Part shown: positions 1 through 64,000 of the stretch, in pieces
How the letters are laid out: each line of letters starts with the position of its first letter
How positions within the stretch are numbered: position 1 is the first letter of the stretch
Origin: a virus
IMG/VR virus record: IMGVR_UViG_3300017605_000154
Coordinates: 13,258-77,257 of that record
DNA: 64,000 nucleotides
Direction: 5' to 3' (one strand)
Translations under genes and position numbers: made by a program
Notes under the pieces: generated by a model
The model's input: only the letters and a program-made list of their open reading frames with translations
What the model was told of the DNA's origin: nothing
Database searches by the model: none

Positions 1-2126
1 CAGACCTAGATTCAAACCATGTAACAGTCCTTACTGCACAGCAAGGTGATAAGCTCTACTATCACAGTAGTCTAGCAGGTGTAGTGGGTGCAACACAATT
101 TTCGGAATGTGTCGTAGGACAGGTTACGACAGATGGTGGCCCTGCTGTAAGAATCGGCGGCGGAACTGGATTTAGTGCTTACATTTTCAACGTAGTAACG
201 TTTGCTATTTGCGCTTTCAACAATGGCGCGTTCGTAATAATCGGATCAGACCTTTCGGCGTTTGTGTTTACTGATTCAGTCATTCGTTTGGAAGCTGAAG
301 GTAACACAGTTCGAGTATATATTGACGGTATCCTACGTGATACTAGATCAGATACACTAGTACCTAATGCTGGCAATGGTCCAGGCTGGCATCTCTATGA
401 TTCTGCCGGATCAGCAACAAAGAATATTGATAACTGGTCGGGCGGAGATATCGGTGTCGCCGCTTATGTCTATCTCGATCTTCAACCATCCGCTACTGAA
501 ACAAAAGAAATTCCCGATACCGCGACTGTCTACGTCGACATTCAAGCAATTACGACAGTTGAGACAGCGCAGTTTGTCGACAGTAACACTGCATACGTTG
601 ATTTGCAGGCGAGTGGCACCGAGGCGCGAGAAATCGCCGACACTGCAACGGTGTATATTGACCTGCAGGCGTCCGACACTCAGATATTCGAAGGAGTCGA
701 TAGTGGCAACGTTCCCCTACTATTCACGGTATCCGCAGTCGAACTACGCGACCGATTCGACAGCGACAACATCTACTTGGATCTCTCTGTCCAATACGTC
801 GAATTGGCCGAGTTGGCCGACGCAGCCACCGTATACGTGGACGTCCAAAGCAGCAGCACAGATATCGCTCAGTTCGTTGACGCGCAGACAGTTGGACTCG
901 TTCTGGCTCCGTCGAGCGCGGACACAATTCAAGCAGTCGATGCTGACTCGGTATATTTCGACCTTCAGGCATCTGGTACCGAATTCGTTGAGCGTGCAAC
1001 TCTCGACGCGGATACGGTGTACCTCGATATCTCAACCACATCGACGCAAGTCTTTGAAGGCGTTGATGCGCAAACCGTCTATGCTCTACTAACGCCTAGT
1101 GCGACTGACGTAGCTGACTTTGCGGAAGCAGCTTCAGTCTACCTCGATATTCAAACAAGCGATACCCAGGCTTTTGCAGGCATCGATGCGGCAACCGGAA
1201 ATCTCGTTATCACCATTACGAGTTCCGACATCATCATTGCCGTCGATACTGACTCGGTATATTTCGATCTGCAGGCATCGGGGAACGAATCCCAATCCGG
1301 CGCAACTAATGATGCGGACACGATCCTGGTCGATCTGCAGACTTCTGATACTCAGGTCTTCGAGGGCGTAGATGCTAACTCTGTGCTGGTCGATCTGCAG
1401 GTTGCGTCCACGGAGGAGTCTGCCACTGTTGACGCAACTACAGCTTTCGTAGCTATTACGCCGAGCGCAGCGGATACAGCGCAGTATGTAGAAGCCACTA
1501 GCGTTTACCTCGACCTGGATGCTTCCGGAACGGACGTCAAAGAAGGACTGCAGACCGACGCAGCTACGGTACTTGCCGATCTTCAACCATCAGGAACGGA
1601 TAGCGCCGATTACGTCGAAAGCGCCAGCGTCTACATCGACCTGCAAGCTTCCGGTGTAGATCAGTATATTGCGCCGACGCAAGATTCTGATACAGCATAT
1701 CTGGATTTGCAGGTAACGCAATCCGACATCGCTGCTACTAACGACGCAGCTACAGCGTACTTCGACATTAATGTCATTCAGCAGGACATCGCGATCTTCC
1801 TGGATGCTGCAACGGCTGTGGTGGGGTTGCAGCCGACAAGCAGCGAACTGCGTGAAATTTTCGAGTCTGCACAAGCATATCTTGATTTGCAAGTCGCTGC
1901 GATCGAGGTACCAGCATACATCGAAACGTTCACTGTTCCCCTGTACATATTTCCGACCTCGACGGAGTACAGAGAGGTTACGGATGCAGGCTCGGTTTAC
2001 CTTGATATCAACATATCAGGTCAGCCGATTCTGCTTGCTGTACTATCCGGGAAATTGCTTGGCCGCGTATGGGCAGCGAACTTCGGTAACAAGTGGAGAG
2101 GGCAGGTGATTAACCGATGGCAGTAG
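1..2126 (+). CDS. 5'-truncated acidic repeat-rich virion/fibre-like protein (lectin-like beta domain plus ~25 repeats of ~20 aa)
   Basis: Frame is open from position 3, so the true start lies upstream of the window; repeats of the form D(A/S)xxVYxDLQxSxT(D/E). Confidence 0.6.
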   Translation, partial: DLDSNHVTVLTAQQGDKLYYHSSLAGVVGATQFSECVVGQVTTDGGPAVRIGGGTGFSAYIFNVVTFAICAFNNGAFVIIGSDLSAFVFTDSVIRLEAEGNTVRVYIDGILRDTRSDTLVPNAGNGPGWHLYDSAGSATKNIDNWSGGDIGVAAYVYLDLQPSATETKEIPDTATVYVDIQAITTVETAQFVDSNTAYVDLQASGTEAREIADTATVYIDLQASDTQIFEGVDSGNVPLLFTVSAVELRDRFDSDNIYLDLSVQYVELAELADAATVYVDVQSSSTDIAQFVDAQTVGLVLAPSSADTIQAVDADSVYFDLQASGTEFVERATLDADTVYLDISTTSTQVFEGVDAQTVYALLTPSATDVADFAEAASVYLDIQTSDTQAFAGIDAATGNLVITITSSDIIIAVDTDSVYFDLQASGNESQSGATNDADTILVDLQTSDTQVFEGVDANSVLVDLQVASTEESATVDATTAFVAITPSAADTAQYVEATSVYLDLDASGTDVKEGLQTDAATVLADLQPSGTDSADYVESASVYIDLQASGVDQYIAPTQDSDTAYLDLQVTQSDIAATNDAATAYFDINVIQQDIAIFLDAATAVVGLQPTSSELREIFESAQAYLDLQVAAIEVPAYIETFTVPLYIFPTSTEYREVTDAGSVYLDINISGQPILLAVLSGKLLGRVWAANFGNKWRGQVINRWQ

Positions 2127-2410
2127 TGCTAACTAAGGGTACTGTTGAATTCCTTCCAATTCGTGTATCTGATGCGCTAGGCAATCTCGGAACGCTGGAT
2201 GGAACTGGATTGGCTTACGATCTGTACCACGATGACGAAGCTGAGACTGTAGTGCTTACGAGCCAAAGCGCGCAGAACGATGGCATGCTTGCACTTCCGC
2301 TAATTGATACAACAACACTCGCTGAAGGGCCATATTGCGTGTTTATCAAGTTTACAACCTTCCCCGAAACACCGCGTCTCGGGCCGTACAAGTTCCGCGT
2401 CGATGATTGA
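2117..2410 (+). CDS. Small beta-rich hypothetical virion protein (BppU-N/Ig-like)
   Basis: Overlaps both neighbours; DTTTLAEGPY..F pattern. Confidence 0.45.
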   Translation: MAVVLTKGTVEFLPIRVSDALGNLGTLDGTGLAYDLYHDDEAETVVLTSQSAQNDGMLALPLIDTTTLAEGPYCVFIKFTTFPETPRLGPYKFRVDD

Positions 2411-3782
2411 CAAAGCTAAAGTCTTTGAAGAGGTAGGGTACGAACCTCACCCTGCACAGAAACTCTTCCACGACTCCGAAGCTAGGCATCGTATTGCATG
2501 CTGCGGTCGCCGCTTCGGTAAGTCACTCATGGCCGGACACGAAATGACGGCTGCGCTGTTCGTGCCGAATTCTGTCTACTGGATCGTCGGCCCAACCTAC
2601 AAGCTCGGCGAAAAAGAGTTTCGTGTTGTCTTCGATGATTTCTTCCGCAAGCTCCCATTCGCACAGGACAAGCGATTTAAGAAGGCGTACAATCTCGACC
2701 AGGGCAACATGCGAATCGAGACTCCGTGGAATTCACGCCTTGAGGTAGTCTCGGCAGATAAGCAAGACTCACTCGTCGGTGAAGGTCTTGACGGCGTCAT
2801 CATGTCTGAGGCAGCACTGCATAAGAAGGATACTTGGCAGATGTACATTCAGCCTGCCTTGCTTGACAAAAAGGGCTGGGCAATCTTCCCATCGACGCCT
2901 CGCGGACACAACTGGTACGAGGACATCTACATGATGGGCCTCGACCCAACTATGTCGAATTGGGATTCGTGGCGATTCCCCACATGGGCGAACACTGCGA
3001 TCTTCCCTGAAGGTGAGAACGATCCAGAGCTAATTGCAATCAAGAAGGATGCTTCGGAGTTTCACTGGCTGCAGGAGTACTGCGCTGAGTTCACTGCAAT
3101 CGAAGGAAAGATTTACAGCGAGTTCGATCGACGTGTTCACGTTACAGATATTGCCTACAATCCGATGTGGGCGAACTATCAAGCATGGGATCATGGCTTC
3201 GCTGATCCTACCGTCTGCCTCGACATTATGGTAGACAACCTCGACAACGTCTACGTATGGCGCGAGTATCAGGTGAGGCGCAAGACCACCACAGAGCATG
3301 CGCTAACTTTGATGACGCGAGAGAATCCATACGGCTATCACGTCGATGGACGTTTCGGTGGTACTGCAGATGCTAACGAGCATGCAACGATTGGCGCTGT
3401 TATGGGGCCAGTCATTTCTAGGGTCACACCTTGGATTCATGGCATCGAAGCTGTGAAGCGAGCCATGAAGATCCAGAACGATGGTCGGCCCAAGTTCTTT
3501 GTGGATCGTTCATGCACCGAACTTATTAGACAACTCGAAAACTTGCGAACTCCGGATGAGAGGCTTGGAAGGAATGCGAAGGAAGGTCAGCACGATTACG
3601 ACGACCACGGCCCTGATGCCCTTCGATATTTCTTTAATGAGAAGTTTGTCTGGGGATACCACGCTGGGAGCCTGGGTGCCGTCTATAGTGCGCAACCAGG
3701 GAAGGTTCCATTGGAATCACTTTTGACATACGACGCACAACTCACAGTGCCGGGAGCAATTTCCTATGGCCCGCAGATTTAG
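2403..3782 (+). CDS. terL: Terminase large subunit
   Basis: Walker A CGRRFGKS, Walker B GVIMSEA, STPRG motif, RNase H-like DHGFADP and DHGPDALRY; start moved to ATG 2403 (MIDKAK). Confidence 0.95.
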   Translation: MIDKAKVFEEVGYEPHPAQKLFHDSEARHRIACCGRRFGKSLMAGHEMTAALFVPNSVYWIVGPTYKLGEKEFRVVFDDFFRKLPFAQDKRFKKAYNLDQGNMRIETPWNSRLEVVSADKQDSLVGEGLDGVIMSEAALHKKDTWQMYIQPALLDKKGWAIFPSTPRGHNWYEDIYMMGLDPTMSNWDSWRFPTWANTAIFPEGENDPELIAIKKDASEFHWLQEYCAEFTAIEGKIYSEFDRRVHVTDIAYNPMWANYQAWDHGFADPTVCLDIMVDNLDNVYVWREYQVRRKTTTEHALTLMTRENPYGYHVDGRFGGTADANEHATIGAVMGPVISRVTPWIHGIEAVKRAMKIQNDGRPKFFVDRSCTELIRQLENLRTPDERLGRNAKEGQHDYDDHGPDALRYFFNEKFVWGYHAGSLGAVYSAQPGKVPLESLLTYDAQLTVPGAISYGPQI

Positions 3783-5241
3783 CCCTCGCATCTTCGCGCA
3801 GGATCGGCCGGACTTTACCGATCCGCGAAAGGTCGAATCGGGTACATCTCTCGCCTCCAAGGGAACTGTTCCCGTTCCTGCAGATGCGATGAAGGAACAG
3901 GGATCTTCGACCCCCGTCAAGATTCCAGACGTTGTTCCCAAGTTCGTCAATCGCCAGCAAGCGATTCGCGTTTACGAGGAGATGCGGAACAGCGATGTCA
4001 CGGTGGACGTGTCATTGCGCGCAACGAAAGTTCCGATTCAGGGCGCACAGTTCTTCATGCAGCCCTTCGATGACAAGCCCATCAATCACGATATCCATGA
4101 GTTCACAGAATTCAATATCTTCCAAGGTGGATCGCGTCCGTTCATCCTAGTGCTGGAAGATATCCTCCGCATGTTCGATGATGGTTTTTCAATTCTCGAA
4201 CCTGTGTGGGAAACGCGCGAATGGTCGCCTAAGCGCGCAGGATCGAATCGCAAGAAGTATACGATGCTGCGCAAGCTCGCTGCTCGCCCCGGTGCAACCA
4301 TTTCAGAAATCAAGTACGACGACAATGGTGGCCCGACGAGTGTCGTGCAGAATGCAGTGAAGACGGACGGCACCACAGAAGAGGTTGAAATCGACATCGA
4401 GAAGCTGTTGATCTTCACCTTCGGTGGTGTTGGTGGCGACTTGCTCGGCAAGTCAATTCTCCGCACTGCATACGAGCCGTGGTTCTACAAGAACACGCTC
4501 TACAAGATCGACGCTATTCAGAAGGAAAGGAATGCTCTCGGCGTTCCAGGCATGAAGCTTCCAGAAGGCTTCACGACCGCCGATGTTAGCGCAGCCTGGG
4601 AAATGGTGACAAACATGCGCACTAACGAACGCGCAGGGTTTGTTGAGCCCCCTGGCTTTGAGTTCCGTTTTGAGCGACTAGAAGGGCAGCCTGTCAATAT
4701 CCTGCCTTCTATCGAACATCACGATGCTCGCATCCTTCTGAACGTTATGGCGCAGTTCCTACTTCTCGGTCTGCAGGGCGGTGGCGGTCGCGCTACATCA
4801 GGTGCGCACGTCGACATGTTCCAGAAGGCGATGAAGTATGTTGCCAACTATATCTGCGGCGTTTTCAATCTCTACCTCATTCCTCGACTCGTCGGTTACA
4901 ACTTCGATACGACTGAGTTCCCGACGATGCGTGTTCGGAATGTGGGCGAGACGAAGGATCTGCAGATGTGGGCTTCGGCGCATGCCAACCTGTTCTCGCA
5001 GGAAATCCTCACGAAGACATTCGAGACGGAAGAGTGGTATCGCGAAAATCTCGATATGCCGTATCTCACGAAGGAAGAGTACGATGCAGCACAGGAAGCT
5101 ATCAAGGCTGCAGCTTCTTCCTTCGGCGGTGCTGCTCCCACAAATGGAAACGGCAACGGCAAGGGTTCCGTTAATACCGAGAACGTTCGAAGCGGAACGG
5201 GAAATACAAACACTACGCCGGGAGCCGAAAGTGTTTCGTAA
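3766..5241 (+). CDS. Portal protein (Mu gp29/DUF935-like)
   Basis: Follows TerL; GFSILEPVW, GKSILRTAYEPW, ERNALGVP, LIPRLVGYNF motifs. Confidence 0.9.
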   Translation: MARRFSPRIFAQDRPDFTDPRKVESGTSLASKGTVPVPADAMKEQGSSTPVKIPDVVPKFVNRQQAIRVYEEMRNSDVTVDVSLRATKVPIQGAQFFMQPFDDKPINHDIHEFTEFNIFQGGSRPFILVLEDILRMFDDGFSILEPVWETREWSPKRAGSNRKKYTMLRKLAARPGATISEIKYDDNGGPTSVVQNAVKTDGTTEEVEIDIEKLLIFTFGGVGGDLLGKSILRTAYEPWFYKNTLYKIDAIQKERNALGVPGMKLPEGFTTADVSAAWEMVTNMRTNERAGFVEPPGFEFRFERLEGQPVNILPSIEHHDARILLNVMAQFLLLGLQGGGGRATSGAHVDMFQKAMKYVANYICGVFNLYLIPRLVGYNFDTTEFPTMRVRNVGETKDLQMWASAHANLFSQEILTKTFETEEWYRENLDMPYLTKEEYDAAQEAIKAAASSFGGAAPTNGNGNGKGSVNTENVRSGTGNTNTTPGAESVS

Positions 5242-5444
5242 GCTTCAGGAGGTACTGAATTGGCGAAATCAGGGTCGAGTGCATGGTCCCATTCGGAGCC
5301 TGGAAGTGGCCCTACGCCCGTATACACTGACGACAATGACAAAGCAATCAAAGGTGGATGGCGAAGAGATACGCCGCCGATTGCTTACCCCGCAGTATGG
5401 CCTCCTCCCGACCCCGAACCAGAAGAGTAGGGGGTGAATGAATA

Positions 5445-6719
5445 GTGCCCTGGGAAGTAAGAGCGAACGGCGATCAGTTCTGCGTGTACAAGAAGGGTGA
5501 GAACGCAGAGGTTGCATGTCACCCTACTCGCGAAGAGGCAGTTCGTCAGATGCGAGCTTTGTACGCGAACGAAGGCACGATGAAGCATAGCCTGATCGCG
5601 TTCAGCGACAACGTACTTGAAGATGCACCGGGTGAGCCTGAAAACGTCAAGTGGCTAAAGGCTTGGCGGTATAGCTCTTGGGAGCATCCCAAGTATGGAC
5701 TTGTCGAAATCACTCGCGAGCTTGGTCAGGAGTTCAAGACCAATTTCGATGAGCGTGTCTTCGGTAGAGAGCATCTCGTCAACTACGAGCATGGTGTCGA
5801 CCCTGCAAAGGGTTACAAGGCTGCAGGCACCATCATGGATATCGACCCGCGTGAGGATGGTATCTATTACAAGGTGATGTTCACGCAGCCTGCACTCAAG
5901 GAAATCAAGGATGGCGAGTGGAAGTATCTCTCGCCCGAGTACAAGGATACTTGGACTGATCCGGAAACCAATGCCGATTTCAAGAACGTTCCAATTGATC
6001 TGGCATTGACGAACGATCCGTACTTCCGCCAGCAGGCTCCGCTGAACTTTTCGGAGCATGGCATTGAGTTGGAAGTTATCACGACAGACCCACCGAAGGG
6101 AGGAAGTGAAGTGGACGAACTTCTCAAGAAGTTCGCAGACAAGCTCGGTGTCGAAATCAAGGACGATGCAGATGAGGATTCAATCCTTAAGGCTGCAGAG
6201 GAACTGAACAAGACGATTGAGCCTCTGCGCAAGGCAAAGGAAGAGGGCGCTCGCGCTCGCACATTCCGCGAGGCGTTCCCTGACGAGTACAAGCGGATGA
6301 AGAAGCTGGAAGAGACTGCAATCGAGACAGATGCACTCACGTTTGCAGAGGACTATGCTCGCTTCACCGTGCGTGATGGTGAGAATGCATGGAAGTCCAC
6401 CTATGGATTCTCGCAGCTTGTCCTTGACAAGATTCAGGACGTTCATCGGAAGTTCTCGCTCCGCGAGGTTGACGAGAAGGATCTGAAGGAACTTCTTGAT
6501 CTGATCGGCGACAAGGGCATCGTGGATTACTCGGAGCATGGTAGCTCTCGCACCATCGAAGGTCGTGTTCGCTCCGAAGATCCGAAGATTGCCTTTAGCG
6601 AGGCAGTTCTCGAGATTCAGGAGAAGGATCAGGTTACGTACGAGGCAGCGATCACTCTGGCTTCAACGAAGTATCCTGAGTTGTACGATGCATACCTGAA
6701 GGCCGTTCCCCAGCGGTAA
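5445..6719 (+). CDS. Prohead protease/scaffold (Mu gpI-like)
   Basis: VNYEH, KAAG, EWKYLSPEY, ALTNDPYF motifs followed by a helical scaffold region. Confidence 0.85.
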   Translation: MPWEVRANGDQFCVYKKGENAEVACHPTREEAVRQMRALYANEGTMKHSLIAFSDNVLEDAPGEPENVKWLKAWRYSSWEHPKYGLVEITRELGQEFKTNFDERVFGREHLVNYEHGVDPAKGYKAAGTIMDIDPREDGIYYKVMFTQPALKEIKDGEWKYLSPEYKDTWTDPETNADFKNVPIDLALTNDPYFRQQAPLNFSEHGIELEVITTDPPKGGSEVDELLKKFADKLGVEIKDDADEDSILKAAEELNKTIEPLRKAKEEGARARTFREAFPDEYKRMKKLEETAIETDALTFAEDYARFTVRDGENAWKSTYGFSQLVLDKIQDVHRKFSLREVDEKDLKELLDLIGDKGIVDYSEHGSSRTIEGRVRSEDPKIAFSEAVLEIQEKDQVTYEAAITLASTKYPELYDAYLKAVPQR

Positions 6720-6736
6720 GAGAGGAGGTTGAATAA

Positions 6737-7132
6737 ATGGCTGACTCTAACTTCGTTCTCGCTCGCGGCTTCAATGCCGATGCAGCAATTGTCAAGAACC
6801 GTGCTGTAAAGAAGGGAACGGCAGCCGAGAGTGTTACTCCCGTCACTGCCGCAGGCGATGTTGTTCTGGGAATCTCAGCGTTCGATTGCACTGCAGCCGA
6901 GATTCTTAAGGGCAAGGGCGCGTCTGTGCAGATGATGGGTGTGGTCGAAATGGAAGCTTCAGTCGCTCTTGCAGTTGGTGCGCTTGTCGGCATCTCTGCT
7001 AATGGTCGAGCGGCTGCGGCCGGTGCAGGTATTCGCACCATTGGCGTTGTTGTTGGCAACCCGTCAACCAATGCAGGCGACGTGGTCAGTGTCCTTCTGG
7101 GCCTGCCCGGTCTGCTTGGCGTCGGCGCATAG
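6737..7132 (+). CDS. Capsid decoration/cement protein (DUF2190-like)
   Basis: Small Ala/Gly/Val-rich protein between protease and capsid; GGAGG RBS. Confidence 0.75.
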   Translation: MADSNFVLARGFNADAAIVKNRAVKKGTAAESVTPVTAAGDVVLGISAFDCTAAEILKGKGASVQMMGVVEMEASVALAVGALVGISANGRAAAAGAGIRTIGVVVGNPSTNAGDVVSVLLGLPGLLGVGA

Positions 7133-7150
7133 GAAGGGAGGTAAGAGTAG

Positions 7151-8158
7151 ATGTACGATCCTAGCGCACTTTACACCGATCCGATTCTTACCAACCTTTC
7201 GGTAGGGTTCAAGGATCAGTCCCTCTATGGCGCGGAGCTTTTCCCGATCACTCCGGTCAATACTCAGTCCGGTCGATATCGCGTTTTCGATCGTTCGGAT
7301 TGGGTGATCTTTGAGGATCGCCGTGAACCGGGCGACGTTGCGCGTGAAGTTCGTGGTCGGAAGTGGAGTGAGGACACGTTCCGCACTTCCGAGCATTCGC
7401 TTCAGGGTGCAGTTAACGACGAAGAGAACCAGCAGCTTAATTCGCAGGGTGGTCTTGCGAACGCTGCATTCGGCGGCGCACTTCAGATCGACCCACATGC
7501 GGATCAGACGAAGCTTCTTACCCGTGCGATTCTTCTCAAGCATGAGTTGAAGGTTTCGACACTGATTCGCGACACTGCTCAGTATCCGGTTGGCAACACA
7601 GTTACACTTGCCGGTGCGCAGAATTGGGACGATTACACGGGTGGCGTTGCTTCCACGTCGAATCCGGTCAATGACATTCTGGTGGGCATGCGGAAGGTTT
7701 ACAGCCTTACGCGGCGTTACCCGAATGTTCTCGCGATCCCGACGATGGGAATGTCCTACATCGAGAACCATCCTCGCATCATCGATCGGTTCAAGAACTT
7801 CAGGCTCACGCAGGATGATGCATTCCGCCTGCTTACGGGCTTCGAAGGTAGGATCATCAACGTCGACTCCGTGTACAACTCGGCAAACAACATCGATGCA
7901 ACGCCTTCTATCACGGACTTTTGGGGGAAGGACGTTTGGCTTGGGATCGTTGATCCTAACCCTGGCCTTCTCACCATGACGTTCGGGAAGACGTTTGCAC
8001 AGTCGTATCCGAATGGTGGAATTCGGCCTACGGATCGTTGGCGCGAAGAGGATCGTAAGGCAGATGTGATTCGCGTTTCGATGAAGTACGATCTGAAGAT
8101 CGTCTCGAACGTCGCAGGCTATCTCATCAAGACGGCGTTCTCGGCTGGCGCTTTCTAA
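7151..8158 (+). CDS. Major capsid protein (HK97 fold)
   Basis: 335 aa; DPILTNLSVGF N-terminus and AGYLIKTA C-terminus typical of this capsid family; synteny. Confidence 0.9.
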   Translation: MYDPSALYTDPILTNLSVGFKDQSLYGAELFPITPVNTQSGRYRVFDRSDWVIFEDRREPGDVAREVRGRKWSEDTFRTSEHSLQGAVNDEENQQLNSQGGLANAAFGGALQIDPHADQTKLLTRAILLKHELKVSTLIRDTAQYPVGNTVTLAGAQNWDDYTGGVASTSNPVNDILVGMRKVYSLTRRYPNVLAIPTMGMSYIENHPRIIDRFKNFRLTQDDAFRLLTGFEGRIINVDSVYNSANNIDATPSITDFWGKDVWLGIVDPNPGLLTMTFGKTFAQSYPNGGIRPTDRWREEDRKADVIRVSMKYDLKIVSNVAGYLIKTAFSAGAF

Positions 8159-8177
8159 ACAGAGAGGATTGAGATAG

Positions 8178-8528
8178 ATGGCATCAGGAACGTATTACGC
8201 TTGGAGTCCGATCAGGGCAGGCACGGCTGAAAAGCCTGTCGCCATTGATCGTGGCGACAAGGTTACAAAGGACGCACTCGGCGTTGACGACGCCAATTGG
8301 GCAGCACTTATCGAATCTGGTGCTGTTCGCGACAAGGAGTTTCCTGCAGATAAGGATTACGAAGGTTCGGTAATCGACTACCTTCGTGACAAGCTGCAGG
8401 AGGCTCAGGCAATGTCTGGTGCTGTAGAGGAAGAGGAAGCGGCTTCGCAGCTTTCAGCGGTTGCTGCAGCCGCAGAGCCTTCCGTGGCACCAGAGCCGTC
8501 GTCGTCGTCCTCGTCGGGTAAGAAGTAG
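8178..8528 (+). CDS. Hypothetical head-associated protein
   Basis: RBS, position after capsid, low-complexity C-terminus. Confidence 0.6.
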   Translation: MASGTYYAWSPIRAGTAEKPVAIDRGDKVTKDALGVDDANWAALIESGAVRDKEFPADKDYEGSVIDYLRDKLQEAQAMSGAVEEEEAASQLSAVAAAAEPSVAPEPSSSSSSGKK

Positions 8529-8536
8529 GTTGTGTT

Positions 8537-8974
8537 GTGCTAGCGAGTATTGACGACATCAACACCTTTCTGCCGCAGGACAAGCTTTCTGCAACAGACG
8601 GGAACGAGGAGATTGCTCGTCATCAAATCGACGTTGATCGTGTAATCAAAGGGTACTTGTCTAGCACGTATACAGCCGCAATCCTCGCTGCATGGGTCGA
8701 CCCCGATGATACACCACCATTCATTAGGAGCATCGCGGGTCGGCTCATCGCAGCGTGGCATTATGCAAGAAAGCTTTCCGAGAATCTTCCAGATTGGGAT
8801 AGGACATATCCACAAAGGCTGTACGATGAAGCGATGGCAATGTTGCTTCGTGTGCAAGAGGGCGACGTCGATCTAGGTATTCCTGGCGAAACACCGGGAA
8901 CTGGTTTCAGCGAAGACTTCTTCTATCCCAACAAGAATACTGAGCCTGTCTTCACAATGGACATGCGCTTCTAA
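8537..8974 (+). CDS. Head-tail adaptor (Mu gp36/DUF1320-like)
   Basis: ASIDD start, IKGYL, LYDEAMAMLLRVQEGDVDLG. Confidence 0.75.
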   Translation: MLASIDDINTFLPQDKLSATDGNEEIARHQIDVDRVIKGYLSSTYTAAILAAWVDPDDTPPFIRSIAGRLIAAWHYARKLSENLPDWDRTYPQRLYDEAMAMLLRVQEGDVDLGIPGETPGTGFSEDFFYPNKNTEPVFTMDMRF

Positions 8975-9570
8975 TGTCGGTCGTCTTCCCGACTACGCGG
9001 GTTAATCTCGACTTCGAGTGGGAGAACGATCTTCCCGTCGAGATTAACTACAAGCTCGCACAGCTTGAAGGTTATCTGGAAGACACTGAATACCTGATGG
9101 AGCGCGCAATGCGCATTCTCCAGCGGGACATGAGGCGCAAGTTCGAAACTGAAACCGACCCCGATGGTATGCATTGGGAAACACTCGTCAAGCCCGAATC
9201 GAACCAGATCGGTATTCTTCGCAGAGGCTCTACAAATGCAGACATGTATCGCGCTGCTATCTCCGATGAAGCTTGGTCGGCCTCTCCTGTGGGGGTCTTC
9301 TTCGATTCGGGTGCGATGCCGGACTACTGGATTCACCATGAACAGCCTGATGGTGGAGCGCATCGAATTCCAAAGCGTGAGTTCATCGCACCTACAGCGC
9401 AAGCTCAGGACGAAATCGAAGTAATGGCTGCAACATGGATGGATGCAGGCGTCGAAGCGATTACCGAAGGGTTCTCTGGATTCTCTGGATTCACTGGAGT
9501 CTTCAATCCTAAGAGTGGTCGCTTCCATGATCCTTCTACTGGCAAGTTCGTGAAGGCTCCACTAATCTAG
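8974..9570 (+). CDS. Virion morphogenesis/tail completion protein (Mu gpG-like)
   Basis: FETETDPDGMHW, YWIHHEQ, IPKREFI motifs. Confidence 0.75.
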   Translation: MSVVFPTTRVNLDFEWENDLPVEINYKLAQLEGYLEDTEYLMERAMRILQRDMRRKFETETDPDGMHWETLVKPESNQIGILRRGSTNADMYRAAISDEAWSASPVGVFFDSGAMPDYWIHHEQPDGGAHRIPKREFIAPTAQAQDEIEVMAATWMDAGVEAITEGFSGFSGFTGVFNPKSGRFHDPSTGKFVKAPLI

Positions 9571-9572
9571 GT

Positions 9573-10064
9573 ATGCCGTATTACACGCGACCCGAGGAAG
9601 TGCTAGTAGCACTGAAGACTCTCTTCGAAGTCAATGGGCCACTACTCGGATTCCGCTACGTTGCAACGCAGGAAGAGAAGCTGATCCCCGAGTATCCTTG
9701 TATTCAAATTGCATCAGAGCCACTACTACGCGAGATTCATGGTACGTACACTTTCGAAGGTACGTTTGTTTTCGTCTTCTGGATCTACCACGCCAACTTC
9801 GAAGTTGGGCATGCTGTACGTACGATCGAAGACATGCAGCTTGCTACCAAGGTCGTTCAATTCCTCCACAGGCCGGACGTTCGCATGCTACGCGAAGGTG
9901 CAACTGCAGAGGGCGATATCGTGACAACCGAAGATAAACTGATTTTCAGCTACGTGTCTCTCGAAACTCCCGGTATGGTGCAAGTACAGGCGCGGACTGA
10001 AGAAGTTATCACGACGCGGCTTTTGTGGCTAGGCACGTCTCAGGAAAGATTCGAAAAGGGCTAG
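9573..10064 (+). CDS. Putative tail terminator
   Basis: Size and position before the tail tube; YPCI motif. Confidence 0.55.
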   Translation: MPYYTRPEEVLVALKTLFEVNGPLLGFRYVATQEEKLIPEYPCIQIASEPLLREIHGTYTFEGTFVFVFWIYHANFEVGHAVRTIEDMQLATKVVQFLHRPDVRMLREGATAEGDIVTTEDKLIFSYVSLETPGMVQVQARTEEVITTRLLWLGTSQERFEKG

Positions 10065-10072
10065 GAGGCGAG

Positions 10073-10288
10073 ATGAAGGTAGAGCTAAACGACGACTCAC
10101 TGCCAAAGGGTACAGAGCTTGCAGTAGCTAGCTTGGGTACGCTAGTAAATGGTAAAGCAGTTGAGTTTGACGACGAGGCAGTAGCGACTTTTGAAGCTGC
10201 AACAGGGCAGAAGCTTGCTACCGCATTCAAGGGCAATGCGAATGTTTCTGTTAGTGGGAGTTCTTCAAAGAAGGAAGGGGGTGAGTAA
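10073..10288 (+). CDS. Small hypothetical protein
   Basis: AGGAGG RBS then ATG 10073; TAATG overlap with next gene. Confidence 0.6.
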   Translation: MKVELNDDSLPKGTELAVASLGTLVNGKAVEFDDEAVATFEAATGQKLATAFKGNANVSVSGSSSKKEGGE

Positions 10289-11274
10289 TGCCGGCTGGAT
10301 TGTCAGGCGCAGGTTGGATGGGGCTGGCCCTTGAAACTGTAAAGGGTACATTTGTCCCTGCCACAGTGTTCATTCCTATTCTGTCGGAGAGTTTCAAGTA
10401 TACCGAAGATCGGTATTTCTCGCCGCAGATTAGGCAGCAGGTGATGACCTCCGATGTGGCGCAGGGCTTCTATCACATCGAAGGCGACATCGAGATGGAG
10501 GCAGACGTAAATTATCTGCCGTATCTGCTGTACTGCACACGGCACAATATCTCATTCGCTACTGGCGTGTATACGTTCACTCCCTCTTCAGCGGGGGCAA
10601 CTTCGACTGCAGCTTCGGGTGCAGTTGAGAGAACCGCATCGATCACCATTGTCCGCAACGGGATCGGCTTTGGCTATTCGGGCTGCACACTTGGATCACT
10701 AGGCTTCTTCATCGACACTGGTGTTCTCAAGTTCCGCATGACGATGTTTGGCGAGAAGGATAACGTTGTTGCCTCGCCGCCTACTCCAACGTGGCTTGCA
10801 CCTTCTCTGTTCGGTGCTTCAGCACATTCGGTGTACGTGGACACTTCGGGTACTTCACCTGCATTTGCAACGCCCGATGTGAACTTCAACGGATTCGAGT
10901 TTACGGCGAATCACAATCCTAGTGCGGAGAACCGACTCGTCAATAGTCGTGGTGCTACGTACATCATGCGCCATGAAACAGAAATCAACGTCACTACCGA
11001 ACTCGACTTCACGAACAAGACAGAGTACGACCTCTTCGTCGCAACAACGCAGAAGGCGTTCCGACTTGAAAGTCTGAAGGGAGGGGCGACGTTCGCAACT
11101 GCTACGGAAGCTGTGAGCATTGACATCAACAGAGGCGTTTACGAGACTTACGATGTTGGCCTCTCCGGACTCGCAGACCTCATCATGGCCGGTGTCACAA
11201 TTCGTGGCATTGGTATTACTGGTGGTAACGCTTACCGGATTCGCGTTAAGGCACCCAGCGTTACTATCGCGTAG
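10288..11274 (+). CDS. Major tail (tube) protein
   Basis: GLALETVKGT N-terminus, Thr/Gly-rich beta protein, synteny. Confidence 0.85.
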   Translation: MPAGLSGAGWMGLALETVKGTFVPATVFIPILSESFKYTEDRYFSPQIRQQVMTSDVAQGFYHIEGDIEMEADVNYLPYLLYCTRHNISFATGVYTFTPSSAGATSTAASGAVERTASITIVRNGIGFGYSGCTLGSLGFFIDTGVLKFRMTMFGEKDNVVASPPTPTWLAPSLFGASAHSVYVDTSGTSPAFATPDVNFNGFEFTANHNPSAENRLVNSRGATYIMRHETEINVTTELDFTNKTEYDLFVATTQKAFRLESLKGGATFATATEAVSIDINRGVYETYDVGLSGLADLIMAGVTIRGIGITGGNAYRIRVKAPSVTIA

Positions 11275-11302
11275 TCGTAGTATCTACAACAGGAGAAATG
11301 GT

Positions 11303-11746
11303 ATGCCAGTCGCAACACGAAAGATCGAGACAGAGAAGCATGATCTAAAGACGTTGCCAGGAGCATGGGTCGAACTGCGTCAGCTTTCATATGATGAGAT
11401 GCTTGAGCGTCGCGACGGCGCAACGCAGATCCTCATGGAGCGTGGGATTAAGAATACTGATTCGCAGCAGATGAACGTCAAGGTTCTGAACCGCTGGTCG
11501 AATCAGTATTCTTTCCCACGTTGCATCGTTGACCACAACCTAACGGACGAACAGAATATTCCGCTCGACTTCAACAAGCCCGAGCGAGTGTTCCCAATGC
11601 TCGATCCGCGAGTCGGTGCAGAAATCGAAGCACTGATTGATAAGCTCAATCAGGAGGACGACGTCGAAGAGGATTTTACCCCTGCGCCCGACTCCTCATT
11701 GCCGGATGGACCGACCTCGCCCTCGAACGATTCGGAAGCGAACTAG
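11303..11746 (+). CDS. Tail assembly chaperone (G)
   Basis: AGGAG RBS, ATG 11303; lies between tail tube and tape measure. Confidence 0.8.
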   Translation: MPVATRKIETEKHDLKTLPGAWVELRQLSYDEMLERRDGATQILMERGIKNTDSQQMNVKVLNRWSNQYSFPRCIVDHNLTDEQNIPLDFNKPERVFPMLDPRVGAEIEALIDKLNQEDDVEEDFTPAPDSSLPDGPTSPSNDSEAN

Positions 11747-11967
11747 TTCTAGAAGTCCAACGATGGATACGCATTACCCGGCTAGCGGCACATATGCATG
11801 TCTTGCCGCTAGCCGGAGGACTTTTCGACCAGCCTGCAAGTTGGATCGTGCGCATGGAAGCTGTGTTACGCGCAGACTCGGAGCAATCAAGTGGTGCAGC
11901 GCAGGACAACAAAGCAGAAGCAGAGCGTAGGCTAGAGGAGAGAATGCGTGGCGTTCGGCCGCAGTGA
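11671..11967 (+). CDS. Tail assembly chaperone frameshifted extension (G-T, -1 frame)
   Basis: GGATTTT at 11671-11677; -1 frame open to TGA 11967 and encodes LPLAGGLFDQPA; absent from the ORF track. Confidence 0.75.
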   Translation, partial: GFYPCARLLIAGWTDLALERFGSELVLEVQRWIRITRLAAHMHVLPLAGGLFDQPASWIVRMEAVLRADSEQSSGAAQDNKAEAERRLEERMRGVRPQ

Positions 11968-14900
11968 ACTCCGTCTTATCCTAGGCGTTCAAGCCTATGG
12001 TACTAGCAATCTTGCGCGACTGCGTAGAGATATCACATCTCTAGGCCGTACTGTCGATCTTGCGAATGCTAACCAGTCCCGCGTAGCAGCGGAGGCTGTA
12101 AGGTCGATGGAGAAGGGCGAAACTCTCCGCCGTAGTATCGCCGCTAGGGAAGCAAGCATTGCGCGGCGAACTACGGCGGCGCAGGATGCAAGAACTGCAG
12201 GATTGGCAAAAGCGGAGCGAACGCGCGGGAGACTGATAACTCGCGGGCAGCAGCTTGAAGCGCAGGCTGCAGCAAAGCGTATGCAGATTGCCAACACGGA
12301 AGCTGCGATTACAAAGGGCACCACAGGGAGTGCTGCGTTGCGTAATCAAGTCTCTCGCATGGGACTTGAGAACCAGACAATGCGAATTGCTGATCGTCGC
12401 ATCTCGCTCGCAGAAAAGGAACTTGGTCTGCAGCGCAGTATTCGTAACACTCGCGCTAGAACCATCGACCTCGAAAGACAGCTAGGAAAGCTGGGCGCTA
12501 ACGATGCGCAGATTTCACGCTGGCGTCAAGCTAACGCAAACCTCGGAAACATGGGGGCTCGCCTTAGGCCCATTGTTCTCCGGTTGCAGGCTGCAGATAT
12601 CAATGCGGCGAAGCTGCAAAGTGAGCTAGTTGGCCTAGCAGACGAAGCGCGGATTCTCGATGCTGAGACTGCGAAGTTGAATCTGAATGAACAGAAGGTC
12701 TTAGCGACGATCAATGAGCAAGTTGGTGCGATGGGCAGGTTGGACGAACTGCTCAAGGTACAGAATACCCAGCTTGCCGCTATCGAAGCTAGAGAATCTG
12801 CAATCGCTGGGGAGTTACGGCTGATCCAGGCTGAAGAAGGTCGTATTAATGGGCTGCATGCAAGCCGCATAGCCGAGCTACATGTTGAGCGCGAACTACT
12901 TGAGGGCGAGAAGCTCGCCCTCGTAGAGCAAGAAGCCATCCTGCAGAGATTGCTTGGGCAGGAGATGGCTCGCGCTGCAGCGATGGACAAGCAAGCGGTG
13001 GCAGCCGAACGCGCTATGAAGCGCGAGGTTGCAGGTCGCACACTTGCGCACGGTGGTCGTGCCGCACAGTTCACAGGATTGATTGGTACTGCCGTCTTCG
13101 CTGCGACTGCGAATGCCGCTGCAGACATGAGTCGCAAGACCGCTCTAGCAGGAACGCAGATGCGCGATGTCGGCGGAAGCTTCCAGCAGGCCGCAGTTAG
13201 AGGTAGGGAATTGCAGCAAGTCATTCTTCACATGATGGAGAGATTCCCTGCAGATGCGGCCGAGATGTCAGATTCGGCTTACGAGATTTTCTCATCGATG
13301 AACCTCGTCCGTGATGGCGTTGTCGATGTGACAAAGGGCTATCAGCTTATGGCGACTGCGAACAAGGTTGCGGTTGCCGGACAAGTTGATCTAGAGGAAG
13401 CAACGAGCGCGATGATCGTCACGCTCAACAACTTCAATCCTGCTCTGCGCAACGTCCACGGTACGATGAATCAGGTGTTTGCAATCGTCCGCTTCGGACA
13501 GATGCGATTGAGCGACTTTGCGGCAGCGATGGTTCCTCTCGCGCCGGTTGCGAAGACTGCAGGCTTGGGCCTTGAAGATGTCGGCGCTGCACTTGCAAGC
13601 TTGACGATTCTCTTCAAGAGTCCACAGCAGGCCGCTCAGGGTCTTGCTCGCGCTATCGAACTTTTCCAGCTTGCTCCCTTCGAACAGGGCTTCCATAAGC
13701 TAGGCATCGAAGTCTACGATGCAGGCCACAAGATGCGTCCGCTGCACGATATCCTCACGGATATTTCGAAGCGATTCCCGGAAGTGGCAACTGGTCAAAG
13801 GTCGATCATCAACTTGCTTACGAGTGTGTCGAAGGCTAGCGGTCTAACGAAGGCTGGCATCCAGGGCACAGTGCAGGCACGTCGTGCGCTTGGTGGCTTG
13901 CTTACCACCATGCAGCTTTACGACAACATTCTCAAGAATATTCACGGCGATCAGAACGAGTTCAATGATGCCTTCGATGCGATGAAGGATACACCCGGTG
14001 TGCAGTGGGCGATCTTCGTCAATCAGATGAAGGCATTCGCGCTCACTGTGGGGCAGGCAGCATTGCCCGTCATGTTGCGAGTTGGGCAGTGGCTCGTCAA
14101 TGCCGCACATTGGATCGAAGATATGATTAAGCGCACTGATGGTGCCGCCGTAAAGTGGGCAGCATTCGGCTCAGTGCTATTGCTCGTCGGCGGTACTCTC
14201 CTCAACATCGCAGGCAGCTTGATCGCGCTTACTGCAAACCTTCGACTCGCAACAATGTCCTTCGGCGCGATGGGCGGCTCTGCAGCTAAGGCAGGCATCG
14301 CAGTTCGACTACTCGGCGCAGGCTTGTCTGTTTTGGCTGGTATTGGCGTTATCTCAATACCGATCGTAATGCAGCTTGTTAAGGGCGGCGAGCCTGGATT
14401 GTGGGACTTCCTTGGTGCCGCGCTAGCAGGTGCAGCAGGTGGCGCAATGATCGGCTCTGCAATCGCTCCTGGCGTCGGTACAGCAATAGGCGCAGCCGCC
14501 GGTGGAATCGTGTTGCCTATTACGGTCAAGATCATCTCCGAGCTACAGAAGCCGGAAACCAACAAGGTTGCCAAGGATGCACACAAGTTGTTTATGAAGC
14601 AACTGCGTGATGCTGGCAGTCGTCGGGAAGAAGATGCAGTTTCAAGGCGATGGGGCCTAGACCCAAATGGAAATTTCTTCAAGCTGGAGGATTTCGAAAA
14701 GGCTTGGAGAGCATCCCTTAAGAAGTTCAAGGTTCCTACTATCGGTGAAGATGTCGCAGGTCGTCCTGGCGGGCCACGCGGTAAGAACATCAAGAAGTCG
14801 AAGACGCTGCTAGATCAGTACCAGGACTACGTGAAGCAATTCACGAAGGCCCAGCTTGACGCACAAAATACCTACTTGGATTCTTTGAGCGCAGGCGACA

Positions 14901-15985
14901 CCAAGGGTGATCGTGCTGCCTCACTTGCCAAGAAGCATGCGCAGATCGTATCCGACGCATTCAAGCAGATGCAGCAGGAAGTAGAGCAAGACGTTGACAA
15001 GCTCGGTGGTGTCTACGATAAGTTTCTGCAGATGAACCAAGCTGCATTCGGAGAAGTCTTCCAGGGGCCAGTGCTTAGTGGTTTCATGGGGCAAATCTTT
15101 AGCAGCATCAATGATCTACTGATGCAGTTCGGGCAGAGCATCCCGGTGCCTATTCAGATCATCCAGAACGACCTCGATGTGCAGATGAAGAACTTTGCCA
15201 AGTTGCGCGATGGATACGCAGCACTGGTAAAGAAGGGCGTTCCTCCCGAGGTTGTTTCACAGATTCAACAGATGGGTATGGCCGGCTTGCCGTTCATCCA
15301 GGGCTTGCTAAATGCAAGTGGGCCACAGTTCCAGAAGTGGCTTGCAAGCATGAAGAAGAGTCATGGTGACATCGTCAAGGCTACCGAAATTGATTTCGAC
15401 GCACAGCTTGCGCAATGGAAGAAGTATGGCTCGGACATCGCGACCAAGATGATCGACGGACTTTCATCGGACGCTGCTCAGGCAACAATCAAGGGTGGGT
15501 TCGACAAGTACGTTATGCAGGTCTTCGGCAAGACTCTCAGGGACAACATGGCGAAGACGATTGCAACGAACATGCAAGCCGCGATGGAAGAAGCTGCCGC
15601 AGCTAACGCAGCGAAGGATAAAGAGAAGGGCTTGACCAAAGCGCAGATCAAGGCTGCAAGAGAGGCTGCAACGAAGGCACTAGCTGGGGGGCCGAAGGGC
15701 AAGCCACAGCCGACGGTAGTCGACAAGGCTGGTAAGGCTGGCACAACTGCCGCTACACGCCAGTTCCCCGGTAGTGGCGGCATATCGCCTGGGGGCACGA
15801 TGCCGAAGACCTTCGGCGGTTTCGTCTCGACCTTGCCTAGCTCCGCTATTACGCAACCGCACACCGTTGTCAACAATCAAGGTGACTCTATCGTCATCCA
15901 TGCTGATGGCGTTCACCCGAATAATCTTACGAGGGCAATGAATAAGAGTGCCTTCAAGAATCGCAACAAAAGACGTGGTCGCTGA
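11948..15985 (+). CDS. Tape measure protein (TP901-like core)
   Basis: 1345 aa, helical, Ala-rich; LGIEVYDAGHKMRPLHDILTDI core; hydrophobic segments. Confidence 0.93.
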   Translation: MAFGRSELRLILGVQAYGTSNLARLRRDITSLGRTVDLANANQSRVAAEAVRSMEKGETLRRSIAAREASIARRTTAAQDARTAGLAKAERTRGRLITRGQQLEAQAAAKRMQIANTEAAITKGTTGSAALRNQVSRMGLENQTMRIADRRISLAEKELGLQRSIRNTRARTIDLERQLGKLGANDAQISRWRQANANLGNMGARLRPIVLRLQAADINAAKLQSELVGLADEARILDAETAKLNLNEQKVLATINEQVGAMGRLDELLKVQNTQLAAIEARESAIAGELRLIQAEEGRINGLHASRIAELHVERELLEGEKLALVEQEAILQRLLGQEMARAAAMDKQAVAAERAMKREVAGRTLAHGGRAAQFTGLIGTAVFAATANAAADMSRKTALAGTQMRDVGGSFQQAAVRGRELQQVILHMMERFPADAAEMSDSAYEIFSSMNLVRDGVVDVTKGYQLMATANKVAVAGQVDLEEATSAMIVTLNNFNPALRNVHGTMNQVFAIVRFGQMRLSDFAAAMVPLAPVAKTAGLGLEDVGAALASLTILFKSPQQAAQGLARAIELFQLAPFEQGFHKLGIEVYDAGHKMRPLHDILTDISKRFPEVATGQRSIINLLTSVSKASGLTKAGIQGTVQARRALGGLLTTMQLYDNILKNIHGDQNEFNDAFDAMKDTPGVQWAIFVNQMKAFALTVGQAALPVMLRVGQWLVNAAHWIEDMIKRTDGAAVKWAAFGSVLLLVGGTLLNIAGSLIALTANLRLATMSFGAMGGSAAKAGIAVRLLGAGLSVLAGIGVISIPIVMQLVKGGEPGLWDFLGAALAGAAGGAMIGSAIAPGVGTAIGAAAGGIVLPITVKIISELQKPETNKVAKDAHKLFMKQLRDAGSRREEDAVSRRWGLDPNGNFFKLEDFEKAWRASLKKFKVPTIGEDVAGRPGGPRGKNIKKSKTLLDQYQDYVKQFTKAQLDAQNTYLDSLSAGDTKGDRAASLAKKHAQIVSDAFKQMQQEVEQDVDKLGGVYDKFLQMNQAAFGEVFQGPVLSGFMGQIFSSINDLLMQFGQSIPVPIQIIQNDLDVQMKNFAKLRDGYAALVKKGVPPEVVSQIQQMGMAGLPFIQGLLNASGPQFQKWLASMKKSHGDIVKATEIDFDAQLAQWKKYGSDIATKMIDGLSSDAAQATIKGGFDKYVMQVFGKTLRDNMAKTIATNMQAAMEEAAAANAAKDKEKGLTKAQIKAAREAATKALAGGPKGKPQPTVVDKAGKAGTTAATRQFPGSGGISPGGTMPKTFGGFVSTLPSSAITQPHTVVNNQGDSIVIHADGVHPNNLTRAMNKSAFKNRNKRRGR

Positions 15986-16467
15986 TGTTTTCACTCATTC
16001 GCTTTCGTAACCCTGTCAACACTGGTCAGACGTTGACAGTTAACGAGCTAACGTCCGAGCCTGTCTATCCTGTGGAGAAGTTCACTTGGGATTACGAGTT
16101 GTCGGGCGACGAGATTGCAAAGTTCGAAGCTCCGGGTCAATGGGATAATCTCAAGGTCGTGCGCAAGATGACCCTCGACTGTGAGGGCCACATCGTTTGC
16201 CGCACGACTCCGCTGTACTGGACAGCACGAAAGAATCTGTGCAACCTAGTACTTCCACCTGCAACTATCCCTGTCGAGCGAAAGCACATTCGGATCGAAA
16301 TGCAGCTTGATGGTGATAGCGCCACTTACTATGGCGACTTCGTACTAGATGATTACTCGATCCCCCTGGAAGCGAACTACCCCACAGTCACGCCGTTTAT
16401 GTTCCAGTGGTCGTGTAACTTTGGCTATTGGCGCAATATCGCGACTAACGCAGCAGTGAGGCTATGA
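15985..16467 (+). CDS. Distal tail protein (Dit-like)
   Basis: Directly after the tape measure; beta-rich, 160 aa. Confidence 0.65.
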   Translation: MFSLIRFRNPVNTGQTLTVNELTSEPVYPVEKFTWDYELSGDEIAKFEAPGQWDNLKVVRKMTLDCEGHIVCRTTPLYWTARKNLCNLVLPPATIPVERKHIRIEMQLDGDSATYYGDFVLDDYSIPLEANYPTVTPFMFQWSCNFGYWRNIATNAAVRL

Positions 16468-17669
16468 GGGCTTATATCCGTGTCCAGCATGTCGATCCAG
16501 GCGAGGGAGTGGTTGGAACATTCAATCCACTTGAGCCGCGCTTCGCGTATCGCATCAATGACATCGGCGATATTACCTACAACGTAGCTCTCTCCAATCC
16601 TCAAGTTACTCGCGATGCGTTCGCACCTAAGCGGACGGACTTCCGCCTGCAGGTTTCAAACGATGGCGCTTACTGGCGCAACATCATGGGCGGCTTCCAT
16701 TGGCCTGTTGGATTCAGTAACGAGGAAGGTACTGTAAAGATTCAAGGCATGGATTGGCTGGCATACCTCGACCAGCCCTACTGGTTCGATGCCTACCTGA
16801 TCGACGCCCAAGACCTCGTCGGACCAAAGAATCGCATGAAGCAAATTCTTGAGGATGCTAGCTCTTGGGCGCATGTTTGGATTGGTGCTGCAGGAGTCGA
16901 TCAGCCGGGAGTTTCATACGGCGCTACACAGCAAACGATTGTGCAAGACATGATCGATGCGGTTGCAGATGGTAACGATGGGACGCTCAACATCGGTACT
17001 AACTTCGTTGGCCCGAACTGGTCAGAGGTTCTCAACTACCAGATCATGTTCCAGGATAGCACTACGATCCTCGACCACATTCGCTCTATCTCCGCGCTGG
17101 ATGATCCTCTCGGTTTCGATTTCTTTATGAATTGGGACAAGACGATTGTCTTCTACAACACTACACGCTCCGGCCCAATTGACAGTATCACTACGTTGTA
17201 CAGCATCACCCGCAAGACGCCAGGACTACTCAATGTTGAATGGCAGAACAATGGGCCGGATGCAACATGGTCGGTTATGATTGGTGAAGGTAGTCCGGGA
17301 TGGTGGGCGCATAAGACGTTTGCGCCCTCGGTTGACACATACCGGCGCTGGTTGAAGATCAACAAGCTCGGCGCGAACTACCGCATGCCGAAGGCTATCA
17401 ACTCTGCAGCCAGGGGTAACCTCGACCGCTTCCCTAAGAAAGACCTCAAGATTTCTGTATACGCCGAACAATTCGATCCTGTAGATGCGACCGCTCTGTT
17501 TGCTCCGTTGCTAGGTGAGGCGCTTTACGTCGACTTGGACTTCCCGCCGTATCACAGGATCAATGCAAACTTCTGGATCGTCGGGCAGGAGTTTCACACT
17601 GACGATGAAGGCAACTGGATTTGCGACTTTAGCCTGCAGCAGATTTACGATCCGTCGGGAGTGGGCTAA
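16464..17669 (+). CDS. Minor tail/baseplate hub protein
   Basis: Synteny; GFDFFM..DKTIVFY hub-like pattern. Confidence 0.65.
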   Translation: MRAYIRVQHVDPGEGVVGTFNPLEPRFAYRINDIGDITYNVALSNPQVTRDAFAPKRTDFRLQVSNDGAYWRNIMGGFHWPVGFSNEEGTVKIQGMDWLAYLDQPYWFDAYLIDAQDLVGPKNRMKQILEDASSWAHVWIGAAGVDQPGVSYGATQQTIVQDMIDAVADGNDGTLNIGTNFVGPNWSEVLNYQIMFQDSTTILDHIRSISALDDPLGFDFFMNWDKTIVFYNTTRSGPIDSITTLYSITRKTPGLLNVEWQNNGPDATWSVMIGEGSPGWWAHKTFAPSVDTYRRWLKINKLGANYRMPKAINSAARGNLDRFPKKDLKISVYAEQFDPVDATALFAPLLGEALYVDLDFPPYHRINANFWIVGQEFHTDDEGNWICDFSLQQIYDPSGVG

Positions 17670-18286
17670 TGGCTCCCCGTCAGCAGACTTTCGATTCCGA
17701 CACCATCGGAAACATCTATACAAGAATTGCTGACCTAGAAGATCGTGTGCGCCTGCTAGTGCGCACTCCTTCGCATGTGGAGCGAATCAATCCCGTCTAC
17801 CTTCCTGACCCGGTCGAAGGTCAGATCGCGATTGACGCTCGCACGAACTGCCTCATCTACTACGCGAACGAGGCATGGCGCGAGAAGTGCAGTGCCGTGC
17901 ATGCGATCAAGGTGTATGGTGATAAGACAACCAACAAGGTTCTCGATGGCGCATTCAAGTTTCCAATCGAAGAAGACCTAGCTGACACCGTTATTGAACA
18001 AGTGCAAGTCTTCAACGGCACGGCTGGCACGGGTGCAACGTCGATCCAAGTTCGCAACGTTACTCGCGCTATCAACATTCTTGATACTGTCGTTTCAGTT
18101 CCGTCGGGCGCATTCATCTCTACAGTGCAGGCAGATATCAATGACGCCGGTGATCCGGACAACCCTAACAACATGGTGAATAACGGCGACATGATCTGGA
18201 TTAACTGCACTGCGATCGGTACCGGATCGAAGGGGCTCGGTTGCTACATCACGTTCCACGGCCCGAAAGTTGACGTGACTCCGTAA
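17669..18286 (+). CDS. Minor tail protein
   Basis: N-terminal coiled coil IADLEDRV; C-terminal GDMIWINCTAIGTGSKGL. Confidence 0.6.
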   Translation: MAPRQQTFDSDTIGNIYTRIADLEDRVRLLVRTPSHVERINPVYLPDPVEGQIAIDARTNCLIYYANEAWREKCSAVHAIKVYGDKTTNKVLDGAFKFPIEEDLADTVIEQVQVFNGTAGTGATSIQVRNVTRAINILDTVVSVPSGAFISTVQADINDAGDPDNPNNMVNNGDMIWINCTAIGTGSKGLGCYITFHGPKVDVTP

Positions 18287-19596
18287 TGCCTGCTAAGGCT
18301 GGAAAGTTTGTGTTGCGAGCCGGCGATATGGCTGTCTTCTCATCCGCTGGTACCAACAGTGGTTTCCAAGTTAATGGAATTGGCTTCAAGCCTGAGATTG
18401 TTATTATCATGTCTGTTGGTCTAACCGCAGAAGACGTGTGGAGCACTACTCCAAACATCTGGGGCAACATGGGTATTTGGAGTAATGACGCTGATGGCAC
18501 GATTGAGGGCAACACGGGACTGAATGAGTTCTGGGGAACAGACGGTAGACCATCGAGCTTCTGGTCGAATAGCGGTGTAGTGTGGTTCAAGTCTAGTCAT
18601 AGTGGCGGCGGTTCCGCTATCTACATTGCAAACACTCACGACGACGGTTTCTACATCGGCTATCCAGCGGGCGGCTACGAAGGGGGCTTCGGTATCGTAT
18701 GTTACTACCTCGCGCTAAAGTCGGAAGAGGGTCAAGCTGCGCAGGTGTATGGGTATCCAGGTTCAGCTAGTGCGACAACCGTTGGATTCCAGCCAGCCGT
18801 GTACATGGCGCTAGGCAGCGGTGGTTTGTCTGGCGGTGCAGGAGATATTGGCTTCCTCGACTTCTCCGTACCCTCATGGGGATTCGGAGGTTTCGAGAAC
18901 CAAGCCGACCTATCGCGAAACGCCCCCGAGTGGATGGCTAACGGTCTTGCACACACCGAGACTGTTGAGCAGATTCGTTACTTTCTCGACGGCAATGGCG
19001 ATCAGTGGGTATTCGATGGTTATACCGCTTCTCAGATTGTTGGCAACAGTGCATTCATCTACGGTCGAACTGCCACCGAGTTCACCATCGGAATCACAGA
19101 TGGATTTCCTGCCGGAATCAATGAGCGCGTAGCAGTACACATGCTTGGCGACGGCCTCTATGCTGGTAACCAAGTAACTCCTAATCCAGTAGGCGTACCG
19201 CTAGATGTCGATGTCGGCTTTTCGCCTGAAGCCGTCATCTTCCTCGGCCCACAAACCAATCACGGGAACTTCTTCGGCATTCCGTGGGGTGGGCGATGCT
19301 TCGGTTTCCTGACCGAAGATTTTCAATGTTGCATTGCATGGGGAGCGCAGCAGCGAGCTTCAGACAATGACCCCTTCGGTCGCGTGGCTAGCTTCTGCAC
19401 TTCGGACTTCTCGTGGATTTCGAATTTTACGAGTGACGAAGTTGCCGACCCAACGAATCCGAATTACGGCAACGCAGAGCTTGCCGGTGCTGGATTCACA
19501 ATGCACTCGCTAGCACTTCCAAAATCCAACCAGTACATACGCTATGCGGCGTATGGCTTTGTGGAGGAATCCCCAGGGTTCTTTAGGATTATCTAA
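18286..19596 (+). CDS. Tail tip/receptor-binding protein
   Basis: Gly/aromatic-rich; three GFxP(E/A) repeats (GFKPE, GFQPA, GFSPE). Confidence 0.6.
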   Translation: MPAKAGKFVLRAGDMAVFSSAGTNSGFQVNGIGFKPEIVIIMSVGLTAEDVWSTTPNIWGNMGIWSNDADGTIEGNTGLNEFWGTDGRPSSFWSNSGVVWFKSSHSGGGSAIYIANTHDDGFYIGYPAGGYEGGFGIVCYYLALKSEEGQAAQVYGYPGSASATTVGFQPAVYMALGSGGLSGGAGDIGFLDFSVPSWGFGGFENQADLSRNAPEWMANGLAHTETVEQIRYFLDGNGDQWVFDGYTASQIVGNSAFIYGRTATEFTIGITDGFPAGINERVAVHMLGDGLYAGNQVTPNPVGVPLDVDVGFSPEAVIFLGPQTNHGNFFGIPWGGRCFGFLTEDFQCCIAWGAQQRASDNDPFGRVASFCTSDFSWISNFTSDEVADPTNPNYGNAELAGAGFTMHSLALPKSNQYIRYAAYGFVEESPGFFRII

Positions 19597-19925
19597 TGTC
19601 GTCAGACGCCGGAAACGGAAACACCCTAACATATCGTATCGCGCAAGTTGAGCGTGAAGTGGAGAAATTGGAAGACCGCTGGGATACTAGCTTTACCGAC
19701 TTGCGCTCGCAGATTGTTTTACTGACGCGCGAGGTAGCCGTCTTCCATGCAGAGTTCAACGCGCACGTTAAGACCTCGGAAGATCGACTCGACCAACTAG
19801 AGGGGTCTGTTAACGACGACGTGAAAGGCTTGAGAAAGCTACTGCTTTCCACAGGTGCGGCCGTGCTACTCGCAGCGATCACTTTTGCAATCTCGGCCTT
19901 TAAGGTATTCGGTGGCCCCGGATAG
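19596..19925 (+). CDS. Coiled-coil protein with C-terminal transmembrane helix (lysis cassette)
   Basis: Heptad region followed by LLLSTGAAVLLAAITFAISAF. Confidence 0.6.
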   Translation: MSSDAGNGNTLTYRIAQVEREVEKLEDRWDTSFTDLRSQIVLLTREVAVFHAEFNAHVKTSEDRLDQLEGSVNDDVKGLRKLLLSTGAAVLLAAITFAISAFKVFGGPG

Positions 19926-20280
19926 TAACACACCTACGAACGGCAATTCTAACAGTTCTAGCAGTGCGAGCAGAACTAATACAAAGTGGATGATCTATTC
20001 CGCTCTGTTGATTTGGGCTGCAAGCTTTATTCTAATCGCAGGGATAGGCACTTACTCTGTCTATCGCGGTCAACAAGTCAACAGAGAACTGTGTCATGTA
20101 ACAGATGATAACCGCAGTATCTTGCTACAAATTCTCGATGTGGCCGAAGGGCAAAGCCTCGGCAGAGCTACTGACGTAACGGAAAGGAATCTTATACGGC
20201 AGAGCTATAACGAACTGCGCGCATTGATCCCACCTTTGAAATGTACGACAAGAGGGGGGCCGCAAGAATTAGAACCCTAG
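19912..20280 (+). CDS. Membrane protein
   Basis: Transmembrane segment WMIYSALLIWAASFILIAGIG; start uncertain. Confidence 0.5.
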   Translation: MAPDSNTPTNGNSNSSSSASRTNTKWMIYSALLIWAASFILIAGIGTYSVYRGQQVNRELCHVTDDNRSILLQILDVAEGQSLGRATDVTERNLIRQSYNELRALIPPLKCTTRGGPQELEP

Positions 20281-20711
20281 CCGTCATATTCCTTGCTGTC
20301 CTGCTAATCTCGCCTGCCGAAGCTGTACGAGAGATTAGCCCAGGTGTATCGCATATTCGAGTGACCTCGCAAGTCATCAAGCGTGACAAGAGAGGCCGCA
20401 TTAGAATCAGCGCGTCAGCGATTTACAACAAGCACATCTCACCCTACGCGATTGGTAATAGCCTCACGCGCTGTACTCAAGCCGGCCCTAGGAGAACGCT
20501 ACCTAGACATACGCAACTCTGCACTACATGGTTTAGATTTCCTCTAGGGCAGGTTATTGCGTCTGGGATAGTAACGTCGGAAATTTACTACAAGATGGCC
20601 GTTGTAGGTGGAACCGGAGTGTACTCTAACGTTGGAGGCGAAGTCAGAGTTATTGCTACCAAGCTCGTTCCACGCAAAGAGAACCTCGTATTCACTCTAA
20701 GGTCGTTCTAG
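20241..20711 (+). CDS. Secreted allene-oxide-cyclase/dirigent-like beta-barrel protein
   Basis: Signal peptide; C...F.FPLGQV.ASG...AVVGGTGVYSNVGGEV motif. Confidence 0.6.
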   Translation: MYDKRGAARIRTLAVIFLAVLLISPAEAVREISPGVSHIRVTSQVIKRDKRGRIRISASAIYNKHISPYAIGNSLTRCTQAGPRRTLPRHTQLCTTWFRFPLGQVIASGIVTSEIYYKMAVVGGTGVYSNVGGEVRVIATKLVPRKENLVFTLRSF

Positions 20712-20719
20712 GAGGCACT

Positions 20720-20935
20720 ATGGCACCATCGCCCGGTGAAACGCGACACGGCAAGGAGATATCGACTCAGGCTCCTATCGGTGGTGCGATCATCGATAGT
20801 GACCCTGGCGATGAGCAGGATGACTTCGTCAATGCTCCTAACGATGCACCTGCCATTGTCGAAGGCGATCTAGAAGACGTAGACGATCACGGCGATGAGG
20901 ATGATGATGAAGATGGCGACAGCGGAACAACGTAA
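20720..20935 (+). CDS. Acidic low-complexity hypothetical protein
   Basis: GGAGG RBS; Asp-rich. Confidence 0.55.
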   Translation: MAPSPGETRHGKEISTQAPIGGAIIDSDPGDEQDDFVNAPNDAPAIVEGDLEDVDDHGDEDDDEDGDSGTT

Positions 20936-21407
20936 ACATATCCGCACCATCATTCGTCTCTATCTCGAAAGAGCCGAAGCTGCGCAGCCGAAGATTCACT
21001 ACTCGCAGTTTCGTCCGCTGACTTCGTTTGGTGACCCACCATCGCACGGATTCACGACCGACTGCAGCGGCCTAGTTATCTCGGCTTTCTATTGGGCAGA
21101 CATGTGGCTGCCTGCAAAGGTAAAAGACCCCGGAGGCTATGGCTATAGCGGCGATGGTTGGACGGGTTCCATTCTTGAAACCAACCTCAAAAGGAGGGTG
21201 CCGCTCGATAGGAAGTTCTTCGTTGGCGACATGGCGTTGTTCGGCGGAAGTCTAAGCCGCACGTCGCATGTCACAATCTGCCGTAGAAACGGCGATGCCA
21301 TGTCCTCCATCTGGACTTCGCATGGTAGTGAGCGTGGGCCGTATGCAACGCGACTCCGTTATCGCTCCGACCTACTTTGCGTTGTCCGTGCAGAGTCCCT
21401 AGCGTAA
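20913..21407 (+). CDS. NlpC/P60-family peptidoglycan endopeptidase (endolysin candidate)
   Basis: TTDCSGLV catalytic Cys, GDMALF, SHVTI His, SHGS. Confidence 0.8.
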   Translation: MATAEQRKHIRTIIRLYLERAEAAQPKIHYSQFRPLTSFGDPPSHGFTTDCSGLVISAFYWADMWLPAKVKDPGGYGYSGDGWTGSILETNLKRRVPLDRKFFVGDMALFGGSLSRTSHVTICRRNGDAMSSIWTSHGSERGPYATRLRYRSDLLCVVRAESLA

Positions 21408-21416
21408 GGAGCCAGA

Positions 21417-21662
21417 ATGCCAGTTGAGATTAACGTGGAGCGGAAGGCTATCGAGATTAAGTGGGAGCCGAGTGACTACGTTGGCAACGTGAAGGTTGTC
21501 GCTACTGGCGAGGCAGGCGATATCCACAACACTACTGATATGCCCAACGATGGAAAGGCTGTCCTTTCCTATCCCGCAGACTTCTCCGGTACGTCCACGA
21601 TCCAGGTGCTAGGTGTCGAGGATGACGCTCTCGTTGACGAGGGTGACATCGAAATCAGCTAA
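21417..21662 (+). CDS. Hypothetical protein
   Basis: AGGAG RBS; acidic, beta-rich. Confidence 0.55.
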   Translation: MPVEINVERKAIEIKWEPSDYVGNVKVVATGEAGDIHNTTDMPNDGKAVLSYPADFSGTSTIQVLGVEDDALVDEGDIEIS

Positions 21663-21673
21663 GGGAGGTAAGT

Positions 21674-22087
21674 ATGGGACAGTTGCTTCATGCGTTCTTC
21701 AGCGACACGCGAGTTCAGATTTCGCTTCTTCTTCTCGTTCTGGACTTCGTGCTGGGCACCGTTGCTGCATTCGTTGATAGCACGCAGGGCTTCCGCCTGA
21801 GCTTTTGGTCGGACACTCTGCGTAACGACGTGCTAGGTAAGGTGGTGCCCTTCTTTGTCATCTACGGTGGATACAAGTATGCATCGAGTGCTGACCTTGT
21901 GATCCCCGGACTTGACATGGAAGTGTTGATGAACGCAGCATGGGGCGTCTTGACGCTGGCATTCGTTGGATCGATTCTCAAGTCTGTGTCGGACCTCGGC
22001 CTCTTCAATAATGAAGGGGTGGGCACCAAGCAGATCGCGGGTACCGATCCTATGACGCCTACCATTCCTGCCCCGCCGAATCCGTAA
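21674..22087 (+). CDS. Holin-like membrane protein
   Basis: About three transmembrane segments; LDFVLG..AA...FRLS...D.LR..VLGK pattern; near the endolysin. Confidence 0.65.
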   Translation: MGQLLHAFFSDTRVQISLLLLVLDFVLGTVAAFVDSTQGFRLSFWSDTLRNDVLGKVVPFFVIYGGYKYASSADLVIPGLDMEVLMNAAWGVLTLAFVGSILKSVSDLGLFNNEGVGTKQIAGTDPMTPTIPAPPNP

Positions 22088-22095
22088 ATTCCAAC

Positions 22096-22185
22096 ATGAG
22101 TAATCCAGACCTCAACACGCTACTGCTACTTGCAATCTTCATCCTGCTACTGGTGGTAGCTGTTTCGGACAAGATTACTTTCTAA
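22096..22185 (+). CDS. 29-aa hydrophobic single-TM peptide
   Basis: MSNPDLNTLLLLAIFILLLVVAVSDKITF; below the ORF-track cutoff. Confidence 0.45.
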   Translation: MSNPDLNTLLLLAIFILLLVVAVSDKITF

Positions 22186-22187
22186 GG

Positions 22188-22257
22188 TTCCCCTCGACGG
22201 GGGAATAAAAGGGGCCGGGTTGCGTTTTCTCTCCTGTTGGCGCTTACCCGGCCCCTT
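22188..22257. terminator. Double hairpin at the convergence of the two genome arms (likely bidirectional terminator)
   Basis: TTCCCCT/GGGGGAA stem, then 12-bp AAGGGGCCGGGT/ACCCGGCCCCTT. Confidence 0.7.
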
Positions 22258-22297
22258 GTATTAATTCAGTCGTTGGCTGGTCTGGTGGTATGTGGCA

Positions 22298-22504
22298 TCA
22301 CCCCCTTTCGATTGCTTCTTGGAGTGCTAAACTAATAGCTTCTGCGTCTTGCTGATAACTGTTTGTGCACAGAATTCTTTCTGCCCATCCATAGTCGGCT
22401 ACGACCATGAACAACTGCGTAGCCTTGTCTTCCTCCTGAGCTACAACTCTAAGGCTGGGTAGGCGTTCATTCCACTCAAGAAAGTCAATTGCCTTCTCCA
22501 TCAT
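22298..22504 (-). CDS. Hypothetical protein
   Basis: Part of a chain of overlapping ORFs. Confidence 0.55.
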   Translation of the reverse strand: MMEKAIDFLEWNERLPSLRVVAQEEDKATQLFMVVADYGWAERILCTNSYQQDAEAISLALQEAIERG

Positions 22505-22818
22505 CCTTCCTCGTCTTTGCCGTCAGGATACCATGCAACGTCGTATCGATCCCTGACTTCATACTGAGGCGGCGCTGGTTTCATCTTGTGGAGTTCTGCA
22601 GGTCGCTCCTCCCACACAGGCCACCACTCGTTGAAGTCAGTGGTATCGAAGTTACTGTCGAGGTATACCCGTATCCGGCCTCGCTTGAAACATTCCGAAG
22701 GGCATCCTGCCTCGTTCCGAGTTCGGACTAGTGCTTGAAAATCAATGCCCTCTTCACTACGCATCGAGTAATGAAATCTCTTGTGGTCATGGCAGACCCA
22801 CACAAGATTGACGCCCAT
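22501..22818 (-). CDS. Hypothetical protein
   Basis: ATGA overlap with neighbour. Confidence 0.55.
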   Translation of the reverse strand: MGVNLVWVCHDHKRFHYSMRSEEGIDFQALVRTRNEAGCPSECFKRGRIRVYLDSNFDTTDFNEWWPVWEERPAELHKMKPAPPQYEVRDRYDVAWYPDGKDEEG

Positions 22819-22820
22819 TG

Positions 22821-23036
22821 CTAAAGCTCCACTTCATCGCGAGTTGTGTAGTACCAGTCCGACGCACCGCAAGAACACTTATGCGGATTGGGATATTGCG
22901 GAGGCCACCTAGTTGTCCGCGCGCACGACTTGCAGATCCATCTCTCGTTCTCCACCATCTTGAAGAACTTTCGAATGTCTGCAATCGGATCGCTTGCTAC
23001 GTTGTCCCACGAATCCCAAGCGTCGGAAGCCTCCAC
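22821..23036 (-). CDS. Small Cys-rich hypothetical protein
   Basis: CKSC...CSC. Confidence 0.5.
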   Translation of the reverse strand: MEASDAWDSWDNVASDPIADIRKFFKMVENERWICKSCARTTRWPPQYPNPHKCSCGASDWYYTTRDEVEL

Positions 23037-23037
23037 A

Positions 23038-23433
23038 CTAGCTCTCCTTGACGATGTACATGTGAGCGTGTCGGTCGTAGAATGCGGCCTTGTAGAAGAT
23101 GCCGACGCGCTCGACTCCCTCAGTATCTACGATGTGCGACCAGTAGCTATTTCCACCTGCACGTCGCTCCCAACCTTCGGGAAGCTCTGCATGCCGGAAG
23201 ATTGGATCGTCCTCTACGATGTCGCCAAACTTGAAGCCTAGTGCTTCGAAATCTTCGATCGCATCTCGGTGCGTATCTACTGGCAGCACATCGCTGAAGA
23301 GTAGTTCTCGCTGACCTTCCGCTTCCATATCCTCAATCGGATGACCGCCGGGATTGGCAAGCTGGCCCATAAGAAAGTCGAGCGCATGCTCAGGGTTCTT
23401 CAACTTCTCGGTAGTGTTCGTCACGGGCTTCAT
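23038..23433 (-). CDS. Conserved phage hypothetical protein
   Basis: LPEGW...YWSHIVD..G.ERV.IFYKAAFYDR motif. Confidence 0.65.
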   Translation of the reverse strand: MKPVTNTTEKLKNPEHALDFLMGQLANPGGHPIEDMEAEGQRELLFSDVLPVDTHRDAIEDFEALGFKFGDIVEDDPIFRHAELPEGWERRAGGNSYWSHIVDTEGVERVGIFYKAAFYDRHAHMYIVKES

Positions 23434-23654
23434 TTCATCTCCTGTTCTCTAACCTTCCAGACCCGCATGATCCAGAAGAATGCACGTATTACCCGACCTC
23501 TCAAGCAATCTGCCTCACCCAAGAGAGCATGCTCCAAGTGGTCAGGGCACATCGGAATCGTTACAAGTCTGATCGACGTACCCGTTTCGATTTTTTGTCC
23601 TAGCACATCTCCTTCGTAGATTTCGTATATCCATCCCGGCTCAAAAGTAGGCAT
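23430..23654 (-). CDS. Hypothetical protein
   Basis: Overlap chain. Confidence 0.45.
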   Translation of the reverse strand: MPTFEPGWIYEIYEGDVLGQKIETGTSIRLVTIPMCPDHLEHALLGEADCLRGRVIRAFFWIMRVWKVREQEMK

Positions 23655-24126
23655 TACGAATCCACTCCTCTGCCACTAGCTCCACTGTGGGGTCTTCATT
23701 AAATTGGTACCCGGCCCCGAAGTTGAACCAGTGCAATAGATGCCTCGCTGCGTCTCTTCCGTGATCGTATCCTTTCTGGTAGACGCCTAGTGACTTCAAC
23801 TTGTTGTCGTCGTAGTATCCTTTACCCTGTGCAGCCTTCTGCATCCACAGCGGATGCCATGTATCGCTTGAGCAGAATAGTCGCGTGATTCCGATAAGTT
23901 CCACAGGGTAAAGATTGAGGCCGTCCTTCTGCTTACCTTGCCTGAATTCGAAATCCTCGCATACTGTGTGTAGGTTGTGATGCAAGTGCGCTCGCGTTAG
24001 AAAGAGCCAGAACTCGTTGTGATTGAATCGTTCCTCATTGTACGCGAGAAAGAGTTTCTCTTTGTCTGCAACCCCTAATGCATATCCAGTAGTTTCGCCT
24101 GGATCAATCGACAGCACTCGTAGCAT
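23641..24126 (-). CDS. RuvC-like Holliday junction resolvase
   Basis: LSIDPGETTGYA, CEDF, HGRDAARH. Confidence 0.8.
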   Translation of the reverse strand: MLRVLSIDPGETTGYALGVADKEKLFLAYNEERFNHNEFWLFLTRAHLHHNLHTVCEDFEFRQGKQKDGLNLYPVELIGITRLFCSSDTWHPLWMQKAAQGKGYYDDNKLKSLGVYQKGYDHGRDAARHLLHWFNFGAGYQFNEDPTVELVAEEWIRNAYF

Positions 24127-24367
24127 TCATTTGCCTTTCTGTCCATGCATTCTTACGGCATCGACTAGAACAGTACACAGCATGCAACCGCTCCGGGTAG
24201 AAGGCGGATCGGCAGAAGGCGCAGATCCGTTCTCCTACCGTTCTACGCGGCATGTGGCGCAAACCGCAGGTCGAACAGGTGCAGACGTGTTCTGATATAG
24301 GCTGACCCTCCTGATCCGTTCTGGATGCGTTCTGTGCGGCCGATTTGGGCGTCTGACGGCTCGCCAT
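24104..24367 (-). CDS. Zinc-finger protein
   Basis: CAFCRSAF...YCSSRCRKNAW. Confidence 0.55.
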   Translation of the reverse strand: MASRQTPKSAAQNASRTDQEGQPISEHVCTCSTCGLRHMPRRTVGERICAFCRSAFYPERLHAVYCSSRCRKNAWTERQMNATSAVD

Positions 24368-24374
24368 CTTTGGA

Positions 24375-24590
24375 CTACCGCCGAACCTTCAAGGTGAGGG
24401 CAATTTCCATTGCATCTATGAAGCGATGCACAAACTTCGGCGCTGAACCATTGTGAGTGCGCAGATACTCCACGGCTTCTTCCGCTTCTTTCCGACTCAT
24501 CTCAACCTTGTAAACGTCCCGCATGCTAAGCGGATCAACCACTGCGACGGTAACTGTCGACGGAAGCTTAGTGTACTCCGTAACCTTCAT
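24375..24590 (-). CDS. Hypothetical protein
   Basis: Overlap chain. Confidence 0.5.
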   Translation of the reverse strand: MKVTEYTKLPSTVTVAVVDPLSMRDVYKVEMSRKEAEEAVEYLRTHNGSAPKFVHRFIDAMEIALTLKVRR

Positions 24591-24772
24591 GCTCGCCCCG
24601 TTCGCATCATCTTTGAAAAGGCATCCGACGCTGCTTGCGTAGCGGAAGCAAGCTGCTGCAATGTCGGCACAGCGCCGGTAGTCTTCGGAGTTACCTCGAC
24701 TCGCATGAGAACTATAACGTCATCCGTTGAACGAGGTAGCCGAGCTTTGAACGTCGTCTGAATAGCTCTCAT
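24587..24772 (-). CDS. Hypothetical protein
   Basis: ATGA overlap with the polymerase stop. Confidence 0.5.
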   Translation of the reverse strand: MRAIQTTFKARLPRSTDDVIVLMRVEVTPKTTGAVPTLQQLASATQAASDAFSKMMRTGRA

Positions 24773-27165
24773 TTCGCATCCGCCCATGTATCTCCACTCC
24801 CGATGTCTACCTTGTAGGGGATTGTCCAGCCTAGTTCCTCGCCGGGTCTTGACTCCATGACTTCCTTGCATATCCGTTTGTACTCGTCCACGTATGATTC
24901 TTCGACATCGGCAATAATCGAGTCATAAACCGTGAGAATGAGGTCGGCTCTCTTGTGGTCAATTTGACTCGGTATACTGTATCCTCCACCGAGAACAATA
25001 CATGCTCGGAGTGTGAAGTCCGCAGCAATGGATTGAGGCTTGTAGTTAACCGCTTCACGTATGGCTGTATTGATGTTCTCTTTCGTGAGTAGGTGAAAGC
25101 GGCGAGCCCTCCCAAAAGGAGTGGAGACGCGACCAGTGCGCATCTCCTTGACAATCTCTTGCTTCCACAACTTGACGTTCTTGAAGTACGTCCACCACCA
25201 ATCGATAAATCGTTGAGCTTCTCGTTCGGGGATTTCATGCTTCTCCTGGAAGGTCGCTGCACTCTGTCCGTAGGCCACACCGAAGTTCATGTTCTTTGCG
25301 CGGCTCCTTTGCTCTGACGTAAACTTCTCACCATAGAATCTGGCCGCTGCAAGCGAATGCAAATCCTCGTCGTCTTTGTAGACGCGAAGGAGTTCTGGGT
25401 CTTGCGATAGCCAGCCGATAGTCCGAAGTTCCGCTTGGGAATAGTCAGCGACAACGATCTGCCTGCCCACTGTTGGGATAAAAAGCTTTCTAATGTCAGG
25501 CAGCCCAGGCTTTGTACGGGTGATGTTGAGGAGATTCGGATTCCGTGACGAGGGCCGACCAGTGACGGTTCCGTGAAGAAGCAAATCCGTGTAGATCCGA
25601 CCTTCAGGATCATCGATTGCCCTTTCGATCATTCCTACAATGTAGGTGGATGCCTGCTTCGTTAGCTCTCGATACCGCTTCAACTCTTTCGCAAACTGCT
25701 GCATCAATTCGGTCGATGGTGCATCCGCAGCCGGGAGCATGCGCGACACGAATCTGCCTGCGACGATTTCATTCAGCGATGAGTCATCCGTCGACCTCTG
25801 CATGTCCGGACGCTTCTGCATCTCATGCCGAATCTTCCATTCATCGTAGAAGAGAACTGCCGTCTGCTTGGTCGATGCCGGATTGTAGAGCGGCTTGTCG
25901 ATCATCGTGCGGAGCTTAAGCTCCTGCTCTTTGATCGCCGGCCCGACATCGTTCTCCATTAAGTCTGCGGCGGTCTGAACATCGTACCGGAATCCAACAC
26001 TCTCCATGCGAGCAATTGACTCCACACCCTCACGGAGCAAATTAGTGTATGAGGATCGAGTTCCCTCAGAGTCGACTCGGGGATCGAGTCGCTCGTATAG
26101 TTGGTACGCCCCTGCAACGTCCCATCCGGCATAAGTATGAAGCTCATCGTAATCTTCAACAACTCCGGTTTTCTTAAAACGCTTGACGGAATCTGGCTCA
26201 TAGTTCGGCCATCCGAATTCCTCCATCAGACAATACTCTAGAGCATGGACGCCTCCGCGCTCGTCGCATGCATAATTCAACAGCAACGTATCTTCATCTA
26301 TACGGGCTTGGATTCCGTATCCGTATCGGAGGATCTTGACATCGAAGATTCCGTTGTGCCAGATGAATCGTTTGCTTCGGTCTTCGAAGAGCGGCCGTAG
26401 GAAATTGTCAATGAAATCGGTATCGTCCCAAAGACCTCCCCGCTCTCCGAGGACAACGGCAGAATCTCCTCCAGTTGCAAACTGAAGACTGACAATTCGT
26501 GCTTTGTGAGTGAGTCCTCCACGGCTTTCAATATCGCTAGCAATACATTCGGCTTCGGCGAGCGAAGCAATATAGTCTCTTGCGGCACTGCCATCTTCGA
26601 TTACCTCGACTGTCGGTAGCGTTGGTGGAGGGAGCGGATTGAAGGCGCGTCGGAAGTCGCGCTTGAGGTTTGGGAAGGTGGAGTCATCTCGGAGTACAAG
26701 AGCCGGATTGTTAGTGGCGACAACTGTTCGTCCTGGTTGCTCGATTCGATATCCACGGTAACGATCAATGGCTCCTCTTCCAATAATGAGATTAACAGCT
26801 TCCGAACCAGCGGCGAGGACGAGTGGTATGCCTCTGAGTTCCGAATGCAACCTTGGAGCGCATGCCTTAATTGCCTCTGGCGGTACCTTCCCCGCATCTG
26901 GAGCGCAAAGGACAACATTCGTGAGTAGGATATCGTCACGATCTACACCGTTCTCCTTCAGTAGATAGGTTAGGACATCTCCCGAAGGCCCACTAAAAGG
27001 TCTACCCGCCATCGCTTCATGGTGTCCGGGCGAGCGACTTACGAACGCTGTGGTGGGGTTTCGCGGAGCGGTCGTTTTCGCGCAAGGCTTGTTGTACAAC
27101 GGACACTCTTCGCAAATCGCGTCCGGATGCTTACGCTTAATCCCCTCTTCCATGCGCAGTCCCAT
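24769..27165 (-). CDS. polA: Family A DNA polymerase with N-terminal UDG family-4-like domain and 3'-5' exonuclease
   Basis: CEECPL...GRPFSGPSG..TNVVLC (UDG-like); DIES/HNGIFD/YAGWD (exo); DYSQAELR, RAKNMNFGVAYG, VYDS (pol motifs A, B, C). Confidence 0.95.
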   Translation of the reverse strand: MGLRMEEGIKRKHPDAICEECPLYNKPCAKTTAPRNPTTAFVSRSPGHHEAMAGRPFSGPSGDVLTYLLKENGVDRDDILLTNVVLCAPDAGKVPPEAIKACAPRLHSELRGIPLVLAAGSEAVNLIIGRGAIDRYRGYRIEQPGRTVVATNNPALVLRDDSTFPNLKRDFRRAFNPLPPPTLPTVEVIEDGSAARDYIASLAEAECIASDIESRGGLTHKARIVSLQFATGGDSAVVLGERGGLWDDTDFIDNFLRPLFEDRSKRFIWHNGIFDVKILRYGYGIQARIDEDTLLLNYACDERGGVHALEYCLMEEFGWPNYEPDSVKRFKKTGVVEDYDELHTYAGWDVAGAYQLYERLDPRVDSEGTRSSYTNLLREGVESIARMESVGFRYDVQTAADLMENDVGPAIKEQELKLRTMIDKPLYNPASTKQTAVLFYDEWKIRHEMQKRPDMQRSTDDSSLNEIVAGRFVSRMLPAADAPSTELMQQFAKELKRYRELTKQASTYIVGMIERAIDDPEGRIYTDLLLHGTVTGRPSSRNPNLLNITRTKPGLPDIRKLFIPTVGRQIVVADYSQAELRTIGWLSQDPELLRVYKDDEDLHSLAAARFYGEKFTSEQRSRAKNMNFGVAYGQSAATFQEKHEIPEREAQRFIDWWWTYFKNVKLWKQEIVKEMRTGRVSTPFGRARRFHLLTKENINTAIREAVNYKPQSIAADFTLRACIVLGGGYSIPSQIDHKRADLILTVYDSIIADVEESYVDEYKRICKEVMESRPGEELGWTIPYKVDIGSGDTWADAK

Positions 27166-27166
27166 G

Positions 27167-28081
27167 TTACTTACTCTTCAGCAAGTCGGCGATTAGATTT
27201 GCCATGACATCGGAAGCTTTCAATCCGCCGCGCTCCTTCACTAGATGGACAGGCACTCCATACGCATCTTCAAGCGCAAGTGCAAACCTTCCCACAGTCT
27301 TCGTACCGACGTCCTTCACGAAGATGTTCTGTGGATATGCGTACTCTGCGCGGAAACCGTCAGGACAAATAAACGTCCTACCCCAAAGCGCAATCTCTCC
27401 CCAGATGAACGCATCCGACTTGAGTTGCGAATTGTTCGGCTTGTTGTAGGCGTAGATACCACACTCGCAACCGTAACGTGGGGCATCGTGATCTTTGAAT
27501 GGATCGCCCCCACAGGTTGCAACTAGCGGCTCGTATCTCGGCCAAGGTACACCGTTCCGCGAAAGCAAGATTGGCTTCGCAAGATTGCCCTTCTTCAGAT
27601 AGACGAAGTCACGGTAGCCAATCTCGACAGTCTTCTGAACCTTGCGAACAACGGTTGGTGTCTTCTTTTTCTTCTCCGGTTCGGGCTTTGTAAAAGTGAA
27701 TGTCGGTGTATATTGGGGAGGCGGCGTATTCATTGGATCGGACGGCTTATACCTAGTGGGCAGCGTATAGTATGGATCGGGTGGATTGAAGACGACTGCA
27801 TCGGCTACTTCTACTTCAACTAGAGTACGGGTCATATCGTGGTTGATCCGATGAATATGCGCCTGACCATTACGCAATAGATCGTGAAGCCGGATTAGCT
27901 CATCGTAGGTGCTACTCACCGGATAGATACCACTCAAAGGTACCGCTTCAAAGAGCAACTCGTAGCAAGCAATTCTCCGCAGTTGGTCATTCGTTCGCAT
28001 TATCCTTACAAGCTGCATCCCCTGATAATACTCACGGATTAGCTTGTAGAACAAATCCAATTCTCTAGGGTGAGTTGGCAT
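27167..28081 (-). CDS. Hypothetical protein with C-terminal H..P..CxCGIYA / GEIALWG / GFRAEYAYP domain
   Basis: Conserved-looking metal-binding domain after a Pro-rich linker. Confidence 0.65.
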   Translation of the reverse strand: MPTHPRELDLFYKLIREYYQGMQLVRIMRTNDQLRRIACYELLFEAVPLSGIYPVSSTYDELIRLHDLLRNGQAHIHRINHDMTRTLVEVEVADAVVFNPPDPYYTLPTRYKPSDPMNTPPPQYTPTFTFTKPEPEKKKKTPTVVRKVQKTVEIGYRDFVYLKKGNLAKPILLSRNGVPWPRYEPLVATCGGDPFKDHDAPRYGCECGIYAYNKPNNSQLKSDAFIWGEIALWGRTFICPDGFRAEYAYPQNIFVKDVGTKTVGRFALALEDAYGVPVHLVKERGGLKASDVMANLIADLLKSK

Positions 28082-28206
28082 TAGGCAGGCACCTTCTCAG
28101 GCTTGCGTTCCGGCGTGGGAGTCGGAGTCTTCTCAGGCTTGGCAGGCACGGGAGACTCTGCGGGTTCGATCGTTACAATCTTCGTGGGTTCACCGACTTG
28201 TGACAT
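28081..28206 (-). CDS. 41-aa Pro-rich peptide
   Basis: MSQVGEPTKIVTIEPAESPVPAKPEKTPTPTPERKPEKVPA; AGGAG RBS; TAATG coupling to the next gene. Confidence 0.65.
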   Translation of the reverse strand: MSQVGEPTKIVTIEPAESPVPAKPEKTPTPTPERKPEKVPA

Positions 28207-28219
28207 GTTGCTTCTCCTG

Positions 28220-28588
28220 TTATTCGGTATCGTCGCTTACCGTTGTATAATCGGCGTAGCCGCCTATCTCTGCGCGGGCTTCCAACTCTGCCAATAGCTG
28301 ACGAGTCGTTGCTAGACCGAGAAGCGGATCTTCGGGAATGTCCGCTCTCTCATATGTCTCTGTGAAGATGTCAGCCCTGCAAGGATAGAACTCTCCCTTG
28401 ACACCCTTCATAAGCCAGTCACCCGGCCAAATCACTCCCTCGCTATCGAGCGTCTTCACACGAAGAGTTACCACTCCATCTTCATTCGAAGTGTAAACGT
28501 TATGCCCTGCGAACTCATACGCTTCATGCCAATTGCTACCGCTCCACTGAATAGCATCGACCACTGCTGGCTTCTTACGAAACTTCAT
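28220..28588 (-). CDS. Conserved phage protein (KFRKKP..V.AIQW / GEFYPC family)
   Basis: MKFRKKPAVVDAIQW...PGDWLMKGVKGEFYPCRADIFTETYE. Confidence 0.8.
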   Translation of the reverse strand: MKFRKKPAVVDAIQWSGSNWHEAYEFAGHNVYTSNEDGVVTLRVKTLDSEGVIWPGDWLMKGVKGEFYPCRADIFTETYERADIPEDPLLGLATTRQLLAELEARAEIGGYADYTTVSDDTE

Positions 28589-29012
28589 TGGCTGCTCTCC
28601 CGTAGATGATTGACCGTAGATCAGGCTGGGTGAAGTTCGGCCCCTTGAGGATCTTTCCATCCTCTCTGACAATAGGCTTTCCTCCAACATCAAGTTTTGA
28701 CATATTTGATCGATGGACTTCTGCGAAGCATTTATCAAAGTCCACGCCAAAACTAACCAAGCTGCCGACAAGCACATAAACAAGATCACAAACAGCGTCA
28801 GCATAGCCTACCAAGTCCTCGTCCACCCAGGCTACTAGAAGTTCTTCCCATTCCTCCTCATTCAATGCTGCTCGGAGATTGAACAATGTACCATCGCCAT
28901 CGTCGTCATTCTCAAGCGAGAAGTCGATGGGATCACCCGGCTCGCGCACGACCAATCCGTACGTCTTGTGAAATTCCTTCAGTGCTTCATACGGGGTTAA
29001 GCTCGTAGACAC
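28575..29012 (-). CDS. MazG-like/PRA-PH nucleoside triphosphate pyrophosphohydrolase
   Basis: EEEWEEL, DAVCDLVYV, EVHRSNMSKL, REDGKILKGPNF. Confidence 0.85.
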   Translation of the reverse strand: MSTSLTPYEALKEFHKTYGLVVREPGDPIDFSLENDDDGDGTLFNLRAALNEEEWEELLVAWVDEDLVGYADAVCDLVYVLVGSLVSFGVDFDKCFAEVHRSNMSKLDVGGKPIVREDGKILKGPNFTQPDLRSIIYGRAANEVS

Positions 29013-29595
29013 GCGCCATCCATTCGTCGAGGGTTGAATACAACTCATCTAGTGTTCCGTCGTTGCCTATATCACCACGAATGTAGTTCTCGTCAATACC
29101 TGCTTCCGATTCGTGTCCGTCACCTTCGAAGCCCGGACGATGCACTTGCCAAATATCGCCACCGATGTCAACGAGATTCTCAGCCTCGTTGTTAAAGCGC
29201 ACATCGCGAACCACGTACCTCACAGCCTCGAATTCCTCGTCGCTTAGTCCGTGAATGTACTTCCTGTTGAACTGGTCAATCCAGAAGTCCTCTCCGAACA
29301 CACGACGACCCATCTCTGTGCCGAATAGCTGCAGATGCTCGCGCCACGTATACGTGTAGCGAACCGTATCAGACACGTCGATATTGACCTCGACTAAATC
29401 AATCGAGTTGCCGTGGTTATTCTTCCACTCAAGAGCCTCTTCTAGCGAAATGCCCCACAGTGCGCAGACTGCGTCGTACATGACATCGCTGAATCCGAGC
29501 TTTGTAAAGCCGTACTCTTTCACAAGGAAGTCGGCAATCGTGTCCTTGCCTGAACCGATCTTTCCGTTGAGTCCGATAATCACTAGAAGATCCAT
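28987..29595 (-). CDS. Deoxynucleoside monophosphate kinase
   Basis: IIGLNGKIGSGKDT P-loop, REHLQLFGTE, DVRFNNE, HESEAG. Confidence 0.9.
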   Translation of the reverse strand: MDLLVIIGLNGKIGSGKDTIADFLVKEYGFTKLGFSDVMYDAVCALWGISLEEALEWKNNHGNSIDLVEVNIDVSDTVRYTYTWREHLQLFGTEMGRRVFGEDFWIDQFNRKYIHGLSDEEFEAVRYVVRDVRFNNEAENLVDIGGDIWQVHRPGFEGDGHESEAGIDENYIRGDIGNDGTLDELYSTLDEWMARVYELNPV

Positions 29596-29681
29596 CCGAT
29601 CAGGTTTACGGCAACTACAAACATGATTGCTGCACTGAGCAAGAACAGTACCACGCTCAGGAATTGAGAGAAGATGCCCAT
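29583..29681 (-). CDS. 32-aa hydrophobic membrane peptide
   Basis: MGIFSQFLSVVLFLLSAAIMFVVAVNLIGWIF; TAATG overlap. Confidence 0.45.
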   Translation of the reverse strand: MGIFSQFLSVVLFLLSAAIMFVVAVNLIGWIF

Positions 29682-30025
29682 TAGTTCTCCCAGATAGGCT
29701 TTCCGTTCGGCCCCTGCATATGGATACCCTCAAGAATCTTCCGCCGCAACGCATCGCTCTGCTGCTTAGGCGCAGCTTCACGCAGTGCCCGAAGATTGTT
29801 AAGCATGATGTACTTGTACTGATAGTTGATTTCTTCCTCCGTGATTGCATCGTTGAGAATCAGCACATTCGTTAGCGCCTGCACGCGCACTGACATATCG
29901 AAGATCAACTGACCGAGTGCGCCAAAGTTTACAGCGTCCAGGCTAATTCCCATCCGCTGCCACTTCTTCTCTTCTTCGATCAGTCCGGCCTGCACTTCTT
30001 CCAAGCTAGGCAGTTCTTCGTCCAC
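29681..30025 (-). CDS. Hypothetical protein
   Basis: ORF in operon. Confidence 0.55.
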   Translation of the reverse strand: MDEELPSLEEVQAGLIEEEKKWQRMGISLDAVNFGALGQLIFDMSVRVQALTNVLILNDAITEEEINYQYKYIMLNNLRALREAAPKQQSDALRRKILEGIHMQGPNGKPIWEN

Positions 30026-30179
30026 GCTTCTTCACTTCCTTTCCACAGTACTGCGTCGTGTCGCAATGGATGCAAACTCTGAATCGAATGTCTTCAGGAT
30101 CGGCAAGCCATACATGTTGGCCTAACGAACAGGCGAGCTTAATCTCTGCCTCAGACAGCGACGTAGGCTTTTCCGCCAT
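30006..30179 (-). CDS. Small zinc-ribbon protein (DUF1660-like)
   Basis: LACSLGQHVW...VCIHC; fills the gap after the primase. Confidence 0.4.
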   Translation of the reverse strand: MAEKPTSLSEAEIKLACSLGQHVWLADPEDIRFRVCIHCDTTQYCGKEVKKRGRRTA

Positions 30180-32316
30180 GAGCTTTCTCTACTCGTATCT
30201 GGCCCCTCTCTTCCAGGGTTTCCTCAATCTCGTTCATCTCGCGCTTTGACAGATTCGTCAATCGCATAATCTCCCCGCGAGTAATATGGGGAGTGCGCTC
30301 AATCGTTCGAAGCACTCTCTCCAACGTGCGGATCATAACCGTGCGTCCGACGCTACTAATTATCTCAATCGAATAGTGACCCCAATCTTGGACGTACTTC
30401 GCGGCGTGTAGTACATCGTCCTTCGACACTTCCAGATAGCTTCCCTCCGGCTCCTGCCTAGAGGCAGCGAGTAACACTGCCATCTTTAGCAGCGACTTCG
30501 AAAGTCTGTCGAACGTCGGCAGGGCAACATCAGACTTCGATGACCGTGCAGCTACGTCAACGAGATTCGCTTCGATGTCACCGTACAGTTCCCATGCGTC
30601 CGGCGCAAGGATCGCTTCGGCGTTAACCGACACGAATGCTTCCTGATCGAGAATCTGTACCTCGGATGGAACAGCGTACGATTTGTAGAGAGTTTGCAGC
30701 TTTGAGTAGATCGCTTGCTTCTGCTCGACCGACTCTGTGGTGGGTGGCCCGGTTCTACGAATCGCTGTCAAGTCTGTGTCACCACTCACCATCAGGAATC
30801 TAGGAAAGAATCCTGAGTAAACGTACGAATCATCAGTGACCGAGAACAGCTTCTCTTTAATCCCTCCTCCGAAGAAGATGAATACTGGCTCGCTTACAGA
30901 GATTGTCTCTTTGCGCAACCTTCGCGTGAAGAAGTGCGGCACGTCATAAAGCTGAGTCATCAACTCTGGCATGCCTGCGAGGTAATCTTTCTTGCGCGTT
31001 GAATCGAAGAAGCCGGTGACCTCATCGCGGAAGAACACCGAGGTTTTCCCAGGCCGCAAGCCAAGCTCGTTCAGGATACCTTCCATCGAACCTTCCGATG
31101 CAATCAAGATATCCTTGTCGATGAAGGCGATAATCTCTGTCGCCATGCGCATAGCCGTCGACTTGCGCGTGAGCGTGGAGTCGCCAACGATCAACCCCCA
31201 CAGGTTCGGACGGACACTGCCGTAGTTTGTATCGCAACGAATGTTTCCAGCTAGCAATGCAGAGAGCAAGATGAAGCCGGATAGATCATGGTACTGGCCC
31301 GGTGCATCTGTTGCCTTCAAACCCCATTCGCGGTATTCATCGATAAAGGATTTATTTAGATCGCCGTATTGTTGCCCAGGTATTAGCTCAGGCATCTCCA
31401 AAAGTCCAGTGGAAACGATTGCTTCAAAAGATTCAATCTGTTTCCTCGCCTTGTTAACCTCGCGCCACAGATACTTGATCGGCCTCTTGTCGCGATCGTA
31501 CTTGTTGAAGTTGCAGTTAGCTGCAATGACGTATGTTTCTTCGGGCGTGAGCCCCGTTTCCAAACACGTCTTAATCAGGCTCCACAGAAGCTTCGACCAG
31601 TCATCTGCGGGAGTCGGCTGCATTGTCCAGCGATCTTCGAAGTTTGTCCGCTTTAGCTTCACGTAGTGCTTGCGGATAACATCTTCGGCTGACGGCAACT
31701 CCTCGAGATTTGGAGCATCACTTACTCTTACCTCTTGCGCTTCGGTTACTTCAGGAAGCGCATCGAAGAATTCGACAGGAAGCATTGCTTCCGCATAACG
31801 CAGAAGTTTCACTTCCGGCCGATCCTCATACTTCATGTTGAGCGTGTTCGGCACACGCAACAACTGCGTTAGATCCCAACCGCTAGGATCGGCTCCGTTC
31901 TCTGCGTAGTAGTATGCGAGTCGCTTGGAGTAATCCTCTGCGACGTACGAATCTAGCGCATGCTCCAACCGCCAGATTGCTTGGAAGCGATCCGGAGAGG
32001 ACTCGATAACGATTGACGGACGAGGGTCTAGAGTGTCGGGATTCGCTTCATCTAGGTCCGACCAAACTAGATTTGTCTCAAGGCAGTATTCCTTCTGCCT
32101 TACCTTCTCGGATAGGAGATTGATGCAGAACCAGATGTTCTTTCGGTTTCTCCATCTCGCGATGAAGTCGTACATCTCCTGCTCTTGGACAGGCCATTCA
32201 TAGAAGTATTGCTTGAAGTCTCCTGGGATCGGAGACTGCGTTGCGATACAAACATATCCTGGCGTCGATCCAAATAGCAGCCGAAAGAAATCTACTTCAA
32301 CGGCTGTCGTAGCCAT
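30151..32316 (-). CDS. Primase-helicase (RepB-type primase plus DUF3987-like NTPase)
   Basis: WSDLD, IESSPDRFQAIWRL, WDLTQLLRVPNTLNMKY; GDSTLTRKSTA P-loop, FRDE, SGFFPRF. Confidence 0.85.
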   Translation of the reverse strand: MATTAVEVDFFRLLFGSTPGYVCIATQSPIPGDFKQYFYEWPVQEQEMYDFIARWRNRKNIWFCINLLSEKVRQKEYCLETNLVWSDLDEANPDTLDPRPSIVIESSPDRFQAIWRLEHALDSYVAEDYSKRLAYYYAENGADPSGWDLTQLLRVPNTLNMKYEDRPEVKLLRYAEAMLPVEFFDALPEVTEAQEVRVSDAPNLEELPSAEDVIRKHYVKLKRTNFEDRWTMQPTPADDWSKLLWSLIKTCLETGLTPEETYVIAANCNFNKYDRDKRPIKYLWREVNKARKQIESFEAIVSTGLLEMPELIPGQQYGDLNKSFIDEYREWGLKATDAPGQYHDLSGFILLSALLAGNIRCDTNYGSVRPNLWGLIVGDSTLTRKSTAMRMATEIIAFIDKDILIASEGSMEGILNELGLRPGKTSVFFRDEVTGFFDSTRKKDYLAGMPELMTQLYDVPHFFTRRLRKETISVSEPVFIFFGGGIKEKLFSVTDDSYVYSGFFPRFLMVSGDTDLTAIRRTGPPTTESVEQKQAIYSKLQTLYKSYAVPSEVQILDQEAFVSVNAEAILAPDAWELYGDIEANLVDVAARSSKSDVALPTFDRLSKSLLKMAVLLAASRQEPEGSYLEVSKDDVLHAAKYVQDWGHYSIEIISSVGRTVMIRTLERVLRTIERTPHITRGEIMRLTNLSKREMNEIEETLEERGQIRVEKAHGGKAYVAV

Positions 32317-32324
32317 GCAGCTAA

Positions 32325-32591
32325 CTACGCTGCACGGAACATCGCAAGTTGACCGTTACCGTTCGTGTCTGCGTGACGCACACGTTCACGGTACGCGGAA
32401 GTGGACTCCCCATAATTGGGAAGCGGGTTACTCAAAACTCTGTCTGCCAGCTTCGCAACAGGCTCGTTACGCGAGTGCGCACGTTGAGCTTCAAGTGCTG
32501 CACCAATTGCCTGAGGGTCGCGGATATCTCGATGCATGTCAATCCTTCCAAGCTGTTGAGAATGAAATAAGAGGCTGGTGCGCTTTCGCAA
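32325..32591 (-). CDS. Hypothetical protein
   Basis: ORF between SSB and primase; start uncertain. Confidence 0.4.
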   Translation of the reverse strand: MRKRTSLLFHSQQLGRIDMHRDIRDPQAIGAALEAQRAHSRNEPVAKLADRVLSNPLPNYGESTSAYRERVRHADTNGNGQLAMFRAA

Positions 32592-32662
32592 AACCTACTG
32601 TCACACCACTTAGCTACGCTCGCCTGGGCCATTACGCATGGGCTTTGTAGCACCGTCTATCC

Positions 32663-33133
32663 TTACATCAGGCCAGGGCCACTAGCTCCACCGGCAAGCG
32701 ATCCAGCGGGCTTGATACCCTTCACGCGATTCGTGTAGTCACCCGAACCTGCAGGGTACTCTTCCTTCGTGACACGGGCGACACATTCACGACCTTCCAG
32801 GCTCTTGAGCTTGGAAAGGTCGAAGCCCTTCGCCTTCACCTTATCCTTGTCCTCTCCGAGAGCGACGAGGAAGTTGACGAAGTTGCCTACCGTCTTCGCG
32901 TGGTTCTCGTAGTTCTTGTCGGGCAGCGGGTAGTTCGTCCAAATCGGATGATTTGCGTTCTCCTCACCCTCTGCCACACGAAGCTGCACCTTCACCATCG
33001 GCGTTCCGGCAGGAAGCTTACCGCTACCGGAAACCTCGGTCATCTCGACCTCGTACACGTTACAATTGTACGAGCCAGTGGGGAGTGCTTCGAAACCACT
33101 GGTATCAGCACCACTCAGATCAAGAATGCTCAT
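32663..33133 (-). CDS. ssDNA-binding protein (DUF669-like)
   Basis: FEALPTGSY, LEGREC, NRVKGIKP; next to the Sak4-like ATPase. Confidence 0.75.
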   Translation of the reverse strand: MSILDLSGADTSGFEALPTGSYNCNVYEVEMTEVSGSGKLPAGTPMVKVQLRVAEGEENANHPIWTNYPLPDKNYENHAKTVGNFVNFLVALGEDKDKVKAKGFDLSKLKSLEGRECVARVTKEEYPAGSGDYTNRVKGIKPAGSLAGGASGPGLM

Positions 33134-33909
33134 GTCTTCTTTGTTCCTTTTCCGTTGGCGTTGTTGCCGTGAATGGCATCGAACATCAGGGGAATCGTTG
33201 GATTCTCCATGAAGTGCCCGAGGGTCGCAGTGCGATCTTTCGCGATCACCTTCTGCGTACCCGTGAATTGGATAATGCGATTGATTGCCTGCCCGTTCTC
33301 TTCTCCTTCCTCACTAGGACGTGTGTAGAGGTACCCGACAACGTCGAAGAATCCTGCAAGCTCGGTTCGCATCTTCCCCGGTAGGTTCGGATAGTAAACC
33401 ACTGAGCCTGTCGAATCCTTGTAAGGGTCGACTAGCGCGGTGAGGATGGTGTTCATTGGAAGATCGCGGAAGTGCCGCACGATCTTCCGCATATGCACAC
33501 CTGTCTTACCCCACTCCCTTACGTCGGGTACATCGGGGTCACGATCTGGACGACGTTGCACAAGCTCTTTCATAATGTCCGAAAGGTCAAGCTTCTGCAA
33601 CTCCGTCAGAGAATCGATAACGACAGTCTTGTAGTAGCCCTTGTTGTCCGTCACCAGCTTGTTATGCACTGCGATGATCTGCTCGATAGATCGAACTTGG
33701 ATCACGTCAACATCAGGTCGATGCCGCAGTGTAGTAGTTCCACCCTCAACGTCAAGGACAAGCACCGGAGACGTTTTCGGATGATCTTGCGCCGTACCTG
33801 CAAGATATGTCTTCCCGGCTCCTGGCTCGCCGAACACCAGGAGATTTAGATATTCGATTTGGTCAGGAGACATGACGCCCAAATCGTCCCTAATGCTGTC
33901 GTCAGCCAC
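33130..33909 (-). CDS. AAA_24/Sak4-like ssDNA-annealing ATPase
   Basis: GEPGAGKT, LDVEGG, TVVIDSLTELQ, FDVVGYL, AKDR. Confidence 0.85.
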   Translation of the reverse strand: MADDSIRDDLGVMSPDQIEYLNLLVFGEPGAGKTYLAGTAQDHPKTSPVLVLDVEGGTTTLRHRPDVDVIQVRSIEQIIAVHNKLVTDNKGYYKTVVIDSLTELQKLDLSDIMKELVQRRPDRDPDVPDVREWGKTGVHMRKIVRHFRDLPMNTILTALVDPYKDSTGSVVYYPNLPGKMRTELAGFFDVVGYLYTRPSEEGEENGQAINRIIQFTGTQKVIAKDRTATLGHFMENPTIPLMFDAIHGNNANGKGTKKT

Positions 33910-34194
33910 TTACCTTCCCTTCGTTATGACGTCGCGGATAGCTTCGATCGTTTCCCTTGCCAAAGGGCTTGCACTATCATCAGCAAAAGCCTCGGCAAAA
34001 GCATCGTGTCGGCCAAGTTGTACCTTTATGCTGAGGATCTGATTCTCGACGGTGGTCAAACGATTCTTCAATTCGTCTGCTGCTTCGTGAGCCTTTCGTT
34101 TCTTTCTCGTAGTAGCAGTGTGAAGCGGGCCGAGTCCATCGTGGATAATGTCGGCAAGCTTCATGGGTGATTTGGGTCGTCTCACTTCAGCCAT
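33910..34194 (-). CDS. Hypothetical coiled-coil protein
   Basis: ORF chain. Confidence 0.5.
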   Translation of the reverse strand: MAEVRRPKSPMKLADIIHDGLGPLHTATTRKKRKAHEAADELKNRLTTVENQILSIKVQLGRHDAFAEAFADDSASPLARETIEAIRDVITKGR

Positions 34195-34427
34195 TCTTTA
34201 TCGGGCCACGCTTGATGGATAATGACGTTAAGCTCGCGGAGTGCATGTATCATGCAGCGGGGAATACCGTTCACCTTGAAGAAGGTAGACGATCCGCAAC
34301 CTCTACACGCACACCGCATCGCTCTATCGAACTGGCGAAGTGGCCCGTACTGAGGAGGAACAGGATACTGCGTAGTCTCTTCGAGAAGTTCCTCGACAAG
34401 ATCATCAGGGATTGCTTCAATCTTCAT
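34182..34427 (-). CDS. Small Cys-rich hypothetical protein
   Basis: CACRGC...CMIH. Confidence 0.5.
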   Translation of the reverse strand: MKIEAIPDDLVEELLEETTQYPVPPQYGPLRQFDRAMRCACRGCGSSTFFKVNGIPRCMIHALRELNVIIHQAWPDKEWLK

Positions 34428-34608
34428 CGTCTTCGTCGTCGCCTTCGTCAAACTCGTTTCCGAAGGCAGTCGTGTAGGTCTTGAAGTACCTAGCAGACTC
34501 CGTGCCCAATGACTCTGCTTCCTCTTCGGTGTCAACTATCCCTTCGATCGCAAAGCTGATGTTCATGTCGGAGTTAAGTCGAATGTTATGAGCGATCTTT
34601 AGAATCAT
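34417..34608 (-). CDS. Hypothetical protein
   Basis: Overlap chain. Confidence 0.5.
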   Translation of the reverse strand: MILKIAHNIRLNSDMNISFAIEGIVDTEEEAESLGTESARYFKTYTTAFGNEFDEGDDEDDED

Positions 34609-34850
34609 ATTCCCCGCATTTCTATTCCTGGTGGTTTATCGACCTTAGGCTTCGGAGGGGGAGGAACGGCAAGTGCAATGTTGATCGGATTCCAGCGCGG
34701 CTCGCGATACGTTCTCTTCACAAGCCACAACGTACGCCATGTCCGACGCTTCACTCTCACGTAGTAGTCCGGGCGGTTTCTCTCCTCGTTCTGTAGAAAC
34801 TTCTCATACGCCGTGTTAAACACGATCCTACTCATAACGCCTACCCCCAC
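34605..34850 (-). CDS. Hypothetical protein
   Basis: Overlap chain. Confidence 0.45.
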   Translation of the reverse strand: MGVGVMSRIVFNTAYEKFLQNEERNRPDYYVRVKRRTWRTLWLVKRTYREPRWNPINIALAVPPPPKPKVDKPPGIEMRGI

Positions 34851-35013
34851 TCCATCTCACTTTCTGCCACAGACGCCGCGAACGATTTGCCAATTTCTTC
34901 TTCCATCTTGCCGCCGTTACAAGTACCTTCGTGTCCTTCGTCAAGAATGCAGATAGCGATTCCCTGCGGCCCTAGTGCAACCGGCTTCCAGCATTTCTTT
35001 CTCTTCTCGCCCA

Positions 35014-35286
35014 TCAGCAATCCATCCCGTAGCCGGTCATTTTGTCCATCTTCTTCTCGTTTGACAGCTTCGCTTTGGCTTTGTCGATCTTCGCCTTAAA
35101 CTCTGGATCGCAAGTAAAGCCCCACTCGTCCAGACTGACGATCTTTCCATCCTGGCTGTAGCCAACGAAGTTCGTGTAATGCCCCATCATGCTCGTAGGC
35201 TTCGGATCATGGCAACGCCCACAATGATAGTGGGATTCCAGTCCGATCGGTTCTTCACATATATCGCAGATAGTGTAGGTCATCAT
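35014..35286 (-). CDS. Zinc-binding hypothetical protein
   Basis: CDIC...HCGRC. Confidence 0.55.
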   Translation of the reverse strand: MMTYTICDICEEPIGLESHYHCGRCHDPKPTSMMGHYTNFVGYSQDGKIVSLDEWGFTCDPEFKAKIDKAKAKLSNEKKMDKMTGYGMDC

Positions 35287-35489
35287 CGATCCCTACGGGA
35301 TGGCTGTAGCGGCCCTTCGAACAGAAGACCGCCAACAATTACTCCGAAAGCGAATCCGGCCATGAACCAATCCAGTCCGGCGAGTGAGAGAAGTATAGCG
35401 ATAAATACGGTTACGATAAACAGCGCATACTTGATCTTTTCGATCTTAGTGCTATACATTACAAATACCGTAGGTAATGTAGGTCATCG

Positions 35490-36746
35490 TCATCTATCGC
35501 GATTGAGTTCGTATCCGTCTGCAAGCATGCCCTTCCAATCACTGCCATCGTCTTTCGAAAGGCAAGGAGCGCGGAACTGGCATCGTGTGCAGTAGCCGAG
35601 ACGAGACGGAGATTTGTAGATGCGTGGTTCATCGAGCATATCAAGCGCAACCATTCGGAGTTCTTCGCCGGTGGCTCGGATTTCGTGGACATTCCTCCTC
35701 GCAAAGTCGCGTTGGATAAACACCTTGTCGCCTTCGGCCAGAAGATACTCGTAGTACCCCTGAGCCTTAGGATCGTCGTGGAACCAATCGACAAGGCCCA
35801 TGTCGCGAACCGTGTCGGAGAACATCTGCGCAGTCGTACCTTCCTTCGATCTATCAAGACTCGGGAATCCCCTAGTCGTGATTGTTGGAGGCTTGGGATA
35901 CACCTTGCGCAGCGCGTTGCAAACCACGTCTTCGATGTGCTTCCAGGGAAGATCGTGAATTTCCGCTTCCGTTACTGACGCCCAGATATACGTAGAGAAC
36001 TGCGGATCGTTCTCAAGAGATTCGAAGTAATCTTCGTCCACCTTGCTCGCAGTCTTATGATCGAAGATTCCATACTGGCGCTTAGGCGGTCGATCGGGCC
36101 AAAAGACAATGGCATCTCGTTTGCCTCTAGCATGGACTTCAAGAGACTTTCCGTAATTCGGTGATTCTTCCCGAAGATCAACACGCTCGAACCCAAGAGG
36201 GATAGAGAAGGTAGATTCCGCAGCCACCACTTCAAAGTCATCTTCACGGGCGGCATACTCCTTGTAGAAGGTCATCATGCCAACCCCAAGGTCTTTGAAG
36301 CCCATGAACTCTTCCTCGTCCGGCGAAGGTAGAAGATCGCGAAGACCTTGAACCTCGTACATCGCCGGCTTGGTCTTTGTAGCCTTGGAAATCAGCACCG
36401 GATTCACGTCGTACGTGTACTCTAGCTCGTCCTCCGGAATCTTTCCACCTTCCCACTGAAGCTTGAACCACGTCAGGAAGGATTCCACCGGATCGCGCTT
36501 TAGCACAGGATTGTAATAACGCTCAAGTGCGAAGTGCGCTCCGCCCCCATACCAGAGGTTTACATTGATGCCGTGATACTGCACCTTACGCCGCAAATTC
36601 GTGCGCGTAGGAGACGACCAATCCCAATACCTTCGGCATCGCTTAAAGCTCGCGATGTCCGAGGCGTGAATAGGGATAATGTCGTACTTTGAAGGCTTCT
36701 CAGGAGGGACGGCAAGCCCTGCTGGAATCTCGATCTTACCACTCAC
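35490..36746 (-). CDS. PD-(D/E)XK RecB/Cas4-like exonuclease
   Basis: SFKRCRR, E..F, GKRDAIV, DHKT, QFSTY, CTRCQFRAPC Fe-S-type cluster; GTG start after GAAAGGAG. Confidence 0.85.
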   Translation of the reverse strand: MSGKIEIPAGLAVPPEKPSKYDIIPIHASDIASFKRCRRYWDWSSPTRTNLRRKVQYHGINVNLWYGGGAHFALERYYNPVLKRDPVESFLTWFKLQWEGGKIPEDELEYTYDVNPVLISKATKTKPAMYEVQGLRDLLPSPDEEEFMGFKDLGVGMMTFYKEYAAREDDFEVVAAESTFSIPLGFERVDLREESPNYGKSLEVHARGKRDAIVFWPDRPPKRQYGIFDHKTASKVDEDYFESLENDPQFSTYIWASVTEAEIHDLPWKHIEDVVCNALRKVYPKPPTITTRGFPSLDRSKEGTTAQMFSDTVRDMGLVDWFHDDPKAQGYYEYLLAEGDKVFIQRDFARRNVHEIRATGEELRMVALDMLDEPRIYKSPSRLGYCTRCQFRAPCLSKDDGSDWKGMLADGYELNRDR

Positions 36747-36897
36747 GGGGAACTCCTTTCTATCCCTTGGATAGCACCCACTCTTGGCAAAGGTGGGGAT
36801 TTTAGTTGGGGCACCTATTTTAGAAGTTGTGCCCCCCTGCCTTCTGCCGTCGGTTCCCCCTACGGGCTGGATCGAAGACAGCCACGCAGGAACCCTC

Positions 36898-36926
36898 ATC
36901 CTCGCAGGGTGGCGGCGAGATGTCAA
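36898..36926 (-). promoter_or_regulatory. Sigma-70-like promoter TTGACA-N17-GAGGAT
   Basis: Perfect -35 and 17-nt spacer upstream of the replication operon leader; -10 imperfect. Confidence 0.5.
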
Positions 36927-36988
36927 GAGCGCCCTCCGCTGTGGAGGGGTCAGGTGTCATCTGGCCGTTGCCCGAGCCGACAACGCAA

Positions 36989-37618
36989 TTATCTATTCTT
37001 GTCGTTATACAATCTCTTTGCTTCGTTCCATTCTTTCTCTGTGATCTTACCGTGCCTATACCAACCTCGGAATCTTTCCCAGCAAGTCCGACAGTCGCTC
37101 GTTACATTGCGAGCAAACCCCCCACAGGCAGAGCAGACTTCAAGACCTCTGTTGTTGCGTTTCTCTTGACGCCAACGAGAGTGCGCATTTATCGAGTGTT
37201 CGTCTTTCCGCTGGATCGACGTTAGTTCCAACATCAAACGACGAACTACTGATTTTTGCAGCCTCCTCTCACCACCTAGCAAACCTCTACGGATCGTTGT
37301 TGGCGACAAACCAGTACGCCTTGCGAGTTCTTGCGCTCCAATGCGGTTGGCTGCTTCTCGAAAGAATGGTGCGACTGCGTTGACTGGCACCAGACCATTG
37401 TGCGGCCCTGGAAACTTGAGCTTGTTCCAGTTGGTGCACAATCTGCATCTAGATACGAATTGCCCTTTCCTCTCACCGCTCTTGTGCGTGTAGAAATACT
37501 TGTCTGTCGCGGGAAGATACGTAGGTTCTTCGTGGGCAGGGCCAGTGCAACGCTTGTACCACCGACCGTGAATCTGCTTGTACGTGCCCCTAGCAATCTG
37601 TTCTTTGCTAGGTTTCAT
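36989..37618 (-). CDS. HTH/zinc-finger DNA-binding protein (putative regulator)
   Basis: AQELARRTGLSPTTIRRG HTH; RCRLC and CSAC..CRTC. Confidence 0.65.
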   Translation of the reverse strand: MKPSKEQIARGTYKQIHGRWYKRCTGPAHEEPTYLPATDKYFYTHKSGERKGQFVSRCRLCTNWNKLKFPGPHNGLVPVNAVAPFFREAANRIGAQELARRTGLSPTTIRRGLLGGERRLQKSVVRRLMLELTSIQRKDEHSINAHSRWRQEKRNNRGLEVCSACGGFARNVTSDCRTCWERFRGWYRHGKITEKEWNEAKRLYNDKNR

Positions 37619-38195
37619 CTGCCACTTTATTTACAGCCCACATCGGACAGTACACATACTGAGTGCCGTCGTACATCTGCTTGACGACATACAGATCGAC
37701 GTACATATCCACGACGAGGTAGCCAGGATCGTAGTCAGATTCAAAGCCACCGAATCCTGCTGAATAGTAGCCTGGGCTAGAAGCTCCGATTGCTTTACGC
37801 ACTTTGCCGATGATCCACCCGAAGGAATCCTCCGGCCAAACCATGACTGTTTTGTTCGTGATCTGTCCTGCGCCAAACTTGGCCCGTGGATACTTAGCAA
37901 AGCGTTCACGCGCAAGCTCGGTGTGAAGCATCTCTCCGTATTCTTCACGGGGGTACAGACCATCGATAATCTTCCAGCCTAACGGCGCTCGAAACTCTTC
38001 CGAATTTCCAAAGATGCTGTTCTTTGTCAGTCCCTTGATAGAGGAGGGATCATCCTTGTAGCCATCTTCGTACAGCTTCTTGTAGCGAGCGACGCCTGCG
38101 CGATGAGTGAAGTGAACCCGCGTCCCGAAAGGAAGCAGTTCGAAATCAGAGGCAAGCGCAAGCGGTGGAGAGTGACGTCTCGTTTTTGTTTTCAT
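37608..38195 (-). CDS. Hypothetical protein
   Basis: 195-aa ORF in operon. Confidence 0.6.
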   Translation of the reverse strand: MKTKTRRHSPPLALASDFELLPFGTRVHFTHRAGVARYKKLYEDGYKDDPSSIKGLTKNSIFGNSEEFRAPLGWKIIDGLYPREEYGEMLHTELARERFAKYPRAKFGAGQITNKTVMVWPEDSFGWIIGKVRKAIGASSPGYYSAGFGGFESDYDPGYLVVDMYVDLYVVKQMYDGTQYVYCPMWAVNKVADET

Positions 38196-38199
38196 GGCC

Positions 38200-39684
38200 T
38201 CAGTCCGTGAAGATTTGATTGAACCAATTTTCCTTCATGTTGTTCAAGTCTAGCACTCGCTTGTCGATTGTGGTGTTAGCGTTGATGTGGATAATCTCCA
38301 CTGCGCCAATTTGCCCTGGACGCCACAACCTTGAGACTGCCTGCGAGTTTCTAGCTGGTGACCAATCTCTGTCAAGGAACACTCCGTACTGTGCTGATGA
38401 CAAGTTGATCGACTCACCGCCGAGTGCAATGGTGGACATGAACACCTGATGCTTCTTCTGGGGGAACAGATCATGCCACTTCTCGTACCGAGTGCGCTCC
38501 GAATCCTTCTCCTCCATGTGGATATAGGGAATGCCAATCTTGTCGAAGCGATGAGCTAGCAGCTTGAGGGGATCTTTGAAGTTGGAGAAGACCACGACCT
38601 GCTGCCGCTCCTCTTCATCCCACTCCAAACTTTCCAGTAGCTCCATGAACGCATCCAGCTTGGATGATGGCTCTACTAGCTTGACAACTTGCACTCGCCG
38701 CTCGAGTTTTGGATCGAAGTACGAATCGACTAGCTCAGGCGTCGCAACCGAAATCTGCCGCAACCTACTAAGCTGCGAGAGAACGTTCGGACTATGGATC
38801 GGATAGCCCTGCTGGTCGAGAGCCTGAAGATCCTTGAGAATCCCCTGGTACATCTTCTTCTGCGTAGCGTTAAGCTCGACGTCGATAGAGTGGAAGATCG
38901 GTTCCTTAATGTGTGGATGCACTTCCTGCATGGTACGACGAGGACCGAGAGACTTGCGAAGTGCAATGAACTCATCCTTGGTTGCGGGGTTGAGTCCTAC
39001 GATCTTCGAATACCCGTGCCAGTCAACTTCTTCCAAACAGAAGTGCTTACGGAAGCGCCAATAAGAACCGAACTTCTGGCGATCCAAGAAGTTGAGCAGC
39101 GACCAAATCTCTGCAGGCTTGTTGATGAATCCAGTACCCGTCATAAGATGACGATAGTTCATCTTCATCATCTTGATGTTGCGCGACCACTGCGTCTTAC
39201 GATTCATAATCTTGTGAGCTTCGTCCAATCCTACGAATGCCCACTCCAAGCCGCCGAGAATCTCCTTCATCGGAGACTTGTTCATAAAGCAATGGTAGTG
39301 CGCGATGACAACCTTCTTGCCTTCGCCATGCAGCATGGTCTGTACGAATTCATCCAGGTCTACAGGAATGCGTACGTCGGATGGAAGCATCAACGCTTCG
39401 GCATGCTTCGTGCCAACGTTGAAGACTTGCCAATCATTCACGTCCCAGCACTTAGGGATGCAGTCGAAGTATGCACCCTTGCCAGACTTCGTAGTAACAA
39501 TCAGGATATTGCCTGAATCTTCGATCACACGGTCAATCAGCCAAAGTCCTGTACTCGTCTTGAAGACGCCCATGCTTGACCAGTTCGCAGAATATGGCTT
39601 GCTGGCGAGGAACTCAATATCTTCCTCCTGCCAGTCGCGGGTTTCGTACCGCTCAAGCTCTGCGAAATGCAGTGCGGCCATCAC
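38200..39684 (-). CDS. SNF2-like SF2 helicase
   Basis: MGVFKT, LDEAH, TGT, GGESINL, DWSPARNSQAVSRLWRPGQ. Confidence 0.9.
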   Translation of the reverse strand: MMAALHFAELERYETRDWQEEDIEFLASKPYSANWSSMGVFKTSTGLWLIDRVIEDSGNILIVTTKSGKGAYFDCIPKCWDVNDWQVFNVGTKHAEALMLPSDVRIPVDLDEFVQTMLHGEGKKVVIAHYHCFMNKSPMKEILGGLEWAFVGLDEAHKIMNRKTQWSRNIKMMKMNYRHLMTGTGFINKPAEIWSLLNFLDRQKFGSYWRFRKHFCLEEVDWHGYSKIVGLNPATKDEFIALRKSLGPRRTMQEVHPHIKEPIFHSIDVELNATQKKMYQGILKDLQALDQQGYPIHSPNVLSQLSRLRQISVATPELVDSYFDPKLERRVQVVKLVEPSSKLDAFMELLESLEWDEEERQQVVVFSNFKDPLKLLAHRFDKIGIPYIHMEEKDSERTRYEKWHDLFPQKKHQVFMSTIALGGESINLSSAQYGVFLDRDWSPARNSQAVSRLWRPGQIGAVEIIHINANTTIDKRVLDLNNMKENWFNQIFTD

Positions 39685-39899
39685 TTACCTCCCTTCGTTA
39701 TAATATCGCAGTACACGTAGTCGTTGTATTGTACTATAATGGCGTCTGAGATAGAGTCTTCGATATCGTTGTAGCTTCCACCTTTCTGCAGTAGCTCAAT
39801 TACTGCGTATCTCAACTTCTTCTTGGCGTCCTTTATTTCTTGCGGCTCTCCTGGATCACGAAGTGTCATCTTATTTGTTCTCTGCGAGAGCAGCATCAA
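39681..39899 (-). CDS. Hypothetical protein
   Basis: ORF chain; start uncertain. Confidence 0.45.
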   Translation of the reverse strand: MMLLSQRTNKMTLRDPGEPQEIKDAKKKLRYAVIELLQKGGSYNDIEDSISDAIIVQYNDYVYCDIITKGGK

Positions 39900-40062
39900 T
39901 CTCGCGCTTCCAATACGGCCCGTCCGCAGCGGAATCCAAGTGATCCCATTGGCGGATACGTCGCAGTAGATTGGCTAGCTCATCCGCGCGAGCTTCCGCA
40001 GCTTCCCGCAGCATTACCTGTTCCTTAATTTCATTGAGAACTTGGCGTTCTACATTGCTCAT
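39871..40062 (-). CDS. Hypothetical protein
   Basis: Overlap chain. Confidence 0.5.
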   Translation of the reverse strand: MSNVERQVLNEIKEQVMLREAAEARADELANLLRRIRQWDHLDSAADGPYWKREIDAALAENK

Positions 40063-40379
40063 GCCATGCCTGTTTCGATTGCTTGGCAGATTCGGCAGCC
40101 CATCGGATGCCCTTGTGTATAAATGTGGACAGCGCCATCTATCCCTACACCGTCGATTGGCGCATGCGGTTGCGCGGCTACTGCATGAAGCGCGATCTTA
40201 GCAGCCTCCGTACGTCCGGCCAGAGCGACAAGCTCGATGAGTCCTTGCCACCCATCGTTGACGATAGCGACGGTCGCGTCATCGGCTTGCGGCGGGACAA
40301 GTGGCGCGAGGTTGAGAGCATGCACGACCTTCGCTCTACTCTCCTGCACGGTGGCGGCGTTCTGTTCCGAAGTGGTCAT
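40059..40379 (-). CDS. Hypothetical protein
   Basis: Overlap chain. Confidence 0.5.
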   Translation of the reverse strand: MTTSEQNAATVQESRAKVVHALNLAPLVPPQADDATVAIVNDGWQGLIELVALAGRTEAAKIALHAVAAQPHAPIDGVGIDGAVHIYTQGHPMGCRICQAIETGMA

Positions 40380-40642
40380 GCCAGCAACTTTCCAAGACCA
40401 TAGAGAATTAGAAACAGCCCACCGAGTAGGAGCAGGCCGGTGATAGCCAAAAGAAAAACAATTATGAGGTTCACTACCGCATCTTCTTCCCCCTCTTGGA
40501 ATTTGTCCATCAGTGGATCAGTCATGCCAGACCTCCTGCATTGCTTACACTGGTGTCTCGGCTTAGAAAGACTGTGATACTTGACATGTTGAATTGCGAG
40601 GACTTGCTCTTTCGTTAGCTTGTAGCTGCCGTATGTTCTCAT
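40376..40642 (-). CDS. Membrane protein
   Basis: C-terminal transmembrane helix; start uncertain. Confidence 0.45.
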   Translation of the reverse strand: MRTYGSYKLTKEQVLAIQHVKYHSLSKPRHQCKQCRRSGMTDPLMDKFQEGEEDAVVNLIIVFLLAITGLLLLGGLFLILYGLGKLLA

Positions 40643-40652
40643 AGGCCATTCC

Positions 40653-40681
40653 GATGTGGGGGGTTGTTAGCCCCCCACATC
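40653..40681 (-). terminator. GC-rich hairpin terminator
   Basis: GATGTGGGGGG/CCCCCCACATC 11-bp stem after the 40691 stop. Confidence 0.6.
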
Positions 40682-40690
40682 TGTCGAAGT

Positions 40691-41557
40691 TTAGCCGTTG
40701 CCCATCGGGGCGCAAACGCCGTGGTACAGCTTAGTGTACTTCGGGCACTTCTTGACCTTCTTCTCGATGTACACCTTCTTGATCTTTACCTTGTACTTCA
40801 CGACCACCTTGGTCTTGACCTTGACCTTCACCTTGGTCTTGACCTTGGTCACTGTCTTGGTAATCTCCCTAATCGGCGGCGTCACGATGCGATCCACATA
40901 CACGATTGTAGTGGTTGTCGTATTCGGCGGCACCTTAGGATCGGTAGGTCGTGGAGCGCATTCGTCGTTAGTTCCGCCGAATGCGTCTACTCCACCATCC
41001 TTATCTGCCCCGATAAACTTACAAGGCGGATGAGACGGTGGAACTACAATCGGAACGCAAGCGCCGTTAACCAGCATGTAGCCCGGTGGAACCTCAGACT
41101 GGTTGCCCTGAAGATTCTCACAAACATCGACAGGATGCTGCGGCTCGACACAAGTTGGTCGACCGTTCTCATCCTCTGATGCGATCAAACCTTCCGGCAC
41201 TGACTCTTGCACACCTACGATATTTGTACAAACGTCATCGTGTGGAGGCGTACAATGCTCCTCACAATCCTGACCGTCTGGACAACTTGGCTCTCCCTGC
41301 CCCGTATCGTAAGCGACAACAAGACTACGATTCTGGCCGTCCGCAAAAAATCCGCCGATCCCAGGAAAATCGGGAATGGCATTCACGGAAACGCTGATCG
41401 GATTCTGTCCTGTCTGTAGTCGCTCATCGACCCCCGGTGTTCCAACGTACTTGCAAACGAACACCTTATCAGGATGCTCGTAACCTGCCGTAGCTGTCTG
41501 TACTAGCCCAACTAGTGCCACGACTACTACGGCAAGCGCCGCAAGGATCTTCTTCAT
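40691..41557 (-). CDS. Secreted Cys-rich protein with DVC.N..G.Q..VP.G repeats and a Lys/Val-rich tail
   Basis: Signal peptide MKKILAALAVVVVALVG; two DVCxN repeats; KVKTKVKVKVKTKV. Confidence 0.7.
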   Translation of the reverse strand: MKKILAALAVVVVALVGLVQTATAGYEHPDKVFVCKYVGTPGVDERLQTGQNPISVSVNAIPDFPGIGGFFADGQNRSLVVAYDTGQGEPSCPDGQDCEEHCTPPHDDVCTNIVGVQESVPEGLIASEDENGRPTCVEPQHPVDVCENLQGNQSEVPPGYMLVNGACVPIVVPPSHPPCKFIGADKDGGVDAFGGTNDECAPRPTDPKVPPNTTTTTIVYVDRIVTPPIREITKTVTKVKTKVKVKVKTKVVVKYKVKIKKVYIEKKVKKCPKYTKLYHGVCAPMGNG

Positions 41558-41564
41558 TGCCCCT

Positions 41565-42110
41565 CTATTCTTTCATCAACCATATTTCGGCACTCACTTG
41601 TGCAATTGCCTGCTTCGCCGCATTTTGCAAGCCTCTGCGTTGGTATCGTTCTTTCAATGTCCTATAGCGTCTCCTCCATGATCGACATTCTTGGGTCTTC
41701 GTGCAGAATTGGGCACCGTTACGTGCCCCGACGAGAACTGAGCCGCACGATAAACAGTGCGGACGATTGTGTTCGTAAACTTGTTGTCTCGCATTCGCAA
41801 TCGAATACCCATGATGTAGCAAAATCTCGAGCGCGTTCGCATTACGAGCAAGCCACCGCTCATCCCTACATTTGGGACATAACTTACGGTGCGCCTGATC
41901 TTTTGCGAACCCCTCCCCACAGGAGAGACAGGCGACGGTGGTAACTCCTGAACATTTTGGACACCACCCTGTTACTTCATCTAGCTCATCGACTAACTCT
42001 CCGCAAGATGGACATATCTCAAGATCATGTATGTCGGCAGGGCGCACGGGATCAGTGCGGTCACCATTGCCCGTTACAGCCTCTAGCCCACGCCCTGCCA
42101 ACTCTGTCAA
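41565..42110 (-). CDS. Multi-zinc-finger hypothetical protein
   Basis: Five CxxC motifs. Confidence 0.6.
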   Translation of the reverse strand: MTELAGRGLEAVTGNGDRTDPVRPADIHDLEICPSCGELVDELDEVTGWCPKCSGVTTVACLSCGEGFAKDQAHRKLCPKCRDERWLARNANALEILLHHGYSIANARQQVYEHNRPHCLSCGSVLVGARNGAQFCTKTQECRSWRRRYRTLKERYQRRGLQNAAKQAIAQVSAEIWLMKE

Positions 42111-42133
42111 ATCAGCCTTTCACACGCTAGCCC

Positions 42134-42643
42134 CTAAGGGCCGGGACAACTCCATCCGTCGCCGAATCTAGCATAATGACCAAGTGCTGCGTTGTATTGG
42201 TCACGCGGCGTATGTCTTACATGCCAAGGCGGTGCCCCCATGTATGCAGCATCCGCGTTATATTCTCTCCACGAAATTCCGAACGCACTGACGAAGCTAC
42301 TGTTACTGTGTTCCCAATTAAAGTGCGTCTCGCAACGGGCGACACCTTTCCAATTCCAAGGCAACCATGCATTCCAGTTGTACTGGTAGTCATTCCAGAA
42401 TGCTTCCGCACGTTTGTAGACCTTACGTGCGATTGTACAACTACGCTGCCAAGGAACTTCCTTACACTTCTTCTTGTTGGGCGCGAGCAACCAGCTGTGA
42501 TTATTGAAGAAGCGCATTACATTTGTACTCTGCCGAAACTTGATCGCTGCACTTTCGGACTCCTGTTTTGCACTTGCCACTTGCGTATGTCCGCTGAAGC
42601 CGGCGATGGCTAACAGCGTTAGTAACGTAGTTAGCAGCCTCAA
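42134..42643 (-). CDS. Secreted Rpf-like (resuscitation-promoting factor type) transglycosylase
   Basis: Signal peptide; WKGVARCETHFNW ... PRDQYNAA ... GDGWSC matches the Rpf core W..VA.CE..NW...Q..A...W.C. Confidence 0.65.
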   Translation of the reverse strand: MRLLTTLLTLLAIAGFSGHTQVASAKQESESAAIKFRQSTNVMRFFNNHSWLLAPNKKKCKEVPWQRSCTIARKVYKRAEAFWNDYQYNWNAWLPWNWKGVARCETHFNWEHSNSSFVSAFGISWREYNADAAYMGAPPWHVRHTPRDQYNAALGHYARFGDGWSCPGP

Positions 42644-42673
42644 AACATGATCCTCCTTGTTTGTTTACAAAAC

Positions 42674-42775
42674 AGTGGAAGGGCCGCTTATGCATCTACA
42701 TGTGCCCGCAGGGGGAGCGAGCATCAAGCAGAAGTTTGCAGCCCTTCCACTTTTTGCGTAGCCGTACTACGCAAA
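42674..42775 (-). promoter_or_regulatory. Structured RNA leader ahead of the Rpf-like gene
   Basis: TTTGCGTAG/CTACGCAAA hairpin plus an 11-bp AGTGGAAGGGC/GCCCTTCCACT stem enclosing inner helices. Confidence 0.5.
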
Positions 42776-42776
42776 C

Positions 42777-42998
42777 TTAGGACACGTCTTCTCCTATGAC
42801 CCCTGGTACCAATTCCCACTCAGGGAAATACTTGTGAAGAGTGTCCATCATGTCTGACTTTTCTGAATACCCCTCCGAGGGCGCGATAATCTCACCGCGT
42901 GGCCCGTCAGCCAGTATGTGAAAATACCAGAGGTTGTTTGTCGTGCGAAAGTATTCGATCCTGCGCTTCGTCTTGTTGCGCTTCAGCAAGTTGCGCAT
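42777..42998 (-). CDS. YegP/DUF1508-like protein
   Basis: IEYFR...WYFHILA...GEIIAPSEGYSEKSD. Confidence 0.7.
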   Translation of the reverse strand: MRNLLKRNKTKRRIEYFRTTNNLWYFHILADGPRGEIIAPSEGYSEKSDMMDTLHKYFPEWELVPGVIGEDVS

Positions 42999-43017
42999 TA
43001 CTCTCCGATCTTCGTTA

Positions 43018-43605
43018 GAGCTACGCCTACCTCAGAGATGGGGGGAGACGCTAACACCTCTGATCCCACCAATTTTGCCACGTATCCCTCGGCGTAGCTC
43101 AATGGGATAGTCCGACCGACCCCTACGAATACGTCGTAGGTTACTCTTGACTACCCCATTCAACTACGGTAGTTCTAGTGTGCGCGGCCTACGGTCATAC
43201 GATGAGTACCAGAAATTTACTCATCTAGCTACGAGTTTGCCGTGAATGATTCCTGGCGCATCATCCATCTTTCCTGTAGTTTGCCACTCTACAGGCACAC
43301 ACTAGTTCTGAAAACTACGGGATAGTGGACTATCGCAGACTTCGTCCACTATCGGGTGATTGGTGAGAGTCTTTGCATTGACCCTTTGTTCTGCGACCAA
43401 AATTGAGCTACGTTGGTTAGCAGACTTGCACATCGTCTCGCTCATGTATCTACTTATTACCGGACGATCGACCCCCGTAGCTCAATGAGCTAGAAGACAT
43501 TCCTCGGTTATGGACTTACCCTATTTGGAAGGCAGTAGCCATAACTCTGTACTCGTACATCTAGCTCATTCAACTACGCAAAGTTTCAACTTTCCCCCTT
43601 GCGCG
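43018..43605 (-). ncRNA. Candidate large structured non-coding RNA / hairpin array with a duplicated module
   Basis: No convincing ORF; CGTAGTTGAATG and CATTGAGCTACG each occur twice, with nested inverted repeats; own promoter. Confidence 0.55.
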
Positions 43606-43616
43606 ATCCTCTGAGG

Positions 43617-43645
43617 AGCGTACTCCCCAGGGCCGCTCCTGTCAA
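43617..43645 (-). promoter_or_regulatory. Sigma-70-like promoter TTGACA-N17-TACGCT
   Basis: Perfect -35, 17-nt spacer, TAnnnT -10, pointing into the ncRNA region. Confidence 0.7.
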
Positions 43646-43752
43646 TGCGTGGCGGCGCGTCCTGGCCGTCCGGAGCGGGGGTCAGCATCGACCTCCCCCC
43701 GCGCTCGGACGCTCGGAGAACGGCTCCTGTGGCCGTACAGAACCTACGAACT

Positions 43753-43983
43753 TTAGAACCCTGCATCCTTTGCCTTACCGCCCTTGCAACCGATATGCGG
43801 ATACCATGCATAGGGATCAGAACCATGCCAGAAGGTCAAACCGCAATCCTCGCAAACTTGCGGAATCTTGGCACTGTATGCCGCGACTCCATGCGGTTCG
43901 TCCCGCCTGTCCTGGGACTTAACGACAACCTTGCGGGCATGCTCGGCGATTGCATCCAACGACTCACTAAAGATGATCTTCAT
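43753..43983 (-). CDS. Hypothetical protein
   Basis: GGAGG RBS; CEDC. Confidence 0.55.
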   Translation of the reverse strand: MKIIFSESLDAIAEHARKVVVKSQDRRDEPHGVAAYSAKIPQVCEDCGLTFWHGSDPYAWYPHIGCKGGKAKDAGF

Positions 43984-44049
43984 GTTTCCTCCTGAGTGTT
44001 ATCTAACTGTATGCATCGCTCACCTTCCTTTCGTTAGCCTCAAGAATGA

Positions 44050-44070
44050 GGGCCGGGATATACCCGGCCC
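44050..44070 (-). terminator. Hairpin terminator
   Basis: GGGCCGGG/CCCGGCCC after the 44096 stop. Confidence 0.55.
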
Positions 44071-44095
44071 CCAAACTTCAAGCTACCTTCGAAAG

Positions 44096-44467
44096 TTACG
44101 CGGTAGCGAGATCGTTCCGGACGAGATACACGTTCTCGTCCTTGCCGCGAACCTCGACGTTCTTTGCGGGCGAGTCCTCGTCGGCCGCAACAGCACGCTT
44201 GATCGCGGACTTCAGCGAAGCCTTGATCGAATTCGCCTTCACACCCTCGAAACCAACCTTGGTTCCGCGAATGTTGGCCTCGATGAACGATGCGAGGAAC
44301 GAATCGTACTCGCCATGACCACGGCCACCACGGGTACCCTCAAGCTCATCAGCCTCGACGGGAATCATCTCAAGCGACATCTTCTTTCCTCCTGTTGTTG
44401 TAGTTGCAGCGGAAGCTGCGGTTGTATCTGTGTCTGCCTTGCTACTGCTACTTCTTGGTCTTGCCAC
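44096..44467 (-). CDS. Hypothetical protein (possibly abundant and DNA-binding)
   Basis: Strong codon bias; second RBS plus ATG at 44380. Confidence 0.65.
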   Translation of the reverse strand: MARPRSSSSKADTDTTAASAATTTTGGKKMSLEMIPVEADELEGTRGGRGHGEYDSFLASFIEANIRGTKVGFEGVKANSIKASLKSAIKRAVAADEDSPAKNVEVRGKDENVYLVRNDLATA

Positions 44468-44885
44468 GATGCTCCACTCCTGTTCTTTCGACTAGCTGGA
44501 GCCTTCGATCAACGTCCGAAAATGCCTTCACTACATTCATACCTCCTACGCTGGTTTCCAGTACGGACAGTCGATTCATTAGGGACACTATAGGGGATTC
44601 TGCCTCCATTGTCAAGCCCATTAGCTCATCTTCTTGCGGCTTCCGCAGGAGGACGAGCGTGGAGGGCTTGGAGCGACCCCCTCGGTCAAGCAGCGCCGCG
44701 TAGCCTCCGTCGTACAATGCTCTTGTGATGACGGAGTAGTACGTCGATGAAGCAATTGACCGAACAAGTATCGAAAGTGAACCGATGTAAAGTTGGTTGC
44801 CTTCGACTTTAACGGATTCTTCCTCCATTCTTTCGTAGACAGAGATGATGTGTTGAGCAAGCCTTGGAGACATGTGGGTTTGCAT
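44448..44885 (-). CDS. Hypothetical protein (possible winged helix)
   Basis: TGATG overlap; L.DGGY..LLDRGGRSKPS. Confidence 0.55.
   Translation of the reverse strand: MQTHMSPRLAQHIISVYERMEEESVKVEGNQLYIGSLSILVRSIASSTYYSVITRALYDGGYAALLDRGGRSKPSTLVLLRKPQEDELMGLTMEAESPIVSLMNRLSVLETSVGGMNVVKAFSDVDRRLQLVERTGVEHRGKTKK
44587..44615 (-). promoter_or_regulatory. Intragenic sigma-70-like promoter TTGACA-N17-TATAGT
   Basis: Near-consensus; upstream of 44096..44467. Confidence 0.7.
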
Positions 44886-45220
44886 CACGCCTCTTCTGTT
44901 TTCCACCCTGCAAGGAAACAAAAGCGGCACATCTTGAAGCCATTGGCTTCTGCAACCATCGCAGTGTCGGTACCGCGAGGGTCGATGCAATCAGGGTTTT
45001 CGCATTCACCATAAGATTGCTTGGTTTCATAGAACCAATTATGGTAACTGCGCTCAAGCACCTTCGACTTGCGAGGTTTGGATTGAGGCGCTCGCATTAC
45101 CTCGTCTAGCTCTTCTGGCGAAATCTCCTCCATTTCTTGACTTGCCTTCTTTACGACGTGAGTAACTTTCTCGAGCGTGTTTGCAATCTCCGCAAGTTCC
45201 TCTGAAGATAGCTCCTCCAT
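44885..45220 (-). CDS. Cys-rich hypothetical protein
   Basis: CENPDC..CRFC; TAATG overlap. Confidence 0.55.
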   Translation of the reverse strand: MEELSSEELAEIANTLEKVTHVVKKASQEMEEISPEELDEVMRAPQSKPRKSKVLERSYHNWFYETKQSYGECENPDCIDPRGTDTAMVAEANGFKMCRFCFLAGWKTEEA

Positions 45221-45450
45221 TAGATTCCTTCCCCAAGCTTTTGAATATCGACCCAACCACAAGGTGTGTAAGTACCGTCGGTTGGGCTGTAGTGTACCTT
45301 GCCCTCTTGATAGCGAAGCTTGAAAGTTCTGCCTCTTAGCTCGACCGACTTGCTTCTTGCCTTGACTGCATCGGCCAGAGCCATGACGTCAAGAGGATCA
45401 AAGCTTGACACCCCTAAGCGGGCCTCCCAAGGTTCGGGTTTCTTGGTCAT
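45220..45450 (-). CDS. Hypothetical protein
   Basis: GGAGGAG RBS. Confidence 0.55.
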   Translation of the reverse strand: MTKKPEPWEARLGVSSFDPLDVMALADAVKARSKSVELRGRTFKLRYQEGKVHYSPTDGTYTPCGWVDIQKLGEGI

Positions 45451-45457
45451 GCTCCTC

Positions 45458-45994
45458 CTAGTCGGTAGTGTAGCCGGTAGAAGCTTCGATCGGAGGGCCA
45501 ACAATCTCAAGCACTGCGGCAGCGACTTCGTCCTCCGAGATTCCCAGCCAACTAGCAAGGGCTTCGGTAGGAATAGAGACACTTGAATAACTCACAGTGA
45601 TTGTTCCCGAAGGAAGGCCCTTCTCAGTAAATCTAGCATCAAGCAGATCACTGAGAACTTTCTGCCTTGCCCGCCTCTTTCGAGTGTCGTAGGTTCGACG
45701 CTCTTCCTCAAGAAGAAGGGCAGCTTCCTCATCCTTGTAGAAAGCCCAGAAGTCCAGCAGTTCGCGGGAAGAGACTGTAGTCTCATGCCCTTCCTTGTAG
45801 TAGCTAAGGTTGTAACCTTTGCCCGGTTCGATTACCTTGATCTGGACCTCAGTCTTGCGGTTCTTGTCGTAGAGGGACTTAACCTTTCTGATGCGAGTAA
45901 CTTCTACCTTGGCAGCGCCGATGGGAATGCTTCCCTTAGGACGCTTCGGAAACCAAGCGTAGAACTCGCCTACATAAAGCTCGTTGGCGTTCAT
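45458..45994 (-). CDS. Hypothetical protein
   Basis: AAGGAG RBS; 178 aa. Confidence 0.6.
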   Translation of the reverse strand: MNANELYVGEFYAWFPKRPKGSIPIGAAKVEVTRIRKVKSLYDKNRKTEVQIKVIEPGKGYNLSYYKEGHETTVSSRELLDFWAFYKDEEAALLLEEERRTYDTRKRRARQKVLSDLLDARFTEKGLPSGTITVSYSSVSIPTEALASWLGISEDEVAAAVLEIVGPPIEASTGYTTD

Positions 45995-46004
45995 AGCTCC
46001 TTCC

Positions 46005-47321
46005 TTAGATTCCTGCCAACTTGTCCAGCCTTGTAAGAATCAGCTCAAGCATGGATGCCTTCTTCTCTTCCTCCTGCGGGTATCCACGCGCGGAACCCTT
46101 GGTGTCGAAACTCTCTAGCATCTTGAGAAGCACGGTTGCATACTGCCCACTGATCGAAACACTCGGAGCAATAGTCTGAAGCTCCTGATCGACTAGGTTC
46201 TTGACAGCTTCGATCTGCTTTGGAAGCTCCACTCGCGCAGCCTCAAGCTCGTTGAGGGCTTCGTCGTGATCCTTGCGAAGATCGATGACTGCAAGATTGG
46301 CAGCCTGCGCCTTGTGCGTTACAGCCTTCCAATCATCGGGGTCAGTACCATCGGCACCTGCAGTCTCCGCAATCTTGCGAAAGACCTCTTCGTACTCATC
46401 GACTAGCGCAACCGCAAGGTCGTACGTTGTCTGATCCGGCCCCTCCTGTGGAGAAGTTGAAGTATCAGGCGCCTTTTCCTTCTTCTCCTTCTTCGGCGCA
46501 GACTCAGGCTTCGACCGAATCTTTGTCTCATCGATTTCTCCCCACTTCAAGCCATCGAGATGATCCATTGTTGCTTCGATCAACTCAATCGACCACAAGG
46601 AAGTGCTCTTACCCTTCTCCAACAGCGTGTAGAGAAGTTGGTAGCCTGCCTGGGGGGTCTTCCAAGCTCGAAGATTTCGCTTGGGTGCAACCTCCTCAAT
46701 TGCGATACGCACGAACTCGCTTCGTGCGGTACCTGCCCTGCTAGGACTTGTGTACTTCTTGCCCTCGACGGTGGCGCGAGTCTTTGCTCGCTCGACAAGA
46801 TTCTCTTCCTGCCTCTCAAGCAGAGTGCGAAGCCTTGCAATCGATGCCTTAATTCTCGGTGCGTCTTCAGCAGCCATGTTGTGTATCGCCTCTCCTGTTG
46901 CTTCACTCGTAAATGGATGATGGTCAGAATTGGGGCCTACTTTCACCCGCGTCAGGAAACTACTGTCGTCCTCCAAATCATCGATAAGAGGTACTCGTTG
47001 TCCTGCCGCTGCAGCTTGCTCTTGCGCCTTCTTCAAGGCGTCAAGATCAATCGCCGGCTTCTTCTTGTGTCCCTTTCGATTTTTCTTCTGTTCCCTCCCG
47101 AATTCAATGTGATAGCCAGCTTTCCGTAGGATGCGTCGAATGTTGAAGTGCCAGTTAAGATCCCCACCTTGCTTGTTTGCATGTCCAGAGATACCAGTGA
47201 GGACTGTTCCCGACTTCGGATCGATGATGTCCCACATCGTGTGGCTATGCTTAGAAGGATTCTTCTGGACTACAAGCCCAACCTCCTCGATCTTATCTAT
47301 GACTTCGTGAAGACTAGGCAC
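46005..47321 (-). CDS. Large hypothetical protein with possible N-terminal HicA-like domain
   Basis: KHSH..DP..G....H....D.NW..NIRRILRKAG in the first 70 aa. Confidence 0.6.
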   Translation of the reverse strand: MPSLHEVIDKIEEVGLVVQKNPSKHSHTMWDIIDPKSGTVLTGISGHANKQGGDLNWHFNIRRILRKAGYHIEFGREQKKNRKGHKKKPAIDLDALKKAQEQAAAAGQRVPLIDDLEDDSSFLTRVKVGPNSDHHPFTSEATGEAIHNMAAEDAPRIKASIARLRTLLERQEENLVERAKTRATVEGKKYTSPSRAGTARSEFVRIAIEEVAPKRNLRAWKTPQAGYQLLYTLLEKGKSTSLWSIELIEATMDHLDGLKWGEIDETKIRSKPESAPKKEKKEKAPDTSTSPQEGPDQTTYDLAVALVDEYEEVFRKIAETAGADGTDPDDWKAVTHKAQAANLAVIDLRKDHDEALNELEAARVELPKQIEAVKNLVDQELQTIAPSVSISGQYATVLLKMLESFDTKGSARGYPQEEEKKASMLELILTRLDKLAGI

Positions 47322-47499
47322 TTTTCTTACCCATCTCCTTCACCTCGATCTTGTAGATGTAGCCGTCTACGTTGACCGCGAAGAAATTCTTGCCTTCGGG
47401 CACAGCCGATGAGACACCAGGAAAGGCACGTTCGAAAACGTGCGTGACGATCTGGTTCTCACGATCAGCCTTGCGTGTGGAAAGCTCTGCCTCGCTCAC
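47314..47499 (-). CDS. Hypothetical protein
   Basis: Overlap chain. Confidence 0.5.
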   Translation of the reverse strand: MSEAELSTRKADRENQIVTHVFERAFPGVSSAVPEGKNFFAVNVDGYIYKIEVKEMGKKSA

Positions 47500-47966
47500 G
47501 ATGTCTCTCCCTTTCTGCTACTACTGATGAAGTTACAGTCGTAGCCATCGGTTCCTGCGTACTGCCAGATGCGCTTACAGGCTAGCGTAAGTTTATCACC
47601 TGGCTTCACTAGCGCGCAACGTGTGTCCTCGCATCCGAACTGTCGACCATCGGTGTACTCGACCACGAACTTCTGTTGGAAGCTATCACTGCTTCCGAGG
47701 AGTCGACTCTTGATAGAGCGAACCTCTCCAACCTTGGTCACGAACTGATGGTACTCAGCCTTGTAGGGGTAGTAGCCGACGGCGACGAATACTAGAGCTA
47801 TCGCAGCAATCACCCACAAGGCGTACGCAGGAACTTTCTCGAAGGTATCGAACTCACGATTTGCACGCCACCAGAAAAATCCTCCTATCACTAGCAGGGC
47901 TATGAACAGTAGAACTAGGGGTAGGAGAACGAGAACTTCCAGTGTCCAAGTCGTATTACCTTCCAT
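47496..47966 (-). CDS. Membrane protein (2 TM plus OB-like Cys domain)
   Basis: Two TMs; FGCEDTRCALVKPGDKLTLACKRIWQY. Confidence 0.65.
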   Translation of the reverse strand: MEGNTTWTLEVLVLLPLVLLFIALLVIGGFFWWRANREFDTFEKVPAYALWVIAAIALVFVAVGYYPYKAEYHQFVTKVGEVRSIKSRLLGSSDSFQQKFVVEYTDGRQFGCEDTRCALVKPGDKLTLACKRIWQYAGTDGYDCNFISSSRKGETS

Positions 47967-48316
47967 CAGCAGCCTGCCCTACGCTCGGCTGCCATCTCTG
48001 CGTACATGTCATGCAAGTCTCGCGCTTCCTCTTCCGTCATCAACTCGGAAAGATTGCGGCCTGCAAGATTAGGGCGACCGCAACCCCCACAGAGGCCGCG
48101 CTCTACCATGTTGCGCTCCATCGACATCATCACCGCTTCGCGAGATTCGTCATCGTCGTAAAAGCCCAACTCATCCAAGTCATCCTGTGTGTACACGAAT
48201 GGCTCGATGTGTGAACGTGAAACCATTTCGGGCAAACGATGGTAGATATCCCAGAGCTTTGCGTTATACTCTGCGATGCCTTCGATCTGCCCACAGTGCT
48301 GACATACCTTGTCCAT
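47966..48316 (-). CDS. Hypothetical protein
   Basis: CQHC..CGGC; TGATG overlaps. Confidence 0.55.
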   Translation of the reverse strand: MDKVCQHCGQIEGIAEYNAKLWDIYHRLPEMVSRSHIEPFVYTQDDLDELGFYDDDESREAVMMSMERNMVERGLCGGCGRPNLAGRNLSELMTEEEARDLHDMYAEMAAERRAGC

Positions 48317-48564
48317 CAGTTTCCCTCCCACTCTTCATCTTCTGCAGTAGCGTCGTAGGCTGCATTTTGCTTGAGGCAACCATCGCACTGATACGGTTCG
48401 ACTTGATCGTCTTTCATCCTTGTAAACATTCCAGGGTAGACCTTCTCCTCATCGACCAGCTCGCCAGCGCGAGTTTTCTCTAGGTCTGCATCAAGGCACT
48501 CGCCGCAGACAATCATGCCGCTACCGTCGTACTCGTAGTAGTACTCAGGATTGTGCTTTGCCAT
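48316..48564 (-). CDS. Hypothetical protein
   Basis: RBS; CGEC..CDGC. Confidence 0.55.
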   Translation of the reverse strand: MAKHNPEYYYEYDGSGMIVCGECLDADLEKTRAGELVDEEKVYPGMFTRMKDDQVEPYQCDGCLKQNAAYDATAEDEEWEGN

Positions 48565-48572
48565 GTCCTCTC

Positions 48573-48917
48573 CTATCTATCGAGCTTTGCGTAGCTATCC
48601 TTACCGACAAGCTTCTCGGTTGCGAACAACTCGGAGTCTTCCGGGCCGATTGCCTTCCACTCCGCAAATTCCCACTCGACTAGCCACTCGTAGATGCTGC
48701 GTGCTAGCTCATGCGATGACATGCTATACTTCTCGCCGAACCAGATCGTGTGCTGTCGGTCGAGACTGACCAATCCATACTGGTCGACCTCGACATAGAC
48801 AAACACCATCTCATCAGATTTACGACTTGTGTTGTGTGGCAACTTCACGAGATAGGTTGTCCACACTTCACTAAAAACAGGCTCGTTCTCTGCATCCCAA
48901 AGATCGATGTCAGCCAT
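48573..48917 (-). CDS. Hypothetical protein
   Basis: TAATG overlap. Confidence 0.55.
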   Translation of the reverse strand: MADIDLWDAENEPVFSEVWTTYLVKLPHNTSRKSDEMVFVYVEVDQYGLVSLDRQHTIWFGEKYSMSSHELARSIYEWLVEWEFAEWKAIGPEDSELFATEKLVGKDSYAKLDR

Positions 48918-49183
48918 TACTCTAGTTCCTCCCAAAGTTCGCTGAGTGGGATTACATCTGGATCGGGAGAACACTGATCGAGAAATGCGTACTGATCGAA
49001 GTTGAGATTGTCAAGTTTAAACCGCTGGGCAAATTCAAGCGCAAGGTTCTCGATCGCTGTCCGCGCTCCCATCTTGTGAATCAAATCGGTATCGCTAATA
49101 GATCCTCCATCAGCCGGATAATGATTGCGTAGACGCTTCGCTACGAAGTTGTAGTGCAACTGGTGAAACTTAGGCTCTGCCAT
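48917..49183 (-). CDS. Hypothetical protein
   Basis: FAQRFKLDNLNFDQYAFLDQC (DNP.FD..RF-like phage motif). Confidence 0.55.
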   Translation of the reverse strand: MAEPKFHQLHYNFVAKRLRNHYPADGGSISDTDLIHKMGARTAIENLALEFAQRFKLDNLNFDQYAFLDQCSPDPDVIPLSELWEELE

Positions 49184-49422
49184 TACTCGGCCCACATTAG
49201 ATCCCAGCACTCAGGGTGAGTACCAGAGATGAGGATTTCTCTCTGCTCTGCAGAAAACGAAGGCCACACTTTCTGTACGTGCGCTCCTGCGCACCATTCG
49301 TTGAATGCGTCAAGCCCAACTTCAATCATTGCCAGCTTGTTACACCACTGGCAAATTCTGGCAATATGGACTCGATCGCCAACTACCGTAACTTGCGCTC
49401 CTGGCATTCCTGGCGTTACCAT
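49183..49422 (-). CDS. Conserved phage hypothetical protein
   Basis: CQWC...HVQ..PSFSAEQREILISGTHPECWD. Confidence 0.65.
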   Translation of the reverse strand: MVTPGMPGAQVTVVGDRVHIARICQWCNKLAMIEVGLDAFNEWCAGAHVQKVWPSFSAEQREILISGTHPECWDLMWAE

Positions 49423-50027
49423 ACTTCGCTCCCGATGTTTGTCACGCTTCCCCTTTCGTTCACTTCCCAGATGTCTGGGTAGTAGCCTGTCTTTCGCATA
49501 TGCAGGCTAATTCCTGCGAGAACTCTATCGCGTGTAACTTCTCCTTCATGGTTCGGCCAGACTTCGATCTCTTTTCCGGCATCACCATCGAATGCATGCC
49601 ACTTGCCGCGATCCCAACTCAGGAAGATGTCGTATTCACTCTGCCCCCACCCATCGATGTACAACTCCTGGAAAACCTTGGCTGCTTTCTCCTCCGTATC
49701 GTACTCATCGAAGTCGACAAACCCCGACTCGCTCTCGTTGAGGAGATAATTGTCGAAGCGAGTAATTCTTCCCCAACCATCCGGCCCCATCGATTCGTCT
49801 TCTGCGCCGCTATCCATGCTCCATTCGTAGAGAATGAGCGCCTTGCCCATGCTCTCTGCGTAGTGCTGCTCGAAAGACTCTGGATCGCTAGATGAGTACT
49901 GCTGGAACTTTCCGGGGTGGTTGTTCGCTACAGCACAAGGCATGCAGCACGAAGACTCTCCGATTGTTGCAGCCTTGGTAGATACCGTCTTGTGCTTGCC
50001 TACGATGCACTCGTATACCAAGCTCAT
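49416..50027 (-). CDS. Hypothetical protein
   Basis: HPGKF motif; YYPDIWEVNERG. Confidence 0.55.
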   Translation of the reverse strand: MSLVYECIVGKHKTVSTKAATIGESSCCMPCAVANNHPGKFQQYSSSDPESFEQHYAESMGKALILYEWSMDSGAEDESMGPDGWGRITRFDNYLLNESESGFVDFDEYDTEEKAAKVFQELYIDGWGQSEYDIFLSWDRGKWHAFDGDAGKEIEVWPNHEGEVTRDRVLAGISLHMRKTGYYPDIWEVNERGSVTNIGSEVW

Positions 50028-50200
50028 AGCACTGGCTCCCTTAGTCTTGCGGCTGACTTGATTCGAATTTCTCTGTCGGTAGCAAGATTGCGTGCTGTCC
50101 ATCCGCCGAAGGGATTCTCTCGGAGAATACGCACTGTTACAATGCGACCGGAAACCTTAGCGGTGTACCTTCCACCGACAGTGATGTCTTTCTTCTTCAA
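50024..50200 (-). CDS. 58-aa basic hypothetical protein
   Basis: MKKKDITVGGRYTAKVSGRIVTVRI...GGWTARNLATDREIRIKSAARLR; GAGGAGG RBS; not in ORF track. Confidence 0.65.
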   Translation of the reverse strand: MKKKDITVGGRYTAKVSGRIVTVRILRENPFGGWTARNLATDREIRIKSAARLREPVL

Positions 50201-50201
50201 C

Positions 50202-50447
50202 TTAGTTCCTCCTCACGAATTCACCGTTGACGACGGTACCGATCAGCTTGCGACCATTCGACCTTCCGGAAGTCGATCCGCCACACAGGTAGATTTCGAA
50301 AGTGTCGTCGTCACCATCGGGATTAGCATGAATCTCTACGCCGTGATCCCAACCACGCAGCCACACAGTTAGATCGTTGGCGTACTTATCTGCCGTCGTG
50401 CTGTGTGACGAAGAACTAACCGTCGCTGCAAACCTACGCTTACCCAT
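50202..50447 (-). CDS. Hypothetical protein
   Basis: RGWDHGVEI...DTFEIYLCGGS. Confidence 0.6.
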   Translation of the reverse strand: MGKRRFAATVSSSSHSTTADKYANDLTVWLRGWDHGVEIHANPDGDDDTFEIYLCGGSTSGRSNGRKLIGTVVNGEFVRRN

Positions 50448-50454
50448 TTTGCCC

Positions 50455-50667
50455 TCACTCCTCTACCGATTCGTAAAGAACGATCATCAAGCTGCCAACC
50501 GCTAGCACACAGAAGAATGCTCCCATGCTGCCTAAGATTGCGGTCCTCCAACTGTGTTCGATTGCGACCCAGAAGAACGTAGCCATGCTAATCAGGAACG
50601 ATACCAAAACTACGCCTAAGGCCATCAGCACATACACCGACCGTGCCGAAACTCTCTGGATATTCAT
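50455..50667 (-). CDS. Two-TM membrane protein
   Basis: Hydrophobic helices. Confidence 0.55.
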   Translation of the reverse strand: MNIQRVSARSVYVLMALGVVLVSFLISMATFFWVAIEHSWRTAILGSMGAFFCVLAVGSLMIVLYESVEE

Positions 50668-50873
50668 GCGTCTCCTTTGTAGTCCCAATCTTGGACGACT
50701 CCGTACCAGTTACCATCTCCGTAATCATCGGTAACCGATCCATCGGGAAGGACGAGGTAGTAATCGCGCAGTGAGATATCGCTGCACGAAAGAATACCGC
50801 CTTCGATTTCTTCCTCTACCCATAGAACTTGGGTGGAATGGCCCATCCATCTGCAGAGCAATTTACGCTTCAC
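50664..50873 (-). CDS. Hypothetical protein (DUF1660-like N-terminus)
   Basis: KLLCRWMGH. Confidence 0.5.
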   Translation of the reverse strand: MKRKLLCRWMGHSTQVLWVEEEIEGGILSCSDISLRDYYLVLPDGSVTDDYGDGNWYGVVQDWDYKGDA

Positions 50874-51433
50874 GCCTTGACCTTCCAGTATTCAACTGCT
50901 GGCGCAGCCTCGGACAGCAAGCGCACCATCTCGTCCGCATCTTCCTCTGTCTGCGTGAAACCACACTGACCCTGCAAACTTCCGTGAATCCACCAGCCCT
51001 CGACTTCCATCGGGAATGTCTGCAGAAGCGGCCACAGCTTATCGATCTTCTTGTACGTGTTCTTGATGATGTCGGAGAGAATGCCTCCCTCTCGGCTAGC
51101 TGTGTATGCAGCCAGTACAATCTTGGTAACCCGCTTCGACTCGTCTGGCGTGAGACGACGCGAAGCGTAGCCCCACTTGTTATTCTCCATGAAGCCGATG
51201 AATTCTCCGCAGTCGCCAATCGTGTAGTACTCGTTTGCGAAATCTACGGAGCGCCAGAACCAGCCGATGTATGGAATGCGCTTGCCATGTCCATACGGAT
51301 CACGCTCGTCGTCTCCCCACTTGTCATGTTCTGCGATGAAGTCATTCAGCGCGTTGTTGACAAGCTCATCGACAAGCTGCTTTTTAGTCCAGCCCTCATA
51401 ACGGTCACACATCTTCTTCAGGGAAGTCGCCAT
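50870..51433 (-). CDS. Hypothetical protein
   Basis: 187 aa; in operon. Confidence 0.6.
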   Translation of the reverse strand: MATSLKKMCDRYEGWTKKQLVDELVNNALNDFIAEHDKWGDDERDPYGHGKRIPYIGWFWRSVDFANEYYTIGDCGEFIGFMENNKWGYASRRLTPDESKRVTKIVLAAYTASREGGILSDIIKNTYKKIDKLWPLLQTFPMEVEGWWIHGSLQGQCGFTQTEEDADEMVRLLSEAAPAVEYWKVKA

Positions 51434-51547
51434 CTAGAACTGCTCCTCTCCGTAGCCGAGATGATCGTTGCATCGATCGCAGTAGCAGTAGTTCCACGGA
51501 TCGAGCTTCGGCTTGTGCCCAAAAATTCGGCAGACAAGCTCACGCAT
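51434..51547 (-). CDS. DUF1660-like zinc-ribbon peptide
   Basis: MRELVCRIFGHK...CYCDRC. Confidence 0.5.
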   Translation of the reverse strand: MRELVCRIFGHKPKLDPWNYCYCDRCNDHLGYGEEQF

Positions 51548-51710
51548 CCACATCTTCTTCATCATCGTCTACCTTTCGGTAACCATCGAACCAACCCTCG
51601 CCATGCGTGTCGTCACGCTGACACCATTCTTGCGCCTCCTCGAGAGTTTCTACTTCGTGGAGAACCTCCTGTGGGGCATTGAACGTGAACCGTACGATTT
51701 CGTACATCAT
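51540..51710 (-). CDS. Hypothetical protein
   Basis: YEIVRF...TLEEAQEWC...GWFDGY. Confidence 0.6.
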   Translation of the reverse strand: MMYEIVRFTFNAPQEVLHEVETLEEAQEWCQRDDTHGEGWFDGYRKVDDDEEDVDA

Positions 51711-51994
51711 CCCTCCAAGACCGCTCGTAGATAATCTTCGTCGCACGCTCTGAGAAACTTTGTGAACGTGTGAATCGCATGACCCTTGTGCTCTTCGAAA
51801 GGATATGCCACATCAACGAGTCGCTGCGTGGAACGTGTCATGCTGCCGTGATCGATAATCACTGCATGGAAGGGATAGAAAAACCAGCGCGATCCCTGAT
51901 CCGCTAGCTTCTCTTCGACTTCTGCGATTGTCTTCGATCCCCGATAGTCTGTCACCCAATCTCCATCGGGAGCAAACAACACCGCCTTATACAT
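51707..51994 (-). CDS. Hypothetical protein
   Basis: DQGSRWFFYPF. Confidence 0.6.
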   Translation of the reverse strand: MYKAVLFAPDGDWVTDYRGSKTIAEVEEKLADQGSRWFFYPFHAVIIDHGSMTRSTQRLVDVAYPFEEHKGHAIHTFTKFLRACDEDYLRAVLEG

Positions 51995-51995
51995 G

Positions 51996-52385
51996 TCACT
52001 CGCCTGCTGTTCTGCGCAGGTAGGCGATTACCTCGTCTACAGTTTCTGCGCTATCGTTGACGGAGATAACGCCACCCTCAGGATCAACTACTGCAAGCAA
52101 TTCCGGAGCGAAGGCATGGATTGTCTCGCTACCAGGATCAATCTCCCTTACGTAACGACCAGTCGTGCGACGAAGCACTCTGTAGCCAGTGTCATAGGTG
52201 TAGACTTCGTAACCCTCAGGAGGATCGGCAAAAATTGCGCCGATAACTGCGCCACCAGCACAACAACCTCCCGAACGAAGATCCTGACCCGAAAGTGGCA
52301 GCGTACGACCAAACCATGTGCGCTGACGCCACTTATCTGGATTCGCTTCCAGATAATCGGCGGCGGCAACGATGTACTTATTCAT
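51996..52385 (-). CDS. Hypothetical protein (DUF6197-like)
   Basis: AADYLE...W.Q...CCAGGA...ND...DEVIAYLR. Confidence 0.55.
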   Translation of the reverse strand: MNKYIVAAADYLEANPDKWRQRTWFGRTLPLSGQDLRSGGCCAGGAVIGAIFADPPEGYEVYTYDTGYRVLRRTTGRYVREIDPGSETIHAFAPELLAVVDPEGGVISVNDSAETVDEVIAYLRRTAGE

Positions 52386-53077
52386 AGCTTCTTTCCTTCC
52401 TTGTCTGCAACGGTAAGCACGGCGTCTTCGATCATATCGCCGTCCAAATCATCGATGCGGCAAACCGAATACGTGTCGAACAGATAGCTGAAAACCTTGT
52501 CGTTGTCTGGCTCCCAATCATCCTTGATTCGATCATCGTTTTGCAGAGAATTGACAGTCGAAGAAACCTCACCCTCTAGATAGCCCATCAACTCCTCATG
52601 CTCACGGCGCGAGTAATCCTCCTCGTCTAGAACCGGGTAGTTTGCCAACCGCTCTGCAAACTCCAACGCGCGATAGAAGATGTTGCGAATGTTCTCGATA
52701 CCAAAATCTGTGCCGCATGTGTGACAGCGCCACAGCTTGAGTCCCTTCGTCCTGTGATCGGGGTGAACCGTGATATCTGCGTTCTCCCAATCCTCACACT
52801 TGCACTGCAGCGCACGAACCATCATGGAATCTGACCAACCGACGAGCCAATGACTTGACCCTTCGACACGGTAGTCTTCGTTCAGTTCGAACTTCTCCTG
52901 GAAGCTTTCCAGAATTGTGTCGAAGTTTGAATTATCTAGATGGTCGGAATCGCGATGCCTTCCGAACGTCTGAACCCAACCTTGGTCCTGCAAGTCTGTG
53001 ATCGATCCGAAGTAATCGCTCGGATGCTCACGGCCTTCTTCGACCGCATCGAAAAGATCATTCATCGGGAACCTCAC
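52382..53077 (-). CDS. Conserved phage hypothetical protein
   Basis: RDSD..D.SNF, HWLVGW, LANYPVLDEEDYSRRE. Confidence 0.65.
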   Translation of the reverse strand: MRFPMNDLFDAVEEGREHPSDYFGSITDLQDQGWVQTFGRHRDSDHLDNSNFDTILESFQEKFELNEDYRVEGSSHWLVGWSDSMMVRALQCKCEDWENADITVHPDHRTKGLKLWRCHTCGTDFGIENIRNIFYRALEFAERLANYPVLDEEDYSRREHEELMGYLEGEVSSTVNSLQNDDRIKDDWEPDNDKVFSYLFDTYSVCRIDDLDGDMIEDAVLTVADKEGKKL

Positions 53078-53258
53078 TTTCCCAATCGACTACCATCGCA
53101 CCAGGAAACATTTCCTGCGCTGCGAGGATTGCGTTCTCGCGTGTGTACCCTCTCTTGAAGTTATCCGGATCGTCCTCCATCAGATCGCGAGCGAATGCGA
53201 TAGCAGCTACATCTTCGTAGCCGTCGTATCTACTGAGGTACTCCTCACGCAATGTCAT
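53058..53258 (-). CDS. Hypothetical protein
   Basis: AGGAG RBS. Confidence 0.5.
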   Translation of the reverse strand: MTLREEYLSRYDGYEDVAAIAFARDLMEDDPDNFKRGYTRENAILAAQEMFPGAMVVDWESEVPDE

Positions 53259-53616
53259 CGACTGCTCCTGTGCGTCGTGAATGGGCACCACTCGACCTAT
53301 ATGCGGAGAGTCTGTCGCCTGGAAGGAAAATCAGGCTCTTACCCTCACCCCTATCGAAGACGTGCGTCTCAAGCAAAGTCTGCTCGCCACGCGCAACGAG
53401 TGGGCACTCTGGAATATCGAGGTAGTAGATCGGAGCCATTGAGAAATCGATCCACTCTCCATCCTTTAGATCGCCGAACTTCTTGCCCTTCTGATACTCG
53501 TATTCTGGTGCAGCCTCCTTGATTGCAACCGTGTACATGCAGGACAGCGTGAAGTAATCCCACACGATATCCTTACGCGCTACGTTGTTCCTGAAAACTT
53601 GCGTCTCAAGTGGCAT
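53245..53616 (-). CDS. Hypothetical protein
   Basis: GAGGAG RBS. Confidence 0.5.
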   Translation of the reverse strand: MPLETQVFRNNVARKDIVWDYFTLSCMYTVAIKEAAPEYEYQKGKKFGDLKDGEWIDFSMAPIYYLDIPECPLVARGEQTLLETHVFDRGEGKSLIFLPGDRLSAYRSSGAHSRRTGAVDDIA

Positions 53617-53839
53617 GGCTCTCCTCTCCCATTCTCCTTTCCCATTCCCCCCAGAAGTCAGCATCTCCATCCTTGACTTCGACAATCAGGAAGTTTCCAC
53701 CAAGCGTCACGTAGTCCCCGTCGTAGGCTGCTTGCAGATTATCTCGCAGTTCCTTGATTGCCTCTGCGTCGGTCATGTCCACGCCGTTACCTTCGTCGTA
53801 CTCATCCGTAAACAGAACCGTGAAAGTTCTCCTCTTCAT
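53606..53839 (-). CDS. Hypothetical protein
   Basis: TAATG overlap. Confidence 0.55.
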   Translation of the reverse strand: MKRRTFTVLFTDEYDEGNGVDMTDAEAIKELRDNLQAAYDGDYVTLGGNFLIVEVKDGDADFWGEWERRMGEESHAT

Positions 53840-54138
53840 TACTTCTCTCCCTTTCGGAAGTCGACACCGATCAGCGTTGTAGGCGCCTGCATATCCTGGC
53901 GCGTACCGTTGTCGAACACAAGCGCCCTACGATTCGCGAACTGCTTGTCGACGTCGATCACATCGACTGCGAACCAGTCGTTATCCTCGCTTGTGAAGAT
54001 ATTGAGAAGTGCGATGCGCTTTCCCTGCGGATTCACAACCGCAATCGATCCTCCCTTTCCCTCGCCAACAACGACGGCAGTCCGAATCCACTGCCCATCG
54101 TCATGTACGCCTGTCTTCGTGAAAGCTGTCTCACTCAC
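53839..54138 (-). CDS. Hypothetical protein
   Basis: GTGA overlap, AGGAG RBS. Confidence 0.55.
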   Translation of the reverse strand: MSETAFTKTGVHDDGQWIRTAVVVGEGKGGSIAVVNPQGKRIALLNIFTSEDNDWFAVDVIDVDKQFANRRALVFDNGTRQDMQAPTTLIGVDFRKGEK

Positions 54139-54356
54139 TTTCTTTCTCCTAGCAGCTTGATTACTTCCTGGTTGTCCAGCCACACGTTCAGCCGATCCAC
54201 GATGTGATTGGTATTCGCTGCACCTAGAGCGTAGCCAATGATCCCATCCTTGTCGTCTACGATGCACGCAACCTGACCATCGAGAATCGATCCCGTTAAA
54301 TCGCGCAAGTGATCTTCGATGTCGAAGTCAATTGCGTAGTACTGTGAATCACTCAT
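54135..54356 (-). CDS. Hypothetical protein
   Basis: Overlap chain. Confidence 0.5.
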   Translation of the reverse strand: MSDSQYYAIDFDIEDHLRDLTGSILDGQVACIVDDKDGIIGYALGAANTNHIVDRLNVWLDNQEVIKLLGERK

Positions 54357-54648
54357 AGTGCGGCCTTACCTTTGGGAAAGATTCGGCAACAGGAGAATCA
54401 CTCACGTCGTACTCGAAATGCTGGGACATGTACGAGAGAACCGACGTGTACTCGTATTCCTCTTTCTCGTCTCTGCGCACGTACTCGGCGGCGTTGAGAG
54501 CGCGACAGACTTCGAATGCAACCTCCTCGTCTTCGACCATAACGAGTTTCCAATCTTCTACGGGATCGCCGGCGTTGTACCACCAGCCTCCCTCTTCCGG
54601 GCCACCATATTGCTGTGCGACCTCATACTTGTGAATGTAGTACATCAC
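54349..54648 (-). CDS. Conserved phage hypothetical protein
   Basis: YGGPEEGGWWY...P..RPHYE. Confidence 0.7.
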   Translation of the reverse strand: MMYYIHKYEVAQQYGGPEEGGWWYNAGDPVEDWKLVMVEDEEVAFEVCRALNAAEYVRRDEKEEYEYTSVLSYMSQHFEYDVSDSPVAESFPKVRPHYE

Positions 54649-54899
54649 ATGTACCTTTCTGCGTCCTTTCGAAGTGAACTACCTTCGGGCCACCGATGCC
54701 AAGTGCCACCACAATCGGGGCATCGAAAGAACAAACCGCCGTCGTACACTCCCCGAATCTCAACCATGATCTTGCGGCTGAAATATCGTGGCGGATCGCC
54801 CTCCTTCCATTCGCCATACATGCCTTCGCGCAAGTACGCGACTGGAATCTCTCCGGCGCGTAAGTCGCTATTGCAGTGTGGACACCGATCTTCGTCCAT
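54645..54899 (-). CDS. Zinc-ribbon hypothetical protein
   Basis: CPHC...GVYDGGLFFRCPDC..WHRW. Confidence 0.65.
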   Translation of the reverse strand: MDEDRCPHCNSDLRAGEIPVAYLREGMYGEWKEGDPPRYFSRKIMVEIRGVYDGGLFFRCPDCGGTWHRWPEGSSLRKDAERYM

Positions 54900-55151
54900 C
54901 TAGTTCCTCCTGCTTCGATTCTGCGCATTCTTCTGAATTGCAGCGATTTGCTCCGGAGTCGGCGGCATTTTAACCGCGTCCTCTTGAAGCTCCGCGCAGA
55001 AGATGCACAGAAAGTCTGCGTCGTTATCTTGTGCGACTTTCATACCGCTAACCGAAACCCACACAACGCTGTCACACTCGACGCAACGGTCTTGCGTTGA
55101 ATCCTCTGTGTGATGCCACGACTCTGGCACACAAACAACGAACGATCCCAT
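54900..55151 (-). CDS. Cys-rich hypothetical protein
   Basis: AAAGGAGG RBS; CVEC..CIFC. Confidence 0.6.
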   Translation of the reverse strand: MGSFVVCVPESWHHTEDSTQDRCVECDSVVWVSVSGMKVAQDNDADFLCIFCAELQEDAVKMPPTPEQIAAIQKNAQNRSRRN

Positions 55152-55173
55152 TTTCCTCCTTTCTTGTCTAGAC

Positions 55174-55203
55174 TTAGGAAGCAGCCCGAAGGCTGCAACC
55201 TAA
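55174..55203 (-). repeat. Conserved stem-loop element, copy 1 (UUAGGUU-stem-UUCG-stem-UUCCUAA)
   Basis: Plus strand TTAGGAA GCAGCC CGAA GGCTGC AACCTAA. Confidence 0.75.
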
Positions 55204-55309
55204 AGCTAGCTAACCGCTACTCCGATCAGGATTAGAAGTCCGACGATTAGTGCTGCCCAAACAGCTAGGCAGATAATCACCATTACTGTGTATATCGTGA
55301 CTACCACGA

Positions 55310-55720
55310 TCACGCAGTGAGAATGGGTTCGTCGCAGACCCACTCCACAATTTCCTCCGTTCGCTCAGGCCGCTCGACATACGAAGCAGGGACTACCTTC
55401 GTTCCGACGACCACGCGCTTGCACACCGCCTCACGATCGATCGTGTACTCGATACGCACGCACTCGCTGAACTTCTTGATAAGGTCGAAGTATGTGCCTG
55501 CGTGAATCTTCTCGGCCTTACCGAGAACCTTCGCAGCCTTTGCAAGCTTCTCGCGGGCAGTGAGAGGATTCTGCACATCGCTGTAACGAGTGTCATCGTG
55601 CAACCAAACATTGAGCTTCATCACTGGCTCATACTCAATCGGAAGCTCGATGTTCTGTTCGATGAAATCCGCCATTGCGCGCAAGCCTTCGACCAGTTCG
55701 CGCTGATGCTCATACTTCAT
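55310..55720 (-). CDS. Conserved actinophage-like hypothetical protein
   Basis: GLRAMADFIE...REAVCKRVVVGT...EIVEWVC.EPIL. Confidence 0.7.
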   Translation of the reverse strand: MKYEHQRELVEGLRAMADFIEQNIELPIEYEPVMKLNVWLHDDTRYSDVQNPLTAREKLAKAAKVLGKAEKIHAGTYFDLIKKFSECVRIEYTIDREAVCKRVVVGTKVVPASYVERPERTEEIVEWVCDEPILTA

Positions 55721-56222
55721 CTTCTTCCTCCCTTAGCCGATGGTGTCGAGAAGTTCCTGCGTTGCAGTGTGCTGCTTTCTTGCTTCTGTCTTCTCGATAA
55801 ACGTCGTGTGTGTGCCCGTGATGATTGTGGCAGCCTCATCGCGCCAATCCTTCACGATTTGAATCAGGAGGCTGTACTGGTCTGCCGTTAGCGGCGGCAG
55901 ATGAACTTTTGCGCCCATTATGATGCAGGCTCCTTTCGGTTGCACTTTTCGCACTTCCCGCTGAGCTTCACATCGTGCATGCAGTAAAGCTCGTCGTACG
56001 AAATCTTCGTGTGCTGCCACCACCATGCAGTCGACTCCGATACGAACCTCCCGTTATGCCAGATTGCCTTAAGTGTCATCTCGCGTGTCTCGCTCTCGCC
56101 ACTCCAAGACGTACTCACGAAGAGTGCTAGTCGCTGTTCCACGGTAAACGTAGTGGAATGCCTTTATGTCCTCGTCATAGGACAAGTCGAGAACTTGGCG
56201 ATCCCGAACACTGCCGTTCTCG

Positions 56223-56459
56223 TTAACCTTGAGAACCGCTCTCGACATCAGATACATAGCGCGACTCCTTTCTGCCGAGAAGTAGATCGAACATGCGAAA
56301 GACTTGCTCACCTTCGCACTTGTAATCATCCCAGAGCAACGCTGTGGTGTCGTACCAATCTCCATCGCTACTCGAAACGATGAAGCCGGTAATCACAAGC
56401 AAGTTTTTCTCGTACTCCGAGATTTCATACTCCATGCCGGATTCCATCACGATGGGCAT
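56223..56459 (-). CDS. Hypothetical protein
   Basis: AAAGGAGGTGA RBS. Confidence 0.55.
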   Translation of the reverse strand: MPIVMESGMEYEISEYEKNLLVITGFIVSSSDGDWYDTTALLWDDYKCEGEQVFRMFDLLLGRKESRYVSDVESGSQG

Positions 56460-56484
56460 ACACTCACCTCCTTTCGATCTAGAG

Positions 56485-56518
56485 TTAGGAAGTACCCGAT
56501 TTCTCGGGTACAACCTAA
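56485..56518 (-). repeat. Conserved stem-loop element, copy 2 (GAAA loop)
   Basis: Plus strand TTAGGAA GTACCCGA TTTC TCGGGTAC AACCTAA. Confidence 0.75.
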
Positions 56519-56520
56519 CG

Positions 56521-56727
56521 CTAGCTATGGCAGTAGCCATCCTTCTCGATGCCGAGGAAGATATTCGGCAGGTACACACCGAGGTAATCTCCACCGGAGA
56601 GATTGAGTTCCTCGGTATCCTCCCACAAACCTTGCGCCAAGACATTCTGCTGCAATGCCTCAAGCTGTGCAGGAGTCATGTTTGCGAGCGTACCCGCAGT
56701 CATCGTGATCGGAACGTGAGGCTTCAT
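56521..56727 (-). CDS. Hypothetical protein
   Basis: IFLGIEKDGYCHS C-terminal motif. Confidence 0.6.
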   Translation of the reverse strand: MKPHVPITMTAGTLANMTPAQLEALQQNVLAQGLWEDTEELNLSGGDYLGVYLPNIFLGIEKDGYCHS

Positions 56728-57254
56728 GCTACCTTCTTTCTACGTCGCAGGTCTTTCACCTTAGGATGATCTGCGAAGAACTTCTGCAGTCTCCTCTCGA
56801 AGCGTTCCTCCTGCGTGGACTTAGTCCAGTAGTACGAGTCGTGAAATACGGGACTCTGAACTATGCCAACTACACGCGCATGCTGAACAAGCAAACCCTT
56901 ACGAACAGAATCGTCGTGCCATCTGTACGTGTCTGTGTATCTCTTGACCGTGCCCCAGACTTCCATCTTCACGATCACGAAATCAGCGCCGGGAGCCCAC
57001 TCCTCACAATCTTTCACAGTTTTCAGGCAATGGATACCGGGACACCAGTTCCGATAGCGTGGATCGTCCCAGCGGTAGTCCCCGAAAGCACCATCGACAT
57101 GCTTTACGTGATATTCGTTCTCCCTCCACACGTTGTGTCGCATTGGACTGTAAAATCTCCCGCGCTTCAGTTGCAGCACCTTGTAGACAGTGAGCGGCTT
57201 ATCTTCTGGGATCGTCCGTGTGCTTGTCTGTTCCCACTCACGAAAGATGCACAT
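56724..57254 (-). CDS. Hypothetical protein (VYK...SP...CxPGIH domain)
   Basis: VYKVL...FYSP...WCPGIHC...EVWG. Confidence 0.6.
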   Translation of the reverse strand: MCIFREWEQTSTRTIPEDKPLTVYKVLQLKRGRFYSPMRHNVWRENEYHVKHVDGAFGDYRWDDPRYRNWCPGIHCLKTVKDCEEWAPGADFVIVKMEVWGTVKRYTDTYRWHDDSVRKGLLVQHARVVGIVQSPVFHDSYYWTKSTQEERFERRLQKFFADHPKVKDLRRRKKVA

Positions 57255-57257
57255 TGT

Positions 57258-57440
57258 CTACCACAACTCGATTCGTTCGATCTTCGAATCCGTGTCCTTG
57301 TTTGCGACTAGCTGCTCGTTCGCGATGACTTCGGCCTGCCCGAAATTCAAAGCCCACCACGTTGCCGTCCACTTGTGATCGATGCGGCCTTCGTCATTAC
57401 GCACGACGAAAGTCACTTCGAACTTCGTCAGTTCCTCCAT
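57258..57440 (-). CDS. Hypothetical protein
   Basis: TAATG overlap with the methyltransferase stop. Confidence 0.5.
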   Translation of the reverse strand: MEELTKFEVTFVVRNDEGRIDHKWTATWWALNFGQAEVIANEQLVANKDTDSKIERIELW

Positions 57441-58096
57441 TACCGTCCCTTCCTGTGGAAGATTCGCACGTAGTCGTGAATTCCCGGCCACTGCGGAATG
57501 TACTCATGCTCGACTTCGTCATACAGCCGATGCAGGAGACGCCAGAACTGACGGTCAGCATTGCAACCGCCAGAATCTTCTCCGACGTAGCAGAGGAAAT
57601 CTCCACGGTGGTAGCCGAGTGCGTATGTTGCCATATCTGCTTCATATGGCGGCCAGCACAAAAAGAGATTCCATTCACGACTGTAGCTCTTGAGGACGTG
57701 TGGCGTACCCTGCAGAACTTCCGTCCATGCAGTAGCTCCCCGGTGATACCAACTTTTATTGGGGTGCTTTCCACCTGCCTCTTGATACTCGTCTAGCTCC
57801 TCTTCACTCCAGTCACTTCCATCAGGCGGGTATTGATCGTATGCGTCGATCGTCACTCCAAGCTTTCGGAGTTCATACGCCCAATATCCTGTGCCTGCGC
57901 CGATTTCCACCAGCGGTCCGTACTTTGCGATGCATTCCAACGCCGCCACAGTGGGGATCGCCCATGCATACTTCTTCACGAAGTCTTCCCGCTGCCTGTA
58001 GCTGTGCATGGAATCGTACGGATCACGCCCGACAATCTCTCTTTCCCAAAGCTCGTCGTAGTGGAAATCAAGCTCGCCGGTGTACTCTAGTTCCAC
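57440..58096 (-). CDS. Class I SAM-dependent methyltransferase-like protein
   Basis: YAWAIPT, LVEIGAGTGYW motif I, DAYD, LFLCWPPY, YVGE. Confidence 0.8.
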   Translation of the reverse strand: MELEYTGELDFHYDELWEREIVGRDPYDSMHSYRQREDFVKKYAWAIPTVAALECIAKYGPLVEIGAGTGYWAYELRKLGVTIDAYDQYPPDGSDWSEEELDEYQEAGGKHPNKSWYHRGATAWTEVLQGTPHVLKSYSREWNLFLCWPPYEADMATYALGYHRGDFLCYVGEDSGGCNADRQFWRLLHRLYDEVEHEYIPQWPGIHDYVRIFHRKGR

Positions 58097-58108
58097 TTGT
58101 TCTCCTTT

Positions 58109-58297
58109 CTAGAGTGACAGTGAAAGAGCCATGTGAATTCTGTCACCCGGCTCAGTCAACGGAGACACGATGTACTGCTCCTTATCGTGCCCAATCCACC
58201 GATGCGCTTGACGCTTTGCATCCTCGCGGTCATGCGCAAAGCAGAAAAAATGGATGTTTCCCATCTCCACCATGAAAAGAATGTCGTACCTCGTCAC
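58109..58297 (-). CDS. Hypothetical protein
   Basis: AAAGGAGGGA RBS. Confidence 0.55.
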   Translation of the reverse strand: MTRYDILFMVEMGNIHFFCFAHDREDAKRQAHRWIGHDKEQYIVSPLTEPGDRIHMALSLSL

Positions 58298-58309
58298 GCT
58301 CCCTCCTTT

Positions 58310-58795
58310 CTAGAGAAGTTCTGCGTCGAAGCGTCCACCGCACTTCGAGCAATGGTAACGGCTCAGCAACGCCGGCCGCAATCTGTAGCGCGTGAACGAA
58401 TTTCCGCAGTCCACGCAATAGACGCGGTAGTTCGGTTGCGCCTGCGAATCCACTCCGCTAGCGCATCTTTCCGGCTTTGCACCAACCTCGACACACTTTG
58501 CCTTCCACACATAATCGTGCCCATGTCCTGAGCCGACAAGTGCGTGTGCAATTTCGTGCCGAATCGTGTCTTCGATTTCTGCGCGTCCGATGTGGTCGAA
58601 GTTCTTCGAGAACGCGATGATCTTCTGAGTGTGATTACACACTCCAAGCCTTCGCTGCGCACGATCCCACTGGAATTTCCAGCCCTGTGCAACAAGACCG
58701 TACTCTTCCATTAGTTCCCATGCGCGTGATTCCGTCCAGAAGAAGTCTTGATCTTGTGGATCAAGTTCGTCCATGCGCAAAGACACAATCTCCAT
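58310..58795 (-). CDS. SprT-like zinc metalloprotease
   Basis: RRLGVC, TIRHEIAHALV..GHGHD.VWK, C-terminal CxxC..CxxC. Confidence 0.85.
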   Translation of the reverse strand: MEIVSLRMDELDPQDQDFFWTESRAWELMEEYGLVAQGWKFQWDRAQRRLGVCNHTQKIIAFSKNFDHIGRAEIEDTIRHEIAHALVGSGHGHDYVWKAKCVEVGAKPERCASGVDSQAQPNYRVYCVDCGNSFTRYRLRPALLSRYHCSKCGGRFDAELL

Positions 58796-58805
58796 GTCCC
58801 TCCCT

Positions 58806-59126
58806 TCAACCGATTTCGCGCTTCCACTCACCGTCAACTTTCACTTCGATCGTCGTGCAACCTGAATCCCAAGTTGCCCATGAAAGCACGGTGCTTTGCA
58901 CTGCGCACCACTCGTCATTCAAGAGCCAACCGCCGAGATAGACGATATCGTCATCGTCCATGCAACGGAAGCGAGTCTTTTCGGTCGGGTAATCTTCAAG
59001 AGCTGGCGCATCGTCTAGGTAGTTCGAAACTTCTACGTTCGACCACTCAACGCCGATGCAGTTCAGCTCTTGATAATCACGGTCGACCTGCGCGACTATC
59101 TTTCCTTTGGGAGCCGAAAGATCCAT
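58806..59126 (-). CDS. Hypothetical protein
   Basis: FRCMDDDDIVYLGG...DSGCTTIE. Confidence 0.6.
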   Translation of the reverse strand: MDLSAPKGKIVAQVDRDYQELNCIGVEWSNVEVSNYLDDAPALEDYPTEKTRFRCMDDDDIVYLGGWLLNDEWCAVQSTVLSWATWDSGCTTIEVKVDGEWKREIG

Positions 59127-59138
59127 TTCCCTCCCTTC

Positions 59139-59438
59139 TTAGCTGCATGTGGGACAAGTGCAGAGCATGTCCTCCGTGAGTACATCTTCGGGGCGACAGC
59201 GGATTGAATACTTCGGCCGCTTGATGGAATCTCCCGTAGCAGGATTACGCCACGAAACACCACCGCTCATCGACAGCCCGTTGTACATGTATCCCGCAAC
59301 GGTAATTGCGCCGCCGATTGTCTCTGCAGGAACAAGCCGATCTTCCAACACTTTCTGACCGGACTTGATCGTGAGCCGAAGTCTCGCGCTGTGCTTCACG
59401 CGCAATCCATTCTCGACAAACAACGTGTACTCTTGCAT
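59139..59438 (-). CDS. Hypothetical protein
   Basis: Strong RBS. Confidence 0.55.
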   Translation of the reverse strand: MQEYTLFVENGLRVKHSARLRLTIKSGQKVLEDRLVPAETIGGAITVAGYMYNGLSMSGGVSWRNPATGDSIKRPKYSIRCRPEDVLTEDMLCTCPTCS

Positions 59439-59454
59439 CTTCCCTCCTTTCTAT

Positions 59455-59528
59455 CGTTAGCTCGGTGGTGCATAGGCTTAGCAACTAGCAGGATTTGCAC
59501 CCATAACCTATGCACCACCCAGCTAACG
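59455..59528 (-). promoter_or_regulatory. Long intergenic hairpin (8+13 bp), possible RNase III site or terminator
   Basis: CGTTAGCT-C-GGTGGTGCATAGG / CCTATGCACCACC-C-AGCTAACG. Confidence 0.6.
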
Positions 59529-60071
59529 CTGGGCCTTAAAGTTACCCCTGCTTGCGAGGATTGCGAGAACCCGGCCGCGTGTACTTCTTGCCGCTGTTGT
59601 TGTGCTTCTCCAAGTGCTCGTCGTGCGCCTTCGCGCGGCGCGTGAGCTTCGCCATCGTCTTGCGGCCCTTCGTCATTTCGTTCTCCCTTCGAGCTTGATC
59701 TTTCCGTTGCTGCACACTGTGGCCGACGTCAGGATGAAAGTCTTTCCGTCGCCCGTGACAGTCGCGTGGATTCCACTCTGCGTACAGTGGACTTTGGGAT
59801 GCCGCTTCTTGTATGCATACGACGGCTGCACATGCGAAGCAGCAAAGAATGCAAATCCTGCGATAACCACGCAGGCCATTGCACCTTCGATCTTGCTCTT
59901 CACCACTTCCTCCTCATCCGGCTTTCGATTGCCTCTTTTGCGTCGGGACTGATCGCGAATGCGAGCTTGAGAAGCTTCGCAGCTATCCAGAGGCGAAACA
60001 GACGCCACTTGGCGCGTACCCAAATTCGGGTGACGTTCTTGTAGTACCTTCGGTTGTAGTCACGCAGGAGA

Positions 60072-60314
60072 TTATGCATTTCTCTCTTCCTTCGTGACGC
60101 GCAGAGTCTTGTTGTAGTACGGCTCTGCGATTTGACGCGGGCCGGTACCGGAGATTCGAAACGCGCAAGTCTCGCGGCGACCGTTCACGTTGATCGAAGA
60201 AATCTCATACACCCCATCGACAAGTTCCGGCGTATCCTCGTCGTCATACATTCCGACGCCAAGTGCCGATCCCTTGATATGTGCGCGAACGAGATTCTCT
60301 TGCACAAGAAACAT
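60072..60314 (-). CDS. Hypothetical protein
   Basis: GAAGGGAGGGA RBS. Confidence 0.5.
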   Translation of the reverse strand: MFLVQENLVRAHIKGSALGVGMYDDEDTPELVDGVYEISSINVNGRRETCAFRISGTGPRQIAEPYYNKTLRVTKEERNA

Positions 60315-60327
60315 CGCTTCCCTCCCT

Positions 60328-60654
60328 TCACACGAAGTCGGCGCGTCGGCTTGTGTAGTACTTGAGCCACTGCGCATTTACGGAATCTGTCACGTCGATG
60401 CCGTCGAGCGTTACCGACACCAAATCCCACGTCGCTGCGATGTTTCGAGTCATCGCAATGCAATCCGCGATGTACCTCGCAGGCGAGTAGGCTTGGCGCA
60501 TTTTTTCGCGCCACTCCGGATCGGCAATGTCATCGAAGTCTCTGCCGTGGTAGTACACCGGCATTTCTTCGACAACATTCGGCGGGTCGTTGAAGTACGA
60601 CTCATCCCAATGGCAGTTCCGTAGTTCCGCCCGCAGCATGACAGCCTTCTGCAT
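60328..60654 (-). CDS. Hypothetical protein
   Basis: GAAGGGAGGGA RBS. Confidence 0.6.
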   Translation of the reverse strand: MQKAVMLRAELRNCHWDESYFNDPPNVVEEMPVYYHGRDFDDIADPEWREKMRQAYSPARYIADCIAMTRNIAATWDLVSVTLDGIDVTDSVNAQWLKYYTSRRADFV

Positions 60655-60678
60655 TTTCCCTCCCTTCGTGCAGTAGTT

Positions 60679-60727
60679 TTAGGAATGCAGGCGCGGTGTA
60701 TTTCTGCGCTTGCGCCTGCAAACCTAA
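60679..60727 (-). repeat. Conserved stem-loop element, copy 3
   Basis: Plus strand TTAGGAA TGCAGGCGC...GCGCCTGCA AACCTAA. Confidence 0.75.
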
Positions 60728-60729
60728 CG

Positions 60730-61107
60730 CTACTCCGCTTTTCTTTCCATCGGGTACGTGTGGAAGAAACCGTGCCGATCTTCCTCGTCCCACTTCTTCT
60801 TGCTCTCTTCCATGCAGATGCGATTCAGTTCCTCGGTTGCGAGCTTGAAGCTCTCGCTGTAATCTGCGGTGTCTTCGTAGCCACTCGCGATTGTGGGCAC
60901 CGCAGCCCAATCGAAAGTCTCTGCGTCGCCGAGAATGTGGAAGTGCCCGTAGTTCTCGGAAATCGCAGTCGGCCATGCTTCGATCAACACGGCCACCGCG
61001 CGTTCGTTCGGCACCGACAGAACATCGCCATCTTTGATGTTCTCGATGCACTGCGAGGCATCGTACGCTTCGCCGCTGTCCTCGAAAATGTGAATCTTTG
61101 GCGTCAT
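60730..61107 (-). CDS. Conserved phage hypothetical protein
   Basis: FEDSGEAYDASQC.ENIKDGDVL.VPNE..V..L..AWP.A....G.FH. Confidence 0.65.
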   Translation of the reverse strand: MTPKIHIFEDSGEAYDASQCIENIKDGDVLSVPNERAVAVLIEAWPTAISENYGHFHILGDAETFDWAAVPTIASGYEDTADYSESFKLATEELNRICMEESKKKWDEEDRHGFFHTYPMERKAE

Positions 61108-61258
61108 GCCGCCACCGCCTTGTAGTCTTGTGTGTTGTCCGGAATCTGGTACTCGGTGCAGAACCGCAGCATTGCATCGCGCTTCGAATCCGCGCGGTAC
61201 GCTGCAACCGGAGCGCCCCAAGCCTGCCCTGCATGGATGCGGTAAATGCCGAAAATCA

Positions 61259-61501
61259 TCAGCACTCCTCGACGTGGATTGTCACCAGCATCGGCGTTCC
61301 ATCCATGCGCAGGCCGATGTATCTGCGACCGTTCTTGATGCTCGGCGTGAAGTTTGTGATATCCACGCGCGGATTGCCCCGAAACGTTGCGTCAACGAGC
61401 CTTTCGATATCGCTCGCGACTCTGTCCGGGTTCTGGCTTACCGCAACCTTCGGCGCGGTTTCCGACTCCGGAGCGGCGAAGCGCCAACCATCTGCGTTCA
61501 T
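61259..61501 (-). CDS. Hypothetical protein
   Basis: GAAGGGAGGGA RBS. Confidence 0.55.
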   Translation of the reverse strand: MNADGWRFAAPESETAPKVAVSQNPDRVASDIERLVDATFRGNPRVDITNFTPSIKNGRRYIGLRMDGTPMLVTIHVEEC

Positions 61502-61860
61502 CTTCCCTCCCTTCGAAGTTTGTAGAGCTCACGGAAATTCGCGTTTGGCTTTCGCCGGCCACTATCTCTACCGCCGGCGCAAAGTTGCATGGAATGCAGC
61601 GGAATTTCCGAAGATTATTGCACAGTTTAGTTGCATGCGTCAAGTCAGGAAACGCATGCTGTCTGGGCTGCAAACGCCGTATATAGGGGCGGGGGGTATC
61701 CCCGCCTGGACGCTTGGCTCAATCCCTGCAGACATGCGAGATTCGGCCAAGTGCCCATAGTTTGTGACAGCCGGATTTCTTGACGAATCCGCATGAACAC
61801 AGGGATTCGCGGGGGAGATATACCCGGCAAAATCGGACATCGTAACAATTTCTAGTTCTT

Positions 61861-61900
61861 GTAGTAGTAGTATAAGTAGTAGGTAGTAGTACTTAGTATT
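61861..61900. repeat. AT-rich (AGT)n-like microsatellite in a divergent intergenic region
   Basis: GTAGTAGTAGTATAAGTAGTAGGTAGTAGTACTTAGTATT. Confidence 0.7.
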
Positions 61901-61934
61901 GTTCCTTGACTTTTCTGGCTCCGCTCGTTCTCTC

Positions 61935-61963
61935 TTGACACGCTATAACTATCTGACTAGACT
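61935..61963 (+). promoter_or_regulatory. Sigma-70-like promoter TTGACA-N17-TAGACT
   Basis: Near-consensus; upstream of the two plus-strand genes. Confidence 0.7.
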
Positions 61964-62013
61964 GACGAACTAGACAGTTACTTAGCGTCAATTTCCAAGG
62001 AAAGGATGCAAAT

Positions 62014-62274
62014 TTGCGTTGGTACGCAATAACTTGGATGGATAACGAGGGAAACGGAGTAAAACGCGAACTTTTGCGTCGGGAAGATACTCGGAAGATT
62101 TGGGAATTCATTCGCGGGCGCATAACCATGCGAAATATCCCAACCGACGCAGTCGGCGTATGGTTCTGGGAAGCGATGCCCGAAGAAACTTGGGATGATC
62201 GCTTCGACCAAGAACGTGACGCATCGCTGCATGCCGTCGAAGTTCCAGTGCAGAAGGATTTCTTCAACTTGTGA
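62014..62274 (+). CDS. Hypothetical protein
   Basis: GAAAGGA RBS, promoter, GTGA overlap with next gene. Confidence 0.6.
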   Translation: MRWYAITWMDNEGNGVKRELLRREDTRKIWEFIRGRITMRNIPTDAVGVWFWEAMPEETWDDRFDQERDASLHAVEVPVQKDFFNL

Positions 62275-62489
62275 AACTTCTAATTTACTGGTACAGCGAC
62301 GGAGATTTACGAACCCGGAAGTTTCTACGTCGGGAACTTATCGAAACCCCGCATGAAATCGGGGATTTCGTGATTGCATCCATGACCGAAGGTGCTATCT
62401 GGAAGCACCTTTCGACGTGGAAAGTTACCGAAGCAAAATTCGAAGAGCAACTTAGGAAGCCTCCGGCAGATTTCCCGGAGGCAACCTAA
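62271..62489 (+). CDS. Hypothetical protein
   Basis: Translationally coupled to 62014..62274. Confidence 0.55.
   Translation: MKLLIYWYSDGDLRTRKFLRRELIETPHEIGDFVIASMTEGAIWKHLSTWKVTEAKFEEQLRKPPADFPEAT
62452..62489 (-). repeat. Conserved stem-loop element, copy 4
   Basis: Plus strand TTAGGAA GCCTCCGG CAGATTTC CCGGAGGC AACCTAA. Confidence 0.75.
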
Positions 62490-62809
62490 ACCGCTACTTC
62501 TGCGAAGCTTCGACCTTCTCCGCAGCATGCAGCATGACCCAGCCGACGTTAGTCATCTTCGGCTGTGCCGATGCCTTGATGCACAGAACTAGTGAACCCA
62601 AAGTCATTTCGTCACCCCCTTTCCCGGAAGTCTTTTGAATGGAAATCAGCTACGCAACATTCTGCGTAGCACTAGTCGGTTGAGGCAGAACAACAGTCGC
62701 AACGGCTGTGGGGAGAAGTACCAACCCCGCAACCCGTTCGTCGCGGCTTGCATGTCTTGAATCTCGGCGGAAGAGAAGATGCAATTCTCCCGCAACAGAT
62801 CGCCCTGCA

Positions 62810-63028
62810 CTACCAGATCCAATCGCCGACGATGAAGCCGTTGACGTCGAATCTCCCGATGCACCGCCCGCCATCCTCTTCGATGTTGAGGAGCATCGTA
62901 CCGTCCTCATCCATTTCGAAGGTGAGCGTTGCGTCACTCTTCTTCCAGAGCTGGATTGCATCCGCAGCAAGCGAAACTTGCTTGTCGGTAGGCTGCGGCT
63001 TGCCTTGTGTGTTGGCGGTGATAGGCAC
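62810..63028 (-). CDS. Hypothetical protein
   Basis: AAGGAG RBS. Confidence 0.5.
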   Translation of the reverse strand: MPITANTQGKPQPTDKQVSLAADAIQLWKKSDATLTFEMDEDGTMLLNIEEDGGRCIGRFDVNGFIVGDWIW

Positions 63029-63053
63029 GTTCGACTCCTTCTGCGTGAAAGAT

Positions 63054-63263
63054 TCACGCGGTCACGACACACTGTGCTGAGACGTTCCAGCGCCGATGCG
63101 ATTCTGTGGCACCGCGATACGCGATTTCGAAGCAATCGCGGCATACCATGAAGTACCGGAATTGCACGTCATCCACGACGACGTACTTCGGGAACCCTTC
63201 GAGCGAATCTACCGGCGCGCAGTTCTCGCAGAATGCGCACTCTGTGTTGCTCGGCTCTGTCAC
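63054..63263 (-). CDS. Cys-rich hypothetical protein
   Basis: AAAGGGGGTGA RBS; CAFC..CRDC. Confidence 0.5.
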   Translation of the reverse strand: MTEPSNTECAFCENCAPVDSLEGFPKYVVVDDVQFRYFMVCRDCFEIAYRGATESHRRWNVSAQCVVTA

Positions 63264-63483
63264 TTTGACTCACCCCCTTTCATCGTTTTGGAAAGGAAAA
63301 ATTTTGGCTCAAGCTAAACCAAACCCCAGATTTCGCGCTATGGCGCTGCGCCATTGCTGCGGTAGGGAGAGGGCTGCACTCGGACGTACTGCGGCGCGGC
63401 GATCTATCGCCGGCGCAAAGTGTAGGCCTGGCGCAAAGTGTACGCCGGCACGAATCTGTAGGGCTCACGCAATGTCGCAAGCC

Positions 63484-63810
63484 CTACAGTCGCTTGACCA
63501 TTGCGGCTACAACGTCCGCCACGCTGTCGAATTCGACATCGTACAGCGCGATTACGGCTTGCCGCGAACCGTCGATAGCCACAAGTGCATCGGCGGGTAG
63601 TGCTTCGATATCCGCGCGGGTAAGGTGAGCGGCGGCCTTAGTTCGCGGCTTGCGCCGTGCGAGCTTAGGGCTTGCCGTCGGCGTAGCCGATACGCCAACC
63701 TTGCCGTCGGTCGATCCTTTGACGTCCGTCGACAGATACCTAAGCTCTTGTGTCGACGGACTACGCTTGCCGCTTGACTTGCGGCGGCTACTCCGAATCG
63801 GTTTAGGCAT
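63484..63810 (-). CDS. Basic hypothetical protein
   Basis: 108-aa ORF; start uncertain. Confidence 0.4.
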   Translation of the reverse strand: MPKPIRSSRRKSSGKRSPSTQELRYLSTDVKGSTDGKVGVSATPTASPKLARRKPRTKAAAHLTRADIEALPADALVAIDGSRQAVIALYDVEFDSVADVVAAMVKRL

Positions 63811-64000
63811 GGCGCGTAGCCGGTAGCGGCAACGTACAAGGCTTGCCGTTACTCCGGTAGTAGAGATACAGCGCGAAGCGACGTTGAAACGTTGCCGCTT
63901 GCGTGGCGTAGATTCGCATTGCGTCCATAGTTCTAGCTCCCTCTAGGTTGAGTGGTCGAGCTAGCTCGCATTCCGTACAGTCAAGAGAGGGAACGGCGTA

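What the first reader, a model, noticed from the sequence alone, without database searches (positions are those of the whole stretch)
43018..43645. Promoter-driven ~580-nt ORF-free region built from a duplicated, switchable hairpin module: candidate novel phage ncRNA array
Seen: a TTGACA-N17-TACGCT promoter (43645-43617, minus strand) points into ~580 nt with no credible ORF, in an otherwise tightly packed genome. On the minus strand the module A=CGUAGUUGAAUG ... B=CAUUGAGCUACG ... C=CGUAGCUC occurs twice (A 43578-43567 and 43168-43157; B 43487-43476 and 43104-43093; C ~43412 and ~43025). The boxes are identical between copies, while the enclosed 50-80 nt segments differ completely yet each still folds into stems with internal loops (AGCUAGA/UCUAGCU versus GGGUAGUC/GACUAUCC, i.e. 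covariation). Box B can pair with either A or C, giving mutually exclusive folds. Between the modules lie more hairpins (GAUAGUGGAC/GUCCACUAUC; CUAGUGUG/CACACUAG enclosing CCUGUAG/CUACAGG and GAUGAGUA/UACUCAUC). Inference: a conserved scaffold with variable loops suggests a processed array of small RNAs (guides, decoys or antitoxin mimics) or one large structured RNA. It does not resemble CRISPR, tRNA or tmRNA.
Basis: partly seen in the sequence, partly recalled or inferred. Interest (0 to 1): 0.88.

Follow-up and report, generated by a model that had tools for sequence, protein, structure and literature searches.

The report
Modular clamp-and-cargo phage RNA leader
A 600-base gene-free stretch of an uncultured soil phage is a real array of folded RNA modules, built on a three-box "clamp" that recurs in at least 18 versions in related phages, matches no described RNA family, and sits where relatives carry Y-RNA-like genes beside a Ro60 gene.

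Summary
Window 43018-43645 (minus strand) has no conserved ORF. It lies behind a promoter (TTGACA-N17-TAnGCT) that is conserved in relatives, and it consists of four RNA modules: cassette ABC1, a hairpin, a multi-hairpin middle domain, and cassette ABC2.

I collected 18 distinct A:B hairpins from related uncultured phage contigs. 99.3% of stem cells pair. 8 of 17 pairs show double compensatory changes, a level reached by 0 of 500 shuffles. A G.G mismatch is invariant. G.U pairs occur only on the gene-sense strand. The alternative B:C helix also covaries.

Rfam 15, ARAGORN and a full-text search for the box sequences give nothing for the window.

Relatives carry YrlA-like units, a Ro60 (TROVE) gene, a manA RNA or tRNAs in the same slot. 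This phage has no Ro60 gene.

My best reading (about 0.4) is a cis-acting processing and refolding cassette. The roughly 20-bp A:B duplex forms first. B then moves to C, leaving a hairpin 9-12 nt before the next ribosome-binding site and possibly releasing the cargo hairpins.

The main rival (about 0.25) is a set of Y-RNA-like protein-binding scaffolds. No expression data exist.

The scan had noted this same stretch in an overlapping window. It had noted handle-and-cargo arrays beside Ro60 in other phages, but not this family.

The parts
43617..43645 (-). Promoter: -35 TTGACA (43645-43640), 17-nt spacer, -10 TACGCT (43622-43617)
   Evidence: Read directly from the sequence. Identical in L115 and nearly identical in L116. 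The same design, TTGACA-N17-TA(G/A)GCT, heads the non-coding slot in L004 (672-700), L008 and L013. The TATAAT-based scan does not list it.
43579..43616 (-). Conserved leader between the predicted transcription start and the first cassette
   Evidence: Aligns nearly without change in window, L115 and L116. After it the three diverge by whole modules.
43402..43578 (-). ABC cassette 1. A1 43578-43567; covarying upper stem 43566-43560 with 43494-43488; B1 43487-43476; C1 43412-43402
   Evidence: Model R1 scores 69.6 bits on the sense strand and 30.9 on the antisense. The cassette is absent as a unit from L116, which shares the promoter, the leader and the sequence following C1.
43321..43353 (-). 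Hairpin HPx: GAUAGUGGAC, 13-nt loop, GUCCACUAUC
   Evidence: The 10-bp arms are perfectly complementary. There are 3 compensatory pair changes in this stem (4 in the 22-pair consensus, which includes a second helix) against L116 (GGUAGCGAAC/GUUCGCUACC), and none broken.
43169..43318 (-). Middle multi-hairpin domain. Outer GUAGUU/AACUAC; closing stem CUAGUGUGUGC (43305-43295) with GCGCACACUAG (43185-43175); inner hairpins CCUGUAG/CUACAGG, GGAUGAU/AUCAUUC and GAUGAGUA/UACUCAUC
   Evidence: MFE fold. Against L038, 39 consensus pairs were predicted; 11 keep pairing through changes on both sides and none is broken. The loop and junction sequences are conserved.
43018..43168 (-). ABC cassette 2. A2 43168-43157; upper stem 43156-43149 with 43112-43105; B2 43104-43093; C2 GGCGUAGCUC 43027-43018
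   Evidence: R1 scores 74.3 bits on the sense strand and 31.6 on the antisense. B2 plus 'CC' pairs perfectly with 'GG' plus C2 over 10 bp.
42777..43006 (-). Ribosome-binding site GGAGAG (43006-43001, 11 nt after C2) and the first gene of the operon (ATG 42998; 73 aa; weak DUF1508 match)
   Evidence: ORF list. Pfam PF07411 gives E = 0.005, below its cut-off. A 64%-identical homologue follows the single ABC cassette of L116. The gap from the end of C to the ribosome-binding site is 9-12 nt in six cassettes.
42753..42775 (-). UUUGCGUAG-loop-CUACGCAAA hairpin just after the first gene. It shares the CGUAG/CUACG core and the UUUGCGUAG flank of A1
   Evidence: Perfect 9-bp inverted repeat (I18, I19, D4). 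It has no U-tract, so it is not a canonical terminator.

Best explanation
The stretch is the roughly 610-nt untranslated head of the phage's leftward middle operon (DUF1508-like, Rpf-like, Zn-finger and SNF2 helicase genes, then the replication genes). It is transcribed from a conserved sigma-70-type promoter. It consists of independently conserved RNA modules.

Anatomy of the repeated ABC cassette (shown). Box A and box B form a sequence-conserved 12-bp clamp (CGUAGYUGAAUG with CAUUGARCUACG) with an invariant G.G mismatch. A covarying stem extends the clamp to 19-24 bp in all, and this helix carries an interchangeable 'cargo' fold. B can also pair, perfectly and with covarying extensions, with box C, which lies 31-116 nt downstream.

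Proposed mechanism (inferred). During transcription the long A:B duplex forms first. It is the right length for a double-strand-specific nuclease of the RNase III type, or for a helix-binding protein. When C emerges, or after A is cut away, the free bases 3' of B nucleate on C. B5-B12 then migrate from A to C, stopping at the G.G position. This leaves a stable B:C hairpin 9-12 nt upstream of the next ribosome-binding site (or next to a downstream RNA gene) and frees the 5' half of A. The cassette would therefore set the processing, stability and translation of what follows, and may release cargo hairpins as small stable RNAs.

Status of each step. Shown: the structures, the strand, the conservation and the cassette behaviour. 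Inferred: transcription, cleavage, strand exchange and the regulatory outcome.
For: RNA structure under selection. Across 18 distinct A:B hairpins, 99.3% of 306 stem cells pair. 8 of 17 pairs and 45 cells show changes on both sides, reached by 0 of 500 shuffles. Slid controls pair in only 25-46% of cells (7-sequence version).

Strand. Read on the sense strand there are 18 G.U pairs and 5 mismatches. Read on the antisense there are 1 G.U and 22 mismatches. All 18 hairpins are more stable in the sense orientation. The covariance model scores the seven training hairpins at 64-79 bits on the sense strand against 31-44 on the antisense. The eleven hairpins it was not trained on score 36-58 on the sense strand.

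The second pairing is real. The B:C core of 8 bp is paired in 15-16 of 16 cassettes. Extension columns +1, +2 and +4 are paired in 14-15 of 16, with 4-6 pair types each. The G-to-A change in B of L013 and L116 is matched by C-to-U in C (energies).

Stem length. Stems are 19-24 bp with one invariant mismatch. From established knowledge, that is about the size of bacterial RNase III substrates.

Position. The stretch lies directly behind a promoter conserved in 5 lineages. It runs in the same direction as the genes on both sides. C ends 9-12 nt before a ribosome-binding site in winM2, L115b, L038, L123, L116 and L113.

The MFE of 4 of 7 cassettes is the exchanged form: the upper A:B stem stacked on B:C, with A1-8 free.

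Cassette behaviour. ABC1 is present in the window and L115 and absent from L116, while promoter, leader and downstream sequence are shared. L123 has tandem A:B-A:B-C.

The neighbouring modules also covary.
Against: There are no transcript, 5'-end or cleavage data of any kind.

The clamp is conserved in sequence, not just in shape, across phages whose neighbouring Zn-finger protein is only 35-55% identical. That is more than RNase III normally requires and points to a sequence-specific binder.

Several cassettes (winM1, L004, L118, L119) are followed by other RNA modules or tRNAs rather than a start codon, so a purely translational role cannot be general.

Some cargo folds are themselves conserved between phages, and one is found either in the A:B loop or in the B:C loop. 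That suggests the cargos have functions of their own.

No consistent sequestering partner for the ribosome-binding site was found.
Confidence: 0.4

Rival explanations
1. Y-RNA-like scaffolds that act in trans. Each A:B (and possibly B:C) hairpin would be a 75-115-nt stable RNA. Its conserved bulged helix would be a protein 'handle' for a Ro60/Rsr ring of the host, or for another helix-reading protein. Its variable cargo would recruit or decoy other factors, as Y RNAs tether Ro60 to PNPase.
For: Three related lineages (L004, L006, L008) carry a TROVE/Ro60 gene directly downstream of the same slot. Upstream of it lie 4-8 tandem units with sub-threshold YrlA (RF02553) matches (43.7, 32.6 and 33.1 bits).

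L004 has these units, an ABC cassette and Ro60 in one transcription unit. L008 has a diverged A:B-type hairpin (ACAAAUUGAAUG with CAUUGAGUUUGU, G.G kept) inside its array.

The hairpin size and the design of a long stem with a distorted conserved helix and a variable interior fit the published description of Y RNAs (PMC4201824).

The A box reads G-Y-U-G-A-A-U-G. That is the published Ro60 motif GNCGAAN0-1G with U in place of C (PMC4201824). In the Thermus phage system the C-to-U change weakened binding only about 3-fold (PMC12135203).

The units beside Ro60 in relatives mostly read UGCGUAG at the motif position, and at least some are closed by CGUAG/CUACG-type helices. CGUAG is also the first five bases of box A.
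Against: The window's complete genome has no TROVE or DUF2828 gene and no relative of the L004 Ro60. The complete relative G005 and the contig G004, both with ABC cassettes, have none either.

L006 has Ro60 but no ABC hairpin.

Rfam YrlA does not match the window even at E <= 10. There is no tRNA-like T or D arm.

The motif resemblance is 5 of 6 specified positions, which by my rough estimate has a chance level of about 0.05-0.1.

This reading does not explain the covarying B:C helix or the constant spacing to the ribosome-binding site.

The host, and whether it has Rsr, is unknown.
Confidence: 0.25
2. A ligand- or factor-sensing attenuator or riboswitch. A:B and B:C would be the two states of an expression platform that is toggled by a metabolite, a tRNA or a protein.
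For: Two mutually exclusive pairings are both maintained by covariation. The position is promoter-proximal. Box B is exactly antisense to the 5' acceptor/D-arm sequence of many tRNAs.
Against: The segments enclosed by the helices share no conserved core across the 18 versions, so there is no common ligand pocket. No U-tract follows B:C, so it is not an intrinsic terminator. No Rfam riboswitch or T-box match was found.
Confidence: 0.07
3. A DNA-level element: a replication origin, a packaging or recombination site, or single-strand DNA hairpins bound by a phage protein at the repeated boxes.
For: Repeated 11-12-bp boxes occur in direct and inverted orientation, just upstream of the replication module (PolA, primase-helicase, SNF2). 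Cassettes are gained and lost between relatives. G.T wobbles are also tolerated in DNA hairpins.
Against: Double-strand DNA binding cannot explain compensatory changes in the variable stems next to the boxes. There is a strong strand asymmetry in favour of the gene-sense strand. Spacing to the promoter and to ribosome-binding sites is fixed. The cumulative GC skew shows no inflection at 43 kb. No AT-rich unwinding region is present, and no recombinase gene lies nearby.
Confidence: 0.05
4. Decayed remnants of tRNA or YrlA-type genes with no present function.
For: Box C and the bases after it in cassette 1 resemble a D arm (GUAGCUCAAUU..GGU). The same slot holds tRNA-mimic units and tRNAs in relatives.
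Against: 18 versions keep 99.3% pairing, with compensatory changes and an invariant mismatch, across distant phages. Decay would not do this.
Confidence: 0.03

Closest known systems
Bacterial and phage Y RNAs (YrlA/YrlB, Rfam RF02553) with Ro60/Rsr (Chen et al. 2014, PMC4201824; Thermus phage phiLo Ro60, PMC12135203)
   Same: RNAs of about 80-130 nt. They have a long stem containing a conserved, distorted helix with a CGAA-like motif on the 5' strand, and a variable interior. They are encoded in tandem upstream of a gene, on its strand. Relatives of this phage have such units and a Ro60 gene in this exact slot, with CGUAG-type closing helices.
   Different: There is no Ro60 gene in this genome, no Rfam match and no tRNA-like domain. 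The motif reads UGAA, not CGAA. The third box C, with its covarying alternative helix and fixed distance to a ribosome-binding site, has no counterpart in Y RNAs.
RNase III processing hairpins of phage polycistronic transcripts (T7 early sites, lambda N leader, SP82 sites); from my own knowledge, not tested here
   Same: Roughly 20-bp stems with a conserved internal distortion, repeated between cistrons of an early or middle phage transcript. In those systems cleavage can remodel the leader and change downstream translation or stability.
   Different: Sequence conservation of the clamp across distant phages is much stronger than is usual for RNase III sites. The stems carry large structured cargos. 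A dedicated second partner (C) exists. Cleavage has not been shown.
Three-segment alternative-pairing leaders (attenuators, riboswitch expression platforms); from my own knowledge
   Same: One central segment has two mutually exclusive partners, it lies near the promoter, and the order of folding is set by transcription.
   Different: There is no terminator U-tract, no leader peptide and no conserved ligand-binding core. The cassette occurs in tandem and also in front of RNA genes.
manA RNA (Rfam RF01745), as a co-resident of the slot in relative L006
   Same: A structured RNA of unknown function carried by phages. It occupies the same promoter-to-Ro60 slot in L006 (57.4 bits, above the gathering score of 55.2).
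   Different: There is no manA match in the window, and the fold is unrelated.

Membership tests
YrlA / Y RNA (RF02553) | Match to the Rfam covariance model at or above its gathering score (69 bits) | tested here: not met
   No match in the window at the gathering score, or at E <= 10 over 42700-43900. Relatives L004 and L006 give 33-44 bits for other units, not for the ABC cassette.
YrlA / Y RNA (RF02553) | Encoded within about 4 kb of a Ro60/TROVE gene on the same strand | tested here: not met
   No TROVE, DUF2828 or L004-Ro60 relative in the complete own genome. This is met only for the ABC cassette of L004 and the diverged hairpin of L008.
YrlA / Y RNA (RF02553) | GNCGAAN0-1G (CGAA) motif on the 5' strand of a stem-bulge-stem | tested here: inconclusive
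   The A box is GYUGAAUG in 17 of 18 hairpins, with the G of UGAA in the invariant G.G mismatch. U replaces the defining C.
YrlA / Y RNA (RF02553) | tRNA-like T arm, acceptor-like stem and D arm (YrlA type) | tested here: not met
   ARAGORN finds nothing in the window. Rfam finds no tRNA or YrlA match. Only box C resembles a D-arm 5' half.
YrlA / Y RNA (RF02553) | Binding by Ro60/Rsr | not testable with these tools
   Needs EMSA or co-immunoprecipitation.
RNase III processing site | Double-stranded stem of about two helical turns, with an internal distortion | tested here: met
   19-24 bp with one invariant G.G mismatch in 18 of 18 hairpins.
RNase III processing site | Cleavage by RNase III in vivo or in vitro | not testable with these tools
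   No RNA data are available. No RNA holder was listed.
Riboswitch / transcription attenuator | Conserved ligand-binding core, or a leader peptide with an intrinsic terminator | tested here: not met
   The interiors share no conserved core. No terminator-like site was found on the sense strand. No U-tract follows C except a short UUUU in cassette 1.
tRNA / tmRNA | Cloverleaf detected by ARAGORN or the Rfam tRNA model | tested here: not met
CRISPR array or solitary CRISPR-repeat mimic | Identical direct repeats separated by unique spacers, with repeats shared with a host array | tested here: not met
   The boxes alternate in inverted orientation and enclose self-complementary stems. No true module was found in one genome for each of 185,579 prokaryotic species.
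Replication origin | Iterons with an AT-rich region and a skew inflection | tested here: not met
   GC is 0.53 here, and the cumulative skew runs straight through 43 kb.

The most novel reading that the evidence does not exclude
The ABC cassette is a self-contained, exchangeable 'clamp-and-cargo' RNA device with a built-in toehold strand-exchange switch. Phages of this clade would use it to display or release different small structured RNAs, loading them on a host Ro60-type ring or another helix-reading protein without encoding that protein. That would make it a new class of phage effector RNA related to, but distinct from, Y RNAs.
Probability: 0.2. Interest if true: 0.85.

Novelty: new variant of a known kind. 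Interest (0 to 1): 0.68.

Why it matters
This is a well-supported structured RNA family that I could not find described: it is absent from Rfam 15, and its box sequences appear in no relevant paper in the searchable literature. It is confined to a clade of uncultured soil and wetland phages that has no cultured relative.

It combines three features that are rarely seen together:
- a sequence-invariant helix with a fixed mismatch;
- interchangeable structured cargos;
- a second partner, maintained by evolution, for one strand of the helix.

It occupies the slot that in sister phages holds Y-RNA-like arrays, a Ro60 gene, a manA RNA or tRNAs. It therefore offers a comparative handle on what phage-borne Y-RNA-type modules do, and on whether they can work with host proteins only.

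If the strand exchange is real, it is a compact natural RNA switch that can be tested with simple reporter and probing experiments.

Tried and rejected
RNA family and tRNA searches. Rfam at gathering score on the whole window, and at E <= 10 on 42700-43900, gave nothing. ARAGORN gave nothing.

Cultured phages. blastn of the region against 50,697 phage records gave no match. tblastn of the Zn-finger protein gave no match, and PolA is below 30% identity to any cultured phage. The host therefore stays unknown. The Rpf-type transglycosylase domain in L013 only hints at Actinobacteria or Firmicutes.

Prokaryotic genomes. The pattern scan gave 22 hits, none with a complementary upper stem; about 10 look like reverse-complemented tRNA 5' halves and the rest like chance.

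Expression. No RNA holder was listed. Laying four DNA runs gave only short contigs and one T>C at 43352. That change would turn an A-U into a G.U on the sense strand, which is too thin to use.

Ro60. No TROVE, DUF2828 or L004-Ro60 relative is present in the own genome.

Yrl-type unit motif (GGGWUACUUC): absent from the own genome.

Guide hypothesis. The longest matches of the cargo segments to the rest of the phage genome are 9-12 nt, the same as for shuffles.

Micro-ORFs. The 47-aa and 43-aa ORFs inside the stretch are not conserved in L115 or L116. tblastx hits to L038 fall in several frames on both strands, which indicates conservation at the nucleotide level, not the protein level.

Zn-finger protein as a possible clamp binder. 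The model is good (pLDDT 83.5), but no PDB fold matches at E <= 0.001. No conclusion can be drawn.

Neighbouring genes. Pfam and PHROGs were almost blank.

Full-text search for the box sequences found only unrelated PCR primers.

Full report
WHAT IS THERE. The window is bases 13258-77257 of a complete 77,257-bp virus record with direct terminal repeats. Genes from about 22 kb to 64 kb of the window run leftward. The replication module lies at 24.7-39.7 kb and includes a family-A polymerase with a UDG domain, a primase-helicase, an AAA_24 protein, a PD-(D/E)XK nuclease and an SNF2 helicase.

The region 43000-43650 lies between a 76-aa gene (43983-43753) and a 73-aa gene with a weak DUF1508 match (42998-42777). 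No ORF longer than 47 aa lies wholly inside it on the sense strand.

The stretch folds much better than dinucleotide shuffles on both strands. The minus strand is 42 kcal/mol more stable than the plus strand.

NOT A KNOWN FAMILY. Rfam 15 gives nothing at the gathering score, or at E <= 10. ARAGORN gives nothing. No cultured phage shares the DNA. The box sequences occur in the searchable literature only as unrelated primers.

RELATIVES. A pattern scan for A...B found a third cassette in an IMG/VR contig (L002/L004). That contig is distantly syntenic: its Zn-finger protein is 53% identical and its SNF2 helicase 57%.

A profile of the Zn-finger protein gave 21 viral loci. Box and pattern scans of viral and metagenome contigs added more. 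The result is 18 distinct A:B hairpins: winM1, winM2, L004, L013, L016, L017, L038, L118, L115a and b, L123a and b, L110a and b, L125, L119, L116 and L113.

Pattern-derived contigs L038, L123 and L125 carry the Zn-finger and SNF2 genes downstream; the other pattern-derived contigs are too short to tell. So the element marks one phage clade. One genome for each of 185,579 prokaryotic species holds no true copy. None of the 22 hits has a complementary upper stem; about 10 look like reverse-complemented tRNA 5' halves and the rest like chance.

STRUCTURE UNDER SELECTION. On the 18-sequence alignment A7, 99.3% of 306 stem cells form standard pairs. 8 of 17 pairs and 45 cells change on both sides. 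No shuffle out of 500 reaches these values, and slid controls pair in only 25-46% of cells.

The clamp is nearly invariant in sequence, but it covaries where it does vary:
- position 6 is U.G, C-G or U-A;
- position 10 is A-U, or G-C in L115b;
- position 12 is G-C, or C-G in L110a.

The G.G mismatch at A8:B5 is kept in all 18 hairpins, and also in a diverged copy in L008 whose basal helix has changed from CGUAG/CUACG to ACAAA/UUUGU.

Stems are 19-24 bp long.

Read on the gene-sense strand there are 18 G.U pairs and 5 mismatches. Read on the other strand there are 1 G.U and 22 mismatches. All 18 hairpins are more stable in the sense orientation. The covariance model agrees. This is a strand-specific, single-stranded structure. 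Given the promoter and the orientation, it is almost certainly RNA.

THE THIRD BOX. B also pairs with C. The core GAGCUACG/CGUAGCUC is paired in 15-16 of 16 cassettes. The three or four bases 3' of B pair with the bases 5' of C in 14-15 of 16 cassettes, using four to six different pair types per column. When B carries A instead of G (L013, L116), C carries U instead of C.

Both helices are therefore maintained, and they compete for B5-B12. In 4 of 7 cassettes the minimum-energy fold is the 'exchanged' form, with the upper A:B stem stacked on B:C and A1-8 single-stranded. The invariant mismatch sits exactly at the boundary where B switches partner.

OTHER MODULES. The hairpin at 43353-43321 keeps pairing through 3 double changes in its own stem against L116; the consensus of the whole aligned stretch has 4. 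The 150-nt middle domain keeps all 39 predicted pairs against L038, 11 of them through double changes, and its loop and junction sequences are conserved.

CASSETTE BEHAVIOUR. The window, L115 and L116 share the promoter and about 45 nt of leader, then differ by whole modules. L116 goes straight to the sequence that follows C1 in the window. L115 has an extra ~100-nt module before its ABC1. L123 has tandem A:B-A:B-C, with B1 and A2 sharing two bases. One cargo fold occurs in the A:B loop of L116 and in the B:C loop of L038. Other cargos are shared by L017 and L110b, or by L038, L118 and L123a.

CONTEXT. A TTGACA-N17-TA(N)GCT promoter heads the slot in the window, L115, L116, L004, L008 and L013. 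C ends 9-12 nt before a ribosome-binding site in six cassettes, including winM2. In L118 and L119 a tRNA gene follows instead.

In L004, L006 and L008 the slot holds 4-8 tandem units of the form GGUGCGYAG...GGGWUACUUC...GUUCUC. These give sub-threshold YrlA matches, and some have T and D arms. L006 also has a manA RNA above its gathering score. A TROVE/Ro60 gene follows directly.

The window's phage has none of these units and no Ro60-type gene.

INTERPRETATION. That this is a transcribed array of functional RNA modules I hold at about 0.9.

For mechanism I favour a cis-acting processing and refolding cassette (0.4). It accounts for several features together:
- the length of A:B;
- the imperfect A box against the perfect C box;
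- the toehold-like covarying extension;
- the mismatch at the exchange boundary;
- the fixed distance from C to the ribosome-binding site.

RNase III-dependent remodelling of phage leaders is established for lambda N and T7. I cite this from my own knowledge; I did not test it here.

The Y-RNA-like reading (0.25) better accounts for other features:
- the strict sequence conservation of a distorted helix;
- the conserved, exchangeable cargos;
- the Ro60 loci in sister phages;
- the GYUGAAUG resemblance to GNCGAAN0-1G (PMC4201824; PMC12135203).

It fails three of the four membership tests that I could run. The two readings are not exclusive.

The riboswitch, DNA-element and decayed-tRNA readings are each poorly supported.

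LIMITS. There are no RNA data. The host is unknown. Many of the 18 hairpins are related by descent, so the shuffle statistics overstate independence; the slid controls and the diversity of the upper stems mitigate this.

Earlier notes of this scan flagged the same stretch from an overlapping window. They also described handle-and-cargo RNA arrays beside Ro60 genes in unrelated phages. I used them only as leads.

Noticed in passing
L004:700-2270 (IMGVR_UViG_3300012231_000050); also L006:4300-5650 and L008:3960-5050: Sister phages carry 4-8 tandem units of the form GGUGCGYAG-N-GGGWUACUUC...GUUCUC behind the same promoter type. Some have tRNA-like T and D arms, and they give sub-threshold YrlA matches (33-44 bits). 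A 516-543-aa TROVE/Ro60 open frame (about 72-75% identical among the three) follows directly. This looks like a multi-RNA Ro60 locus in an uncultured phage clade.
   Followed up: partly
L006:5329-5505: A manA RNA (RF01745) scores 57.4 bits, above its gathering score of 55.2. It lies between two Yrl-like units and upstream of the Ro60 gene of a phage contig that is not a cyanophage by its gene content.
   Followed up: partly
L118:1848-1929 and L119:1737-1818: tRNA genes (56.8 and 60.8 bits) lie a few tens to a few hundred bases downstream of box C of the ABC cassette. The slot is therefore a general hub for RNA genes.
   Followed up: no
window 42753-42775 (minus strand): A perfect 9-bp hairpin, UUUGCGUAG/CUACGCAAA, lies just after the DUF1508-like gene. 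It reuses the CGUAG core and the flank of box A1. It has no U-tract, so it is probably not a plain terminator.
   Followed up: no
L038 (minus strand, about 5945-5770), L113:732-845, L123:2648-2800: A conserved small ORF of about 40-60 aa, starting MN(P/A)(K/Q)WM.KY, precedes the structured modules in three relatives. The window has no counterpart.
   Followed up: no
window 41565-42110 (minus strand): A 181-aa protein with four or more CxxC pairs is conserved in every relative, always between the RNA slot and the SNF2 helicase. Its model is confident (pLDDT 83.5), but it has no PDB fold match and no Pfam family above cut-off. It is a candidate partner of the RNA, but nothing links them yet.
   Followed up: partly
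I did not examine it.
   Followed up: no

Follow-up and report, generated by a model that had tools for sequence, protein, structure and literature searches.

The early region of an uncultured soil phage (complete genome of 77,257 bp) carries four hairpins that share their flanks, differ in their stems, and each close over a UAG stop codon, which raises the question of what these structures do in the early mRNAs. The phage itself is best explained as a virulent-looking phage of the siphovirus type that uses the host RNA polymerase. The window referred to below is the whole stretch of 64,000 nucleotides of this genome that was analysed.

Architecture and genomic setting of the hairpins

Searching with the pattern TTAGGTT-N(10-40)-TTCCTAA resulted in exactly four matches in the window, all on the minus (sense) strand and located at 55174-55203, 56485-56518, 60679-60727, and 62452-62489 (pattern span). 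The same four were the sole matches in the whole genome, while 100 dinucleotide-preserving shuffles revealed none, so that the four copies with invariant flanks and different perfect stems reported in a preliminary description were confirmed. In a blind search for perfect hairpins with common flanks of 5+5 nt, this family was also the only multi-copy one besides the terminal repeat. The conserved part, here called the clamp, consists of 7+7 nt, with 16-35 nt between its arms.

MFE folding displayed three tiers, namely a basal helix including the UAG stop, the UUAGG/CCUAA helix with an internal loop of UU/UU, and a GC-rich stem that is particular to each copy and ends in a stable loop. The basal helix, which pairs the stop codon with downstream bases, is a third helix added by this folding and had been overlooked previously, as had the setting of copy 4 between convergent genes. 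No two of the perfectly paired upper stems are alike (GCAGCC, GUACCCGA, UGCAGGCGC, and GCCUCCGG in copies 1-4), their loops are UUCG, GAAA, 17 nt containing GAAAU, and GAAAUCUG, respectively, and every upper stem is directly followed by UU. The features of the region are as follows (energies in kcal/mol):

55168..55209, minus strand: copy 1, MFE -25.0, z -2.96; CUAG / C / U-UUAGG / UU / GCAGCC-UUCG-GGCUGC / UU / CCUAA-G / U / CUAG
56479..56524, minus strand: copy 2, MFE -29.9, z -6.44; CUAG / C / G-UUAGG / UU / GUACCCGA-GAAA-UCGGGUAC / UU / CCUAA-C / U / CUAG
60672..60734, minus strand: copy 3, MFE -33.8, z -4.77; AGUAG / CG / UUAGG / UU / UGCAGGCGC-17 nt loop-GCGCCUGCA / UU / CCUAA / AA / CUACU
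62442..62500, minus strand: copy 4, MFE -37.2, z -6.49; GAAG-U-AGC-GGU-UUAGG / UU / GCCUCCGG-GAAAUCUG-CCGGAGGC / UU / CCUAA-GUU-GCU-CUUC, then GAAUUUUGCUU
62014..62274 and 62271..62489, plus strand: convergent genes of 86 aa and 72 aa at copy 4
61614..61643, minus strand: sigma-70-like promoter candidate by consensus match only, TTGACG-18-TGcAATAAT, 10/12 matches
59455..59528, minus strand: large intercistronic hairpin in the operon of the copies, MFE -46.9, z -4.90
44035..44086, minus strand: divergent fifth hairpin, MFE -46.1, z -7.27; UAGCUU / G / AAG / UU / 11-bp GC stem / UU / CUU / G / AGGCUA

In copy 1, the basal helix takes in the UAG at 55206-55208, with which a membrane-like ORF of 45 aa ends; in copy 2, it takes in the UAG of a 68-aa ORF (56727..56521, minus strand), and in copy 3 that of a 125-aa ORF (61107..60730, minus strand). 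All three are followed by a strong Shine-Dalgarno sequence (SD) and an ATG: AGGAGG starts 7 nt past the helix base with ATG at 55151 in copy 1, the SD of copy 2 starts 6 nt past it with ATG at 56459, and GGGAGGG of copy 3 likewise 6 nt past it with ATG at 60654. As described before, the clamp begins 2 nt after the UAG in these copies and 4 nt after it in copy 4. Since stop codons are used about one third each across the genome (TGA 38, TAG 36, TAA 35), UAG at all four copies is unlikely to be due to chance. Copies 1-3 read UAG CNU UAG, an in-frame tandem stop (in copy 2, frame 0 reads UAG CGU UAG ... UAA CUC UAG), and stop triplets are present in both clamp arms on both strands.

Copy 4 is located between a 37-aa ORF (62607..62494, minus strand), whose UAG lies in the helix, and the two convergent genes, of which the 72-aa gene reads through the hairpin antisense and ends at the TAA of AACCTAA. 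With no gene downstream on its strand, this copy does not precede an RBS and lies at a 3' end. The earlier statement that three copies sit just ahead of the next RBS thus holds for copies 1-3, but does not describe a common function, because copy 4, the only site kept in three phages, lacks a downstream gene.

The promoter candidate heads a long minus-strand operon carrying copies 3, 2, and 1, which together with the large hairpin at 59.5 kb segment it. In the latter, GUUAGCU...AGCUAAC closes a helix of about 15 bp without any clamp, starting 14 nt after a UAA stop. The 44-kb hairpin again has a UAG stop in its basal helix and the same UU/UU loop, differs in its middle helix, and is followed by UUCUUGA.

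Conservation in related phages

Two metagenomic relatives, L075 and L076, have the same clamp where copy 4 is located; this is the only clamp position kept in all three phages. In L076, the clamp is identical although the neighbouring protein is only 44% identical, and the stem is wholly different. Altogether, none of the 14 nt differs among the four paralogous copies or among phages with 44-71% identity in their neighbouring proteins. Compared to copy 4, L075 revealed five changes in the 24-nt stem-loop, among them a compensatory replacement of U-A by C-G and a shift from C-G to U.G, but none in the clamp and none in the 70 nt downstream. In an alignment of five copies (1, 2, and 4, L075, L076), 100% of the cells are paired, and both partners are replaced in 5 of the 13 pairs; these covariation measures were reached by 0-2 of 500 shuffles, and slid registers dropped to 25-62% paired. 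Copy 3, held out and searched with model R1, scored only 17 bits (E 0.47).

The same three-tier stack was the MFE fold in all six known copies, with 19, 21, 23, and 25 stacked steps in the phage's own copies, 26 in L075, and at least 31 in L076, where pairing runs down into the last four codons. In five of six copies, the sense strand folds 3-13 kcal/mol better, owing to G.U pairs (in L075, L076, and copy 4) and to C(UUCG)G and GAAA (GNRA) tetraloops, which favours the mRNA strand and bears out the proposed function as sense-strand RNA.

In the three phages that have the clamp, it is accompanied by a small right-end module of uncharacterised genes, one locus in each, comprising a 69-aa Cys-rich protein with only a sub-threshold PHD-finger match, a 72-aa protein, and the convergent genes. 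Both convergent genes are kept in L075; the 86-aa gene was detected by tblastn in both relatives, whereas the L076 counterpart of the second, which ends at the TAG within TTAGG, was assigned only from its position and a similar C-terminus. The module was not found at the clamp-less loci searched. At the junction orthologous to that of copy 3, L076 harbors a clamp-less hairpin of three tiers whose base includes UAG, so that the clamp is not indispensable for the role of the hairpin there. As a side observation, a soil relative (run X2) has a hairpin at the copy-2 position that aligns to copy 1, seen at contig joints only. Relatives of the neighbouring protein occur on high-GC contigs that look actinophage-like, judged by sequence composition only.

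Rfam revealed no match at the gathering threshold in the whole window, and at E<=1 within 54800-62800 only an unrelated miRNA-model match at the 59.5-kb hairpin and a weak RAGATH-25 match elsewhere. Pattern scans of IMG/VR (GC..GC form of the pattern) and of GTDB (about 600 Gb of bacterial genomes) resulted in chance matches only, in GTDB without a stem. No RNA run was found to contain the sequence. With the clamp identical in a distant relative and absent from the other collections scanned, the suspected phage-specific nature of the element was borne out, and our analysis supports it as a real RNA element of the sense strand, particular to one phage lineage.

Proposed processing signal and alternative functions

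We tentatively favour the reading that, by analogy, the clamp hairpins are mRNA processing and 3'-stability signals, probably cut by host RNase III. This reading is favoured because the RNA forms an interrupted double strand of about two turns, copies 1-3 lack a U-tract, the stop lies in the helix, and an RBS comes next. According to it, the four elements would act in cis in early mRNAs, each starting inside the stop codon of a cistron, and the interrupted helix would be the substrate of a double-strand-specific endonuclease, most plausibly RNase III of the host. The internal loop or mismatch would limit the cut to one strand, leaving the upstream mRNA with its stop codon and a protective 3' hairpin. 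At copies 1-3, the downstream cistron would gain a short leader of its own with a free RBS, whereas copy 4, with its identical plan, would set and shield the 3' ends of the two transcripts converging there. The enzyme or a cofactor would recognise its site by the invariant clamp, and the differences among the stems may serve to prevent recombination between the copies.

An idealised RNase III substrate has 22 bp, cellular ones generally about 20 bp or less, and internal loops or mismatches at target sites permit single-strand cleavage, which yields 3' hairpins stabilising the mRNA (PMC3867540). The enzyme reads base-pair boxes (proximal and distal), one set being enough to specify a site (PMC1540722), so that an invariant helix is compatible with it. 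The predicted pairing through the stop codon, which exceeds the helix needed for a simple exonuclease block, would likewise speak for processing. Several points argue against it. The spacing from UAG to clamp is not constant (0/3, 2, or 4 nt), so that UAG cannot be a distal box at fixed distance; in copy 1, only 16 base pairs form, alongside mismatches; and the L076 copy-3 junction does without the clamp. To our knowledge, RNase III does not normally need 14 invariant nucleotides. That the pattern scan found no clamp in bacterial genomes would suit a reader encoded by the phage no less than an enzyme of the host.

Such a reader leads to a possible, though less likely, explanation, namely that the clamp is bound by a sequence-specific RNA-binding protein, which the phage would encode or the host supply as a lineage-specific factor. 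This protein would recognise UUAGG-UU/UU-CCUAA on any stable hairpin and control mRNA fate, termination or antitermination, or translation at four early points. Invariance of 14 nt while all else varies points in this direction, as do the motif's absence from the bacterial genomes and IMG/VR (as scanned above) and its co-inheritance with the small-gene module. However, this co-inheritance concerns three phages and one locus only, the early proteins, all unannotated small proteins or weak zinc-ribbon matches, have no recognisable RNA-binding domain, the phage encodes no dsRBD or Ro60, and the clamp-less L076 junction counts here as well. We consider it rather unlikely that, going further, the clamp is the address label of a novel phage RNA-protein regulatory system bound by a small early protein of the module. 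If so, the 69-aa Cys-rich protein or a convergent-gene product would be a possible binder, and 3'-end formation, antitermination, or decay would be switched at four early checkpoints.

It is doubtful that the hairpins work as intrinsic terminators (attenuators) that are weak or need the help of a factor and lack a canonical U-tract, with the upper stem as terminator hairpin and UUCCUAA as a poor U-tract, so that copy 4 would end a unit and copies 1-3 grade transcription of the operon. Copy 4, located exactly between convergent genes and followed by GAAUUUUGCUU, alone has UUUU, 3 nt past its basal helix, and would suit this role, as would the UU after every upper stem and the UUCUUGA behind the 44-kb hairpin. 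Terminators without poly-U tails are said, in a title, to occur in the early region of phiC31, and the contigs of actinophage-like composition would fit as well. Against this, copies 1-3 lack U-tracts and lie inside the operon, 6-7 nt ahead of an RBS, the 3' flank UUCCUAA of all copies has only 3 U in 7 nt, and the L076 ortholog of copy 4 has no U-run. An intrinsic terminator would require a GC-rich hairpin with an immediate U-rich tract of 7-9 nt; the terminator scan called 0 of 4 copies, while canonical U-tract terminators occur elsewhere in the phage (22204-22263). A terminator could also do without an invariant clamp and without a basal helix that runs through the stop. In addition, mycobacterial RNA polymerase was shown to need a U-tract (PMC3993855).

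Even less probable are translational insulators or couplers, which would hold the stop and the next RBS side by side, set re-initiation of terminating ribosomes on the next cistron, and offer back-up stops in several frames. The UAG in the basal helix, the SD 6-7 nt from its base, and the tandem in-frame stops of copies 1-3 would suit this, together with the stops in the clamp arms, one of them used by the convergent gene, but at copy 4 and its orthologs, the only position kept in all three phages, no cistron follows on that strand.

It is very improbable that the hairpins act at the DNA level, be it in the manner of attC as a folded single-strand site of recombination or the boundary of a cassette, as a mobile hairpin of the REP/MITE kind, or as a signal for replication: the position right after ORFs and the conserved cores, short and inverted, on either side of a variable centre are superficially attC-like, and the run X2 hairpin hints at exchange between copies (contig joints only), but the core polarity is opposite to attC, flanking complementarity is inverted (AGUAG/CUACU, GAAG.../...CUUC) without target-site duplication, G.U pairs and RNA tetraloops are strand-specific, and the bacterial genomes scanned contain no copies. 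Integron attC sites have consensus cores RYYYAAC...GTTRRRY and fold as ssDNA with the integron integrase; here, the cores are reversed (TTAGG 5', CCTAA 3') and the complete genome revealed no Phage_integrase-family domain or tyrosine recombinase, so this candidate was rejected. REP/REPIN with RAYT, for which many nearly identical palindromes with a GTAG head would be expected in the host chromosome together with a Y1 transposase, was rejected as well, as all stems differ, the genome has no Y1/HUH transposase (Y1_Tnp), and the GTDB matches lack a stem.

Comparison with known systems

The closest system is formed by the T7 early signals R0.3-R1.3, five signals that cut the polycistronic early precursor of ~7000 nt (Dunn & Studier 1983, via PMC3867540). 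There, several intercistronic hairpins of about two helical turns with an internal loop, located between a stop and the next RBS, split one long host-polymerase early transcript, and an upstream mRNA with a protective hairpin would be the expected product here by analogy. Copies 1-3 are likewise intercistronic, between a stop and SD+ATG of co-directional genes, and in silico the coaxial helix, with its 2x2 UU/UU loop and further mismatches below, has 19-31 steps, where T7-type signals have about 20-22 bp. In contrast to T7, the clamp hairpins show no sequence relationship to those signals, keep a 14-nt clamp invariant while the upper stem differs per copy, include the stop codon in the helix, and have one copy serving convergent genes; cleavage would be expected only by likeness, and the host probably lies outside the enterobacteria. 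The phage itself encodes no RNase III domain or dsRBD.

As GC-rich hairpins of a phage early region that lack U-tails, the clamp copies also recall the Rho-independent terminators without poly-U tails that Ingham, Hunter, and Smith reportedly described in 1995 for the early region of actinophage phiC31, compared by title alone. In contrast to these, three of four clamp copies are located inside an operon, just ahead of an RBS.

Cluster K SAS/ESAS elements (Pope et al. 2011, PMC3203893) share short repeats in one orientation within short intergenic gaps of the non-structural genome half. [quoted passage not shown] Between the two clamp arms, in contrast, the sequence is specific to each copy but pairs perfectly and shows compensatory change, and the element is anchored at the upstream stop instead of a start. 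This assignment was rejected, as only 7+7 nt are conserved, no common box covers the starts, and copy 4 has no downstream start.

Within the same genome, the 'clamp-and-cargo' RNA modules (43018-43645) also combine base-pairing boxes (GUAG...CUAC type) with variable inserts. Their boxes are CGUAG-UUGAAUG / CAUUGAG-CUACG in a gene-free leader array, whereas the clamp hairpins are single stop-codon hairpins; by likeness of design, the 44-kb hairpin links both sets through its UAGC, UU/UU loop, and GAG-CUA 3' side.

The clamp-framed hairpins and their common fold

A pattern search for TTAGGTT-N(10-40)-TTCCTAA revealed four matches in the window, each of them on the minus strand, and none in shuffled sequence; the same four copies are the total for the whole genome (a complete record of 77,257 bp with direct terminal repeats of 141 bp, of which the window covers bases 13258-77257). 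In each copy, an invariant frame of 7 + 7 nt (UUAGG-UU/UU-CCUAA in the RNA, here termed the clamp) encloses a variable stem-loop, the whole hairpin being referred to as the element:

55174-55203, minus strand: copy 1; upper stem GCAGCC, loop UUCG, basal helix CUAG/CUAG including the stop codon
56485-56518, minus strand: copy 2; upper stem GUACCCGA, loop GAAA, basal helix CUAG/CUAG including the stop codon
60679-60727, minus strand: copy 3; upper stem UGCAGGCGC, 17-nt loop, basal helix AGUAG/CUACU including the stop codon
62452-62489, minus strand: copy 4; upper stem GCCUCCGG, loop GAAAUCUG, basal helix GAAG-U-AGC-GGU/GUU-GCU-CUUC including the stop codon

With these four exact matches, the copies, stems, loops and UAG spacing given in the preliminary description were all recovered as claimed. 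The element follows a UAG stop codon by 2 nt in copies 1–3 and by 4 nt in copy 4, which is unlikely to be chance for four of four copies, since the genome uses the three stop codons roughly evenly. Copies 1–3 read UAG CNU UAG, an in-frame double stop, and a Shine-Dalgarno (SD) sequence starts 6–7 nt past the base of their helix, in agreement with the earlier statement that three copies sit just ahead of a ribosome binding site. A blind search for perfect hairpins with five bases in common on each flank identified the clamp family as the sole multi-copy hairpin family besides the terminal repeat. Both clamp 7-mers were essentially confined to the elements, so that no antisense partner for the arms was detected, nor was any enrichment of CTAG/AGCTAG.

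When each copy was folded together with its flanks, the minimum-free-energy structures shared one three-tier plan, in which the basal helix is followed by a small mismatch or loop, the invariant UUAGG/CCUAA helix, a 2x2 UU/UU loop and the copy-specific stem, with stacks of 19, 21, 23 and 25 steps in copies 1–4, respectively. As the complementarity in copies 3 and 4 is inverted and not direct, the flanks represent a helix and not a target-site duplication. Six copies are known when those on two metagenome contigs from relatives (L075 and L076) are included, and in five of them the sense strand folds 3–13 kcal/mol better than the antisense strand, owing to G.U pairs and C(UUCG)G or GAAA loops; the exception is copy 3. 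This copy was also left out of the pair counts and the covariance model, because an alignment of all six placed it one column out of register. In the remaining five-copy alignment, all cells pair and five pairs are changed on both sides, measures that were matched by only 0–2 of 500 shuffles, and slid registers likewise fell far below. Thus, the suggestion of a function as RNA, originally made from the paired stems, was borne out by strand preference and covariation. The covariance model, which had been proposed as a check, recovered the known copies and nothing else in 617 kb of related loci; the held-out copy 3 scored 17 bits only. Altogether, this is a real, conserved and covarying RNA element; it acts at the RNA level, on the message strand, and its primary sequence is constrained in the clamp only.

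Gene surroundings and further hairpins

The phage encodes a portal, a major capsid protein, a tape-measure protein, a family-A DNA polymerase, a primase and a helicase as well as a sigma-70-like protein; since no phage RNA polymerase was found, transcription presumably relies on the host polymerase. Between about 64 and 22 kb, the minus strand carries small genes in series with strong SD sequences, and a scan of about 30 early proteins against Pfam gave no informative match except an SprT-like domain and weak zinc-ribbon matches. Three further features on this strand are relevant here:

61643-61614, minus strand: promoter-like site TTGACG-18-TGcAATAAT, heading the main early operon
59455-59528, minus strand: clamp-less intercistronic hairpin of 74 nt, about -47 kcal/mol
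44035-44086, minus strand: fifth hairpin of the same plan, following a UAG stop codon

The operon behind the promoter-like site holds copy 3, the clamp-less hairpin, copy 2 and copy 1. Copy 4 is located at the end of a short right-end operon (63263..62494), adjoining two convergent plus-strand genes, the second of which crosses the antisense of copy 4 and ends with the TAA of AACCTAA.

The convergent gene pair (62014-62489, plus strand) is conserved at L075:5255-5835 and L076:8140-8651 (minus strand in both), with the motifs WY(A/T)(I/V)TW... and ...(K/R)(V/L)TEA(K/Q)F(E/K)(E/Q)(Q/E)L; it has no Pfam match and its own promoter-like site (TTGACA-17-TAGACT, 61935-61963). Together with a gene for a Cys-rich 69-aa product, which gave a sub-threshold PHD-finger match only, and a 72-aa gene, it forms a module that, among the loci searched, is restricted to the clamp-bearing phages. 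Within the divergent region of about 500 bp between this pair and the main minus-strand operon, a TAC/GTA triplet run (61861-61898; minus-strand sequence AGTACTACTACCTACTACTTATACTACTACTAC) resembles the repeated binding sites of a switch region. There are exactly three occurrences of the 10-mer ACTTTGCGCC, on the minus strand (63408-63446 and 61576-61585): two form an 18-bp tandem repeat located upstream from the right-end operon, and the third is situated downstream from the main early promoter candidate, about 30 nt from its -10. All occurrences run on into GGCG(G/A)TAGA, and the 10-mer may be an operator or shared regulatory box.

The clamp-less hairpin at 59455-59528 has a helix of about 15 bp closed by GUUAGCU/AGCUAAC; its sole Rfam match was a spurious miRNA model, and its inner part CAUAGGUU...AAGCCUAUG is reminiscent of the clamp. 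Like the clamp elements, the hairpin at 44035-44086 carries UAG in its basal helix, together with a UAGC start and a UU/UU loop beneath a GC stem, with AAG/CUU as the middle helix instead. The flanks of this hairpin (GUAGCUUGAAG...CUUGAGGCUAAC) are similar to boxes in the RNA array at 43018-43645 (CGUAG-UUGAAUG/CAUUGAG-CUACG), and judged by this similarity the hairpin may link the clamp elements with that family.

Distribution of the clamp among related phages

Comparison with GenBank phages via megablast revealed no close relative, and tblastn matches of the capsid protein stayed below 27% identity. IMG/VR relatives with 54–64% DNA polymerase identity, including one examined over its full length (G002), harbored neither TTAGG..CCTAA hairpins nor any other hairpin family with shared flanks. 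Pattern scans of IMG/VR resulted in 37 matches to TAGCNTTAGGTT..TTCCTAA and 10 to TTAGGTTGC..GCTTCCTAA, which are regarded as chance because none has a stem. In GTDB genomes, the latter pattern gave 57 matches, none with a usable stem; one of them, in an Arthrobacter MAG, has a 2-nt loop and lies outside a stop-codon context. Among 18 IMG/VR loci with distant homologs of the 125-aa protein encoded upstream of copy 3, the clamp was found in none, and many showed generic hairpins after the stop codon.

Homologs of the same 125-aa protein led to the two clamp-bearing contigs. In L075 (neighboring protein 71% identical), the element is orthologous to copy 4, from which it differs by five changes in the 24-nt stem-loop. 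Two of these affect the stem and keep its pairing (U-A to C-G and C-G to U.G); neither the clamp nor the 70 nt downstream show any change. In L076 (neighboring protein 44% identical, DNA barely alignable), the identical 7 + 7 nt frame an 11-bp stem that is entirely different and includes G.U pairs, and the last codons and UAG UAG pair with downstream bases to form the basal helix. Each ortholog has a small sense gene on one side and the same pair of convergent genes on the other, the convergent gene of L076 ending with the TAG of the TTAGG arm. At the junction equivalent to that of copy 3, between the 125-aa and 108-aa genes, L076 possesses a three-tier hairpin with UAG in its base and no clamp:

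L076:10370-10425: base GUAGG/CCUGC including the stop codon, then CGC/GGC and a 10-bp stem

A search for sequencing runs with this sequence yielded no RNA run; four soil DNA runs were compared at the level of contigs. In one of them (X2), contigs of a relative (about 80–95% identity) cover copies 3 and 4, the loop of copy 4 being shorter by 1 nt. One contig (depth of about 103) links 56391 with 55174 and 55212 with 56528; these contig joints suggest a copy-1-like hairpin at the position of copy 2, as might be the case if hairpins are exchanged or turned over between junctions. The surroundings of copy 1 (54803-55413) were not alignable in this run. Overall, the element has been maintained by selection in a lineage of uncultured soil phages.

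Candidate functions and known systems

Since the element occurs both at the 3' end facing convergent genes and inside an operon, a common function in 3'-end definition or protection and processing is favored over control of downstream starts. By analogy, we tentatively propose that it may be a signal for a double-strand-specific endonuclease, serving processing and 3' stability, as its helix of about two turns, the pairing into coding sequence, the interrupting loops and the lack of a U-tract in copies 1–3 would fit. The enzyme would be host RNase III, because the phage encodes neither an RNase III domain nor a dsRBD. RNase III substrates comprise about 22 bp, internal loops lead to single-strand cuts after which stabilizing 3' hairpins remain, and the T7 early precursor is processed at five RNase III signals (PMC3867540). 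The enzyme recognizes defined base-pair boxes, a single set of which specifies the site (PMC1540722). The complete divergence of the stems may avoid recombination between copies, since longer identical repeats beside essential genes would invite deletion.

That a sequence-specific protein reads the clamp is possible but doubtful; its invariance, its absence from bacterial genomes in the GTDB scan and its joint inheritance with a small, uncharacterized gene module would agree with such a reader. A weak terminator without U-tract, for which copy 4 is the best fit, appears unlikely, and a translational insulator or coupler even more so, as it would suit copies 1–3 only. A role at the DNA level is very improbable given the strand asymmetry and the lack of a recombinase or Y1 transposase in the complete genome. 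N4-like hairpin promoters were rejected in view of the siphovirus-type tape-measure, portal and major capsid proteins, the sigma-like gene and the apparent lack of a giant virion RNA polymerase. Readthrough of the stop codon and ribosomal bypass were discarded, too, since copies 1–3 have a second in-frame stop two codons on and the downstream genes their own SD and ATG.

Phage early operons are full of uncharacterized genes, and the apportioning of their expression has been little studied beyond T7, T4 and lambda. The design described here is compact, with a fixed 14-nt clamp, the stop codon within the helix and a top free to vary. Should it prove to be a signal of the RNase III type, the T7 strategy would also operate in a phage group unrelated to T7, and the recognition helix of a non-model RNase III would be defined; if it is an address label for a protein, it would point to a new regulator. 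Either way, the element could be a small portable insulator or processing part and is a candidate for inclusion as a new RNA motif in catalogues of the Rfam type.

Comparison with Rfam matched no family, and the element is not a canonical terminator, an attC site or a REP element. Nor is it ESAS, whose conserved 17-bp arms are linked to a start-associated box and for which an mRNA hairpin is little supported (PMC3203893). Nearest in presumed mode of action are the early RNase III signals of T7, which have no sequence in common with it. We place the clamp motif, as a new form, among the known intercistronic hairpins of phages that serve mRNA processing and stability, a mechanism which we infer for it.
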